Shown: positions 1 to 64,000 of the stretch, piece after piece
Layout of the letters: every line of letters begins with the position of its first letter
Numbering within the stretch: the first letter of the stretch is position 1
Assembly: GCA_903813345.2 (NCBI GenBank)
Contig: CAIIXF020000001.1
Coordinates: forward strand, 9,300,001 to 9,364,000
Direction: 5' to 3'
DNA: 64,000 bases
Source of the DNA: Owenia fusiformis
Taxonomy: Eukaryota
The notes under the pieces: generated by a model
Database searches by the model: none
The model's input: the letters and a program-made list of their open reading frames with translations, nothing else
What the model was told of the DNA's origin: nothing
Made by a program: the position numbers and the translations under genes

Positions 1-217
1 TATTGGACACCTGTGTATAGGGAAGGGTCACCCATTCCCAGCCAGTGATTTCAATACAGTAAAACCTGTCATATTGAAAACATCTCTGTGCACTTGTATA
101 GAACATCTTTTGCACCACATGGTTGCAAAGCTAGAAGCTAGCTTTTGCTATATTTCATTTAATTTGGATGGAACAAATGTCTTTTCTTTTTATCATAATG
201 TCAAATTACATTTTTAG

Positions 218-576
218 AGGCAGACAATCGATTAATGGAAATTGGAATGTGTGTATCTTGTCACCCCTGTAAAATAATGGACTCGCCCACTTGGTCTCTT
301 GGATCCACTTGCAAAACATATAACCATGTACTTGTGATGTATAATATAACTTATAATATTAAAAAATGGTTTCCAATTCTTGAATGCAATACATGTAATC
401 GCATAATCCTCCAATATAAGAATGTTCCTTTAAAGTGGCAGCAAAGAATTGTGAGTTTAAAATGTTGGAACCAACATTTTCAAGAAGCAGACAAATGTTT
501 CCATTATAATCCTAATTTATTATCTGAACAAGAGTTGAGATATTTTAAAAAACATTTGAGCAAAAACCTATTGTAA
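218..576 (+). CDS. Probable terminal coding exon of an unidentified Cys/His-rich protein whose gene starts before the window
   Basis: Acceptor tttttag ends at 217. Open frame (E)ADNRLMEIGMCVSCHPCK...CKTYNH...CNTCN...KCWNQH...KNLL* runs to TAA at 576. Family not recognised. Confidence 0.45.
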
Positions 577-1098
577 AATTCCAATAATTCACTAGCTTCA
601 ACTAGCTTCTATTCTTTGTTATCTCTTTAATCATGACTCAGTTACAGTGCCAATCCTTCTTTTTCATATTCATATATTGAAAAAAAGCTTTTATATTTTG
701 TTTTTATTGCTGGGGTGTTGTGACACTGAATTGTGATGTGATACATTAAAAGTTTACCCTTATGAGGGACGACTGTTTTTAAGAGCCTTAAGAATCTGCT
801 CAAATGTCTCAACAAAGGAAGCAAAGCCTTACACAAATGGTACAGCCATTCTTGGAAATTTAACCTTTTTTAGTAAGAACACAACAAAGTTTATTAAAGA
901 CTAGCATCACTATGATGATCTTGTACCTGGGTATTTAGACAACACATTACTATGAGGCTAAACACTTCTATGGTATTATATTTTTGGCAACTCTGAAAAT
1001 GAAAAGAATATGCTACTAAAACACTAGTGAAGTTGCATACAAGCAAAAGAATACCCTCTTTGGTTGTTAGATATATTTACCACATGTTGTGTCAGTCT

Positions 1099-1112
1099 GT
1101 TGCCATGGTAAC
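1099..1112. promoter_or_regulatory. RFX X-box motif
   Basis: GTTGCCATGGTAAC is one mismatch from the palindromic X-box GTTGCCATGGCAAC. A strong donor AG|GTAAGT follows at 1228, consistent with a non-coding first exon. Confidence 0.55.
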
Positions 1113-3394
1113 AGGGAGTGCAGTAGCTAAGATAGATAAGCTAAACAGAGAAGTATCCTGGCAACATATACTACAAGCCACCACAGAGCTGCTGATTAAC
1201 CAGATGATGTAAATTGGGAAATAGTAGGTAAGTAAAAAGTTATATAGAAATACCTGTTAATTATTTTTGTGAATCACTATATTTGGATTGATGTAAGTTT
1301 GGTGTTAAGAGACCTTATTACTACTTGGTGTTTTATGTATTCATGGTTTGGATACTTGCATGCAAAAACTTTTCACTGGTCCAAAGTGTTTTAATATTTT
1401 CTCATATGTACTTTATTAGTGTGGTTGTAATAAAGGCCAATAAAACTTCATTTTTTCTTTGCTAAAATGATGTACATTACAGGTAACACAGGATCAGTCT
1501 GATCATAAAACAAAGGATCACCCTGATCATAAAAACTTAATCAAAAGGTTGAGCCTGTAGAGACACTTTTTAGAATATTTTTGTTTTATTCCTTGTTCTA
1601 TTATTTTTCAATTTTTGTAGTTCAACTGTTTTTATATTCATCTTGGAAACAAGTTATTTTATTGTTTCAAGTATTCAATGTGGAATCATGGGCTTTCAAC
1701 TAGATGGTGGAACCTATTTTTTGTACACTAGAAGAATTCACTTAGAATCAAGGATTTGATTCTATATTATGAATCTTTTGACCTTTTCGATATATACGAG
1801 GCATAATTGGGATGGTAAGGGAACTATTGCTTAAAATAATTTCCATGGTACCTTTTCACCCCACTGTATGATGGTATGAAAGAGCAAACTTTTTCTATTT
1901 TTCTATTTGTAACTCATAATAAAGCACGGTAACATTCTTGAGAAGTTTGTAGTTTGATCTAGTTTTGACCAGTATTCATCATACAGTGCATGAAGGTATA
2001 CTATACAAGATTTGTACCTAAACTCTTAATCAAATTGACTGGATGTTTTTTAGACAAAGTAGAATCTAGCAGAATGCCAGACATTGCATTGAAGTTGAAC
2101 AGATCTGCTCTTTTGCTCAATGTTATGGTGAACTTCTAAAAATAACTGAAAAAGTTAGAAAATATATCTTATTTCTTCATACTAAAGTGTGCTTTGTTTG
2201 AAAAAAGGATTATTTTATTTTATTTGCTTGATATGAAATAGATTTTGAACTCCTGAAAATACAGGATGTTAGAATACAAAAAAATTAACATTACATTATG
2301 GTTGGTGTTAAAAAATCTAAATGTAATTTGAGATCAAAGTTTATCTCTTAAAATAAATCAGGTAGACAGAGCCTGTATGTAAGTGAAATCAGATGCAGGC
2401 ACAATCTTTTTTCAACTGTCATTTTTCATCGCAGCATAACAAACTTAATTGATTCCATATTTTAACACCAAGAGTTGCTTAAAACATATGTACGTACATA
2501 TGTGTAAAACAGTTTCAGAATGAGAAGCTGGCCTTCTGGTATGTAGACACATCTGACAGAACAGACTGGAAGATTAAAAAACAGAACCAGAATTTTGTGA
2601 ATTGAGCTTGCATCATTTTGCACTCCAATTCTATCCTTCAATACCTTATGTGAATGTATGTCTTTTTAACAGGCTTGAACATCACTAGATTGGAAGACAT
2701 AATCATTTAAGTCATCTGAAGGGTGCATTGAAACATGATTTTTTTAATTGCAATCTTACTTTAAGTCATTGAGATAAGCAAGCACAGAGGGCAACATTAG
2801 AATGCTGAAAAGCTATAATAGAAGCCCTTAAAGTACTTCTCCATCATTAGAAAAAATTAATAAATCAAAGATAGGATTCTCCCCATGTGTGGTCACCAAC
2901 CTATCATAAACTAACAACTCTGAAATATTCCATATATAAATAGTTTAGGTATCTTAGCCCTGACCAGGATTAAACCACATGAGAGGATAGACTCAAAGTG
3001 GACCCAATGTGCAACAGGAAACTGGATAAATAGATATACAAACCTGTGGCCAAGTTAGATAGATCCTCTTACTTATTGCTTCATTAACACATTCTTTGCA
3101 TGTTATTGCTAGGTTTGATATGAATCGCCTTTTTATTCTGACGTTTTGTGTAAAACATCACTTTAGGGTGATGCAGGAGTATCACAGAGTAAAGTGTTAT
3201 TTGTTTTGTTAAAGTCGCAATAAAGACTAGAGAGTGAAAAATAATTTCAAAAAGCATGCCAATATTTCCCTTACCAACTTAATATTATTTTCTGAGAAAA
3301 ATTAAGTTCTTTGACAAAGACTTTGGCAAAACAAAAATCCTATACCTGAATACTTTGAACAGAAAGCAATTTCTAATTGGAAATAGATACCATA

Positions 3395-3586
3395 CAGGCC
3401 CGTAGCCAGGATTTGCCAAGGGGGGGGGTCAGTTTTCAAAAATTTCCAGGGGGAGTTCACATTAGACAATTTTGGCCCAAATATGGCTAAAATCACTTGA
3501 GAAGTGCTCAAAATGGTGAAAAACTGCATGATTTTGAAAGAATCGCCCGAACCCTGTGAACCCCCCCCCCCCTGGCTACAGGCCTG
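3395..3586. mobile_element. MITE family A (CAGGCCCGTAGCCAGG TIR, 5-bp TSD; hAT5-like)
   Basis: Starts CAGGCCCGTAGCCAGG and ends CCTGGCTACAGGCCTG. Flanked by ccata on both sides. Homologous copies at 11339-11525 and 50658-50854. Confidence 0.85.
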
Positions 3587-5334
3587 CCATATGTTGAATT
3601 AAATGATAAGAAAGCAAAATTCTTTTACAATGGATTGATTAACTTCAAATTCGAAAAAAAAAACATGAATGAATTTCTTCAGTGTATTTTTCATCATTCT
3701 CTTAACTTCTCTATCTTTTTAATACAATGGAACATAAGAAAGATGAAGAAAATATTTCTACATTCTAAATATAACTCAATTTTGAAATGGAATTTTCTAT
3801 TATTTAGTTTCTACCATAGAGGGCTATGTTGTCAAATTCCAAAAGTTCTGATTCAAAACATATTAATTGCCTTCAATGTTTAAAATCATGTCCCAATCAA
3901 AAATTATCTAATAAGTTCACATTTTCTCAAGTAGAGTCATTAAAACTTGAAAATGTTCCAAGTAGATCCAAGCTGTTCAAGTCACCAAATACTGAGTCAT
4001 GTAAAGAACCAGGATCCTCTCAGAAAGTTAGATAGGTTTTTAACATTGAGTAATAGAAACACACTTTCACATTATTCAAAATGCCAAGATTCTTCTTGAT
4101 GTTACATTCTTTAATTTTTCTTGTAGGAGTTTTGTTTGTAATTGAGATTTTGAAATATATGTTTTGTGCTTTTCACCTCAGTTGAATCTGGCTTTCAGCC
4201 TATTTTTCACATGAGGAATTTTAAGTGGGAATTGCTCTTTTGAGAAATGGAGAATACACTAGCTTCTACTTCTGAGGAGGCATATAACTTCAAGATCAGT
4301 TCACTTCATGTATTTTAAGACATATTTTTATTATAGTCTACATTTTTCCAATTAATCCCTATTTGTATACTGTGCAGCATGAGCATGTGTCATGCTCTTT
4401 TGATCTACTTTTCTATTTTATTAATTTGCCTTTAGTGCTTTCTCATTAAGAGTCTGATTGTTTCTGAGAAAACTTCTTCAGAGAGTTTATAAATTGTATG
4501 ACCTAACCTAAAGTTATCTTTGCCAAGTGGGTGTCCTGTCAAAGTTTCACTTTCAAAATTCAGTATAGCATTACCATATCATAGCTTACAGACAGCAATG
4601 TGCTCAAGTGTTAGAGCTACCAGCCAAAGTGCAGGGTGATAATTACATGGATTAGATTATTTCTGGCATATCAGTACAATATTAATCATAAATCATTACA
4701 ATACTCTGTTGGTTTTGCTCCACCCAAAATACCAGTGCACACAGCTGAGTTAGTTCCATATAATGACTAGTTGAGTTTTTTTGTTAGTTTTATCATCATT
4801 TCACCCATCTGTGTTTTTTAAACAGCATGTTGTATTTAGATTCAGTTTACTTTATATAGGTCATTGAGAACTTCATCTGACACTTCAGTCACATTCAAAG
4901 AAAAAAATATTTCAAAATTAACCATTTATTTTTCTTTGTTTTTTGCTTGCCTGTTTCAACACACATCATATATGTAAACAGGCCTATTCATGAGTATTCT
5001 TTTATTCTTGCCAATTTTTTATATTTGTTCAACTTCTAAAATATTTTCTTAATTTTATTTCTTCTCATCAATCAACATGTATACTTTAGAGAATGTATCA
5101 AGTTGCAGTATTCCAGGATATTTCAACTGGTAATCTCTGGTTTGTTGATAGTTGATCAGAGTGGTTAACCACAATGTTTAGTGGTCTAAGAACTTTGGGA
5201 TTTGGCTAAGGTGAAGCTGACATTGCTCTGTTTTCTATTACAGAAGTCACAGAAGTTATCTAAACAGTGTGGGAAACTTGGAACATTGTGAGAGCTACAG
5301 AGGAGCATTTCATCTTGGAGAAAGCGTATTGGTT

Positions 5335-5600
5335 GATGAACAAAGTGAGTGAGTTGATGCTCTAAAGCAAGTGATGTTATCTTAGGAAATAAGCAAGTTA
5401 TTTGGTGATCAAAGCAAGTGAGCCGATAAATAAACCAAGTGATTGGAATGAACAAAGCAGGTGAGCTCATGAACAAAGCAAGTGAGCTCATGAACAAAGC
5501 GAGTGATCTTGTTGAACAAAGCAAGTCATATTGATAAACAAAGCAAGTGATTTGGGACACAAAGCAAGTGATTAAGAATATTGAACAAGTGATTTGGGAT
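5335..5600 (+). repeat. Degenerate ~21-bp minisatellite (core AACAAAGCAAGTGA) upstream of the GT31 CDS
   Basis: Repeated units such as gaacaaagcaggtgagctcat, gaacaaagcaagtgagctcat and gaacaaagcgagtgatctt. Confidence 0.8.
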
Positions 5601-5702
5601 ACATACCAAGTACTGTAAGACACAAAACAATTGATACACCCGCGAAGCATGATGTACAATATGGATATTATATTACAGAAGTGATTACAGGAAAATCTAA
5701 AT

Positions 5703-6749
5703 ATGAAGTCAAGAATGAATCGAAAAGTGTTGACATGTGGTGGAGTATGTACTGTGATATTCATAATCTCACTAACTATAAACATATTAGCTCTCATATT
5801 TGATGCAAGACGGGAAATTTACATTTTAGATGCCGAATCTCACCAAAGAGACATCATGTTCAACAATATTAATTTGACAACCAATATTGTGCATACAAAG
5901 CACAAAAGAAATACAAATCATCAAAATTCATTTTTGATCAATGAACCCAAGAAGTGTGGAAACTTTGGAGCAGTGTCATCTATTGATCCACCAACTATAT
6001 TAATAGCCGTTCTTTCATCTGTGAAAAACAAACACAAGCGGAATGCAATAAGAAAAACTTGGGCTGAAAAAGCCATTAAAAATAAGTCGATAAAATTGAT
6101 TTTTATTCTGGGTGTAGAATTAGAGTTCACTGAAAAGGACCAATTGGTGATACAAAAAGAAAGTGAAAGTTATCGTGATATCATCCAGGTGGATCTAGTC
6201 GACACTTATAAAAACTTAACTCTCAAGTCTCTTGCCATGCTAGAATGGACACAGACGTATTGTGATTCTGTCCGATTCCTTGTAAAGGCAGATGATGATT
6301 CATTCATTAATATTCCAAACTTGATCAAATTATTATTCATTCATTCCAGAGAATCATATCAGAAAGTGATTTTAGGGTACATATTCAAAGAGGTTGAGCC
6401 AATTCGCAATACAACATCTGTATACTTCACCCCCAAAACAACATACAACAATACCATATTTCCTCCATATGCTTCTGGAGGGGTATATGTTATATCTAGA
6501 ACTTTAATACCTGACATATTACATGCTTCAACTACACTGCGGTACTTCTTCATGGAGGATATTTATATAACAGGACTCTGTGCAGAGTTAACAAATGCAA
6601 GCCATATTCATATTTCCACAATTGAGTACAGGAAGATTATACTGGATCCTTGTATTTACAAACATCTCATATCAGCACATGGATTAGGTATTTCAGAACT
6701 CTATGAAATATGGAGGTTGATGCTTTCGGATGGTAGATCATCCTGTTAA
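5703..6749 (+). CDS. Beta-1,3-galactosyltransferase-like (GT31; B3GALT1/5-like), single-exon CDS, 348 aa
   Basis: N-terminal type II TM (VCTVIFIISLTINILALIF). GT31 motifs RNAIRKTW, DIIQVDLVDTYKNLTLKS, FLVKADDDSF (DxD), FPPYASGGVY and EDIYITG. Confidence 0.93.
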   Translation: MKSRMNRKVLTCGGVCTVIFIISLTINILALIFDARREIYILDAESHQRDIMFNNINLTTNIVHTKHKRNTNHQNSFLINEPKKCGNFGAVSSIDPPTILIAVLSSVKNKHKRNAIRKTWAEKAIKNKSIKLIFILGVELEFTEKDQLVIQKESESYRDIIQVDLVDTYKNLTLKSLAMLEWTQTYCDSVRFLVKADDDSFINIPNLIKLLFIHSRESYQKVILGYIFKEVEPIRNTTSVYFTPKTTYNNTIFPPYASGGVYVISRTLIPDILHASTTLRYFFMEDIYITGLCAELTNASHIHISTIEYRKIILDPCIYKHLISAHGLGISELYEIWRLMLSDGRSSC

Positions 6750-7590
6750 CATGTGGATATTATACTTTTATATGGATAAATAAGCTTGTTAATACAAGGA
6801 TATTACTGCTTTTACATGGTATATCATATTGTAAACTGATTATTTATATTCATGACTTTCCTATGGTATATTACATTAATATTACCCTTGTTTCAATGGG
6901 TTATGCTTTGTGTGGTATCTTTATTGTAAACTATTGTTCATAGCTGCCTACTTTCACATGATATATCAGATAACAATTATCATAAGACAAAATGTCTGTA
7001 CAAACGTACTATTTCAAATGGTGTATCATTCTGTTATGGAAGTTAATTTTTCACATGATATATCAATGAATGATTTTCACTTGATAGCCTGTTTGAATAA
7101 TTTTTTCATCTTTCTATAAGAATATTTTAGTACATCGATTTGTTAAGACAATTGTGAAAGCATTTTTCAAATACATTTTAAATATTTTTCGAAATATAAT
7201 GGAATGATAGACACATGAAAATATAATGTTGACTGTGATAATATACACTATAATAAAATGACGGTTGTGTTCATGTTGTAATATCTATGATGCGAAGATG
7301 GAATGTACAGGGTGGACCGAAATGTCAATATTTTTGATTTTTCTATAAGGTTTTGATTTCAATGATATATTTCCACAGGGATGCAGCAATCAATAATACA
7401 TCGTCATTCGATCGTAAAACTGGTGTAATTATAGCATTTAATAGTAGTTTTTGAATGAGTATGGTAAACAGTCAAAAGGGGTATGAATGCAAACTCCCGG
7501 TTTGGTAAGTTAACCTTTTGGTGTTACAATTTTACGGTTGTTTTAGGTTACGTTATGTAATCAATACACACATTTATTTTCTAGATCTAA

Positions 7591-8168
7591 GCTTGTATTC
7601 GCGAATGCAACTTTCGGATAGCGGCTGCCGGATTGATTGCAATTTGATGGCAAACTAATTTTTCGAGCTTTCGAGTCAAACCCAATCACTGACCTAAATA
7701 ACTGGTTAATCTGTCTGTTTAGCAACAAGTAACAATGGTGTACGATCTGTTGCCTAATTCAACCTAGCGGCTTTATTATAATTGATTGTAAGCCTAAAGT
7801 GGCATAAAAAATCATGCGATTACTGATCACTGTTCGTCGACTTACGGATTGTTCGGCAAATCAACTTCAAAATGACGGGTCAATTTTATAATTTATGAAA
7901 ATCAATAGGTTAATCCGGTAACCGATACCGAAAATCGCTAATTCGCGAATACAAGCTGTAGCCGACACCCGAAAGTTACATACGCGAAGTCTTGGCATGT
8001 TATCACGGCGAGCTTTCGGCTGTCGACTACCGAATTAAACTATTATTTCATGACCAACTCATTTAAACATGAACAGATGAATCGAATAGAACTATTCATA
8101 ATTAAATGAGAGAAAATAGTAGGTTAATCCGGTAGCCGCTAGCCGCTATTTGCATTCGCGAATACAAG
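7591..8168. mobile_element. MITE-like element with inverted ends (cttgtattcgcgaat / attcgcgaatacaag)
   Basis: Left end cttgtattcgcgaatgcaa at ~7592. Its reverse complement recurs at ~7940-7957 and ~8147-8168. Confidence 0.65.
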
Positions 8169-8277
8169 GTTAACTTATTTGTCTTATGATACTTCTTATA
8201 TTCTATTTTTGCCTGGATTTAACAGAACATTCTGAACACTCATGACTTTACCCTATTTGTTTTTCCGACAGACCGTG

Positions 8278-8500
8278 TCGATATGGAGAACTGAATTCAA
8301 CAATGTTTTTCTTTTAAACCAATCATTGAGAACATTTTGTAAAAAAACACGGTATTTCATGTAATGTTGACTGATTGACAACAATTTAATGCGAAAATTA
8401 TTTAGAAATATTTTATATAACTGTTTTTGTTAACATTTTTTGTTTTTTAGTACAATTGTTTTTGCTCCTTTCTACCAATTCTTGAGAATGAAATGAAAAG
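8278..8500 (+). mobile_element. Fragment of the MITE family seen full-length at 20341-21065
   Basis: tcgatatggagaactgaattcaacaatgttttt...ctttctaccaattcttgagaatgaaa aligns by eye with 20351-20566. Confidence 0.75.
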
Positions 8501-9610
8501 GCAAAACCATTAGTAGATTTCGATATAATCCCTCTACCCAAGTAACCCATTTCATGGCACTGGCCGGGTTTGTTGTCATTACACAGTTACAAGCAATATT
8601 ACTGATCATTTCAGTAAAAATGGTGACATTACACTTCGAAGCGGAAATGGAGATAATGTTTCACAGCTAGTTCGGAGTGCGATACTATGTACGGTACACA
8701 TACTTGATAAGAAATCATATATACATTTCAGTAATAATTAATCAAACATATTTAACCATAACAAAACCTATTTGCAAAATTATTGAAAAATTGTATTGAC
8801 TGATTGGTCAATTTGTAAACAAAATTAACAGAGAGTTGCAACAGTGTCAGAGTTGGACATTTACGACGAACTTAACACAAATAATAATTCAATTAAAATA
8901 TGAGTCACCAAATATTTATTTAAAATTAACTGATGATGACGTTTTTAAAATCAACTGAGTGGAGTAATGACGTTAATGAACGTGTGGGTCATCGGGGCAA
9001 TACACACGTCGCTCTTGAAGTGCTTGGATAAATAATTGCTCTCACTTCAGACTAGGTTTTCAGAAGTGGTCTAAATAATATTGACACTTTCTGATCGGGT
9101 CACATGACCTATTGGAACCAATTGGAGAAATGTACACGCAAATGATGAAAAATAAATACTTTAAGTACACCCCGAGCAAATAGATAAAACAATGGACTTT
9201 GATCTTAACATACTATATGCCGTGCCTTTGGATATTGTAGTGCAAACAACCTTATTCAAAACAACTCATCTGATTTTATTGAAATATAAGTGGCACAAGC
9301 CCATAAGTTTTAAGTTCTAGAAAATCAATTTGTATGTCCTTACACTTCAGACTTTACACATGCATTGGCTGCCCAAAGTAAGAAATCACAGGATTTATTG
9401 CCAGTAGACTGAGAATATAACTATAAAGCTATAGCTAGCGAGTACAGAGTGTCTTATTAAAGTTTGTAAATCTCAAAATGAAACAAATCGTGAAGCTCAG
9501 TTCTGGCACTGACTGATGTCAACATATGCATTTATAGTCAGGATCATTGTTAGTTGAACCAAAAACTTGTGACGGTTTATGAAAACGATGCAGTGAGTGT
9601 TATTGCCAGC

Positions 9611-10427
9611 ATGGAATCTGAATCGGAGAAAGCCATCAGACATAAACGTTTACAAAAGGTATATTTCGCCAATGATCCAAAGGGGCAGGATGGTGCCTTT
9701 AGAGACTTCAGACCACGATGTAGCTCTATCGCCAGTGAAAGACTGCTTCAAAAACAATACGCTAGAAAAGCAGCGCGAGGATCGGACGAATCATCCACTC
9801 AGTCTATGGGGCAACCCCTTACTGGGGCCCCGAATCCCACATATGCAACAAGGGCAGGGACATGTTGTAGATGGCTTGAGGACCGTCTACAGCCATTTAG
9901 GAAGAAGGAAGCAGTATTTTGTTTGATTGGGGGTGTGACATTGATCATTGGAGTGATTCTCATTATTATCAGCTTAGCTAACTCCCATGGAGTTTTCTGT
10001 GATTGTGCAATGGCTGCTAGGTCGTGTAAAGCGGACTTCACAAAGGTAGGCACCTCTAACAGTGTCGGTCTACGAGTTTCAGAAGGCCATATATTCTAAC
10101 ACAAAATATTGTAACACAAAATCATCGTCAATTTCCCTAGGGTTCAACGTCCATGTATAATAGTGTTAGTTTTCCTTATATACACATTAACATACAAGAA
10201 CCTTATATTGAACTCTGGTATTGGTTTTTCAGAACGTTTATATTTACCCGACTTCAAGCAACATTTCTGAAAGGGACACCCAGCATCAAGAAAAAACTGT
10301 TGATCAAGTTTCCCCGACCATGTCTACAACGACAAGAAGACGTCCCACAATCAGACCAACAGGTAAATCAAAGGACAGTAAACCAATCTTTCATCGGCAA
10401 GGCGTGCCCATTTCCCAAGTGACATAG
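9611..10427 (+). CDS. Uncharacterised transmembrane protein (exons ~9611-10045 and 10233-10362/10427; possible 3' exon 17786-17975)
   Basis: ORF MESESEKAIRHKR... carries a hydrophobic segment AVFCLIGGVTLIIGVILIIISLA. Donor AAG|gtaggc at 10046 joins acceptor ttttcag|AAC at 10233 in phase 0. The Thr/Pro-rich second exon stays open. The 3' end is uncertain. Confidence 0.6.
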
Positions 10428-10769
10428 ATTTCTTTCGACCATCCCCTTTGTGCTTTTTGGATGGTTTGATGATTAGACTTATGGACAAATTAATTTGGGT
10501 GTTACCAAAGTGAGAATATGAGAAAGAAGACGATAAGACCTTATAGATTCAGGGGGTCGTTTCCAAAAATGTCGTAGACTTACGATATCGTAACTTCACG
10601 ACAGTCGTAGGAATGGGGAAAGTTACGACAAACTTACGACTGTCGTAGACTTACGACAGATCCGTTTCCATAAAAATCGTAAGTCTGTCGTACGAATTCG
10701 CAACTCACGACAAGTTCCACGATAAGTGATGCGAACGTCACGTGACATTCTTATTTAAAATTTTAGTTG

Positions 10770-12285
10770 TATTCACCTTTCCCCAAAGTCCAAAGTGTAC
10801 TCATTTGACCGGTGCGCTGATTGGACGATATAAATCAATGACGTCAAAGCAGGGCACATTTCGCGCCAAAACTTCAATTAGTATTAGATCGCCGATTGAG
10901 TAAAATAGATCTCATTATAAAATGATAACAAAACTAAGTGACATATATTTTTCTGACTATTTTGTCTTAAGCCATGTCTTAAATCCCGGGTCTTAAATAC
11001 ACCATCAGGTAAATCAAACCATAGAAATAATTGTGATACGAGTGCTCATCTTTGAACAAAGTGAATCCAACTACGCAAACCAAAGATTGACAGTCATTCA
11101 AACAATAAGCCTGTATGGATTAGGAATATACATTTATCATGATTATTCAATTAAATAGTTCATTATGTTTCTATTAAAAAGTATATGAAGAACAGTTTTA
11201 AATGTCAGAGTCCACTTGCATTTTTCTCATCGGGTTGCCCAAATAATTTGCGATTGCTCATGGTCAAATTATATGAAGTAAATAATATTCATCATACTGT
11301 ACTAGTTTGCATTTTAACTGCAATTCAAAGCTTAATTACAGGCCCGTAGTCAAGGAGGGGGGGGGGCGGAAGGAGCGACCGCTCCCCCTCCCAGAAATTC
11401 TTTAAAAATCATGCAGTTTTTTATCATTCTGAACACTTTTCGTATGATTTTTTTGCCAAAACTGTCGAAAAGCTCCCCCTTAGTAAAACCGCTCCCCCAG
11501 GTAAATCCTGACTACGGGCTAAGTGAATTGCCAGAGTTTCTCTCTTGTAGGTCTACGTCCAAAAATATCCTGATAGTTCTCTAAAAAAATCGATATTTAT
11601 AAGAACGCCCATGGGCTTTTCAAGAGATAAATCTCTTCAAATAGACGATCGTGGGTAAAACAAGCAACTCTGGTACATTGTCTCAAAGCATACATGAACG
11701 GCTTTAACATTGTTCAATGAAATTAGTCATCACACATGTAACCATTGTCAAATTCTTTGCATGGCAGACATAAAAGTAACATTTTCATGTGGTATAATAG
11801 TTGGCTGAACGTAAGTGAAAATAACGCACCGTTGGCCCAAATTTGAGAGTCGAATACTTTTTCTTCAAGGTTAAGCCCTATCCCCCTTTTCACCCCATGA
11901 GAAAATATTACACGAACTTAAGATTACCATGAGATGTTGACATTTTGACAGACGAGAACTAAACATGGGGTTTTGTACAATCGACGTAATTTGAAAATGT
12001 ACAGGAAACATTGGACTCTTCACATTAATATTACTCTATTTATTTGATTCCCCAGAACAATATAAAGAAGGGGGAATATAGACGTGAGTATAATTAATTC
12101 AATTCCATGACATTTATCATAAATATTATTACTACTCAACATAATTTGACAATAGAATTAACCCGTTTCTGTCACGATTCACATTGACTCCTAATGTGTT
12201 TAGATTTTCCCGCGAAAATCTGCGTCAGAGATTTCAGATTTGCTAATTATAATATTCATGAGCTGACTTTGGGGAAAGGTGAATA
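10770..12285. mobile_element. Nested TIR element (21-bp TIR TATTCACCTTTCCCCAAAGTC)
   Basis: tattcacctttccccaaagtc at 10770-10790, exact reverse complement at 12265-12285. TSD not resolved. Confidence 0.6.
11339..11525. mobile_element. MITE family A copy (degenerate)
   Basis: caggcccgtagtcaagg...cctgactacgggct. Internal aaaatcatgcagtttt is shared with the other copies. Confidence 0.75.
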
Positions 12286-12912
12286 ATATGGTGTTCTAGT
12301 CCTGTAGTGTTGTATTTATTGAAAGTTATTGATTTGTTTAAAAATGAAATCACAGGCCCGGGATCATAGGCCCGTCCCCGAGGGCCCGTCTTAGTAGACG
12401 GTCAACATTAATAAGTTTTACATCAAATAACGCAAGAAGGAAGACAGCTTTGGTACAGTTCCATGATCATCATACACCAGGAATTCTATGACTAAGAAAT
12501 AATTATGAACCAAATTAACTTAACTTATTCTGAATGAACAAAATCAACTTAAAAGCCCCATATAAAGTTTAAACCACTTTGGCTTACATCTTACCCAATG
12601 TTATCATAGTGTGAAACGTTTTTTTAAATTCAAAAAGTGGATTTTGAAGGACTTTTTGTTCAAAAATAGTGAATTTATTTAAGACTAACTTTGAGAGGTC
12701 ACACGTATCTTTTAATAAGCGATAATTCATACCAATACTTAGTATTCATCCTCACATGTTTTTTTTGCCAAAATCTTTTTAAAGGAATATTTTAAACTAT
12801 GGCAATGCAATTATCGTTAAGTTTCTGGAATTAAATGCCAAAAAAGACCTTGACATATTCATTGAACCCACATGTACATACTCTTGTTTATGTTACAACC
12901 AACACAAATATA

Positions 12913-14268
12913 TCGGGTGTTCCAAAAATGAGACATTTTTTGACAAATATTTCCTCCGCAATAAGATTACTCGAATTCATGAGAAATTTCTCTCCAGTAG
13001 CCCAAATAATATCCTTATTTAGTGGTACAAATATGGACGAGATTGGTTACATATTGTGAGTAATTTGACAAGTTCAAAATGCGTGTCAAAAATCCAATAT
13101 CAGAGCTGCGCAATGAGACCGGTACCTTCATAGCGTTTGTGCCAGCTATCAAGTGATGGCATCCCGGGATGGCATCCTGACACTGGCATCAGTTTTTGTC
13201 TCAAAAAAGGTTGTCTCTGGGTCAGGTATATTGATTTGTTTCATTGTTAACTGTATCCAAATTCCGTTCTGTCCAAAGTTTTAGTTTGGAAGGATTAACG
13301 TTAACGATGTCTTTCAGTGAAAGCGATACGGCTACTATTGAAAATTGTTTCGACAAGGTGAAAGGATGGAGTGGAAGATGAATCCCAGAATCGTAAAGGA
13401 ATTAAGGGTAAGAGTTGGAGTCATGTCACTGTAAATAGACTACATCCAACATGCATTAAAGGACGGCATAAGTATGTCATGGGAAACGATATCATTGGGA
13501 GAAACACACAAAAGCATTTTTGATTGGAAAAATTTCTTCTTTCAGACTCCGTTGATATTGGATATTTTTGCATGCTGTTTCTAATTTGACAACACTCCTC
13601 ATATTCATAGCACTAGCTAATGATACCAACCCATGCAGACAGATCGCCTAAAACTACATTCGTATGATGCGAGACTCGACTTTCACCGGGAAATTAGAAA
13701 CATTTTGCCACCCTTAAAGAAACTTATTTTTACTGCTTAATAAATGAGCATTTGTAGATTTCGAGGTTATAAAGTAATACTAGTATCATACTGATGTTCG
13801 ATCAAAAGTTCGAATTACAGTAATGTTGTGTTTCAAAAATTAATTGACATGTTTTTTCTGTTTCGGAAAATTCGGTATGTGATGTATGTTTTTTAGTTCT
13901 TCAAAGAAATCTACAAATGTTTCGTTGCGGTTTTATCTTTACATCGTTTTTTCAATCACCGCCATCACTTTTCAAACGACGTTACCTTGAAATATCAAGA
14001 CATCATGCTATTCTCATACTTATAAATCGCAATTTGGCTGTCATTCATCATTTATTAAGCAGTAAAAATTAATTTGTTCCTTGGGTGACAAATTATTTCA
14101 AGTTTCCTGGTGAATGTCGAGTCTCACATCATACGAATGTAACTTTAGTCGATTTGTCTGCATGGGGTGGATACCCTATACTTCCTCAGTAATTTTTTTT
14201 TAAGAATTTAACTTGTCTATTGCTGAGAAAATACTTGTCAAAAGTGTCTCACTCTTTTGGGACACCGG
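12913..14268. mobile_element. Degenerate Tc1/mariner-like element containing a nested foldback MITE (13622-14174)
   Basis: cgggtgttccaaaaatgagacattttttgacaaatatt pairs with aatacttgtcaaaagtgtctcactcttttgggacaccgg. Internal inverted arms of ~120 bp at 13622-13745 and 14050-14174. Confidence 0.65.
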
Positions 14269-14323
14269 GAGTGTGTTCACTGACGTCCGCACATAACCGA
14301 TTAACTTATGTCAACGTTTGAAA

Positions 14324-16640
14324 ACCCTGACAACGGTAAATTTAGATACCTGTATTACAAATGGCAGCAGGTTCGTATTCGATTCAATTTTCATCATGGG
14401 TCTGTTGAAAGGGAAAGCCCATGATATCCTAAACTAGATTTAATTCCTTTGGTGCAACAATCAATCAAAGTCTTTTCCTACTTATCGTTTATTATGCTCT
14501 ACCATCGAAATGAATCCTTAATTTTACCGATCAAAATATGACACAGGACAACGGATACTGTAAATGACAACGGTAAATGTGGGTCAAATGTGCTTTAAAA
14601 TCGGGATGGGAACGGTAACATTTAATGATTGTAATGTAACGCTAGAAGCATTGGCTCTTTATGGTATGACTCCATTAAACATATAAAATACATTTATAAA
14701 CTATGGCTGTAATAGTTATGATTATGGTCCCCCAGGGGTTATGGTCTCCCCTTCTAAAGGCCCTTCAGGAAAGAGGTCACCATATAAATCAATGGAGAGT
14801 AGGACCATAAATTGATAGGACCTCCTACCCTTTTACACCTGTTCCAAACTGCACTGGAGTACTCTAGTTTCGGTCTTTAGTACGAACGAAAAAATTCAAA
14901 AAGGCCTTAGTCAAGCTTTAATGTCCTGTTTAAGAGTTCTTTCTTTTGAACATGGATTCAAGCAATACTATCCTACATGATGTACTTAACTTGTTGAGAT
15001 TCGATCAACTTAAGTTTTCCGAGAAAATGAGAATTTTTTATCTTTTCCCATAGTGACATACATACATAGTGTAATAATAATATACAGGGTGGGCCAAAAA
15101 AAATTGCAACCTTTTTAAAAGGCAAAAAAAGTATCATAACATTATGGTATTGACATGAAATTTTTTACAGAAACTTAAGGATAGGCATATTTTACCATTT
15201 AAATACTTCAGCTAATACTGACTTCAAGTTTTTTGTCAGATGTTTGAATATTAATTGTAAATTGTTCACTTGTCCGTCCGGGATATACCATTTTTCCTTG
15301 AAAATCATTGCGTAAGTCAATTGCGGAAAGTTAAACGTAGATCTCCAATTTCCGCATATGTTTATTAATACGACAGAGAGATGTTTTATGTCCAGCGTAC
15401 AATTGAGTTACGTGGACGTAAATGGAAATATTTACGTTGGCTTTATGAATAATGCTTCTGTATTGCCCGGCTGTAAAGAATATCTGGGAGCCCCGCTCCC
15501 GTTTCTTCTTCCTGTTTCTCCCGTTTGTGTTTCAGGGCACTACTAACACCCACGTCACATTTCCTACGGCCGCCATGCGGTCTATCATTTCTGCAGTCAG
15601 CAGCTTTTCTATGCTCGTCGTAGAATTACTGCGCTCTCATACTTTTGCAGTCACATTTCCCACGGCAGCCGCACGGCGAATTTTAAATTTCTGTTGATAA
15701 ATAATACTTATTTTCATTTTATTCACATCAGGACAATTTATAAAAGTTATTCATAGTGCTAGGATGTAATATCAAATGAAAAGTGTTCGTGAAACATTGA
15801 CAAATAATGATTTAATCTTGTTGAGCCAGTTGATTTCTACAGGCACCGCAGAAATGAACAAATATTATAACTCCGAGTTATAATTTCTACGGCGACTCTG
15901 CGGCCTGTAAAAACTGGCCATGGATACGCCGTACGGAGACTGCAAGGCGAGCGTAGTTTTCCTACGCTCGCCGTAGAAATACACTGATTTAATTGATCTG
16001 CGGTCGACGTACGGCCGCCGTAAGACAAATGTGACTGGGGTGTAGAGAATCATAATTTTTTTCATTGTTGTTATTTGCACTCACCTCATCATACGTCTAG
16101 TTCCCATTGTCATTTCTCAATTTCAATTCAATTCTAATTGACGATATGGAAGGCGGTATAGTGGCTATAGTGGGAGATGTGGTCTTTAACTTTAACGGAT
16201 TTCAATACACATCCCCTTTTCAGGAATCGTTAATACAGTGTAGAAGAATATTTTGATATGTTTAAATCGAGAAAAACAAGATCCTCTTTTTAGAAAATGA
16301 GCCTAACATTTTTAAAAAGTGCGAAGGTGGGGGTCCTAATTTTTCAGAGAGTTTGAATGATATTTTACTATCATGGGGACTTCACTTGAAAGAAAACATA
16401 TTGTTTTAATAAAAACCACTGTATTGATGGCCAGAAAGTGCACATGGTGAAAAATATGACCGTCTAAAATCACTTGCCATACGACAAATGGACCTTTGGA
16501 TTTTCATATAATATACCATCACAAGTTCACAGAATTAGCGACGATAAGGTCCCGTGAAATGAAAAAGTGATTAAAGAGTAGATGTGATGGTTAAGTCAGT
16601 CATCTGTGACAACGGTAGCTGACTTTACCGTTGTCAGGGT
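14324..16640. mobile_element. Nested TIR element (17-bp TIR ACCCTGACAACGGTAAA)
   Basis: accctgacaacggtaaa at 14324-14340 and tttaccgttgtcagggt at 16624-16640. Confidence 0.55.
15546..16043. mobile_element. CpG-rich MITE (GTCACATT family), related to 56574-56917
   Basis: acacccacgtcacatttcctacggccgcc ... cggccgccgtaagacaaatgtgactggggtgt. Confidence 0.65.
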
Positions 16641-19462
16641 GTTCCGGTGTAGGTAGCAAGACAGTTTACCGGAGACCATGGGCTTTCAACTAGCCCATGC
16701 GGAGACAAATATACATGATTTCAGAATAAAGTGAATGTAGATAGTTTGTCGATATGCAACTCAAGAAAGGAAATAATGCAATAAATAATTGATGGTGAAC
16801 TGACTTTTGGTAAAACAATAATATTTCTCACCTTGCTTCGTTCGTTAAAAAGACAAGCCAAAGAGGCGAGAAACGTTAATGTTTTAAATTATAATTATTC
16901 AATACACCATGAAGAGAAAACATGTTTATTTTTGATTTACACAATTTTAATTTTAACTCAATCAACCATCATGAGAAATAATATGAAGAGAAAACCATGT
17001 GAACGATGATGCGCTAACGAACTTCAGTTTCTCTATTTTTCAATGCATAGAAATGGCCATTTACCAAGGTACATAAGTATGTTTTGGAGGGCATGAAACC
17101 GCAATTTCTTCAGCTTTCTGTCAAGTGCTCGCGTTGCATAAGCCAACGCAAATTGTGACATAATCTATGAGATAATTAAAACCCCACAAATATTGCTCTA
17201 CGACAACCTTGCGACACCCCCTTGGGGTGTCGTGGGTTTCACACGATAGCTATTGTCTTTCTACGACAGGTGTACGACATGGTAGTTTGTCGTAGGTTTA
17301 CGACAAATTTCTGGAAACGGAAATCTTTTACTTGTCGTGAAAACACAATTGAAGTTACGATATCGTAAGTCTACGACATTTTTGGAAACGACCCCCAGAA
17401 TAGTTGGTTTGCCTTGAAAATAAGAATCGTTTCCGTTTGCAATTATTATTTTATTTATTAGTATCACCGTATTCTTATTCTCTTCATGACGCATCGAAAA
17501 TATGATATGCGTTGGTCTCAGTTATAAATTTTCAGTTAGTTACCTGCTGTCAACTTGTCCAGTATGTATTAAATATTATCACATGAAGTAGATCTTCAAC
17601 ACTTTCAACAACGAAGATAAACAGCACTTGTGAATAACATGGTACACTTCAGATCGCATGTGCACAAGCTGTTGATGTGGTGGCTTGATCCTGAGATAAA
17701 TATTTCACTGATTCCTCTAAATGTAATTTTGAATCATCTAGGCCTGTTAAAGACGCAGTTAAACGTAAAACACATTTATTTTCAGTTATAATATGTTTGA
17801 ACGGCCATCAACAGTGAAACAAAAAATGAGATGTCTCGGGGAGTGTTGCTCCCTCGACGACACATCGTCTTTACTCTCTTGTCGGAACTTGCACAATATG
17901 ATCTTGTTGCTTCCAACACTTTTCACTCTCTATCCCTTCTACTTCCTTTATGTTGCGTCTTGGATGAAGACGTGAAGTCTTTTCATAAATCACATTATAA
18001 AGCATATGGGCAACGGTAGTGGGGGCGTTTCTGACCAAAACATTTAAATCTTTTCCAGTTACTAATACTAACTTGGCATTGGGGAAGCCTTCTACTCAAT
18101 CCACAACTCAGTATTCCTCCGAGCTAGCGGTCGACGGAAATACAACCGGAGATGCAGGGCTTGGCCTCTGTGCTCAAACAGGTAACGATCTCTTTTAGAA
18201 TGTAGATATCCCTCATTGTGTTTCTCGATCATGATCTTACACTTAATTGAGCCTACATTGGAAAGTATCATTTTGTAACTAAGAGTCACCTACAGACTCA
18301 CCACACATGGATAACACTTTTTTGTGGTGGAGCTGCCGGTTCATCTTTTATAAATAAAATTCTGTATTGCAGAGCCCGAAGAGCGACCTCATTGGTTTGT
18401 TGATCTAGGTCCAAAGAAATATCTAGTCTCTACAGTTGTGATACATTCACGCACAGATTGTTGCCGTAAGTCAGTAGCTACAAATATTCTTGAAATGTAT
18501 AATGTACTTCAGCTAAACAAGAGGGTCGTTAGTAAGTAGAATTAGCATGCATGAAGGTTTTTACTGTCGAATTAGCAAAATTGAGACGTTTTGGCAGCAA
18601 AGCCATATTTTAAGGAATAGAACACGTTGTTCTGGGCCTGTCAGTTGGTGTTAGGGTAGTCAAAATATTGGTTAAAATGGTGGAGCTGCCGGTTAGTTTG
18701 AATTTGTAAAACTTTTGAATGCCAGACATCATTAAGTCCAGCCTATAGTTTTATTTAATAATTACAGAGTATGACCTGAAAAACTTTGAAATCAGATTAT
18801 GGTCCAACACTCCTAACTTCAACAAAAAGAGCAACAGTATTATTTGCAAGCATTACATGGGAGCTGCCACGAGAACAACCCTGCATGTTAGCTGTGATCG
18901 ACAAGTATACGGGAGGTACGGAGACATCAGGTGAATATAGTCCAGTTTCTAAACATCAGCTTTTTGGCCTTTGGTTCAGGGTGCGGCATAAAAGTATCTT
19001 TCAGGTTTGAAATGTAGCTTAGTACCTGTAGTGGTGTAGCAATGGTAATGGGTCCAGTCGAATACATTCTAGTTACTAACATTTAGTATTGCTTTAAGTT
19101 TTTTCTCTCACTTATTTCCGTGACTGTTTCAGAGGTGAAAAACATTTGAGTGGACCCCGTAGGTGACACACGACATGATAAAACTTAAAACCAAGATCTG
19201 TTTGATTTGTTTGTGATTTGAAAAATCGAACACACTATTTAAATGTAGCGGTCATTCTATAGTTGAATGGTTTTTAGATTGATGGTTATTTTTACATATA
19301 AAAAAACAGAATATAAGCCACGTGAAAATAAAGAACAGAATTGTGGAGGGAAAATGCATACTTTCAGAATGGCAATTTAGAAACTGGATGGAAATTAGCC
19401 AGATGTCAAAATGACTGTTACATATTTTAATGTTCAAAAACAATACTCTTATAATAGTCGCT

Positions 19463-19540
19463 ATTGGCGAGTGTCTATAATTGTTGTTTTGGCGAGTGTC
19501 TCTAATTGTTGTTTTGGCGAGTGCCTCTAATTGTTTTGTT
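19463..19540 (+). repeat. 25-bp tandem repeat, 3 copies
   Basis: ttggcgagtgtctataattgttgtt / ttggcgagtgtctctaattgttgtt / ttggcgagtgcctctaattgttttg. Confidence 0.85.
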
Positions 19541-20340
19541 ATTGTCTTTTTGCTTATTACACATATACTGTTCTCAATCAATCTTTCTTATTGTTTAGTC
19601 GTTTGTTTGCAGGTTTGTGAGCATCGAGTTACTACAAGAAGAAAATGACATTGTTAGCAAACAAAATCTTACACTTTGTGAAGTCGGTGTGTATCGATAA
19701 AGCTGACATCTATCTGAGTCAAGAAAACTCGAGGAAATTATGATCCTCGGGACTACAGTGGACTATAGCCCCCCTTTCATATCCCTTTGGTCCTGGAAAC
19801 ATGTAGCTGTTACCCAATCATCTGCCTATAAAGAGTGAGACAGATTTTCCGAGGGGCATCAGTCTTTAGGACAAAATATTGTGCAAATGTCTTGTTGCAA
19901 AACTTGAACAGTTTGCAGAAATGAGAGGATCAGCTGTAGAGGAGTTCTTCGAATTAAAATGTGTGCACTGATACAGTATGTGCTGGTGTTAAATAATCAA
20001 GTTCGGGATACCATTTTAGATTGCTTGTGTTAATGACAAAGTAGATCCCTGGACGAAACCATAAATGGAAGGAATATTAAATAATTGTATTGTGAAGAAT
20101 GAATTCATTGTTGATAGTGTTGGATCGATGAATTCAACCGTGGATGTCTATCACAGAGGATAAAGATAGAGGTCCATGATTCACATCTCACATGTGATGT
20201 CTCTTGGCAACATATGATTGTTATTTGAACGTTTGTTCTATTTTATGTGTTTTATAATAAAATGCAATTTGATACAAGATACATTTTGGAAGGTTCTTGG
20301 TATTCAAATGCTCTATACCATATCAAAGAAAGATCTGCAA

Positions 20341-21065
20341 AGGATTGGTATCGATATGGTGAACTGAATTCAACATTGTTTTTCTCTCAAACCAATTATT
20401 GAAAACATTCTGTAAAAAACAAGGTCCTTTATGTAATGGTCACTAATTGACAACACTTTCGATGCGAAAATTATTCACATATATTTTATTTTATTGTTTT
20501 GTGAAAAATTTTTGTTTTTTAGTGTAATTGTTATTTGTTCCTTTCTACCAATTCTTGAGAATGAAAAAGAAGACCTTCCCGAACCTTGTTGGAACAAGAT
20601 AGCAAAAATTCAACATTTTCATAGATCTCTCAGTATTGTAGTTATACAAAGAAAAGTTTGGTTCATTTAACAAAAAGTATTCAAAAAATTAAAACAAAAC
20701 CCCCCAAATAGATAAAAATTAAAGTAAACCTTTTATTTCATTAACAAGATACTTTTTTAAATGAACCAAACTTTCTTTTGTAAAGTTACAATATAAGAGA
20801 CCTAAACACATTGTGTATGTCATTTTGTTCCAAAGAGGTCCAGATGGATGTTTCATTTAATTCCGAGCATAAGATACCGAGAACAAAAGAAGTGTCTGGT
20901 GTGTTTTCTAAAACAATATAGAGAAAAGTATTTTTTTCAAATAAAATTGTTACCATTCAAAAGATGATCATTAAATTGACGATGTGTAAAATTTTCAGAA
21001 TTTTTTGATGACTGGTTAAGAGAAACACGTGTTCAATTCAGTTCGCCATATCGATACCAATCCTT
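20341..21065. mobile_element. MITE with long TIR (AGGATTGGTATCGATATGG...)
   Basis: aggattggtatcgatatggtgaactgaatt pairs with aattcagttcgccatatcgataccaatcct. Internal inverted arms at ~20590-20830. Confidence 0.75.
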
Positions 21066-21724
21066 TACATATTGATTAACGAGGTAGTGAAGTGATAGGT
21101 AGTTTCAGACTCAGCGAGCAAAAACAAAATCCTTACCAAAAACTTTCAGTTTAGAATATTTTGGCCCATATCATTCCTTGTCATATCTATTTTTTCAACA
21201 CCCTTAAGTGCATTATTTGAGGACAACTGCAGATTTTTAGAATATTGCATTCATTGTTCTAAAGAGGTGGATACCATACGCATTATTTGGGAAAATTTAA
21301 ACACTTTTCCAAATTTTGGCTCAATGAGTTTTAAAATAAATTAACCAGTTAATAACATACCGTGCAACTTTTGAGAAACATTATATTTGAGGTCGTAATG
21401 AATATACATAGGAAATGTTGATCGGAATTTTGTCATTCCCTAAAGATCCTTTTCTGCCTTCAATCTTTCAAAAAAAAATTGATCGACTTCATGATAAATC
21501 GGACAGGATTTTCAAGGATATTCCCATTCATTGTAATCATACGCTTCCTTATCGTGACAATCATATCTGATAAAAGCGGATATGCCCAATATAGTTATCA
21601 GGATGACGATGATATAAGATGTGTGTGTTTGAGGCTTGGTTTCACAACAACGAATGAACCAAGAGTACGAGCACACCACAAAAGTAACCCAATATTAAAG
21701 TGTCCACGTATCATCTGAGGAATC

Positions 21725-24700
21725 ATGTGGATGGTCCAGAGATTTATCCTTGTTGTTATTTCAGCAATTTGCATTCAGGGAAATGTAGTAAAAAGTAAGT
21801 ATTTATACAACCAAAATAAAACAATTATTTCTATTACTGAACATGCTGAACAATATGGGATGAAATTCAACAAGGTTCTGAAATCTCCGTCACCTTTTCA
21901 ATGATGATGATGTCCGTGACGCAAATGATTTGATCGGTTGATGAAGGAAACATACTAGACCTTGTGCTTTCTTCTTTTTTCGGACTCTTTACACAGAAAA
22001 TATGAAGCTGAAAGGGTAGACTAGGCTTTAGGCTATAAATCCACATAAACTAAATCTGAAATATTGCTAGCTCCTAAAATTTCAAATTAAAATGGCTACT
22101 TGATCTACAGGAAACAAAGGTGATGACGAGGTGTGTTATGACAAATTGGGCTGCTTCAGCAACGGAGGTCCTTTCTGGGATCGTGCCATTGCCTTCACTC
22201 CCGAATCCCCCGAGGTCATAGGAACAAAGTTTTACCTGTTCACCAGAACCAACAGAAACAAAGCTCATATTCTTGTCACTGATGATAAGAATACTTTATC
22301 CAGTGTGTATGACCCCAAGAAAGAAACGAAGATAATTGTTCATGGGTTCATCAACAGCGCTGAAACGCCTTGGAAAGAGGTAAAGCTGAACGCAATTGAT
22401 GCTATCAAAGAACTTTATAAGAGTGATGGTATTCTTGTTTGATACCATTGTGAGCTGGATGTGGTGTATATGGGGATCAAGCTAAGAGACTTGATGCAAG
22501 AGTAGACTAGAGTGAACTGCAAAAGTAGGGCAATATATAAAATACGATATTAGCCTTTAGTACAGTTGACCATCTTCCCCATGCTGCAAAACAGTGTCAC
22601 GATTATCAGAGTTTCTCTTTATTTAAAGGTTGTATTCCAAAGGATAGTAGAGATTGGACCCCACAATGCATCTTCCCTGTTCTAATTATTTTTCCTCGGA
22701 ATCTGGACAATGTCGATCTTGATTCTCTTAATGCCGGTTATGTTTTAGGAGATGACAAACGCCCTTTTGGACTATGGTGACTTCAATGTGATAGTTGTGG
22801 ATTGGAGAGTTGGTGCATTACCATTGTATTCCCAAGCTTCTGCCAACACACGAGTAGTCGGGGCACAGATCGCCAGACTCATTACTAACTTAGAGGTACA
22901 TGATTCTCATTTCCATGGGGCTGGCAAAGAGTTCTTCGAATGCATTCTCATTCAATTTGTAACATCCTGCTTGCATATATTGATATTAAATTGTATATCG
23001 CAGGACACATCATTAATTTTCCTTTAGGGGTCCTTAATCGAGGAGCCTGACTAACAGTTAGTTACTATTCTGATGATAAGCTATGAGTTTGTTAGTTCGT
23101 AGTTACATAAACCATGGACCTCTGCATAGCATTAAATCCTATTTTCCAAATACTTTTCACTTTAAGGATGTGTACCGATGAATTCATGACATCTATTTCA
23201 GAGCGCTACCGGTGTGAAGCCTGAGACGTTCCACATCATTGGTCACAGTCTAGGTGCCCATATTGGAGGCTATGCTGGAGAGAGAATCAACAGACTGGGA
23301 AGAATCACTGGTAAGTGTAACCCGGGAGACTGTGTAACATGCTGTATGTTTAGGACGCCTAGATGGTACTACATACTTGAGTAAAAACGGTGCAACTCAT
23401 GCAGGATCTCGCTGATTAACTTGGATCTTCATGTTTAAATGTAGTGATTCCCTATGGTGGATTTATTCGCGCAGTTCCAGTGTCTCAACGCATCTGCTGA
23501 AATACTGAAATGACCAACGTCCCCATGATTTTTCCAAGTGGGATGAGTCGGAATCTAAAAAACAGTCTCTGTCATCATAGGTTGCGCTTGAAACCTAGCT
23601 TCTCCAACTCTCGCCAAGGCAAATCGTTCTTCTTTTCTCAGAGTCTCCTCCTTAGCATCCTTAAAGAAATCCCCGGGATTAGCTAAAAAAATGGGTTACA
23701 TTCGCCCATTAAATGTATGCGCATGTATTTTCAGGTATGGACCCAGCTGGTCCTTACTTCGAGGGAAGAGAGATTGTGGTTAGGCTGGATCCAACAGATG
23801 CACTGTTTGTTGATGCTATCCATACTGACGGGAAGTCTCTATTAAATACTGTAAATCTGAATGGAGGTAAGAATGTTTTGATAGAAGCTCTCTTAATTCA
23901 CGCTATTTAATCAGAACACACCAACCGTGTTCTGTGTTGAAACTCCGTCGTATATTTTCAAGGGTTTGAAATGTCTAATTTTGGTAAAAATTTCTTGGTT
24001 AAACCCGGCTCGAGAAGATCAATTGCTCCGCGCTTTCCCAAAAATATTTCCAAAATAAAACAAAACGATACATTTAGAAATAAGGTTTAACCGGTTATTT
24101 ACAATATTTCAGATATTAGAAGCCATTTTGTTAGAATTTAGAAAAGGAAAACAATCTCGCACTATAGAGGTCTATGCCGTTTTCAATAGGGAGTTTAAGC
24201 TTGCATATAAAATTGAAATGCCAACCTATACGTATGATCCATCGCCCATACAAATGCATTGCTTAAATATTTTCCGTTCACGTTTAGCATAAACTCCCTA
24301 ATACGTTCATGTTGATAAGTTTGTAATGATAGATCTTAATAAATGGTCATGGTCTGGCGCTTTATCGAAATCAGACGTTCGATCGCAATATATCAACAAT
24401 TAGATAAATCCGAACAGAGATAGAATAAATGACAATGAAATGTCAAAGTTTGACTATAAACTAACAATATTGTAATAACTATCATTTGTGTATTTAGGCT
24501 ATGGTATTAAAATGCCTGTGGGCCATGTCGACTTCTACCCAAATGGTGGCCAAAACCAACCATCTTGCAAGAACAACATCATTGGTGAAGTCATTGATAA
24601 AGGCTTGGTTGATGGTGAGCAAGTTCGTTATTTAAGTCCCCGGATTCAAGTCCCAGTTCCATATTATAAAATCCCAAAAGATTCATTTCATCATTAAAAT

Positions 24701-26573
24701 GGTGACTGTATTGAAAATTCAGATAAAGCCGTAAAATCGTAACAACATGATCGTATTCACTGTCCTAATTGGTTACTGAATCTAAAAATAATAGATGTGG
24801 CCATACTCACGTTTCTTTCACTCCTGTTCTAGAAAAGAGCATGGGTGAATGGAATAAAAGGATAGAGAAAATACACATCTTTTCCTCTGATTCTAGGATT
24901 GTGGGGCTTGTTTCCTTATAACCGATTGTATTCCTTTTACGATTATTTAAAGACTTTTAGGACTTCCCCTTTTGATATTTGTGGTTATAATCCACATTTT
25001 ATTGATGGCATACAATCTAACTGTGGCATGTACAACCTACAAATATTATTTTAGGTGTTCAGCATATAGCATGTGATCATAGAAGTGCATATTTCTACTT
25101 CATCGACTCCATCAAAAATAGGACTCCATTCACTGGCTATGCGTGCAATTCATATGAGAAGTTTGAGGTATGACCATGCATAAAACATCAGATGCAAACA
25201 TTACAAGTACGGAATACTAGTAGGCTTACATTACGACTGGTCTCATAAAAAGAAAGGTGTAACTTGGAAGATTCATTCAGATATCACATGCCATTTTATA
25301 GCCATTTGTGAATTTTTTTACCCTAGGATGGTGGGTGTTTTGAAAATGTTGAGACATCAGAAATGGGATTCTTTGCCAAACCTCTAAGCAAGGTGAACAC
25401 AAAACTCTACTTGGACACAGCCTCCAAGAAGCCATTTGCAAGTAAGTTGGACATCAATTAACACTGGTAGGCATTAGCAACCTTTAATATACAGTAGCAT
25501 TTACTCCTGACTTTGATCTGTTCAATTGGAGAATATGATTTCAAACTGGCGCTCGTGGCCAGTGTCTTGGCCATTTAATCTCACTCAAGTGTAGCCATTT
25601 AAAATCTAAAATAAAAAAGATCAATTTAACACATTCATTCAAGATCAGATATTTCTTGACACATGTCATCAGACACTTCTTGACACTTGACTTTCAGAGT
25701 ACCACTATAAGATCTCTGTGAGTCTGGGCTCTATGTCAAGGTCGGAAAGGGGCAAGATGTTTGTTAGAGTATTTGGGACAAAGGACAGGATTGATGCTAA
25801 AAAAATAACTGAGTAAGTAAAATCTCTGGGAATTTTTGATCCTATAAGTTACACTTTCAATCTTCAATCTCTATACATGTATTTATCGTTTAAGCCTGAT
25901 CAAAAGTACATGTAAAAAGAGTTAGGGATACTTTATACATGTATAATGTAAATCACTTCCTTTTCAGTGACATTGAAATGGAATCTGGAAAGACCTACAC
26001 ACTCCTGTTCACAAGTAGATTGGACATTGGTGAAGTGACGAGAATTCAATATTACTGGGAGCACAATTCTAGCTGGCTTAGACCAGACCAGTGGAACTTA
26101 TGGAGGGATCCTGTAATAGTGGTCAACAATGTGCAAGTATTTACAGCAAACAAAACCAGGTACATTTATATACACAATTTAATTAATATTAATTTAAGTA
26201 CAGTATCACTATTTAGTATCAAAGAAATTCCACATTTGTCCAAAATTGAGCGTAATTAATGAACAAGTTGCTGACTTATTATATTGCTCAACAGATATAT
26301 ATCATAAATGAACTTCATTTTAATGAAAAAGTCATGAAATATAGTAAATGATTGATAAAAAACATATTTTCAAAAACTTAAAAATGGGGCCTTTAAGAAA
26401 ACAGGCACCCAAATTGCATATGAACTGATCATTGCTAAAACAAGCCAAATATGGAGATTTTGTGTTTCAGGAACTTGTTTTGTTCAGCACAAAAGATGGC
26501 CAACAATAAATTCTATGACAAGAATGTATCAAAGAGGTCTACTTGCACTGGTAATGCAAATGTTGTGGGGTAG
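21725..26573 (+). CDS. Pancreatic triacylglycerol lipase-like protein (lipase + PLAT domains), 11 exons, ~493 aa
   Basis: Exons 21725-21794, 22111-22379, 22749-22895, 23202-23310, 23735-23866, 24498-24614, 25055-25167, 25327-25441, 25698-25812, 25968-26159, 26471-26573. All GT-AG, phases consistent, 1482 nt. Signal peptide, [27 protein letters not shown] (Ser), GMDPAGP (Asp), DFYPNGG, ACDH (His). Confidence 0.93.
24187..24300. mobile_element. Small MITE in a lipase intron
   Basis: Inverted ends tagggagtttaagc ... gcataaactcccta. Confidence 0.5.
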
Positions 26574-27762
26574 AAATTACAATACAACAGAAGCAAAATA
26601 CACCAATCTTTAAAAAAGACTTTCCACACTTGTTGTGTTGTGTTGTTGTTAAATATATTGTCAATATCTTTATTCAATATGCATGTACAAACTGAGTCTA
26701 AATATTCAGATACAAAATGGTTAACAATACACCTCAGACATTGGTAGAAAAATTCAGATGCTAATAAATTGAAGACTTTTGGTGTTACGAATGTCAATGT
26801 GTTCCTTCAAAGAACACACAAATTAAGTAAGAGGTAAACCATTTTGGAACTTTAAGATCACGATGAGTAGATCTAATGTTTTCAAGTTCTACATGCATGT
26901 ACTGCATGTATCACAGATATTTAATCATTGAATAATCCCTTGACCGCAAATTATGCCCTTGTATGTTACAGTCCAATATTTCCCAGTACAAATTTTGTAA
27001 TCTAATGACTTTCTCATAAAGAAACTTTGAAATGTGAATGCCTGCTATTGGAAACAATTTTGGCCAGTCACAGTGGTGTTTGCATTCGACAGGTTTTACT
27101 GTACACTGATTTAGGGTTAAATATACATTTACAATGACCCAGTCAATGTTGCATCGTTCTCTACAGCACACCTGCATAGATACATGTTATCAGTGCCTAT
27201 GCATGCATTGTTACATGTACCATTTCCTTCCTTGCATTACCATCATGATTATTGAAGAAATCCATGGTATATTGTCATCCATTCATTGTTCTCTATACAG
27301 GATGGATGTTACCCTGCGTGCAGAGTCTAGTTAAACTACACTCTGCCTAGTAGAGACCATATTACAGTTTAGTAGCCCCGCCGCATGACAGGTACCGGTG
27401 ACAGTATGGGTAAATCACTTTTGACCTACGCGCTGACCTTCCACCACTCAGCGAGCTTGAAGAAACATACGGCAAATGCGTTCTAATTAAATATGCGCAT
27501 GTCATTGGTCAATTCCGGGCTCAACGATGACGTCAGAAGGAATGACCATATAAAGAACGTCGGTCAAATTTGGCCGACGTACACTGATTGGCGCGGTGAG
27601 TTCACAGGTTTATTTTAGTTTGAAAGAGTGAAGACGAAGCTCTCTTTTAAGAAGTGTAGTCAAACGAATGCAAAGGGTAGATGGATGTCTGCCAAGATGT
27701 GCATGCATTGAATCCTAGTCATGTTCCTGTACCTTAAATCACACCACCAGCAGTATCCCAGC

Positions 27763-30700
27763 TCACAAGAAGAACTTTCTTCGGCTTGTTTCCATTTCAT
27801 GTCGCTGAAACATAGAAGAAAGATTCTTTAGGAAAGTCTGAGAAAAATGAGCATCACAGTATATAGGCAGGGGTCCATTCAATTATGCTTGTATACTTCC
27901 AAAGTCATTCCATACTAAATTGCAGTTGCCATTAACAACTTATAGACAATTCACACAAAGGTCAAGGAAATCCAATGTGAAGTGGTTTAAACTAAAAGGA
28001 ATAAATATTGCACTGGATGGAAACGAGCAAATCAAACATGTATATGGACTGAAATGAACTACATGTACTTATTTATTCTATTTCACTTTGGGGTAATTTA
28101 TTGTGATTTCAAAAAAATGTTTCATAAGAAATAGCTGATGTTTTATATTGGAAAAATATGATTTAAATAATTTATAGGGATTTGCGTATTTTCCAAATGG
28201 TGCCCTTTGGGATTTCTCATCGTCACTTGAAAAGTACATAAAATATTGAATATTTTCCTTACCTTATGAACCCATTCATATTCGCCAAACTTGGAATCAA
28301 ATGTGCCTTTTTGTAACGATCGTAATTTTAGAGTAAACCGTGGCCCAAGCTCATGAAGTCCAACTTTTTTAGCATTTCTGAACTGGTACCTGAAATTTAA
28401 GTAAACATGTTTTGTTGAAATTGGCCTGAAATATTTTCAGAACTTCCCATTTTTGGAGAAATAATATTTGAAAATATAGGTTATTTATTTTTCATTTCAT
28501 CTTATAGAATAGAAAAAGTTTCATAACAACTTTTAATTTCTTGAAGTTGTGCTGACTATTTGAAAAAGGCGCATGACTAAAATAAAAAATCATTTGATGA
28601 CCATGAATCTCGGTAAGGAGAAAATTTAGTTAAGATTGTAATGTATGATGTCAGTGTGAAGCTATAAATTGTACAAGGGCAGTGCTTGAAACAGCAAGAC
28701 TTCAAAGTCAATATTTTGTTTGACTGAGGAAAATGTAATGACTTGTCAAAAAGTTGTCAAGCATGCAACAAATCTTGATTTCTCTGGTGTCACTCAAGAA
28801 CTCCTCAAAGTATCCTTACCTATGATGTCTAAAGAATATGTAGTCTCGCTGATTGTGGAAAGTGGCCACCCTACGTCCAGTAAATTGAGGATCATGAGGG
28901 AATAGAGATGCCAACAAGCGACCAATAGAGTGACCTAAACGTGTGTTGAAATTATTGAGAACCACCTCAGGAAAATGACTAGTGGATTCACCATGGTTCT
29001 GAAAAATTCATAACATTATGTTTGTAAAAAGCACTCAAAGTTCTCTCTGATAGAAAATCTTTTTTTAACACATTTTTTGTATATAATTTTCCTTTCCTTG
29101 TAAGTAGATAAAGACATGTTCACACCTAATTGTAATCCATCACACACAGTTTAGCTACAGTACATATGGTATTTACCTTTATTTCTTTATCCATTTTGAC
29201 ATTTGATAGTTTAAAATGTGCAGTTGGTCCATTGGGCAAATGTGAAAGTATCAAACCATCTGATATGTGTAAAGGAATATATAACAACAATATACAACAT
29301 TTACTAACACAAAAATCTATGATGGGAAACACATTTTTTTAATGCAACAAAAAAGTATTTGGGAAACCTGCGACAAATCTAAATGGAAGTAAAAATTTGA
29401 TAAACAAGGCATAACATGCTAAATGTCACCATTTGTTACAGATGCCAAACACCACTCGCCAACTCTGAACACAAAAAGTTGGAGACTGTATCAATACTTC
29501 ACTATTTTTGGTGGTGACATTGCAAAACATAATATAAGTGACAATGAAAGATGTTTTCAATAAATAGATCATTTTAATCTATCAGAAGATCATTTTTCAT
29601 GTATTATTTTTAAGGATACTAGGTACTTTTCTATCTTCATTGATTACAACTAGATCTGTGTATTCCTTCTCTATGGCTTGTGGGATAACTTTTTTTAGGT
29701 CAAGACCACGTCTATAGAACACATCTGAATTTGGGATGACTTTTTTTAGCTGCTTGCAGAATGCATTGGTTCTCTGAAATAATATGTTTCAACATTTTAA
29801 GATATTGAACAGTAATGATAAAGTTAACCTTATCACTTTTATAAGTATCAGGTTACTCATAACAATGCCTGGGCATTAAGTAAAGGCTTAATTAATAATC
29901 TTACTTTTACATGACCTTAAATTTCGCGGTTCAGCCTCTTGGTCGAACCGGAAATCAATAATTTCAAAAATATTTAAATTTTTTCTTTTGCATTATTTTT
30001 TGGTCAATAACAACAAAATTGGTCAAAATAAGTGAACAAAGCAGTATTCTATGAATGTATTAATATTTATTTCACAACTTTATATAACAATTATAGGGAA
30101 ATAGCGTGGAAAGATGCAATTATATTTTGGTAAGATTTTTCTTTATCGGGTGACGTCATAAACCCGTCAAATCGATCATATATGATCGATTAGGCATCAG
30201 GGAGTTAAACCTCTTAACACACAATATACACACTGTGTCAAATTGAAATAATAATATGTTTTGTAAATAATTTGAATAGAACAATAAACAATTAAACTTC
30301 AAATAGTTAATTCCAGGTGTTCTGAAACTTCCAAGGTAATTTAAGAAAAATCCCCGATGGGCATTTATTTGAGAAAAGATATTAATCCCAAGTCTGGAGA
30401 GATATTTCACCATTTTATGACCAAACTGATGGAAAACTAGCCTGAGCTCTGATTGAGAAAATCTGGTAAATAAACATGAACAATTCTATGACTAATGTTT
30501 GGAACAATACAAAATAAGTTAATATTTCCTATGCGCATATACCATGCACACTATGTTCTATTCATGAAAATTTCATATATCAAATGAAATAAGATCTTTA
30601 TTTGGATAAGTTATTTTGTCTGGCGTACCTTCAGATATAGCGAGCAGGCTAAACAAAAAATTGTTTCAATTTTAGAATATTTTTGGCTCATGTCATTCCT

Positions 30701-33700
30701 TGTCATGTCTATTTTCTAAAAATCACAAAAGTGCATACTTTATTCAAGGCAAACTAAAGATTTTTACAATAATGTATTATTTTTCTATAAGAATGGTTAC
30801 CATTCTTATTATTTGGGAGAAATTAAACATTTTTCACACATTTTTGCACCTTGAATCATTAATAACTTCACCAATTTATAACATATTGTGAATCTTTTGG
30901 GAGATATTGTTTTTGATATTGTAACGAATAGATTGGTAGGTCAGTTATACAAGTTGCTTGTAATTTTGTCACCCCCTATAGATCTGATTCTGCCTTTAAG
31001 AACATACCCCTTTTGGACGATCAGAAGTTGTTATAAGAATTTTAGGTGTTGTTTCTCTATTGAAATATGTGGCAGTCTCATCAGTTGCTTCATCTTGAGC
31101 AACCTCCTCATCCTCTGGGTTGACCATGGTCTCATCATACACTCTCTGGTTCTCTATGGTCTTAGGGATCTTCTTTGGTGGAGCCTGAAGTCGCAGCAAT
31201 GCGGTATTATAACATGCAAACTTAAAAATGAAACTATGCATGGGTCATCTTTTTCAAGAGAGAAACAGGATATTTTTATGTTGAGTTATCATATTCTTGA
31301 AAATATGCTTGCTTAAAATTCTCAACAGAAGACAGCTTTAAGATAAAACATGAAGAATTGAAAACTTCCAGGTGTTCACAGGAAATTCTAATTGAAATCA
31401 TAAATAGCAATTTTGCTAGAAATGCACCAATATAAATTAAAATTTGCACCATTGGCTAAAATAATTTTTTAACAAATCATATTTCAGAATAAAAGATCTA
31501 CCAGAAACATGATGAACTTATTCTAACCTCACCCCAAAGTATTCTTTCTTCAATACTAAGAATATAGTGTCATGTTCCCAAGATTCTAAAAAACGTAAGT
31601 TTTATGATAGACTATATACTGTACTTTACATTTTACAATACCTGCATGTAGTATGTATACAAGCAGTGTACTTTACCTTGTCTCCAAGAGCCTCCCTTTC
31701 TTGTCTTTGTCTCTTCTTTGCTTTTTTCTTTTCCTGAAATATTCACAACTTAGGTTAACACATGTTTTACACAGCAAGGGGAATTCTAAAAGGGAAATGG
31801 GCTTTTAGTGCTTTTTTGCTTTCACTGTTTGTGCAATAAAAGAGCATCCAAATATTAAACAAAGTATATGAGACTATGATCACCAATACTAAATAAAGGC
31901 TGTAAATGCTGTATGGAAGCAGCAATTTCAAAATCTGTGTGAGGGAGAGAGGTTTAATGCTTATTGCGTTGCTGTAGAACGAAGTGCACAACTACAGTGC
32001 TGATACAAGATAATTGATAAGTCGTATAGTTGGCATATTTTCTTAAATTTTAACATTTAATGTCCCAAACTCCCCCAAACTGCAGAAAAGAACACACCAT
32101 AAATCATATTTACCAAAATGAGTGTCTCCAAGGCTTCATACCAGTGTATGCATAATGCACTTGTCACGAGTTTGAGATGAAATTTCGCTAAAATGAAATA
32201 AGGGTAATCTCCACCAGGTTTGTTTATTGTGGTTAGCTCTTAATGGTAAGTGCTCAGAAGCAAACAGTGCTCTGTTTAGTTTGAAAACTTGCCCTTTATT
32301 TTGTATCAGCACTATATTTACCAATTTCTATATACCATCCTCACATATACATGCATAATGTTCTGGATATCCAACATGGTTTAGATTGTAAAATATATCA
32401 TGAATTCAAATTCAAGAATGACAAGAATTTTGCAATGCTGCTTTTGAAATATGATGATATCCACACCGAGCGTTTTATTAGAAGAAAATATAGTCTGAGA
32501 CATTATAAACCTCAACCATCAAAAGTTGTCACAATTAGTGTTGTCGCGATTAATCGATACATCGCGATATACATCGCCAAAGCTGATTCTGGCGATGCAT
32601 CGATGTCTGAAACAAAACATCGATGTTTTTAAAAAAATCAATTTGCTAAAAATCACCCTTTCTTATCTTATTTTGACGCAAATCGCTTACCTTTCTCATG
32701 TCTTATTTCATTTTCCAATGTTTTCTGATATTCTTTCGCTTTAAAACTGTTTTAGCTAGTCGAAATGAACCATTAATCTAAAAAAATTACTTTACTTTCA
32801 TTTCACCCTTACTAGAAGTCCCCGGATGTACCGGATGTTCGGTATTTTAGTGCATTAGCGTTCGGTATTTCAGTGCACTTTTCTCGGACTTTTTCTCGAT
32901 GTACATCGCGATGTGCATCGATGTTTACTACTGAAAATTGCCGATGCATCGATGTACGATTATGGCACATCGCGACAACACTAGTCACAATGAGCTAAAT
33001 TCTAAGTTTCATCATGGGCTTTCAACTAGAAGAAAAATAATATTCCTGCTCACTCTAAGTAGCACAATAAATGAATCCAAAGCTTCATACCTGCAAATGA
33101 TGGATAAAGTCCTATCAAATCAAACGAAGAATCGCCATGTTTGTGATCCAAGGAGGATTGACTCCCAGAATGTAACATCAGTTAAACTTATTTACTCGTA
33201 AAATAGCAAAACAGCATTTTGAAAGCTGGCACGTGTCTTGTTGCATTCTGGGAGCCAATCCTCCTTGCGGTGTAATCGGGGTCCAAAATCACAGAGTCGG
33301 CATAACATGTGATCACTTCAAATTTCGTCGCGTGAGAATAACTTTGTACTAACTGCCATTTTCAAAAAAATTGAGATAGACATGGAATTTACTATTTGAA
33401 ACACAGGCTTTCATCTCAGATACATGCCCCATCTCAATTCCCTCTCATTAAGCTAGAATTCAGTGTGAAATTGTACCATCTCCAGACAAACAGCTTATTT
33501 CTAATTTCAAATTGTCATATCTGATATCAACTGTTTCAACCAATCAACTGTCTAAGAATTGGTCATGTGACTTGCAAAACTTGGAGTTATAACGATCTTA
33601 TATTAAAACGAAGTATGCCAATGTGCATGTTATTGTATCTAGAATGAAATAATGTTTTGTAACAATACCATGCCAGTTTGCATGCCTGGCCTTTCATGTT

Positions 33701-36700
33701 TTAGTTTTAGAACTATTACAAGTAGATCAAAAAAATAAAATGATACAGTATGTGTAATCCCATGCATATTCAAATTATATGCCCTCAATTACTCTTTGTA
33801 TTATGGATGCTCATTGGATTATTCATGGCCACATGATATGAAATAGAATTACTAATTTCCTCGAAAACCTAAATCCTCGCTACCAGGGAAGATGAAAAGT
33901 ATGTAAATGACCAGTTAATTAGATCATGTGAGCAGTCAAAAGTACCCTTTATCTTCCCTGCTACCAGGTCTTATAGGGGTTTGAATGGCCAAATGCAATA
34001 GAAATGCATATACGAAGCTGTCATCATTAAATGTTGAAAATGAAAGACTACTTATTTGTTTCTTCAAATAGAGTACATAATAATAGATATAGTAATCAAA
34101 ACAAATAGTAACTGTCATATTTTGCACTACATTGCTCAAAGGCAATCACTGTCTGTATACTATTGAAATCTCTTTCAAAATGATGTTTTATAGTTTGTGG
34201 AAAAAAGCTAAATCTATTTAAACTAGCTTTAACTTTTACTGACCATACACTATATCAATAAGGAGTTATCTTTATGTTAGTAAAGTCCCTTAAAACACTT
34301 ATTTTATTTTCTCTTCATCTATGATTTACTTTGCGCTTTTCACTGAACATCTGGGATCTTTTTAGTTATTTTATTACTAGTATGTTTTTCAGATTTGTCC
34401 TTTCTTTTGCATTTTTGGGATCATTGTTTTTCGATCATCTACATTTTATTTTGGAAAAGTAACAAATTGGTTCAATTTCTTTACAAAGAGCCACTCTTAG
34501 TCTCCACTTCTACAATTGCTTCAATTCCCAATTGTACTCCACAGAGTAGCAAACAACAGAAAATGAATGGATAATGATAGCTGCATCCCAATGAACAAAA
34601 TGTGATTACCTAAATCGAGGTTTCATCACTTTCATTAATCTAAAATGAATTAGAATTTATTTTTCTATTTTCAAATTTCTTCCATGTGCATGTAATAAAA
34701 ATTGGTTATGTCTTAGGCCCTAAGGATCTGAAACCTGCTGGTCAAAATGGAATTACGGACCAGTTGCAATGTTATTCTCCTATACCCAGTGAAAAAATCA
34801 ACTGGTCTGTATCAAAAATAACCTGATAATGACCAGCGGACCGGCCTTTAGGGGCTACATTGTAATGTGCTGGGAGGTTTAGGCTACAGGGTTTATACCG
34901 AGGGAAATATGTGGGGGACCGTATTGGCATCATTGGTTTCAATGCATTGTACTTCTGCCTTAGTTTCAAAGGCAATAAATTCTTTTTGAAGGGTGTCCTG
35001 AGATTCCAAAATTAAGAAATAATTGTACTTATTTGAGAAATTGATTTTAAAGTTTTATAAATTGAATTTTCTTTATTTTATTAAAGGAATATTCCTTGCC
35101 AAACCATCTCTCTCCTCATATGGTAGCTATAACCATATAATATGCTTGCCATGTTTAGCAAAACACGCAAAAATGTTTTGATATGGTCAAATTTGATCAC
35201 TTAGAAATGTGATGCTCAATTCCAGTAAGCTGCCATCTTTTAAAATTTCACACAGGAAGTGATGTCATCGACTCACAACTTTGCATATAGCATTAGGTGA
35301 GGAGATATTAAGAATTACAAAACCAGCTAAATATTCTTTTTCAACTTTGTATCTTATTTAATCCTTCTGAAAATATCTTCTTTTATTCTAAGTTGACAAG
35401 CCATGAAAATATTTTTGCACAGAAGTAATGATCACTTGTCTAGAAGTGATTTTTTGCTACTTTCCTATACTGTTATGGGCAAGGTTATAGAAGTTCAGAG
35501 TTAATGACATCACTTCCTGCAAGAAATCTTAAAAGATGGCAGCTCACTGGAAATAAGCACTAGATTTTTAAATGATCAATATTGACCATATTAAAACATT
35601 TTCCAATGTTTTGCTAAATATGGAAACTATATATGATTATAGCTACCATATCAAGAGAGAAAGGGTCTGGCAAGGAATAATCCTTTAAATAATATTCTTT
35701 GGTTTTTGAAGACTTTTTTACAAAGCAAAACATTATTTTTCATTCTAGATACAATAACATGCATATTGGCATACTGTACGCCCGGTATTATTCGCGAGCT
35801 TTAATTTCGCGAATTTTGCGAAAACACGGTTTCGCGGCTATTAAATTTCGCGAATACTGTATTTTATCGTATTCGGGGATTCCCCAGTATATGATGTCCA
35901 ATCAAATTGCAGGCTACGATCACGTGAACAATCGTGCACACGTGCGCTTTCATTGCCGCGCATGCGCATAGTAAAGTCATGGAGTTGCACAGTACTATTG
36001 AAGTACTATAACTCGATCCAAACTAGTAGATAAAACGAAATGCATCAGAGCCCCGGGTAAAAACAAATTCCCGGGGATTTAATTTGCAATTTCGCGACGA
36101 TAATTTTTCGCGATTTTAACACCCTCGTGAAAAGCGCGAAAGTTAATCGCACGCGAATAATACCGGGCGTACAGTACTTTGTTTTAATATAAGATTGTTA
36201 TAAATCCAAGTTTTGCAAGTCACATGACCAATTCTTAGAGAGTTGATTGGATGAAACAGTTGATATCAGATATGACAATTTGAAATTGGAAAAAAGCTGT
36301 TATTCCGGTGGGAAATTGTATCAACTCCATTTCCATAGTTTTAAAAAAGGATCTTGTAAATTGTTTCAAGGTATGATATTTCATATAGGATATCTCTAGG
36401 GTGAGACCAGGTGACATACAAAAAATCAAGTTTCACATAGCAATACTAAGTAAGATACAGACCTCTAAACTTTCAAACCTTGATTTCTCAGTTCCGTAAA
36501 AATGTGAGATAGTACAAAGTTATTCTCATGCGACGATTTATAGTTACTATTTGTCATTATGGACACAAATTCCACTATATTTGTACGTTTCGGGAAGGAG
36601 AAAATAGAGTACTCAATTCACTGAGGTTTTGCAGTAATTAGATCCTAGATTCTATGAAATTGAATTGAAAACATTTCCCCAATTGGCCAAAGATTTTCAA

Positions 36701-36884
36701 TCTATGACTGAGTTTAGGATAGGCCTAACGCTTAGAATAGACGAAAGTTTACCTTGTTTAAAGTTCGTTTCATGTCTCTGTATGCTTCTCCACGTCTCTG
36801 TTTGTTCTTTATGCTTGAAATATTGGGGGCAGGGAGGGAATTCTCCCCTTCTTCAGACTTCACATATTTTTCCATTTTCGCCAT
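27763..36884 (-). CDS. RPF1: Ribosome production factor 1 (Brix domain), 8 exons, ~316 aa
   Basis: Exons 36884-36753, 31733-31677, 31184-31008, 29773-29620, 29259-29177, 28998-28820, 28389-28263, 27804-27763 (951 nt). Peptides [93 protein letters not shown] and [10 protein letters not shown] match RPF1 as recalled. AATAAA on the minus strand at ~27608-27613. Confidence 0.96.
32536..32983. mobile_element. hAT-type MITE
   Basis: TIR TAGTGTTGTCGCGAT / ATCGCGACAACACTA. Perfect 8-bp TSD gtcacaat at 32528-35 and 32984-91. Many ATCGAT subterminal motifs. Confidence 0.9.
33149..33267. mobile_element. Short MITE / hairpin element
   Basis: caaggaggattgactcccagaatgtaa pairs with ttgcattctgggagccaatcctccttg. 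Confidence 0.7.
35085..35684. mobile_element. Kolobok-like MITE (TTAA TSD, AGG...CCT termini)
   Basis: ttaa|aggaatattccttgccaaacc ... ggtctggcaaggaataatcct|ttaa. Imperfect inverted arms of ~200 bp. Confidence 0.8.
35774..36174. mobile_element. Tc1/mariner-like MITE (TA TSD; CTGTACGCCCGGTATTATTCGCG TIR)
   Basis: ta|ctgtacgcccggtattattcgcg ... cgcgaataataccgggcgtacag|ta. Second copy at 44443-44660. Confidence 0.88.
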
Positions 36885-37143
36885 GCTTGGATTTTGCTAA
36901 ACAGTAACACGTTGAAAGTTTATAGTTGCTAATTTCAGATTTAAATCTATTATGAATTATTCTGATGAGATAATTGATAATGGTATAAATGTAAATACTT
37001 GGAATGATAAGTCAACAAAAGTTAAAATTCACAATAAAGTTATCTGAGATTGATTAAAAACACTACGGTGTTTGTAGTCTAAACTTTCTTCATCTTACTG
37101 TATTCTACCCACAATTCTCTTATTTACTGATTCAGCTTCCGGG
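36885..37143. promoter_or_regulatory. Bidirectional promoter between RPF1 and OS9
   Basis: The two ATGs diverge 259 bp apart. ETS-like CTTCCGG at 37136-42, Staf/ZNF143-like ctacccacaattc at ~37105, YY1-like ATGGCG at the RPF1 start. Confidence 0.75.
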
Positions 37144-40100
37144 ATGGAAGAGAAAACTAAAAAAGTTTTACTTTTTCTTGTTTTTCTCCATGTTGCATGG
37201 GGGTTTCTCGATTTCGAAGAACTTGAAAATGTGCATTATGGCATAAGTATACTAAATGAACCAAAACTTTTGAATGAGGTAGGTAAAGGCTTTGATTAGA
37301 TGCGTTTCAATATTTTTGCAATTTTTCATTTCTAAACTTTAGTTTCGTCCAGTGCAAACTCACAAGAACCAGTCTTCTAATATATCCAGATCCTATCCTA
37401 TATATGCTATGTGCTGGATATTCACAAAGGTAAATCCCCTATCATCCACAATTACGCCATCCTAGGGGGAAACCTTAGTCGGTAACACATATCCCATACC
37501 TAGGTATTGACATCTCGAATGACTTCCGCTGGATTACACATATTCAAAGTAGAGTCTATTGTATCCAAAGCCAATAAAGTGCTTCGATTCCTCAAGCGTG
37601 ACCTCCATCAATGCTCTGAAAAAGTGAAGGCCCATGCATATAAGTCACTAGTCCGGCCAAATTTAGAATATGCCAGTTCGGCACACAACTGACTATACTG
37701 ACAAAAAGACATTGATATGTTGGAACAGCAACAAGCCTGCACTACTGGTAAAGAGGGGTGATGTCAACGCAGTAGCCTGACAGTCGCCCCAGGATATTTC
37801 AACATAAAGGGACTTCCTAGGGGGGTACAGGGGCCAACCAGGAAGATTCCTTTCAATTTTAAAATGAGTTGTAAACCATAGATCTATTTTTAAATGTTAA
37901 GGTTTTAAATTATATTCTATTCAAATTCTATCACTGTTAAATTATATATCTGCTTTATATGGGCTTATTAGCCTTTTGCAGATTATTGACATAGACATAG
38001 GAACAGGTACACTGAAGATATCATATCAATATTTATTTCAAGTCGGATATTTTTTGTACAATAAACATTAGTGCAAGTGCTATTGACCGACATAGCACTA
38101 TTCCCAGGTCAAAATAATAGCATACATATTCAGGGTAATCATTAGCTAATGATTATGAAACAAATAGGTAACAAATAGTACAGCAATTTGACATGCAAAT
38201 GAGATAATCATTCAGGGTAATCATTAGCTAATGATTGTGAATTTAATGAAACACTGATTTCTTTCTTCGTTAATCATTCAGTAATTATTCAGAAACAAAT
38301 AGTTAATTATTCAGAAACAAATCAATAATTATTCAGAAACAAATCGGTAATTATTCAGAAAGAAACCGTTAATTATTCAGAAACAAATCGTTAATTATTC
38401 AGTCATTATTCAGGTTATCTGACTCATTTTCTTCTTTATCAAGACCCTGTTGCCTCTCCTGGAGCTGTCTTGTATTATTCTGACTAATACATGTTCATAT
38501 AGAGGTGACATATACTCCAAATTAATTTATATTTATCTGCTCAGAAACCTAGGGCTAAAATGAGTGTTTGTGCCCATGTATGGGGAACAACCCAAAATTG
38601 ATCAATTCAAAAAAAATATCTTGAATTCAAATTCATTAGAATAGTAGAGATAAATATGAATAAGTTTCAATCTAAACATGTTCTGCATACCTTTATGATT
38701 ATGTTGATCAAGTTTCAAGATAGTCTAGCCACCCTTCAGGTTGTTTATGCTCACTTTTATTAGACAAATAATTCTCTCACATCTTAACCAAATTTTAACG
38801 TCTGCCAATGTGGGGTTTCTCATTCTAAATCATGGACTTTTAGGTAATCATTCAGAAACAAATCGTTAATCACTCAGTAACAATTCGGAATAAAAAATTC
38901 CAAGTTAATCATTCAGAAACAAATCTTTAATTATTCAGTAACTATTCAGATAATTAATCATTCAGAAACAATTCAGTTGATTATTCAGAAACTAATCAGA
39001 CGTTGCTTTTAAATTCTTCAGGTTTTCTGATTAATTCCTGAAGGATTCAATAATCATTAGCTAATGATTATGAAATGATTTTTGTGACATAGAGCAGCCA
39101 GATTTGTAATCGAATGTCACTCAAGGGAACCAGGCTGCGTCAAAGCTCTCCAAGACCTACAGTGGGAGTCTCTGAAGCAGCGTAGAGAGGCTGCTAGACT
39201 TTTTATTTTTTTACAAAGGAAAGCAGAACCTAGCAGCCATCGAAGTGCCTCCATACTTCCACTAACAGATCAATACCAACACTAGGTTGTATCATCCTTC
39301 TAAGTTCATACAACCATCAACTAGAATGGATGCATACAAATTTAGCTTCAAATTTGATTGATCCAAATTGATTTAACTACTTCTGAATATTTACTTGAAT
39401 ACAAAATAAATTGTATTTAATAAATAGGAAGATGGATTCAATATAATTGAAAAAATTCTGAGGTATCATAATTCAGCTTAATTACCATATATATTATGAA
39501 AATGAACAAAATAAGACAGCGCTTGACCTAAGAAAATGCTCTTCAGAATTATCATTCCTTCCATTTAATAGATGGGCTAAATTGGCAATTTCATGTGATT
39601 GTAACTAATGTGATGTCAATGATGTCCATGTTAAACAGGAATTAAAAAACGGTGATAGAGAAGTTTAAATATGCACACATTAATTGTAAACATACTCAAG
39701 ACTCAATAAAAGACTTATGAAATAAAGAAATGAAACATGTCAATGTTTCCCTTATAATTCTTCTTATTAAGAAAAAAAGAATTGAAATATTTGATCAAGT
39801 ATATGAGCGAAAAGTATTTAAGGTTTAAGATGTGGACATGTCCAAAATTGTCAGTTTTTCAAAGTCATTGCCAAATAGCAATTATCTTAAAAGAGTCAGA
39901 ATTGATAGACCTCAAACAGGTTTAGCATGACAGGGAATCTCCAGAATATTAAAAAAAATCATGAACATTTTCAGGAACTTTTTTATTTGTTGCCCCTTTT
40001 ATGTTACAGGAGGTAGATGGATCTGTATTCCTGGCATCAATGTATGGCCAGCCATATCAATGTATCTACAGAGACCTTGTATCAGAGGAGAAGAAGGAGA

Positions 40101-43100
40101 AGACGGAAGAAGCTGAGGCACTGGAGATAGGAATTCCAGAGTTACTGAGGCCTATGGAGGGAAGCCCATGCCTCGTTTTTGTAAGTCGGAGAGATTTAAG
40201 CATTAAGTTTTTATTATCACACTTGGAAATGCTATATTTTCATTGTCTCGTGCAGATGAGTATGCCTCTGGATCGACTCCATATATTAAATCTTGTTTTT
40301 TAAATAAATTAATCATTCTTTCATTCCTTCTGACAAAATCAAGCGATGTAACATCGATACATGAATAATTAAACAACTTCAATAATTGTCATATCCAATA
40401 TACAGTGTTTTGAATAATTTACAGACTAAAGGCTGGTGGACCTATGAGTTCTGCTACAGAAAGCACATCAGACAGTATCACATGGAAGGTATGTCTTAGG
40501 CAGCTGTAGTAGGTGTTATATATAACATGTAAAGTGTCACCAATAGAGGCTTTACTCTCATTGAAGTCTTGTTTTTAATGACAATTTAGGAGATTAATAA
40601 TGACTTCTTTTAGACGAAAATTGATTTTGACAGTTTTTGAGCATCATTCTCATTAATTGTAATGCTTACAACTATGTAAATTTAAGTATTGTATGTTACT
40701 GCTCTGTTATTGACGTTTTCGCGAGTTAGTTTTGAGCTTCATTTCAAACATACATCTATTTTGGGAAACATTTCTAATTTTGACTAAATTTTGAAGCTTA
40801 TATTGGACTAATCATTATCCTCTCTCCTCCCTTTAAAATCAGTATTAACTCTATACTGTATAACTAGTGGTCCCGCGATTCATTATTGTTTATTTCAATA
40901 CAAGCAACGATATTTACCTCACGATACAATACAAACGATACAAGCAATGTAAGAGCGTAACAAATATTTTTATTTTTAAAAAACATATGGGTAAATAAGA
41001 CATTAAGATGCCAAATGTACCAACCACCGAATTTCGAACTCGTGAAACAGTATGAAACTATTAATGTCCTCCTAAAACTAATGTTCACTAGTGTCCAGTG
41101 TCCATTCATGATTTTTTTTCATTAAGTTTTTTTCAATAAAGGAAACCGGATATCCTAAATTGGAGATACATTCTATGCCACATTACACAAGGAAAATAAC
41201 AAAATGGGAAGATACAATCTTATTTAAACTGCTTTCAAACATGGTTTTGCTGTTTTGGGAGGGAAAAAACGATACAGAATTTTAACCGATATTCAAGTTA
41301 AGTATTGATACGCTCATATCATGCCTAATTGCTTGAGTGCTTGAGCAAATCCGAGCATTTGCGAGACCCCTATGTATGATACACTACTGCAGAAATGGAT
41401 TGCCTTCTATCAAAACAGACCTCAATAATCTTACTTTTTTATTGGAAATTCCAAAAATACACAATAATGTCTCAAATCTATTTTAAAAGTTGTTAACATT
41501 CAATTTATCAAATTTGGAAAGGAGACATAATAGCATGTTGTAATACATGTATATTATGTGTTCAATCAGTCATTTGATCATTTTGTATTTTAGATGGGAA
41601 GCCAAAGGGAAACATCATGTACCTCGGCTACTATGAATCTGACTTTGAATGGGATTCAAACATATCTGACGATGGAACTCAAGCACGTGTATGTATTAAT
41701 AAGATAACACATAAGACATGTGCTCTTAAAGGGTTCCGATAAGCATCCCGTATAAAAACAATATGGCGGCTCCAGGCGAATCAACTGGATCAGTCCATGT
41801 TTAAGAAATAAGGGGAGTTCTGTAAAATCCAGTTTATTGAAATTGTCTTTGAGATAAAGTAATCCGTTTATAATGATTTTGAAAACGTTATCCATAGAGT
41901 GATTGCGTTCAAACAGTACATGTACAACAGCCAATATAAATCCTTGTATTAGAACTGCTTTGTTTCATTTGTAGGATATTTCATATGCCAAGCTGTGTGC
42001 TATAACGTTATGGGGAAATTTAGATGCCAATTTTTCCTTATTATACACAAATAGAAGATCCTGAAACTTCACCCATAAATTTGGAATTGATTTGTCAAAA
42101 TAAAAATCACCCTTTTATAAATGTGTGACGATCTATAATATACTTATGCTATATAACAGTTAGAGGTGTTGACACAACGACCTCGAACCTGTGAACCCTT
42201 GAGTATTATTCCGGGATCGGGCCTTTTATACTAAGCGGTGAGCAACACCAGAAACGAGCGTTCGATTTGCTAAACGATATGCGTCACCCTTTAAATCTAT
42301 CATTTCAGGATTTTCTAAGTACTCTGTCCTCCTTATATGAATTTTAAAGTCACTTGATATTTAGATTACTTAAATTCATCTTTGGACCAAAGTACAGTAA
42401 TAACTGTCAAAAACTGTTCTTATGTGATGAAACACCCCCATTATAAAGACACGTTCAATGGAACATTTATCAATCAATATCCTTGTTGGTGTACCAAAGG
42501 TGTTCCACTCACACATGTTTTACTGTAGATGATTTCTCAGAAGCCTTTCGATGCACTTGTTACTGTCTATGTATTGTCTGTTCTTTTTCCAGTCTAAAAG
42601 ACGTAACAAATTGAACAAGTACCACAGCCAACAGTATGTGAATGGCTCCAAATGTGACCTAACTAGCAAGCCCAGAGAGGTGGAAGTTAGGGTAAGATTT
42701 AAAAGTGTAATGACCCGAGGGCGCTATAACTAGCGAGCATAGTGTAACAATTCAGGTTAAGAAATTGAAAGAAAGTGTGCTAAATTCAATGAGTGGGAAT
42801 CGAACCTAGGACCCTTGGACCTAAAGTCTGATGCTCTACCGACTGAGCTATAAAGGCTCAAGCCACTACAGCTGGACTGTAGTAGCAACATGCTATCAAG
42901 GGTCGTTACAAAAGTATATTGTGCAGTTTTAACTCAGCCTTGTGGAGATGAGGTGTGTACGGGGTGGGAGGGGGTGTACTGTTACAAGGGCTTGAACCAA
43001 GACTTTTTATGACAATCCCATGCTGGTAATGGTATTGAAAATATTAAATCATGCGTTGAAAACAATTGATTGTTTTGTCAATTATGACATACATGTAGTT

Positions 43101-46100
43101 CACAGTTACATATGTATATATATATCCATACATTTCAAAATGTAATGCAAGTAGAGATGGTCAAGTAGAGGCAGTGTTCCTTGGAGGGAGACAATGGCTT
43201 AAAGCTAGTCAGACCTCTTTAAAGAAGAATATTGTTTGAAAACATATAAGCTTAAAGAGATGTAATTTGTTTCTTGTTAAATTTCATATTCAATCATATT
43301 CCCCTACATTATTTTACAGTTTATATGCAATGCTGGGGAGGGTGACTATATTCTGAGGGTAGATGAGCCAGAGACTTGTATCTACACTATAACAGTGAGC
43401 ACCACCAAGATATGCCACCACCCATACCTGAAACCACCTCCCACAAACAAACCTGTGCCAATTGAGTGCAATCCTGTCCTAAACAAACAGCAGTTTGCTG
43501 TCTATCTGCAAGAAAAAGAAGGTATTGTTTCTTTGGATCATGCTTTAGATAATGTTGTAATTTTGAACATGAAAATCACATACAAAATGTACTGTTTTAA
43601 TTACTTACAATTCTTATGTTAATGGACCAAAAGTTTCAAGGAAAATTGTATTTTCAACAGAAAAGTGAAAAACTAGTTTGTGTTTTGTGGTATAAAACTT
43701 GTTTAAACATGAATAAATTTACATCTTCTTTCATTTTTTCCTTATATTAACCTTTTTTGGTTTCATTAATTTTGAAATACAGATAGAGGAAAAGAGATTA
43801 AAATACAAATCATTTAAAAGGTTGTCATGTCATTGCTTTACAGAGGAAAGAGTTAGATTGGAAGAAGAAATGAAGAGACTTGAAGAAGAGAAGATAAGGA
43901 AAGCTGAAGAAGCTATGCAAAAACTGAAAGATGAAAAACTATTAGCAGGTACACTTTCTTCTTGTACAACTTGTTCTTTTTATTTCTTTTTATACTTTTT
44001 ATAATTTTTTCTGATTATACGGCAGCAACATATCAATAATTTTGTATTCTGTTGTGTAGGTAGACTTCCAACAGAGTGTAGCTTGCCCAAGGATAGTGGT
44101 CCATGTAGAGCACTGTTCAGACGCTGGTATTACGACTCTGAAATCAGTCAGTGCCAGCCTTTTATCTACGGTGGATGCAAGGGAAATGGAAACAATTTTG
44201 AAACTCAGCAGCTGTGTCGAGAAAAGTGTGATATAAAACAACGTGAGTATTGCTAGTTGATTGAATAAATTAGGCAATTGTTGATATCAAGAAAATCCAA
44301 TGTTAATCCTTCTTAGACTGACAGAATATTTAAGATTCATATTAAATATAACACTTTCGCACTTTATCTTATCAAATTAAGTTAGTGTGGCCTTCTTTTT
44401 TTTATTAGATGTTTCTGGTAAACCCATCTCAATAGTCACTTACTCTACGCCCGGTATTTTTTGCGTGCGATTTAGTTTTATCAAAATATGACAATGGGTA
44501 GGTCTTATTACTGTAGATAAGGTAAATTAGTTTACAGATCTTGAGGATCCAGAGAATAATGGAATTTAAAACTTTGAAATCCGCGAAATTTAATGGCCGG
44601 GAAATTGGTATTTCTCAAAATTCGCGAAATTAAAACTCGCGGAAAATACCGGGCGTACAGTATATTGTGTGTCTGTCATGTAATATCATCATAGAAAGAA
44701 AGAAGTTCAAATAAAATAGAATCTATGTTTCTTGTATTTAAAGTTTAATTAAAGTTTTTTATACTTGATGAAGTATGTTTTGATGCCTGATCAAGTTGTT
44801 ATATTGCAATTATTTGTTTTAGAAATGGCAAGCAATAAAAACAGTCCTTTAGATGAAAGCTTGAACTTTGAATCATTTGGTGAGTTTGGTAGATCCAAAG
44901 AATTTTCCTCAACCGTAGATGCTCTAACAAAAGCTTTTACAGAGGGTCTTAGAAGTAGTGTGAAAGATATGATAGGGGATGTGGAAGGTTTTGGTAGGCA
45001 ATTTATTTTTATTTATCACTGGATACAAATCAATATTACCATCTGACTTGCACTTTTCTGGAACTCATTTCATTATAATTGTCTGGGTTACCATTGTTAA
45101 AGGGACTAAAAGGAAGAGAGACGAGATGGGATTAAGTTTTAACAAAATTGCCTCAATTTTACTACATGTATATGTTTTGCTCTCATGGCTTAATAGTCCA
45201 ACATCCAACTAAGTCCAAACATTAAAATTGGGACATTTTTAGGTATTTTGAATTTACTGGAATAATCCTATATTTATATAGTCCAGAATGGATATTCAAT
45301 TATTGAACATATTAAACCTAATTGAATGGCTCCCTTTAATTTATGATCTTGTACAATGTATTGGCATTGTATTGTTTTGTGTCCAGTCTTTACCTTGGTT
45401 TGCTTATAGATAGCTAACACAATGTACATGTATTTCCAATATGGCTTAAAATGTGGGCTTTAGTAATTAGTATTAGTTTTAGAATTCATAGACATCCTGG
45501 GTAAACAGCATTTGTGATAATAGACTGGTTAAGTAAATGTTGAAACTTAATGACCCTAAATTACCTTGATAATGACTTTTTAATGTTCACTTTGAAAGCT
45601 AATGTATGAGAGTGACAGATCTCTATTTATTGGGGTTTGCATTGTTTTCATAGTTTATCTACATCTTTATTTTAAAGGCACATACATAGTACATATTCAT
45701 ACATTTATACCACCCTAAGAGCTTTATATGATTGTATAATAGCATTGTATAACTGGAATATAAAACCAACACTCATCGTATACAACTCTTGAGAACGATA
45801 TACAACTCCTGGATAGGTATACAACTGCTGAATTTAGATTAATCTTTTATTGATTAAAGATTAGGGTGGGATAATAAGATCATATAATGGTTGATTCTGT
45901 ATATCGTTATACTCTCGTGAGTAATATGATATATTCACTTGTTCCCTTCGGTCACTCGTGAATATATCATATACTCACTTGAGAGTCTTGAGTATAAACA
46001 CGATATACGGAATCAACCATTATATAACCTCATAGTACAAAATGGACACATGTACACAAGATCCACCCATATACTGATACTAAAATGTAGTGGATAATTT

Positions 46101-49100
46101 GATTTCTTTTAGATCAAGATTTATTGGAACCAGATGTGCAGATTGAAGATGTCAAAATGGTTGGAGACCCTAAGGACATTGATAAAGTTATCAAAGAGGC
46201 ACTTGAAACTGCTAAAAACCAACAGAAATCTACTCCTGGTTCACAAAAAACTAAAGTCCCCAAAGGACCTGTTGAGTCAGAGAACGTGAAAAATACTCCG
46301 CAAAGTGGAACAGTATTGGATGATGTGGAGAATGAAGCCATTGATGGTGATACCAGTTTAGATGCTGAAGATGAGGAGGACGAGGATGATGATGAATTCT
46401 TAGATGACTTTGATGGGGGTATGTGCTCATATTTATCATGTGATCCCTAACTTTCTCTGATGCTTGTTGAATAACACCAGGAGAAGTTATATTCATCTAT
46501 ATTTACTAGTCATTCTGTTTATTATTACATTTGAATATTTTTTTAGTCCTCACTTTTAGCTATATTGTCCCTTATGCCTAACGTATGCCTATTGGGCAAA
46601 GTGCACGTGCCCCATGAAGCCTCACTGAGTCCCATGAGACTTGATAGTTCCAAGGGATTTCCCTCATTTTGTCCCACAGAGTTCAATTGAGTCCATTGGC
46701 CAGGGCTGCAAAGCTCCATTGGGTCCCATTGAATCTGCAATGCTACAGTCAAAACAGAAATGTTTGTGACTACTTTGAATTTAAAAAATAAGCAATCAAA
46801 TGACCATATTGAAACAGTTTATGTAAAAATAGAAATATTTATATTGATCCTAACTTTTGTATATTTCAGATAGTAATGTATAATGTGCAGCAAAGCTGTG
46901 GCCTTTTGTAATTTAGGGAGTTTCAGCCATGTTAATTTTTCCGAAAATAACATGGCAGAGAAGTATCAAAATATAAGATGACACAGATATGATAGCTAAA
47001 CTACAAATAAACTAAAATATACAAAAGTTAGGATAAATATAAATGTTTCTATTTTTACATAAACTGTTTCAATAGTACCCCGGACAGGTTGTATGATGCA
47101 GTCGTTTTTTTACTCTATATTTGCAATAGAACAACCATTCTTATTAAAATTTTCATATTTTATTTTAGAGACAATTTCCAACATGGAAAAAAAATATTTT
47201 AAAGAAATTCCTAATTTTATGATTTTGATAGGCTTTTTTCAAAAACACTCCACTGTCGATAAAATACAGGTTTCGCTTGAACAATTAAACTTTTAACGTC
47301 ATTTCAAAGATTGTCTATTATTGAATTTTTGGCAGCCTAAAGTCTTTCCAGATGTATTTGATGCCATATTAATTATGGCTGATTATTGTTATTCATTTTT
47401 GTCATATTCAATAGGCCTAATATTATTACAGTGCATTAGGCCAATGAAAAACTTGTCACTCTAGGTCACGTTTCCTCTGAAAACGCACCTTTTTCTCCAC
47501 TGGGTTTTTCCGCCACTGTCACTCAGCATGCAAGCCCGTGGCATGTAAATTGTACCATGCTTTTAAAATGCTAGGTCTCCCTGACAATTTCATGATAAAA
47601 TTTGACACAGCTATATTAACATCTCTGAAGGATCTTATGCCAAGAATACTTGAAATTGGAGATTCGTAATGTTTTACTTCATTTTGGACAGTATTGAACA
47701 GTTCGATCGGGTTGAACTCATGTCCGTGGACAAGAAGATTGACCTCCTCTATCTGGGCTCAATCTAGGGAACGCTTCACAAAACGAGACCCAGAGCTACA
47801 AGTTTTTATTGGCCTAATGCACTGTAATAATATTGAATATGACTCAAGTGAATAACAATGATCAGCCATAATTATTAATATGGCAACATATATATCTGGA
47901 AAGACATAGATGGCCGAAAATTCAATAGCCAGTCAATATTTGAAATGACGTTAAAAGTTTAATTGTTCAAGCAAAAACCCGTATTTTATTGACAGTGTAG
48001 TGTTTTTGAAAAAAGCCCGTCAAAATCATAAAATTGGGAATTTCGTTAAAATATTTTTTTTCCATGTTGGAAATTGTCTCCAGAATAAAATATGAAAATT
48101 TTAATAAGAATGGTTGTTCTATTGCAAATATAGAGTAAAAAAATGACTGCATCATACAACCTGTCCGGGGTACTATGGTCATTTGATTGCTTATTTTAAA
48201 AATTCAAAGTAGTCACAAACATTTCTGTTTTGACTATAGTTCTATGAATGGCCCACAATACTCTATTTGTGTACATTTAGAATGAACCTCATTTTAAATC
48301 CCTCTAAGTAAATAACATCAATATTCAGCATGTTCATAATAAATCCCATAATCTTTATGCATGTAGCAGTGCATGGCAGAAAATTGTAATTCATTCAGCT
48401 GGTTAGCCTCGCAATGTGCATTTAATTCTGTTCATAATACCACTTCACTACTGTTGTAATACTGTATATGTTGGATAACATAATAGCTTAATGATAATAA
48501 CATTTCGATTCATTCTGAATGTTGATTGGTGGAATATGATACTGACGAGTGTGGACCATGTAAATCATAGTCTTTGTTAATACATTCATTTGTAAAAACC
48601 ATTGAATCTCACTTATGCAGATGAGTATGAGGATGATGACGAATATTATGAAGAAGATGGTGAGGACAATGGTTATGTTGGAGAGTATGAAAATGATGAT
48701 AGTATTATTGATGAATTTGAAGAAGGTATTGAACCTAGGGATAGGGTTTCTTGATATGCTTGCTTTGTGTGGCTTTTTGATTTCACATTTTTTAATCTTC
48801 TGTGATGCCTTGCAACCAAAAGTCCCATTCAGAGATTTTCAGCTTCCATGTTTTGTTTTCTCTCTCACTTGGCAGGACCTATACTATGCTTTTTGTCAAC
48901 ACATGTATGCACACTGTCAGTGTCACTGCCATTGATGTTGTACATTGTATACCTTGTTGATATTGTATTTATATTATGTATGTTATTTTTATCATCCCAC
49001 AGAACAAAGTTTGAGGGGGATATAGGAAAGCCATCCGTCCATCCGTCCGTTCGTCTGTCTGTCCCGGCAATAACTCAAATACTGATTGACGGATTTGACT

Positions 49101-52100
49101 CAGATTTTATAGGCTTATGCCTTATGGTTGTAGGACCTCTGCTGGAGAAGGAATTTTTAATATGGCGGCTCAAATTAAAATGGCCGCCATTATTCGTAAA
49201 AAATGAAACCTATGATAACTCAATTACTAGTGGACGGATTTGGTTCCAATTTTATATGCTGATGTGGAGGAACAGAGGAGCTTTTATTCAAGAAGAATTT
49301 TTTCAAGATGGCTGCTGATTTCCAAAATGGCCACCATTTTTTGCAAGAAAACGTTATCTTTGATAACTCAAATACCAGTAAACGGATTTCATCCAAATTT
49401 TATATGCTGATGCCTAGGGACACAGTTGCTATGTTCTAGAAAACATTTTCAAGATGGTGGCTGAATTTCAAAATATTTGATAACTCAAAAACCAGTGAAT
49501 GGATTTAGTTCAAATTTTATATGCTGAAGCCAAGGGACACTGTTGCTCTGTTCGAGAATCAATTTTCAAGATGGCATCTGAATTTCAAAATGGCCACCAC
49601 TTTTCCCCAAAAATCCTTGGTAACTCAAAAACCAGTGAACAAATTTGGTTTAAATTTTAGAACCTGATATGCTCTGTTCAAGAAGGAGTTTACAAGATGG
49701 CCACTAATTATCAAAATGTGTTTTGTTCAATGGGATTTGGTCCTCCTCGGAGTTGCTGTTTTTCTTGTATATTTTATAATTATACTTTTATTTATTAATT
49801 TCTGTAATTCTTTAAGTAATTTCAAATTCTGCTTTGTCAATCTGTCTGGTCAAACACTGTTACGTGGGTTCATTTTGCACCCCCTTTCCTTTGAATTTAG
49901 TGATTTGAAGAATTTGCCAATTTACATCCCCACTCCAAGGAATTTGCTCTTTTCCACTGAAATATTTTTCGAGGTCTCCTCTGCCGAAGGCAGCGCAAAG
50001 TAGGAGCATAGCGACTACTTTGCGGGAGACCTCGAACCATTGATCACGTTTGCTCCTGTAATTATTCACTTCTTCACCTCTTTAAAATGTGATTTCAATC
50101 AGTTGATCAAAATTTCGGACTTTGACCTCAAATTCAAATATTAATATTTATAAAACAAAATACTGACTCATTATTATATTTTTAAAAGTCTTTCAAATAA
50201 AGTGAAATGAAGCCAAAATCAGCTAAAATTATGCAATGTCGTAAAATGGCGTGACTGGAATATGATGCAATCACCCGTGACATCAGACACGTATTGCCAC
50301 ATCAACAACTAAACAAACAATATAGACTTCACTGATTGGTTTAAAGATTCTTCGCATCATTTGTGACGTCATAAACATGTTACCCAACCAACAACTAAAC
50401 AAATAACAAATAGGCATATAGGTACGTTCAGTGCCACGCTGTTGAATCAGTTATAAACAGGGATAATCAACAGATATATGAGAGGGTCAGGCATTTTTTG
50501 ACTTGGAGACCTCGAATCGAGGAGTTTGCTGCATTTTCTTGTTTAGGAAATCATGTCTATTGTAGATAATCTATGGAAAACGCAACAGTCGAATTACTTG
50601 TCTAAAATGTTGGGCATTGAATTCAATAATTGAAATATTCACGAATGTGGTCTATACCAGGCCCGTAGCCAGGGGGGGTTCGCAGGGTTCGGGCGAACCC
50701 CCCCCCCTGGCAAAAAATTCTTTCAAAATCATGCAGTTTTTCACGATTTTGAGCATTTCTCAAGTGATTTTAGCCATATTTGGGCCAAAATTGTCAGATG
50801 TGAACCCCCCCCCCCCCGGAAATTTTTGAAAACTGAACCCCCCTTATGGGCCTGTATACAAATGCAAAAAATGAAATATATTAGATACATGTAGTGTCAA
50901 ATTAATCCAAGTTACAGTTTAATTAAAGATGACATCATCCATTTAATCTTATGGAATATTTAAACCCATTGCTACAAATCTTCCTGGGCCTCACCTCATT
51001 TGGCTTAAAGTAGTTGTTTACCGCCATGTTTTCTAGCTTTAAGTAAAAAACAAAGTTGGTGACACCAACATTTTTTGTTTGATATATGAGGCATAATTAT
51101 GTCATGGTCATGTTAATATAAAAATACATGCATTCTGTCGTAAAGTAACTTTTAGCCCTCCCAGTAAACAATCACTTGTGCAATAATTGTGTGCACTTTA
51201 CACTCTGCAAACTGCCTCTTGGCTTTTGTGATTACATGTAGTACAACTGCTGCAAAAGTCATATCCTTACTTTACAGAACATGTATGTGTAAACATGTGA
51301 GCTGCCATAGAAAGTAAAATATTTCAAAGATTAAAAGATGATACCACCAGTACCCACCCCACAAAACTCTCATTTTTCATTCTACATGGGCTCAAAATGA
51401 TGTACCATTTAGATTCAGAATTTAATTTTATGATATTACATCAAATATATACATCCGATATATTGATATTGCATCTAGCCTATGAATAATAAGTTGATAA
51501 CCCAAACACCATTCACAAGATGCATCTATATACTGTGGAGTCTATTTTATTTTAGATTACAATAAGATAGCAGACAATAAGGAGAAGAGGGTAGCCATTG
51601 GGGCACAGAAAGCTAAGATTAAAGATGCCATGACTGCCAAGTTTGGAGATATAATCAAGGAGGTAATAATATCAAATTAGAATCAATAAACATATTTTGA
51701 CATATTTAGAACTTAGTTTATTTTATTTACCAGGATTTTCATCTTTTCTGAAGTTTTAAGGTCATATCATAATCTGTATTTCAACAACATCATTTAGTTG
51801 TATAAGGGAGTTTTGCAATTTGGAAATATTTTATAAATCAAGAAACTTGCTTGTTTTTCCATTGTGTATACAGGTATACTGGTACATAGCCCAACCAACA
51901 CAAGTGCTGTCATCTATTTGTCTATGAATGAACAGTAATATAATAGCCTCTTATATTTTGATTGTTCACTAGGCAGAAGCAGAGGAAGGAGTGGAAGCCA
52001 ATGAGGAGACAAAGGGTCATGCCTATACGCAACTTGCCAAAACATTAACAAAACTATTAGATAGACTAGAAAAAGCTGAAAAAGGTACCATCTATGGAAA

Positions 52101-54340
52101 ACACAATTTTCCTTATATTAAGTATTAAGAGAACAATTTTAAAAAATTCAAAAGTAATACATGTACTTCCAACCTCTTTATATGGTTGCTGAAATCTATT
52201 AATTATTATCTGTACCTATTAATATCTGATGAAGTATTTTGGTATGATTGAAATTGATTCAAGATTTCTGATAGGAAGTGTTGTCACGGACTCTTAAACT
52301 TGCTTATAATAGCAGTATTAGCAACAACAAACAAAACTTGATCTTTACTTTCTGAGCAAAGAGTTCCTCAAGGCAATGTGAAGATATACAAAATTAAGAC
52401 ATGATCAGTTGAATTGGAATCTTAGACAATATTAACAAAATTTATCAGATGATTTTGTTCTGTAATTTGCAAATTAAGAGTTGATGACATCACTTTCTGT
52501 ATTATCTTTATAAATGGCAGCCCAGTTGAAATGAACAGTTTATGAGTAATTGGTTATCAACCGAATCAAGACAGCAATGGGCTATTGCGGAATGTCCTTT
52601 TAACTAAAGTTCTTGCATCTGTTGTAAAAAATTTAGTTTTATTTTATTTCAAAAGCACATTTTCATGTACAGAAAAATAGAAGATTGAATTAGTATTAAA
52701 TAGTACTACTTACAAACATCATCATTGACTTGTTGTAGATATACAGAATGTGGATGAACATATAAAAGGAGTAAAAGAAAATGATTTAGAAAAACCAGTT
52801 CAATCTACAACAAATCTTGGTAAGACACTGATCCTAGTGTTAAGTATGCATGTATTTTGTATATCTTACACTAGTAATGCATGTCCATGTATCACATCTG
52901 GTATCACATATTATCAATTAGTCTTACATTGAAGAGGGATGACAACATCTCATGGTCTCATACTTTTGTTCAAACATAAATAGCATACACATGCCTTTGT
53001 GGCATCAGCTTAGATTCTGAGAAGATTCAAGACCCAGTAATCCACTCTATGAACGTTTATAGGAATCTTTCCCATTGAAATCCTAACGGTTGATTTCACT
53101 TCCTTTACAGAGGCTGATAAGAGTAATACAGCTGCAGTAAGGGATTCTTCTACATCAGTGGCCAAACCACCAGACAAGACTAGCACAAATGATGAAGAAA
53201 ATATAAAAATAAGGGTTACCAGATTAAAAGCTGGTGAATCGATGGAGGATATTAATAAAAAAGCTTCCTTGAAGATACCTGATGAGCAGAAGGAAGAGTT
53301 AGAAAACACAGTAAAAGAAGAGTTGGAAAAGGCAGGGCTGGACACGGGAGGTAAGACATTTAATACAATACTAATATATGTCTCTTCTTAAAACTGCTTA
53401 TAGTGTGTATGTATAATTCATTTGCGTTTTACACATTAAGACAACTGCATTACATGTTATGTAGTTTGGTATACTGTAGAGTAGTATGCAAGTTTACTTG
53501 TTAAATTCTGCCACCATCTGTCTCGAATAAATTATTTTCTTTAAAAAGTTGCTGTTATCTTTGTAGAATAATGGGAAAGCATTTCATCGTAAAAATAATC
53601 TAAAATTCAACATAGTTTAATCACTCACCTATGTTTGGCATGAATTCAATTTTATTCCAGGTCGGCCCATTGAGATAAAGATCATTGCCACTGGTTATAT
53701 GGGTGAAGATGATGAAAATGTCCATACACTATCTGGGGATGAAACTAAAGCCTTTAATAAAATGCTAGTAGCCTTTATAGTGAGTAACATTTTGTGATGT
53801 CAAAAAAAAGTTAATTTTTATCCCACAGAAAATGTCCTGTAGGGACATAGAGAAACTGTCCACCTGTCTGTCATTCTTGCGTTAGATCCATAAATCAAAT
53901 ATGTTTTTGGATTTGGTTCTTTATAGGCTAATGCCTTATGGGCAATTTAAAAGGGCAGCCATTTTTCATAAAAATATATTCTTTGATAAATCATATATCA
54001 GTTGACAGATTTGGGCCAGATTTTATGTGCTGATAAATTAAGAAGCTATGTTCAAGAAAAAATGGCCACCATTTTTCATGGAAAGATGTCATTTTTTGAA
54101 TAGTGTTAACTATAGAGTGCTATTCACATGATCAGGTTTTACCAGCTCATATTTGAGAACATGGGTGTTTGTCTTTATATCTCTTGTACATTATTTCAGG
54201 GGGCAGGTGGTCAGGAGGCACATAAAGAGCAGAAAAGACAAGATAAAATGGAAGAGAATTACAGTTACGTTTTTGGAAAAAATAAAAAATCTCAGTCTTC
54301 ACAATCAGCAACACAACCAAAAATATATGGGGGAGCATGA
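37144..54340 (+). CDS. OS9: Protein OS-9 (ERAD lectin, MRH domain), 17 exons including a Kunitz exon, ~811 aa
   Basis: Exons 37144-37278, 40010-40180, 40425-40488, 41594-41688, 42593-42691, 43320-43521, 43844-43948, 44060-44242, 44823-44993, 46113-46418, 48621-48725, 51556-51662, 51973-52084, 52739-52819, 53111-53350, 53661-53779, 54200-54340 (2436 nt, phases consistent). Signal peptide followed by [20 protein letters not shown] motifs [36 protein letters not shown] and [10 protein letters not shown]-terminal [14 protein letters not shown] and [10 protein letters not shown] resemble OS9. Confidence 0.92.
37480..39350 (+). mobile_element. Degraded LINE (CR1/L2-like) RT 3' fragment, split by a ~1.35 kb insertion
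   Basis: [13 protein letters not shown]...[15 protein letters not shown] at 37567-37680. It resumes at ~39091 with RAARFV...[18 protein letters not shown]. Frameshifted and truncated. Confidence 0.8.
38130..39076. repeat. Minisatellite-rich insert (ATTATTCAGAAACAAAT units; palindrome TAATCATTAGCTAATGATTA x3)
   Basis: Arrays at ~38270-38415 and ~38845-39000. The 20-bp palindrome occurs at ~38136, ~38218 and ~39051. Confidence 0.75.
42706..42910. mobile_element. 205-bp TGT...ACA element with 4-bp TSD, carrying a tRNA-Lys-derived segment
   Basis: aaag|TGTAATGACCC ... GGGTCGTTACA|aaag. Confidence 0.75.
42785..42857 (-). pseudogene. tRNA-Lys(UUU)-derived sequence (pseudo-tRNA / SINE-like head)
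   Basis: Minus strand reads GCCTTTATAGCTCAGTCGGTAGAGCATCAGACTTTAGGTCCAAGGGTCCTAGGTTCGATTCCC. A box and B box are intact. Anticodon and acceptor stems are degenerate. Confidence 0.75.
44060..44242 (+). CDS. Kunitz/BPTI serine-protease-inhibitor domain exon (exon 8 of the OS9 model)
   Basis: Bounded by gttgtgtag|GT and C|gtgagt, 183 nt, phase 1-1. Translates [61 protein letters not shown], with canonical C-x8-C-x15-C-x7-C-x12-C-x3-C spacing. Confidence 0.92.
44443..44660. mobile_element. Shorter copy of the 35774-36174 Tc1-like MITE
   Basis: ta|ctctacgcccggtatttt ... aaaataccgggcgtacag|ta. Confidence 0.8.
45882..46027. mobile_element. Palindromic MITE
   Basis: atataatggttgattctgtatatcgt...acgatatacggaatcaaccattatata. 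Central hairpin atgatatattcac...gtgaatatatcat. Confidence 0.75.
46743..48239. mobile_element. ~1.5 kb foldback element with ~450-bp inverted arms; left arm interrupted by a palindromic MITE (~46808-47074)
   Basis: 46743-46808 plus 47073-47455 are the reverse complement of ~47800-48239. This explains the twin ORFs 47093(+) and 47967(-). Confidence 0.85.
48986..49768 (+). mobile_element. Helentron/DINE-like non-autonomous element (HINE) with internal tandem subrepeats
   Basis: ttttatcatcccacag...ggggatatagg, then a TCCG/TCTG microsatellite, ~120-140-bp repeats containing caagatgg/aaaatggcc, and a cttgt end. Degraded copy at ~53815-54080. Confidence 0.7.
50658..50854. mobile_element. MITE family A copy
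   Basis: tatac|CAGGCCCGTAGCCAGG ... GGGCCTG|tatac (5-bp TSD). Inverted relative to 3395-3586. Confidence 0.85.
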
Positions 54341-55640
54341 GAAAATATATTTTTGAGAGTGCATGTTTCAACTATCATGGTTGGGTTTAGTATTATATAG
54401 CACTTTATTTATATTTATTTTGTTTATGTTTATTGTTGTACAGTTTATTGTTTGTTAAAAGTTGATTCTGCCTTAAAGGGAGTGCAGAAATTAAAACTAA
54501 AAAAGTTCATGATACTTGGACTTATAATGCAGGATTCAAGATGCCGAAATGTTTCAATTCTGCCTTATATTTTTATGGAGGACTTGGAAGTTATTATACT
54601 TTTTCAAAATAGAATCTGAAAATTTGGGGAACTGTGCAATTTGTTGCTGTCCTGTGTTACTTTTATAAACAAGTAATGTCTTAATATCTTAATATATGTA
54701 AAATATGTACATTAAAAGAGGGTTTTTTGAATATGGTAAGATAAACCAGAAAATGGATTTAAAGTTAAAACCAAGGGCCAAAAATTTAGATGGGACACAA
54801 AAGTTCTAGTAAGGACCCAAGATTGTTTTCATCTAATGTATCTAAAGTTCCATAAAATGCCCATTTTTGGGCCCCTACAGCCTAAACTACTTGATCCACC
54901 TTAGGTGTGTGTTTGTATGTATTTTGTCAGAATTATCATTCCATTTGCAATTTATTCATTTTACTTAAGAATGCATAAAAATAATGCAACATGCAGGCAA
55001 AAATTGATTTGTCATTATTTTGTTTTTGAATCATTTCCCAAAACATTTCAAAGAATTCCAAAGTAGTTCTTTTATTTTTACTATGATTTCCATGGTTATG
55101 GCAATGAAAACTGTTTTGAGAAATTGATCTTAGATTCATTTTTCCAATTTTTATGTCAAGGTGCAAAATATCAGAGATTGATTACTGTAACAGTGCAATA
55201 CACTGCTAAATATGGTGCACATGACTCAATTATCAAGTTGAATTCAACTTAGACAACCAATGATTGAGGTTGATTTTTCTTAACATGATTTAAAAATGCT
55301 GATTCTATATGTAGCAAGACTGTATTATTAAAGATGTACATAATCTGGAGGCAAGAGGTCATTCCCACCTAGATACATAATTTTTACATTTCATTATATT
55401 CAAGAGTTATTTTTATCTCATATGTTGTTATAATATTTGCTTCTTTATTAATGTTTCCTTGTGCACCCAGCAATTATTTGAATTCTTTGTATTTTAGATT
55501 AATCACACGTGTAATATCTAATTGAGAAATTATTGGTGTTTTCATTTTTTCTATTTTACTTAGTTTTCATGTACCATGTAAAGAAATTCATTGACCTGAT
55601 GATTTAATGATAGCTAACATACTTGTAAGGTAGTAATATA

Positions 55641-55838
55641 CAGGGTGACCCAAAAAAGCAGCCATCTAACTTTGGAACACTTACTACACGTTTTGAAAGC
55701 AATCAAGAAGATTCAAATAATGGGAAACACAGAGTACCCAAGTTTATAAACTTATGGTTCATATTCTATACAAGGAAGTTCATTAAGATTCCATCATATT
55801 AGAAAATTTAGAAAAAATTGCATTTTTGGGTCACCCTG
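55641..55838. mobile_element. Tc1/mariner-like MITE (CAGGGTG TIR, TA TSD)
   Basis: ta|cagggtgacccaaaaa ... tttttgggtcaccctg|ta. Confidence 0.85.
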
Positions 55839-56573
55839 TATGTGTTTTCTCCATGTGTAGATTGTTAATTACTTGACTTCGGTTTTTGAAGACAATGTGT
55901 ACTTTCATGAATTGGTTAATTAATTTGTGAGAATGAAGAAAAACATTCTTCTTCTTAGGTAAAACCAACCATCATGTAAGTAACTGTAACAGTAACACTA
56001 ACTGTTATTGACTAATGATTCTTCATTGTAAATCAAATGGTCTCAAATGGGAGAGTCTCTCGCAGAAAATATAGATCATTATAATTATTCCCTGATATTT
56101 CTAGAACATAGAAATTCAGCGTTTTCTTAAGATGTAATCCAAAACTGTTTCAAATAGACTAACTATTTTTCGACAAAAGGGAAACTGTGTTGTGTTACAT
56201 TTTCTTCATGCAGACCTACATGTAGCTACCTTCTCTAGACACGATGATGTGATCAAGTTGGACCAGCTCAGCTTTCGTACATGAACAAAAGTATTCTTTC
56301 TCAAACAGTCTCATAGAGAACTCAAATACTATACTCTTTTATTAATTTTATTTATTTATTCAAGTATGAGGTATTACTATTTTTAACTTATTTAATATAA
56401 TGTCCATTAAGCCAAAATTAAATGTATACTGTCTGTTTAAGGCTGAAGTACCCATATATGGAGAGATTGTCTTTTGACCTCATGGTGGGAACAGTAAATC
56501 AATAGAATTTTAGAATACCTAAAGATAACTGTTCTTACATGAGTCTTCACACCCCTTTGTTCTGTAAACAGTC

Positions 56574-56917
56574 AGCCTCAGTCATAATTGATCTACGTCA
56601 GTACGTCGACCGTATTTTTCCAAAATCGAGAGAAATATACTGCATAAATGCAGTCACATTTAATCCAAAGCAACCACACGGGGTCCGTAGCTTTCCAAAA
56701 TTGAGAGAAATATATGTAGCATAAAATATAGGGGTAGGCAGTACGATGTAGATTTTCTATATCGTCTATATCGATTTTGCAAAGGTACGACTGTCGTAAA
56801 GCAAATGTGACCGAGTCTTAAAATATAGGGATAAGCAATAGGAGGTAGATTTTCTATATCGATTTTGTGAACCTACGGCCGTCATACGTCCGCCGTAGGT
56901 CAAAAGTGACTGAGGCT
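56574..56917. mobile_element. CpG-rich MITE (AGCCTCAGTCA TIR)
   Basis: agcctcagtca ... tgactgaggct. Internal duplications. Resembles 15546-16043. Confidence 0.7.
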
Positions 56918-57220
56918 TTAGTGTTTACAGCAACGATGATTAAATAAAATACAAAAATACAAATAAACAGTATTTACAAGATGAATCCTCTGATCGGGGA
57001 TTAAAATAGAGAACCATCACTTTTTTCCTATACAGAATAAGTGAAATAGTGAACCATCTGAGTGTTCTGATATAAGGCTGTGTATAGACTCCTGATTACA
57101 CAACTGATTGTAATTAGGCACCATGTTTCTATGGTAATTTACTGAAAAATCAATCAACTTTGGTTTCAGGAGAGTATGGTTGTAGGTATGTTAGTCTCAG
57201 GTAATGTACAAGTCCTTGGA

Positions 57221-58606
57221 TTAGCTCTCTTCATCCTTCTTGAATTTGGTTTTCAACTTTGAGAAAACCTGAAAAGACAAGAGTGAACATAGAGTATTTT
57301 CTTCACTGAACGTTTTATGCAAAAATACTCATTATTAGCATTCATGAAGAACTTGTTAATTTCTATCAATGCTTTCTCAATTTTCTTAAACTGAACATGA
57401 AGAATCATGTTGGTTTTACAATGGAGAGGAGAGTATATTATACAGAGACTCCGAGAGCCATGTACCAAAATCCAACATCGATGATCATTTTCATTCACTT
57501 TTGAACTTACCCCCTTAGCGAGGTTTTTCATTTTCTTGTAGAGCCTAATCAAGTAGAACAAGATCGCTCCGCCGATAGCTAGGAATACAACTCCAACAGC
57601 AAGAGCACCAACTCCTACATACGCAAGCACCCTGCACCAAACACAATAATATTGTACAGTATATGGAATCATGGAATTCGTTCAACAAAAATTATCACAT
57701 GGAAACGTTAAATTGAAAAATAACCGATGCCCCGTCGGTCATGCTGTCGCACCCACCCTGTCCACTTTCGGTAGCTGCGTATACCGGTAGCGTAAATTTT
57801 AACACCGAATGAATAGTACCTCACGCTCATTGCCTTTTCCCCAAATCCAATTTTACATTAGGCCTAATTATCAAATGAAATGTAGGCCTACATTAATATA
57901 TGAATTACACTTGGATATTTTAAAGGAAGAACAACTTCTACCTTCGCATGTTGTCAAACGATTGCAAACGCTAATGTATTTGATTTATTTCTGATAGTCA
58001 GTGACATGAATGTAGTAGTAGTATTGTGCTTCTCAAAATCAACTGAGATGATCATTTTTCTAAACGATACAGACACAATTAAAACGCAACTCCGGGAACG
58101 CAACCATGGCAGTCCTTTGGTCAAGTGTCAACAGTAATTATGTGGATAAAATGAAGCTACGTACAGGGTGGGCCAAAAGAGAAAAGTGTAAAACTATTGC
58201 TTTGGACATCATCCTAAAATCTGTTTTTGTTTTCAGAAGATTGATTTATTCCAATTCAGGCATAGTTGCAATAATGATTTTTGCATCACCTGTGAAGATA
58301 TTATCGAAATCCATGAATTTTCAAAAAGATTATATCGAAATAAAGCAATATGGACGTTTTCTTGCTCACCCTGTACAAGATCCCATAAAGGTAAACATTG
58401 TAAAATATTTTACAGTTTAAAAGAAAGTCTGTTTTGAAATGTCCATACCTTTGATCACTTTCCATATCATTCCAATATTGAGCATAAAGTGCCAGGAGGA
58501 CTATTCCAGCTATGAGGCCCCCGATGCCAATAAAGAGGAAACATCCTGTCACGATTCCCAAGATCTTCAGCGTCCTCTTGATCTTTGTCACTGGGTTTTC
58601 AGGCAT
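57221..58606 (-). CDS. Small uncharacterised two-TM protein, 3 coding exons, 108 aa
   Basis: Exons 58606-58449, 57631-57511, 57268-57221 (327 nt, GT-AG, phases 2 and 0). Protein: MPENPVTKIKRTLKILGIVTGCFLFIGIGGLIAGIVLLALYAQYWNDMESDQRVLAYVGVGALAVGVVFLAIGGAILFYLIRLYKKMKNLAKGVFSKLKTKFKKDEES*. Confidence 0.78.
58164..58373. mobile_element. Tc1/mariner-like MITE in an intron of the 2-TM gene
   Basis: ta|cagggtgggccaaaag ... cttgctcaccctg|ta. Confidence 0.7.
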
Positions 58607-61600
58607 CTTGTCAAGTGTAGAATTTCATCAATTTATACTGCACAAGGTTTCTGGTAATCACCAAGCCTGAAATGGTTGAGTAAATTGTTATTTCGTGACT
58701 TGCAAGACCGTCAATAGATAGTAAAAAATCAGTGGGTTTTTGTATACTTTAAGCAAAAACTGCTCCAAAAATCTGTTGAAAACATCCAAAACCCTTTAAT
58801 ATTGATTCTTAAAACAAGTTTGTAAATGAAAATGAACAAAACATGTGGTATTTTATTTGATTTGTGTGATGAATATGAAGTCTCAAAACAACAGACAGTA
58901 TTCACACGTAAACCACTGGGACAGATTGTGAAGAACAACCCACAAGAGAAAATTACATATTGTTTAATAAATCCATATCAAATCATAATAAATGACACAT
59001 ACAAAACATACCGTATTGTATTTGTATCAAACCTCTGAGATCACAGTTGATTTTAACAAATTCTCCTTTTGTAACTTAATAATAAAATCGTTTTATTGTT
59101 ATTTGTCGCATTTATGCCAAGATTGGTGTCATAGTAAAATCTCAGTTTGAATTAGTGCAGAATTTAATAATCTTCACCATCCTTGACTAAAACATTCACT
59201 TTTTGACAATTTAACTAATTATGGAATATACAGTTTCAGACTAGATGCAACACATATTGTGCATAATCCCATCGATTTTTGTTTTCTTGATGATTTTAAA
59301 TAAAATCATCAAGTAAACAAAAAACGGGATTATGTAAAATATAAAACCAATATAAAATCATTTTATTGTATTGGCAAATACATGACATAATCTATGACAT
59401 AAATCTTTTCTTGTTTTCATTGAGCTGATCAGATTTTCATATGGCGGTCGCTTAAAGGCCCCATATAAAGTTTAGCTTATGTTGTATTCTTACCCAATGT
59501 CATCAAAAAATAATATAATGTATTCTTCTTTTCGACCTAGTTAGCAACATTGTTATACTTTTAAATTAAGAAATTAAAAAATAAAACCATAAAAATATTT
59601 CAAAGATATTTTACACCCTAAGTAACATTACGGCGATGTCACCATTAAGTGGCACGTTAGATATGACATTGTTGCACTGTATTGGTGGAATATTTGATGA
59701 TTAAAATTTTTCTCTCTGAAATTTTATTTGAAGAATGGCGGGATTTTCTTGATGAAATCTCTAAAATTACTTTAGAGGTCATAAGATAGTAAATGGATGA
59801 TAAAAAAATATTTTCAAACTAAACACGAGGACTTTAAATATTTCGAGCAGATATCAAACAAACAAAACAACATTGTGTAATATTTGAATTATTTTCGAGT
59901 CACATTTAATAAGGATAAGGAGGAAAACTAACAAAATATAAGCTGCAATAGATTGACATTATTGCTTTTAGGAATTGCAAATGCATATAAGAAACAAAAT
60001 TCGATGTCCACACTTGAAAATCGCAAATTGTATCTTTAGCATTTTTTCGCCATATTATTCATCTTTTACATTGAAACTTACAAAATCAAAAACCAGTTTT
60101 GCAAATTGCATTGCTCATTCAAAATAATCATGATAAATATGCAATTTCTCCATCGACAAATTGTACAAATCAACATTCAGTTTCTTCATTGATAAATTGT
60201 ACATTTTTTAGCGTTTTTAAGAATTTGAAGTACGCATTGTTGTCAACATTCAATTCCAATATTGAGTCTAAAGACTTTTAAAGATAATTAATTTAATGAT
60301 GCTTATGATGATGATGACTCTATCGTATTTCCCACAGCTTTTAAAGGTGCAACAATTAGTGCAGGGGAGGGGGGGGGGGGCATTCAACGATCATCGACCA
60401 GTGTCAAAATATATTTAAGTTTGGATATTTCATCAAGACTAACATTTATTTTCATGATATACTAATAAGAAACCCCCTGGATGAACATTATTTCAGCTGA
60501 TATTCCATTTGAAACGTGGTGGATCTTAAAAATCTATAAGTAAGACTCCCTTTATAGAAGCTTTGAACTGAATTTACACTTTTTTATGCTGAAATTGATA
60601 GTTTATACATACATTTTAAGAAAATAGGTATCTCAAAGAAGGTGTTAAGCCAAATGTTGACCTGATAGCTCAGAAAATAAATAAAAAATCGAATTTTATC
60701 TTTACAGTCCTTGTTGCCCCTTCAAATGAACATAGGAATAATGAGAGCCATGTCCGCCAGGTCCCCATCGAGGGGAGGTTTGCTATGATAATTATACATA
60801 GTGAAAGTTAAAAGTACCAAAAAATCACTATTATCACAAGTATTCATAAGACTGGCTTCACTACTATGGCTGTAAGTGTAAACCAAAGCCGTTCAACGCT
60901 GGTCCGCAGATCTTTAACATGTTTAGCCCAGATGTATTGATCAGATCTCCTCCAAAACTGACAATGGCGATCCAGTAACTATCTTCTCATTTGCCTGATG
61001 AGGTTAAGTGTTCATAATATGAGTCAACATACTTACCCGCCAGCCTATGTTTTTCAGGGCGTCAACTTCTTACTTCATATACGAAATGTGTCTTCTAAAT
61101 ATTTGGCCAAATACAAGAGTACTTTTCTAGATCAGAATGATTGTGATTTCAACAAGACATTGGTCAAGGTTGTAGATTTGTGTTTCAGCATCCAACATAG
61201 AGTAAATTAGTTCCAGATCGATATGTTAACGTTTAACCTCTTCCATATCCCAAGTGTGCATTTGTGATTATTTGTACATAGGTTTATGTAGGCTGTGTGT
61301 ATACACATGAGTTTTCCTCACAAGCTGCATGTATTAGGAGAGCTAGATTCCGCGTTTGATCTGTTCAAAAATAGAAAGGTTGAGCCTTACATTCTCATTT
61401 TGGTAGAACTTAAAGCACATGTCTGGAAAACGAGGTGTCGTTGGTTTGATCCTCACAAAATTTCATTCAGTGTTTTCACTAACCACTAATTTGGTAGAAC
61501 CTGGACGTAAAAGTGAACTGTTATGAGTCGATGACCACCTATTTCGCCCACCTCTGCATCGACTTTAAAAGGGAACTTAAATGCAATTATTATCCTAGCA

Positions 61601-61959
61601 CATTCACACTCAATCGGGCAAATAAAGGCTAGTGAGGTGAAAATAGTCCATAGGGAACCATAATTTTACACACGTGCACGTTCTTCAAAACGGTGCAAGC
61701 TAGACCTCCCTATTGTCAATACAATACAGCGAATATATCAGATTTGTGTACATGTGGTCCATTGTTTCAACGAAAGTGAACACCTAACGTGACTTCAATA
61801 AAGAATATAATAACTTACTTGAATATACTTGATATTCTCGGATATTTCATCATGGGTGTCTAAATGAGACTAAATGACCCATTTCCTTGGTATCTTTTCC
61901 ATCGTAATAACCACTGAAATCATTATTTGAAAGTACTTTCATTAACTCTCCATTGGATT

Positions 61960-63903
61960 AACAAGACACACGGTGATAAATATCGCACTTTGAAGAGCAA
62001 ACTGGCCACCATGCAATTTACCCAGCATGGCCAAAACCTAATCAGACCTTGGCACTAGTCTGCTCTTGCATCTGTAAACATTTCAAGTTGACAAGGTTAG
62101 CGGTTTTCCTGCAATTTTGATGACAAGAATTTATTTGTAGTCTTGAACTTTGGGAAAATTTAGATAACATTGTTTGTGACCTAATTTGATGACCTTCGAC
62201 CTTGAAAATTTCACTTTTTCAGACCTCAGTAGGTGTTTTGTAATTAAGCTGACCTAAATTGAAATCCAAAATATCAATTTAGAAAATCAACTTTTTTGAC
62301 CTTTTCAAGGTCACTGAAGGTGAATGAAAGGTCAAATCTGAAATCTAAGGTCAGATTTGAACTTCTGAGAACTTGTAGATGTTTTTAAAAAAAGTTTGGT
62401 CAATTTGGAGCAAGTTGAAAAATTCAAAATGGCCGCCAAATTGAAAAATTCAAAATGGCCACCATGTCATTCAGCCAGCATACCCAAAACCTAATCAGAT
62501 CTTGGCAATAGTCTGCTCTTGCATCTGTAAAAATTTCAAATTGAACGGATAAGTGGTTTTCCTGGAATTTTGATGACAAGATTTGTTGAAAAATTCAAAA
62601 TGGCCGCCACGTAGTTTACCCAGCATGCCCTTAACCTAATCAGATCTTGGCACTAGTCTGCTATTGCATGTGTAAAAATTTCAAGTTGAACAGGTTAGCG
62701 GTTTTCTTGGAATTTTGATGACAAGAATTTATTTGTAGTCTCAAACTTTGAGAAACTTGGATAACATCATTTGTGACCTAGTTGAATGACCCTGACCTTC
62801 GACCTTGAAAATTTCACTTTTTCAGACATCAGTAGGTCTTTTGTAATTAAGCTGACCTAAATTTAAATCCAAAATATCAATTTAGAAAATCAACTTTTTT
62901 GACCTTTTCAAGGTCACTGAAGGTGAATGAAAGGTCAAATCTGTGACCTAGTTTAATGACCTTGACCTTCGACCTTGAAAATTTCACTTTTTCAGACCTC
63001 AGTAGGTGTTTTGTAATTAAGCTGACCTAAATTTAAATCCAAAATATCAATTTAGAAAATCAACTTTTTTGATCTTTTGAAGGTCACTGAAGGTGAAGGA
63101 AAGGTCAAATCTGAAATCTAGGTCAGATTTGAACTTCTGAGAACTTGGTCAATTTGGAGCAAGTTGAAAAATTCAAAATGGCCGCCAAATTGAAAAATTC
63201 AAAATGGCCACCATGTAATTCAGCCAGCATACCCAAAACCTAATCAGATCTTGGCAATAGTCTGCTCTTGCATCTGTAAAAATTTCAAGTTGAACGGATA
63301 AGTGGTTTTCCTGGAATTTTGATGACAAGATTTGTTGAAAAATTCAAAATGGCCGCCACATAGTTTACCCAGCATGCCCTAAACCTAATCAGATCTTGGC
63401 ACTAGTCTGCTATTGCATGTGTAAAAATTTCAAGTTGAACAGGTTAGCGCTTTTCTTGGAATTTTGATGACAAGAATCTATTTGTAGTCTCAAACTTTGC
63501 ACTTGGATAACATCATTTGTGACCTAGTTTAATGACCTTGACCTTCGACCTTGTAAATTTCACCTTTTCAGACCTCAGTAGGTGTTTTGTAAAGCTGACC
63601 TAAATTTAAATCCAAAATATCAATTTAGAAAATAAGTGGTTTTCCTGGAATTTTGGTGACAAGATTTGTTGAAAAATTCAAAATGGCCGCCACATAGTTT
63701 ACCCAGCATGCCCTTAACCTAATCAGATCTTGGTACTAGTCTGCTCTTGCATCTGTAAAAATTTCAAGTTGAACAGGTAAGCAGTTATCCTGGAAATTTG
63801 ATGACAAGATTTGGTTTATGTGCCGCCCGCCCGCCCGCACGCCCGCCCGCCCAACAGCACAAGACGACGACAATATAGCACTTTTTCAAAGTGCGATAAA
63901 AAT
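61960..63903 (-). mobile_element. Helentron-associated non-autonomous element (HINE) carrying a complex satellite array
   Basis: Subterminal inverted repeat tatcgcactttgaa (61981-94) / ttcaaagtgcgata (63885-98). Terminal hairpin gcacttt-ttc-aaagtgc. GCCC microsatellite at 63823-63852. The interior is alternating repeat units. Confidence 0.8.
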
Positions 63904-64000
63904 GTGAAGCACCTGCCAAAAATTAATAGGTAAAAATCTGTGTTGGAATCCTTCAAACCGGCTACGAAAACGGATGCGTTTCGGTAATAAAAGTACAAAT

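Follow-up and report, generated by a model that had tools for sequence, protein, structure and literature searches.

A Kunitz-domain exon is spliced into the mRNA for the endoplasmic reticulum lectin OS-9 in Owenia fusiformis

OS-9, whose yeast counterpart is Yos9, is a soluble protein of the endoplasmic reticulum (ER) lumen; it is the MRH lectin of the SEL1L-HRD1 ERAD complex and selects ERAD clients through trimmed glycans and misfolded surfaces. Kunitz/BPTI domains (PF00014), the inhibitors among which form MEROPS family I2, also occur as non-inhibitory modules and channel toxins. The KPI exon of APP is an alternatively spliced Kunitz exon, and the tri-Kunitz inhibitor SmCI comes from the annelid Sabellastarte magnifica. 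Kunitz action inside the secretory pathway is represented by HAI-1 and HAI-2 (SPINT1/2). The "chaperone" function of these two proteins for matriptase is traced to their blocking of unwanted catalysis within the cell, where HAI-2 is described as largely staying (PMC12940448).

The window analyzed here (the whole stretch of Owenia fusiformis DNA, 64,000 nucleotides) carries a 17-exon OS-9 orthologue (37120-54340), of which coding exon 8 is a Kunitz exon. In the encoded protein, as in animal OS-9/Yos9, a PF07915 MRH domain bearing the double-Trp motif is accompanied by a helical segment, a long, alternatively spliced acidic linker, and a C-terminal part that is conserved; its N terminus looks signal-peptide-like. 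Unlike them, it has a 60-residue Kunitz insert behind the helical segment. As with the KPI exon of APP, a single Kunitz domain is encoded by a single symmetrical exon in a non-inhibitor host, and the two reactive loops are very similar (APPI chains match with E values of about 1e-17, 49 to 55% identity, and TM scores of 0.82 to 0.85); the APP exon, however, is alternative and its host is a cell-surface protein, whereas the Owenia exon looks constitutive and its host is a lectin of, presumably, the ER lumen. The structural matches of the Owenia domain include HAI Kunitz domains (1yc0_I, 4isl_B, and 4u32_X), and their action inside the secretory pathway may have a likeness in the Owenia protein, although HAI-1 and HAI-2 are transmembrane proteins dedicated to inhibition, lacking both a lectin domain and a link to ERAD. 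Among solved structures, SmCI (PDB 4bd9_B) gives the best sequence match, at 49 to 60 bits per domain, but it is a free, secreted, multi-Kunitz inhibitor, whereas the Owenia domain sits within OS-9.

Exon borders were taken from the exact mapping of P0079, P0078, and P0224 to the window. Three NCBI proteins of Owenia fusiformis (746, 784, and 819 amino acids, each an "unnamed protein product") are reproduced exactly by the window, and the Kunitz exon is present in all three annotated isoforms, which are automatic models flagged as "partial."

Table 1. Parts of the Owenia fusiformis OS-9 gene, in window positions
Feature	Position	Strand	Remarks
Coding exon 1	37120-37278	+	Annotated CDS is 5'-partial from 37120; exact protein mapping
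Likely start ATG	37144	+	A1 orthologues begin at the same Met; a signal-peptide-like hydrophobic stretch comes next
Coding exons 2-6	40010-40180, 40425-40488, 41594-41688, 42593-42691, 43320-43521	+	MRH lectin domain, double-Trp
Coding exon 7	43844-43948	+	105 nt, phase 1-1; charged helical (coiled-coil-like) linker behind MRH
Intron 7	43949-44059	+	111 nt, GT..AG
Coding exon 8	44060-44242	+	183 nt, phase 1-1; Kunitz/BPTI domain
Intron 8	44243-44822	+	580 nt, GT..AG
High-copy element in intron 8	44441-44662		25-nt inverted terminal repeats (inverted repeat I1)
Coding exon 9	44823-44993	+	Phase 1-1; alternative inner donor after 44879 in the 746-aa isoform
Coding exon 10	46113-46418	+	Phase 1-1; acidic low-complexity linker
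Cassette exon	48621-48725	+	105 nt, phase 1-1, acidic; 819-aa isoform only
Coding exons 12-14	51556-51662, 51973-52084, 52739-52819	+	C-terminal part common to OS-9 orthologues
Coding exons 15-17	53111-53350, 53661-53779, 54200-54340 (with stop)	+	C-terminal part common to OS-9 orthologues

Judged by its sequence, the Kunitz-bearing gene is the OS-9 orthologue of Owenia fusiformis, the identity that a first-pass annotation of this DNA had given it. Among proteins of solved structure, human OS-9 isoform 2 (9og0_E) comes closest, with an E value of 5.9e-76 versus 2.7e-32 for ERLEC1 (XTP3-B; 8kes_E), and nearly all of the descriptively named relatives among the matches listed are called "protein OS-9(-like)" or "endoplasmic reticulum lectin." Identity to named OS-9 proteins is 44 to 60% over the first 299 residues. 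The host aligns end to end with OS-9 orthologues, C terminus included, in alignment A1, and the match of P0078 to the A1 profile extends across positions 2 to 727 of 730. The MRH domain spans residues 106 to 184 (PF07915; E value, 9.3e-16; 58.9 bits against a cutoff of 27). Q127, R191, E212, and Y218, the sugar-contacting residues of this domain, are invariant in A1. The same is true, in 13 of 13 sequences, of the double-Trp motif (W114 and W115), the role of which is treated in PMC3332353, and of C107, C120, C184, C199, C216, and C228. A hydrophobic stretch follows Met9, with a helix over residues 7 to 23 in the full-length AF2 model, and a further helix is predicted over residues 252 to 298 (AF2 block pLDDT, 72 to 82). 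The full-length model, built on a 13-sequence alignment, is poor (mean pLDDT, 47.8) and leaves the Kunitz region unfolded at a pLDDT below 50, so it says nothing on contacts between the domains. The Owenia protein has no KDEL-type C-terminal end, and human OS-9 is not known to have one either.

The Kunitz exon was delimited by a script demanding GT/AG borders and exact translation, which returned the coordinates, phases, and exon number first assigned to it. The acceptor reads ...tgttgtgtag/GTAGAC at 44059/44060 and the donor AAC/gtgagt at 44242/44243, between the exon 7 end CAG/gtacac at 43948 and the exon 9 start tttag/AAATGG at 44823. A single forward frame is open, running from 44062 through 60 codons without a stop, while the remaining two contain 1 and 7 stops. 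When the exon is deleted in silico, the OS-9 frame stays open and no stop arises. Its translation lacks both an in-frame Met and a signal peptide, as had been noticed at the outset. Coding exons 7 to 11 of the gene are all phase 1-1, and a symmetrical exon amid the phase-1 introns of the linker behind the MRH domain is a classic exon-shuffling arrangement. A search for target-site duplications and for direct repeats on either side of the exon, and another for a shift in composition, brought up nothing telling.

The fusion is a genuine domain shuffle restricted to one lineage; public gene models already contain it, but it is undescribed in the papers found. Outside Owenia, a Kunitz domain was found in 0 of 258 proteins of the OS-9 family, which agrees with the early view that the architecture is unusual. 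PF00014 occurs on 2 of the 120 OS-9 matches listed and PF07915 on 2 of 104 Kunitz matches, both of them from Owenia in each case. The Kunitz matches include many multi-domain hosts, and the module is very widely shuffled in invertebrates. No fusion of OS-9 and Kunitz was found in the available parts of the literature, where the co-mentions are transcriptome or UPR studies with the two words apart. The novelty claimed for the fusion by the first-pass annotation is somewhat reduced, because the fused model is already in NCBI as three unnamed proteins.

A differently labeled relative, sequenced in run X13 and here called organism B, is about 92% identical and is the sole close relative compared (∼8% divergence). 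One 770-nt X13 transcript contig runs from exon 6 through exon 7 and the Kunitz exon into exon 9, of which it holds 22 nt. Differences between the two organisms are about as dense in the Kunitz exon (14 in 176 nt) as in exon 6 (15 in 201 nt) and exon 7 (8 in 109 nt). Eight of the 14 Kunitz differences are listed, of which 5 are synonymous, and they give a pN/pS of about 0.14 in a listing from which differences within ∼30 nt of the ends of the aligned pieces seem to be absent. Elsewhere in OS-9, pN/pS is 0.24 in exon 6, which belongs to the MRH domain, and 0.42 in exon 10 of the linker, and linker exon 7 has 0 synonymous and 4 non-synonymous changes among the differences listed. The listed Kunitz differences (8 of 14) spare the G-P-C-R-A codons and the cysteines, with C6, C52, and C56 lying beyond the reach of the listing. 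The Kunitz exon is kept, spliced, and mostly synonymously diverged in organism B. Our confidence in the observed part, namely, an Owenia OS-9 with a shuffled and spliced Kunitz exon that is absent from the other OS-9 proteins examined, is high, and this grading covers the retention in organism B jointly with the rest.

These data bear on the possibility that the exon is a tolerated passenger, which chance brought into a phase-1 intron within a disordered linker, which is spliced in because the frame is kept, and which plays no role in OS-9. The insertion site, after the MRH domain, is the least conserved part of OS-9, in which the orthologues of A1 vary by long indels, and the run of phase 1-1 exons from 7 to 11 means that any symmetrical exon would be tolerated there. 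The restriction of the architecture to one lineage and the wide shuffling of Kunitz modules in invertebrates are also in keeping with such an event. However, the listed differences from organism B are mainly synonymous, with a pN/pS lower than that of the flanking linker exons, the hallmarks of an inhibitor are intact, and inclusion appears to be constitutive. We consider the passenger explanation rather unlikely.

The Kunitz exon is spliced into the OS-9 mRNA, and its inclusion is apparently constitutive. Run X18 is stranded RNA-seq on record, of which about 6% was read. Six raw X18 reads with six different starts cross the joint from exon 7 to the Kunitz exon (43948^44060), and together with the gene models they bear out the in-frame splicing that had been predicted from the borders. 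Five raw RNA reads cross the joint between exons 6 and 7 (43521^43844), and joints 44879^46113 and 44993^46113 are each supported by two raw reads and one X13 contig. The downstream joint of the Kunitz exon, 44242^44823, is absent from the raw-read joints listed and is seen only in the X13 contig, whose shorter flank there measures 22 nt. The skipping joint 43948^44823 is not among the joints listed for the one RNA run, at ∼6% read. X18 depth is 4.3 and 3.1 in the Kunitz bins, 5.1 and 3.3 in those of exon 7, and 2.6 and 5.3 in those of exon 9, falling to 0 in intron 6 and to 0.11 just past the Kunitz exon. Runs X1 and X2, labeled "RNA?," were set aside as splicing evidence; their contigs pass from exon into intron (e.g., 44064-44311) and are thus uninformative on splicing.

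The tissue-specific or alternative isoform suggested by the first-pass annotation finds no support within this limited sampling. A cassette regulated like the KPI exon of APP, and included in some tissues or stages only, would be compatible with a symmetrical exon whose skipping keeps the frame, and the same linker is alternatively spliced at the inner donor of exon 9 and at the acidic cassette exon; the RNA view, moreover, takes in about 6% of one run and the listed joints only. Against such regulation, the Kunitz exon is included in 3 of 3 isoforms and in the organism B contig, the skipping joint is unlisted versus six reads for inclusion at the upstream joint, and the exon is covered as deeply as its constitutive neighbors. 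Regulated inclusion is, on this evidence, distinctly unlikely.

The exon product, residues 300 to 359 of the annotated proteins, is one complete Kunitz/BPTI domain. Its frame matches PF00014 with an E value of 9.2e-23 and 80.6 bits (cutoff, 21) over profile positions 2 to 52 of 53, much more than chance would give, and in the full-length protein the match lies at residues 305 to 355 (E value, 8.2e-21). Profile, regular expression, and translation agree with the original reading of the domain: the six cysteines fit C-x8-C-x15-C-x7-C-x12-C-x3-C, and the sequence contains GPCRA and the signature [13 protein letters not shown]. All six cysteines are invariant in alignment A2, and FIYGGC is in the sequence. 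In the reactive loop GPCRA, to which GPCR and GPCK correspond in aligned domains of SmCI and TFPI, P1 is Arg (codon 44107-44109) and P1' is Ala; YGGC forms the secondary loop. PDB sequence matches comprise SmCI, boophilin, TFPI, bikunin, APPI, and BPTI, with ShPI-1 also among the nearest, and apart from Owenia's own proteins the nearest Kunitz relative is no closer than 64% identity. Folded alone on alignment A2, the domain reaches a mean AF2 pLDDT of 89.7, and the best 50 Foldseek matches of this model in the PDB are all Kunitz domains (TM score, 0.82 to 0.93). Solved Kunitz inhibitors match with TM scores of 0.83 to 0.93 and an rmsd of 0.5 to 1.2 Å, and many of them were solved in complex with trypsin or mesotrypsin.

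The structural neighbors also include domains with other roles, such as collagen VI C5, dendrotoxin-type channel blockers, and a vasopressin-receptor antagonist, and the Kunitz fold might accordingly serve here as an adaptor that binds an ER partner or a substrate class without blocking any protease. The G-P-C-R-A and YGGC loops, however, are those of active inhibitors, and the nearest sequences are the proven inhibitors SmCI, boophilin, TFPI, ShPI-1, and APPI, which makes a purely non-inhibitory module highly unlikely. An artifact, in which the exon would be part of another, nested gene or would have been wrongly fused to OS-9 by model or assembly, is exceedingly improbable. The automatic, partial, and unnamed state of the public proteins could be cited for it, but raw RNA reads span the joint between exon 7 and the Kunitz exon, the independent organism B contig joins exons 6, 7, 8, and 9, and the exon matches both neighboring phases with no in-frame Met or signal peptide.

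Read from its sequence, the domain has all the hallmarks of an active inhibitor (G-P-C-R-A, P1 Arg, P1' Ala, and the YGGC loop); whether it works as one in Owenia we judge about evenly balanced. Since OS-9 is soluble in the oxidizing ER lumen, a Kunitz domain with three disulfides should fold there. The canonical loop would most likely bind trypsin-like S1 serine proteases tightly while tethered to an ERAD lectin, and the likeliest consequence would be the neutralization, in the early secretory pathway, of active proteases and of those that switch themselves on prematurely. Bound proteases may also be held at the SEL1L-HRD1 complex for disposal; a trap that would pass its catch to this complex, as put forward in the first-pass annotation, is coherent with the sequence. 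Such restraint would resemble that exerted by the HAI-1 and HAI-2 Kunitz domains on matriptase inside the cell. The best explanation of the locus as a whole, a shuffled and spliced exon that provides an ER-lumenal protease inhibitor tethered to an ERAD lectin, is one that we favor by a modest degree.

A more far-reaching proposal, unlikely in our estimation, is that OS-9 has become an ERAD receptor with an activity-based bait, with the Kunitz loop catching serine proteases already catalytically competent in the ER (prematurely activated ones or intrinsically active zymogens) for delivery to SEL1L-HRD1. Because the bait is part of OS-9, captured proteases would reach this complex for retrotranslocation. 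If true, this would amount to a glycan-independent, function-sensing selection of ERAD clients, of which we found no description in the available parts of the literature searched. The combination of a lectin with an activity-based bait would offer a ready-made, testable design for finding out if active enzymes can be made targets of ERAD. An OS-9 with an intact trypsin-type inhibitor loop suggests that protease control is coupled to ER quality control in one animal lineage, a significance limited by the narrow taxonomic range seen and by the predicted nature of the function. The locus is also a clean, transcript-supported case of a housekeeping gene that took up an exon by phase 1-1 shuffling.

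Two further candidates were rejected. The sole small relative of the domain, considered as a possible donor or orthologous fragment, is a nematode protein with 53% identity and is neither. A SINE had been suspected in the gene region from an ORF translation, and the tRNA scan returned 0 genes. Over the intron 8 element, at 44449-44666, read depth rises to hundreds to thousands in all four runs.

The Kunitz exon of the Owenia OS-9 gene has a single open frame of 60 codons, starting at 44062, while the remaining two forward frames contain 1 and 7 stops. This frame matches Pfam PF00014 over 51 of 53 profile positions, with an E value of 9.2e-23 and a score of 80.6 bits, the cut-off being 21. Both the sequence and a regular-expression search place its six cysteines at the canonical spacing of 8/15/7/12/3, with G-P-C-R-A as the reactive loop and F-I-Y-G-G-C as the secondary loop. 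The exon lies between a polypyrimidine-rich acceptor (…tgttgtgtag/G) and a strong donor (C/gtgagt). The first-pass annotation, which had proposed such an exon from its splice borders, phases, cysteines and loop motifs, was correct in every detail. The model predicted for the domain, folded alone with a 13-sequence alignment of Kunitz domains, has a mean pLDDT of 89.7, and all 50 of its listed PDB neighbors are Kunitz domains (TM 0.82 to 0.93, rmsd mostly 0.5 to 1.4 Å).

Features of the OS-9 locus and of a separate coding frame in the window (OS-9 gene and Kunitz exon by script, from GT/AG borders and exact translation)
Feature	Position	Strand	Description
OS-9 gene	37120-54340	+	17 coding exons
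Kunitz exon	44060-44242	+	183 nt, phase 1 on both sides, coding exon 8
Acidic cassette exon	48621-48725	+	105 nt, phase 1-1, 819-aa isoform only
Galactosyl_T frame	5685-6749	+	uninterrupted 354 codons; Pfam PF01762, E 1.4e-48; transmembrane-like N-terminus

A search of the 60-residue domain against longer proteins returned two matches with 100% identity and coverage, both carrying PF07915 together with PF00014 and both named "unnamed protein product, partial [Owenia fusiformis]"; PF07915 was found in none of the remaining 102 matches. A third isoform came from a cluster look-up, and all three (CAH1772844-6; 746, 819, and 784 aa) match the window letter for letter. The best solved relative of the Owenia protein is human OS-9 isoform 2 (E 5.9e-76), with ERLEC1 behind it at 2.7e-32, and an alignment of 13 OS-9 proteins shows conservation of the double-Trp motif (its role is described in PMC3332353), the MRH cysteines and the C-terminal region. 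The host protein is thus an OS-9 orthologue by sequence comparison, as first proposed. In the same alignment the Kunitz domain is an insertion confined to Owenia; it follows a helical segment and falls in the linker, which cannot be aligned. Residues 1-299 retrieved 602 proteins at an E value of ≤1e-10, the best 120 of which are mostly named OS-9 or "endoplasmic reticulum lectin." An oyster protein of 50% identity comes directly after Owenia's own proteins among the matches, which indicates that no close Kunitz-free paralogue has been annotated. The public coding models, flagged as partial, begin 24 nt (37120-37143) upstream of the likely ATG at 37144, which encodes the Met where OS-9 orthologues start.

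Four sequencing runs, including raw RNA-seq of the same species label, were mapped onto positions 43250-46500. In stranded RNA-seq run X18, of which about 6% was read, the reads have the strand expected for a plus-strand gene and depth is limited to exons: 4.3 and 3.1 in the Kunitz bins, 5.1 and 3.3 in exon 7, and 2.6 and 5.3 in exon 9, against 0 in intron 6 and 0.11 immediately beyond 44242. The joint of exon 7 to the Kunitz exon (43948^44060) is covered by 6 reads with 6 distinct starts, and the neighboring joint 43521^43844 by 5; the 3′ joint 44242^44823 is absent among the joints listed for this portion of the run at a threshold of 3 reads. Run X13, from a differently labelled relative about 92% identical (organism B), shows depth over exons only, repeats excepted, as expected for RNA. 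One of its contigs (770 nt) joins exon 6, exon 7, the Kunitz exon and 22 nt of exon 9, with three and two replaced letters at its two joints. Contigs of runs X1 and X2 continue from exon into intron and are uninformative on splicing. The X18 joint reads and the X13 contig show that the Kunitz exon belongs to OS-9 mRNA, as the first-pass annotation had anticipated, and that it does so in two organisms; they rule out a separate nested gene. At 44142 and 44144, within the exon, the contigs of X1, X2, and X13 all differ from the window (GAA to GAG, synonymous; ATC to ACC, Ile to Thr), which may carry a minority allele.

The architecture is unusual. PF00014 occurs in 2 of the 120 OS-9 matches listed, both from Owenia, and is absent from the OS-9 of the annelid Dimorphilus among them. 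A profile of the OS-9 alignment, searched against 1.84 billion representatives, found 3446 proteins at an E value of ≤0.001, of which the best 150 were retrieved. Phmmer, a Kunitz HMM built from the domain's longer-protein matches, and a cysteine regular expression were applied to 261 OS-9-family proteins, with positives in the three Owenia isoforms only; of the 258 without a Kunitz domain, 170 are at least 550 aa long and the rest are partly fragments that perhaps lack the linker. Protein searches yielded no donor for the exon, no match outside Owenia exceeding 64% identity to the domain, and no description of the fusion was found in the literature searched, as judged from listings. As far as these searches reach, the combination has not been described before and occurs in this lineage alone. 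The novelty first claimed holds in this respect but not entirely, since the fused architecture is already public as three unnamed gene models.

The OS-9 linker is divided by a series of phase-1 introns (each of exons 7 to 11 is phase 1-1), and the frame stays open when exon 8 is removed. The symmetrical Kunitz exon stands within this series, is spliced in, and is conserved in a near relative. OS-9 is described as a soluble lectin of the ER lumen that is linked to SEL1L-HRD1 (PMC6272264), so a disulfide-rich Kunitz domain within it would be expected to reach its fold in the ER, exposed to proteins of the lumen. With P1 Arg and P1′ Ala, the intact canonical loop is predicted to inhibit trypsin-like S1 proteases tightly. 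The reading with most support is a predicted tethered ER-lumenal protease inhibitor, whose likeliest role would be to neutralize prematurely active proteases. There is a precedent in HAI-1 and HAI-2: the "chaperone" effect that they exert on matriptase inside the cell is attributed to Kunitz inhibition of unwanted activity (PMC12940448). The observation behind the first-pass annotation is confirmed and its interpretation supported in part: OS-9 with a predicted inhibitor module is real, expressed and lineage-restricted. A handover of bound proteases to HRD1 for degradation is possible but improbable.

Among the alternatives, a passenger exon tolerated by a disordered linker is unlikely, though it survives best. 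Between the X13 contig and the window, the Kunitz exon has 14 differences over 176 positions, exon 6 has 15 over 201, and exon 7 has 8 over 109. Eight of the 14 Kunitz-exon differences are listed, 5 synonymous and 3 not (F to Y, S to F, I to T), which gives a crude pN/pS of ~0.14 over 38 assessable codons; the same count gives 0.24 for MRH exon 6, 0.42 for linker exon 10, and 0 synonymous and 4 non-synonymous differences in exon 7. The eight leave the cysteines and the G-P-C-R-A codons untouched, in an assessed stretch that excludes the piece ends with three Cys codons. These small numbers are suggestive of purifying selection on the exon. A regulated cassette, akin to the tissue-specific isoform first envisaged, is more doubtful: what varies among the isoforms is the use of an inner exon 9 donor (after 44879) and of the acidic cassette exon, all three keep the Kunitz exon, and the skipping joint 43948^44823 is not among the joints listed for X18 (about 6% of the run, threshold 3 reads), so that nothing suggests optional use. 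A non-inhibitory adaptor is less probable again; the top solved-structure sequence matches of the domain (SmCI, boophilin, TFPI, bikunin, ShPI-1, APPI, and BPTI) are proven inhibitors, and many of the listed PDB neighbors sit in complexes with trypsin, mesotrypsin, plasmin or factor XI. An artefact is highly improbable given the spliced reads.

The OS-9 linker is alternatively spliced, and the exon 9 donors at 44879 and 44993 have 2 raw reads each. Intron 8 contains a short element (44441-44662) with 25-nt inverted terminal repeats, 88% complementary and 172 nt apart, that resembles a high-copy MITE; in all four runs, organism B included, its depth in reads or contigs climbs into the hundreds to thousands. 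Intron 9 holds another repeat of very high copy number (45650-46083), just upstream of exon 10; its word depth in X2 rises to about 30,000, and it shows numerous internal joints and loose ends. Elsewhere in the window, the Galactosyl_T frame probably represents a beta-1,3-galactosyltransferase-like gene with a single exon.
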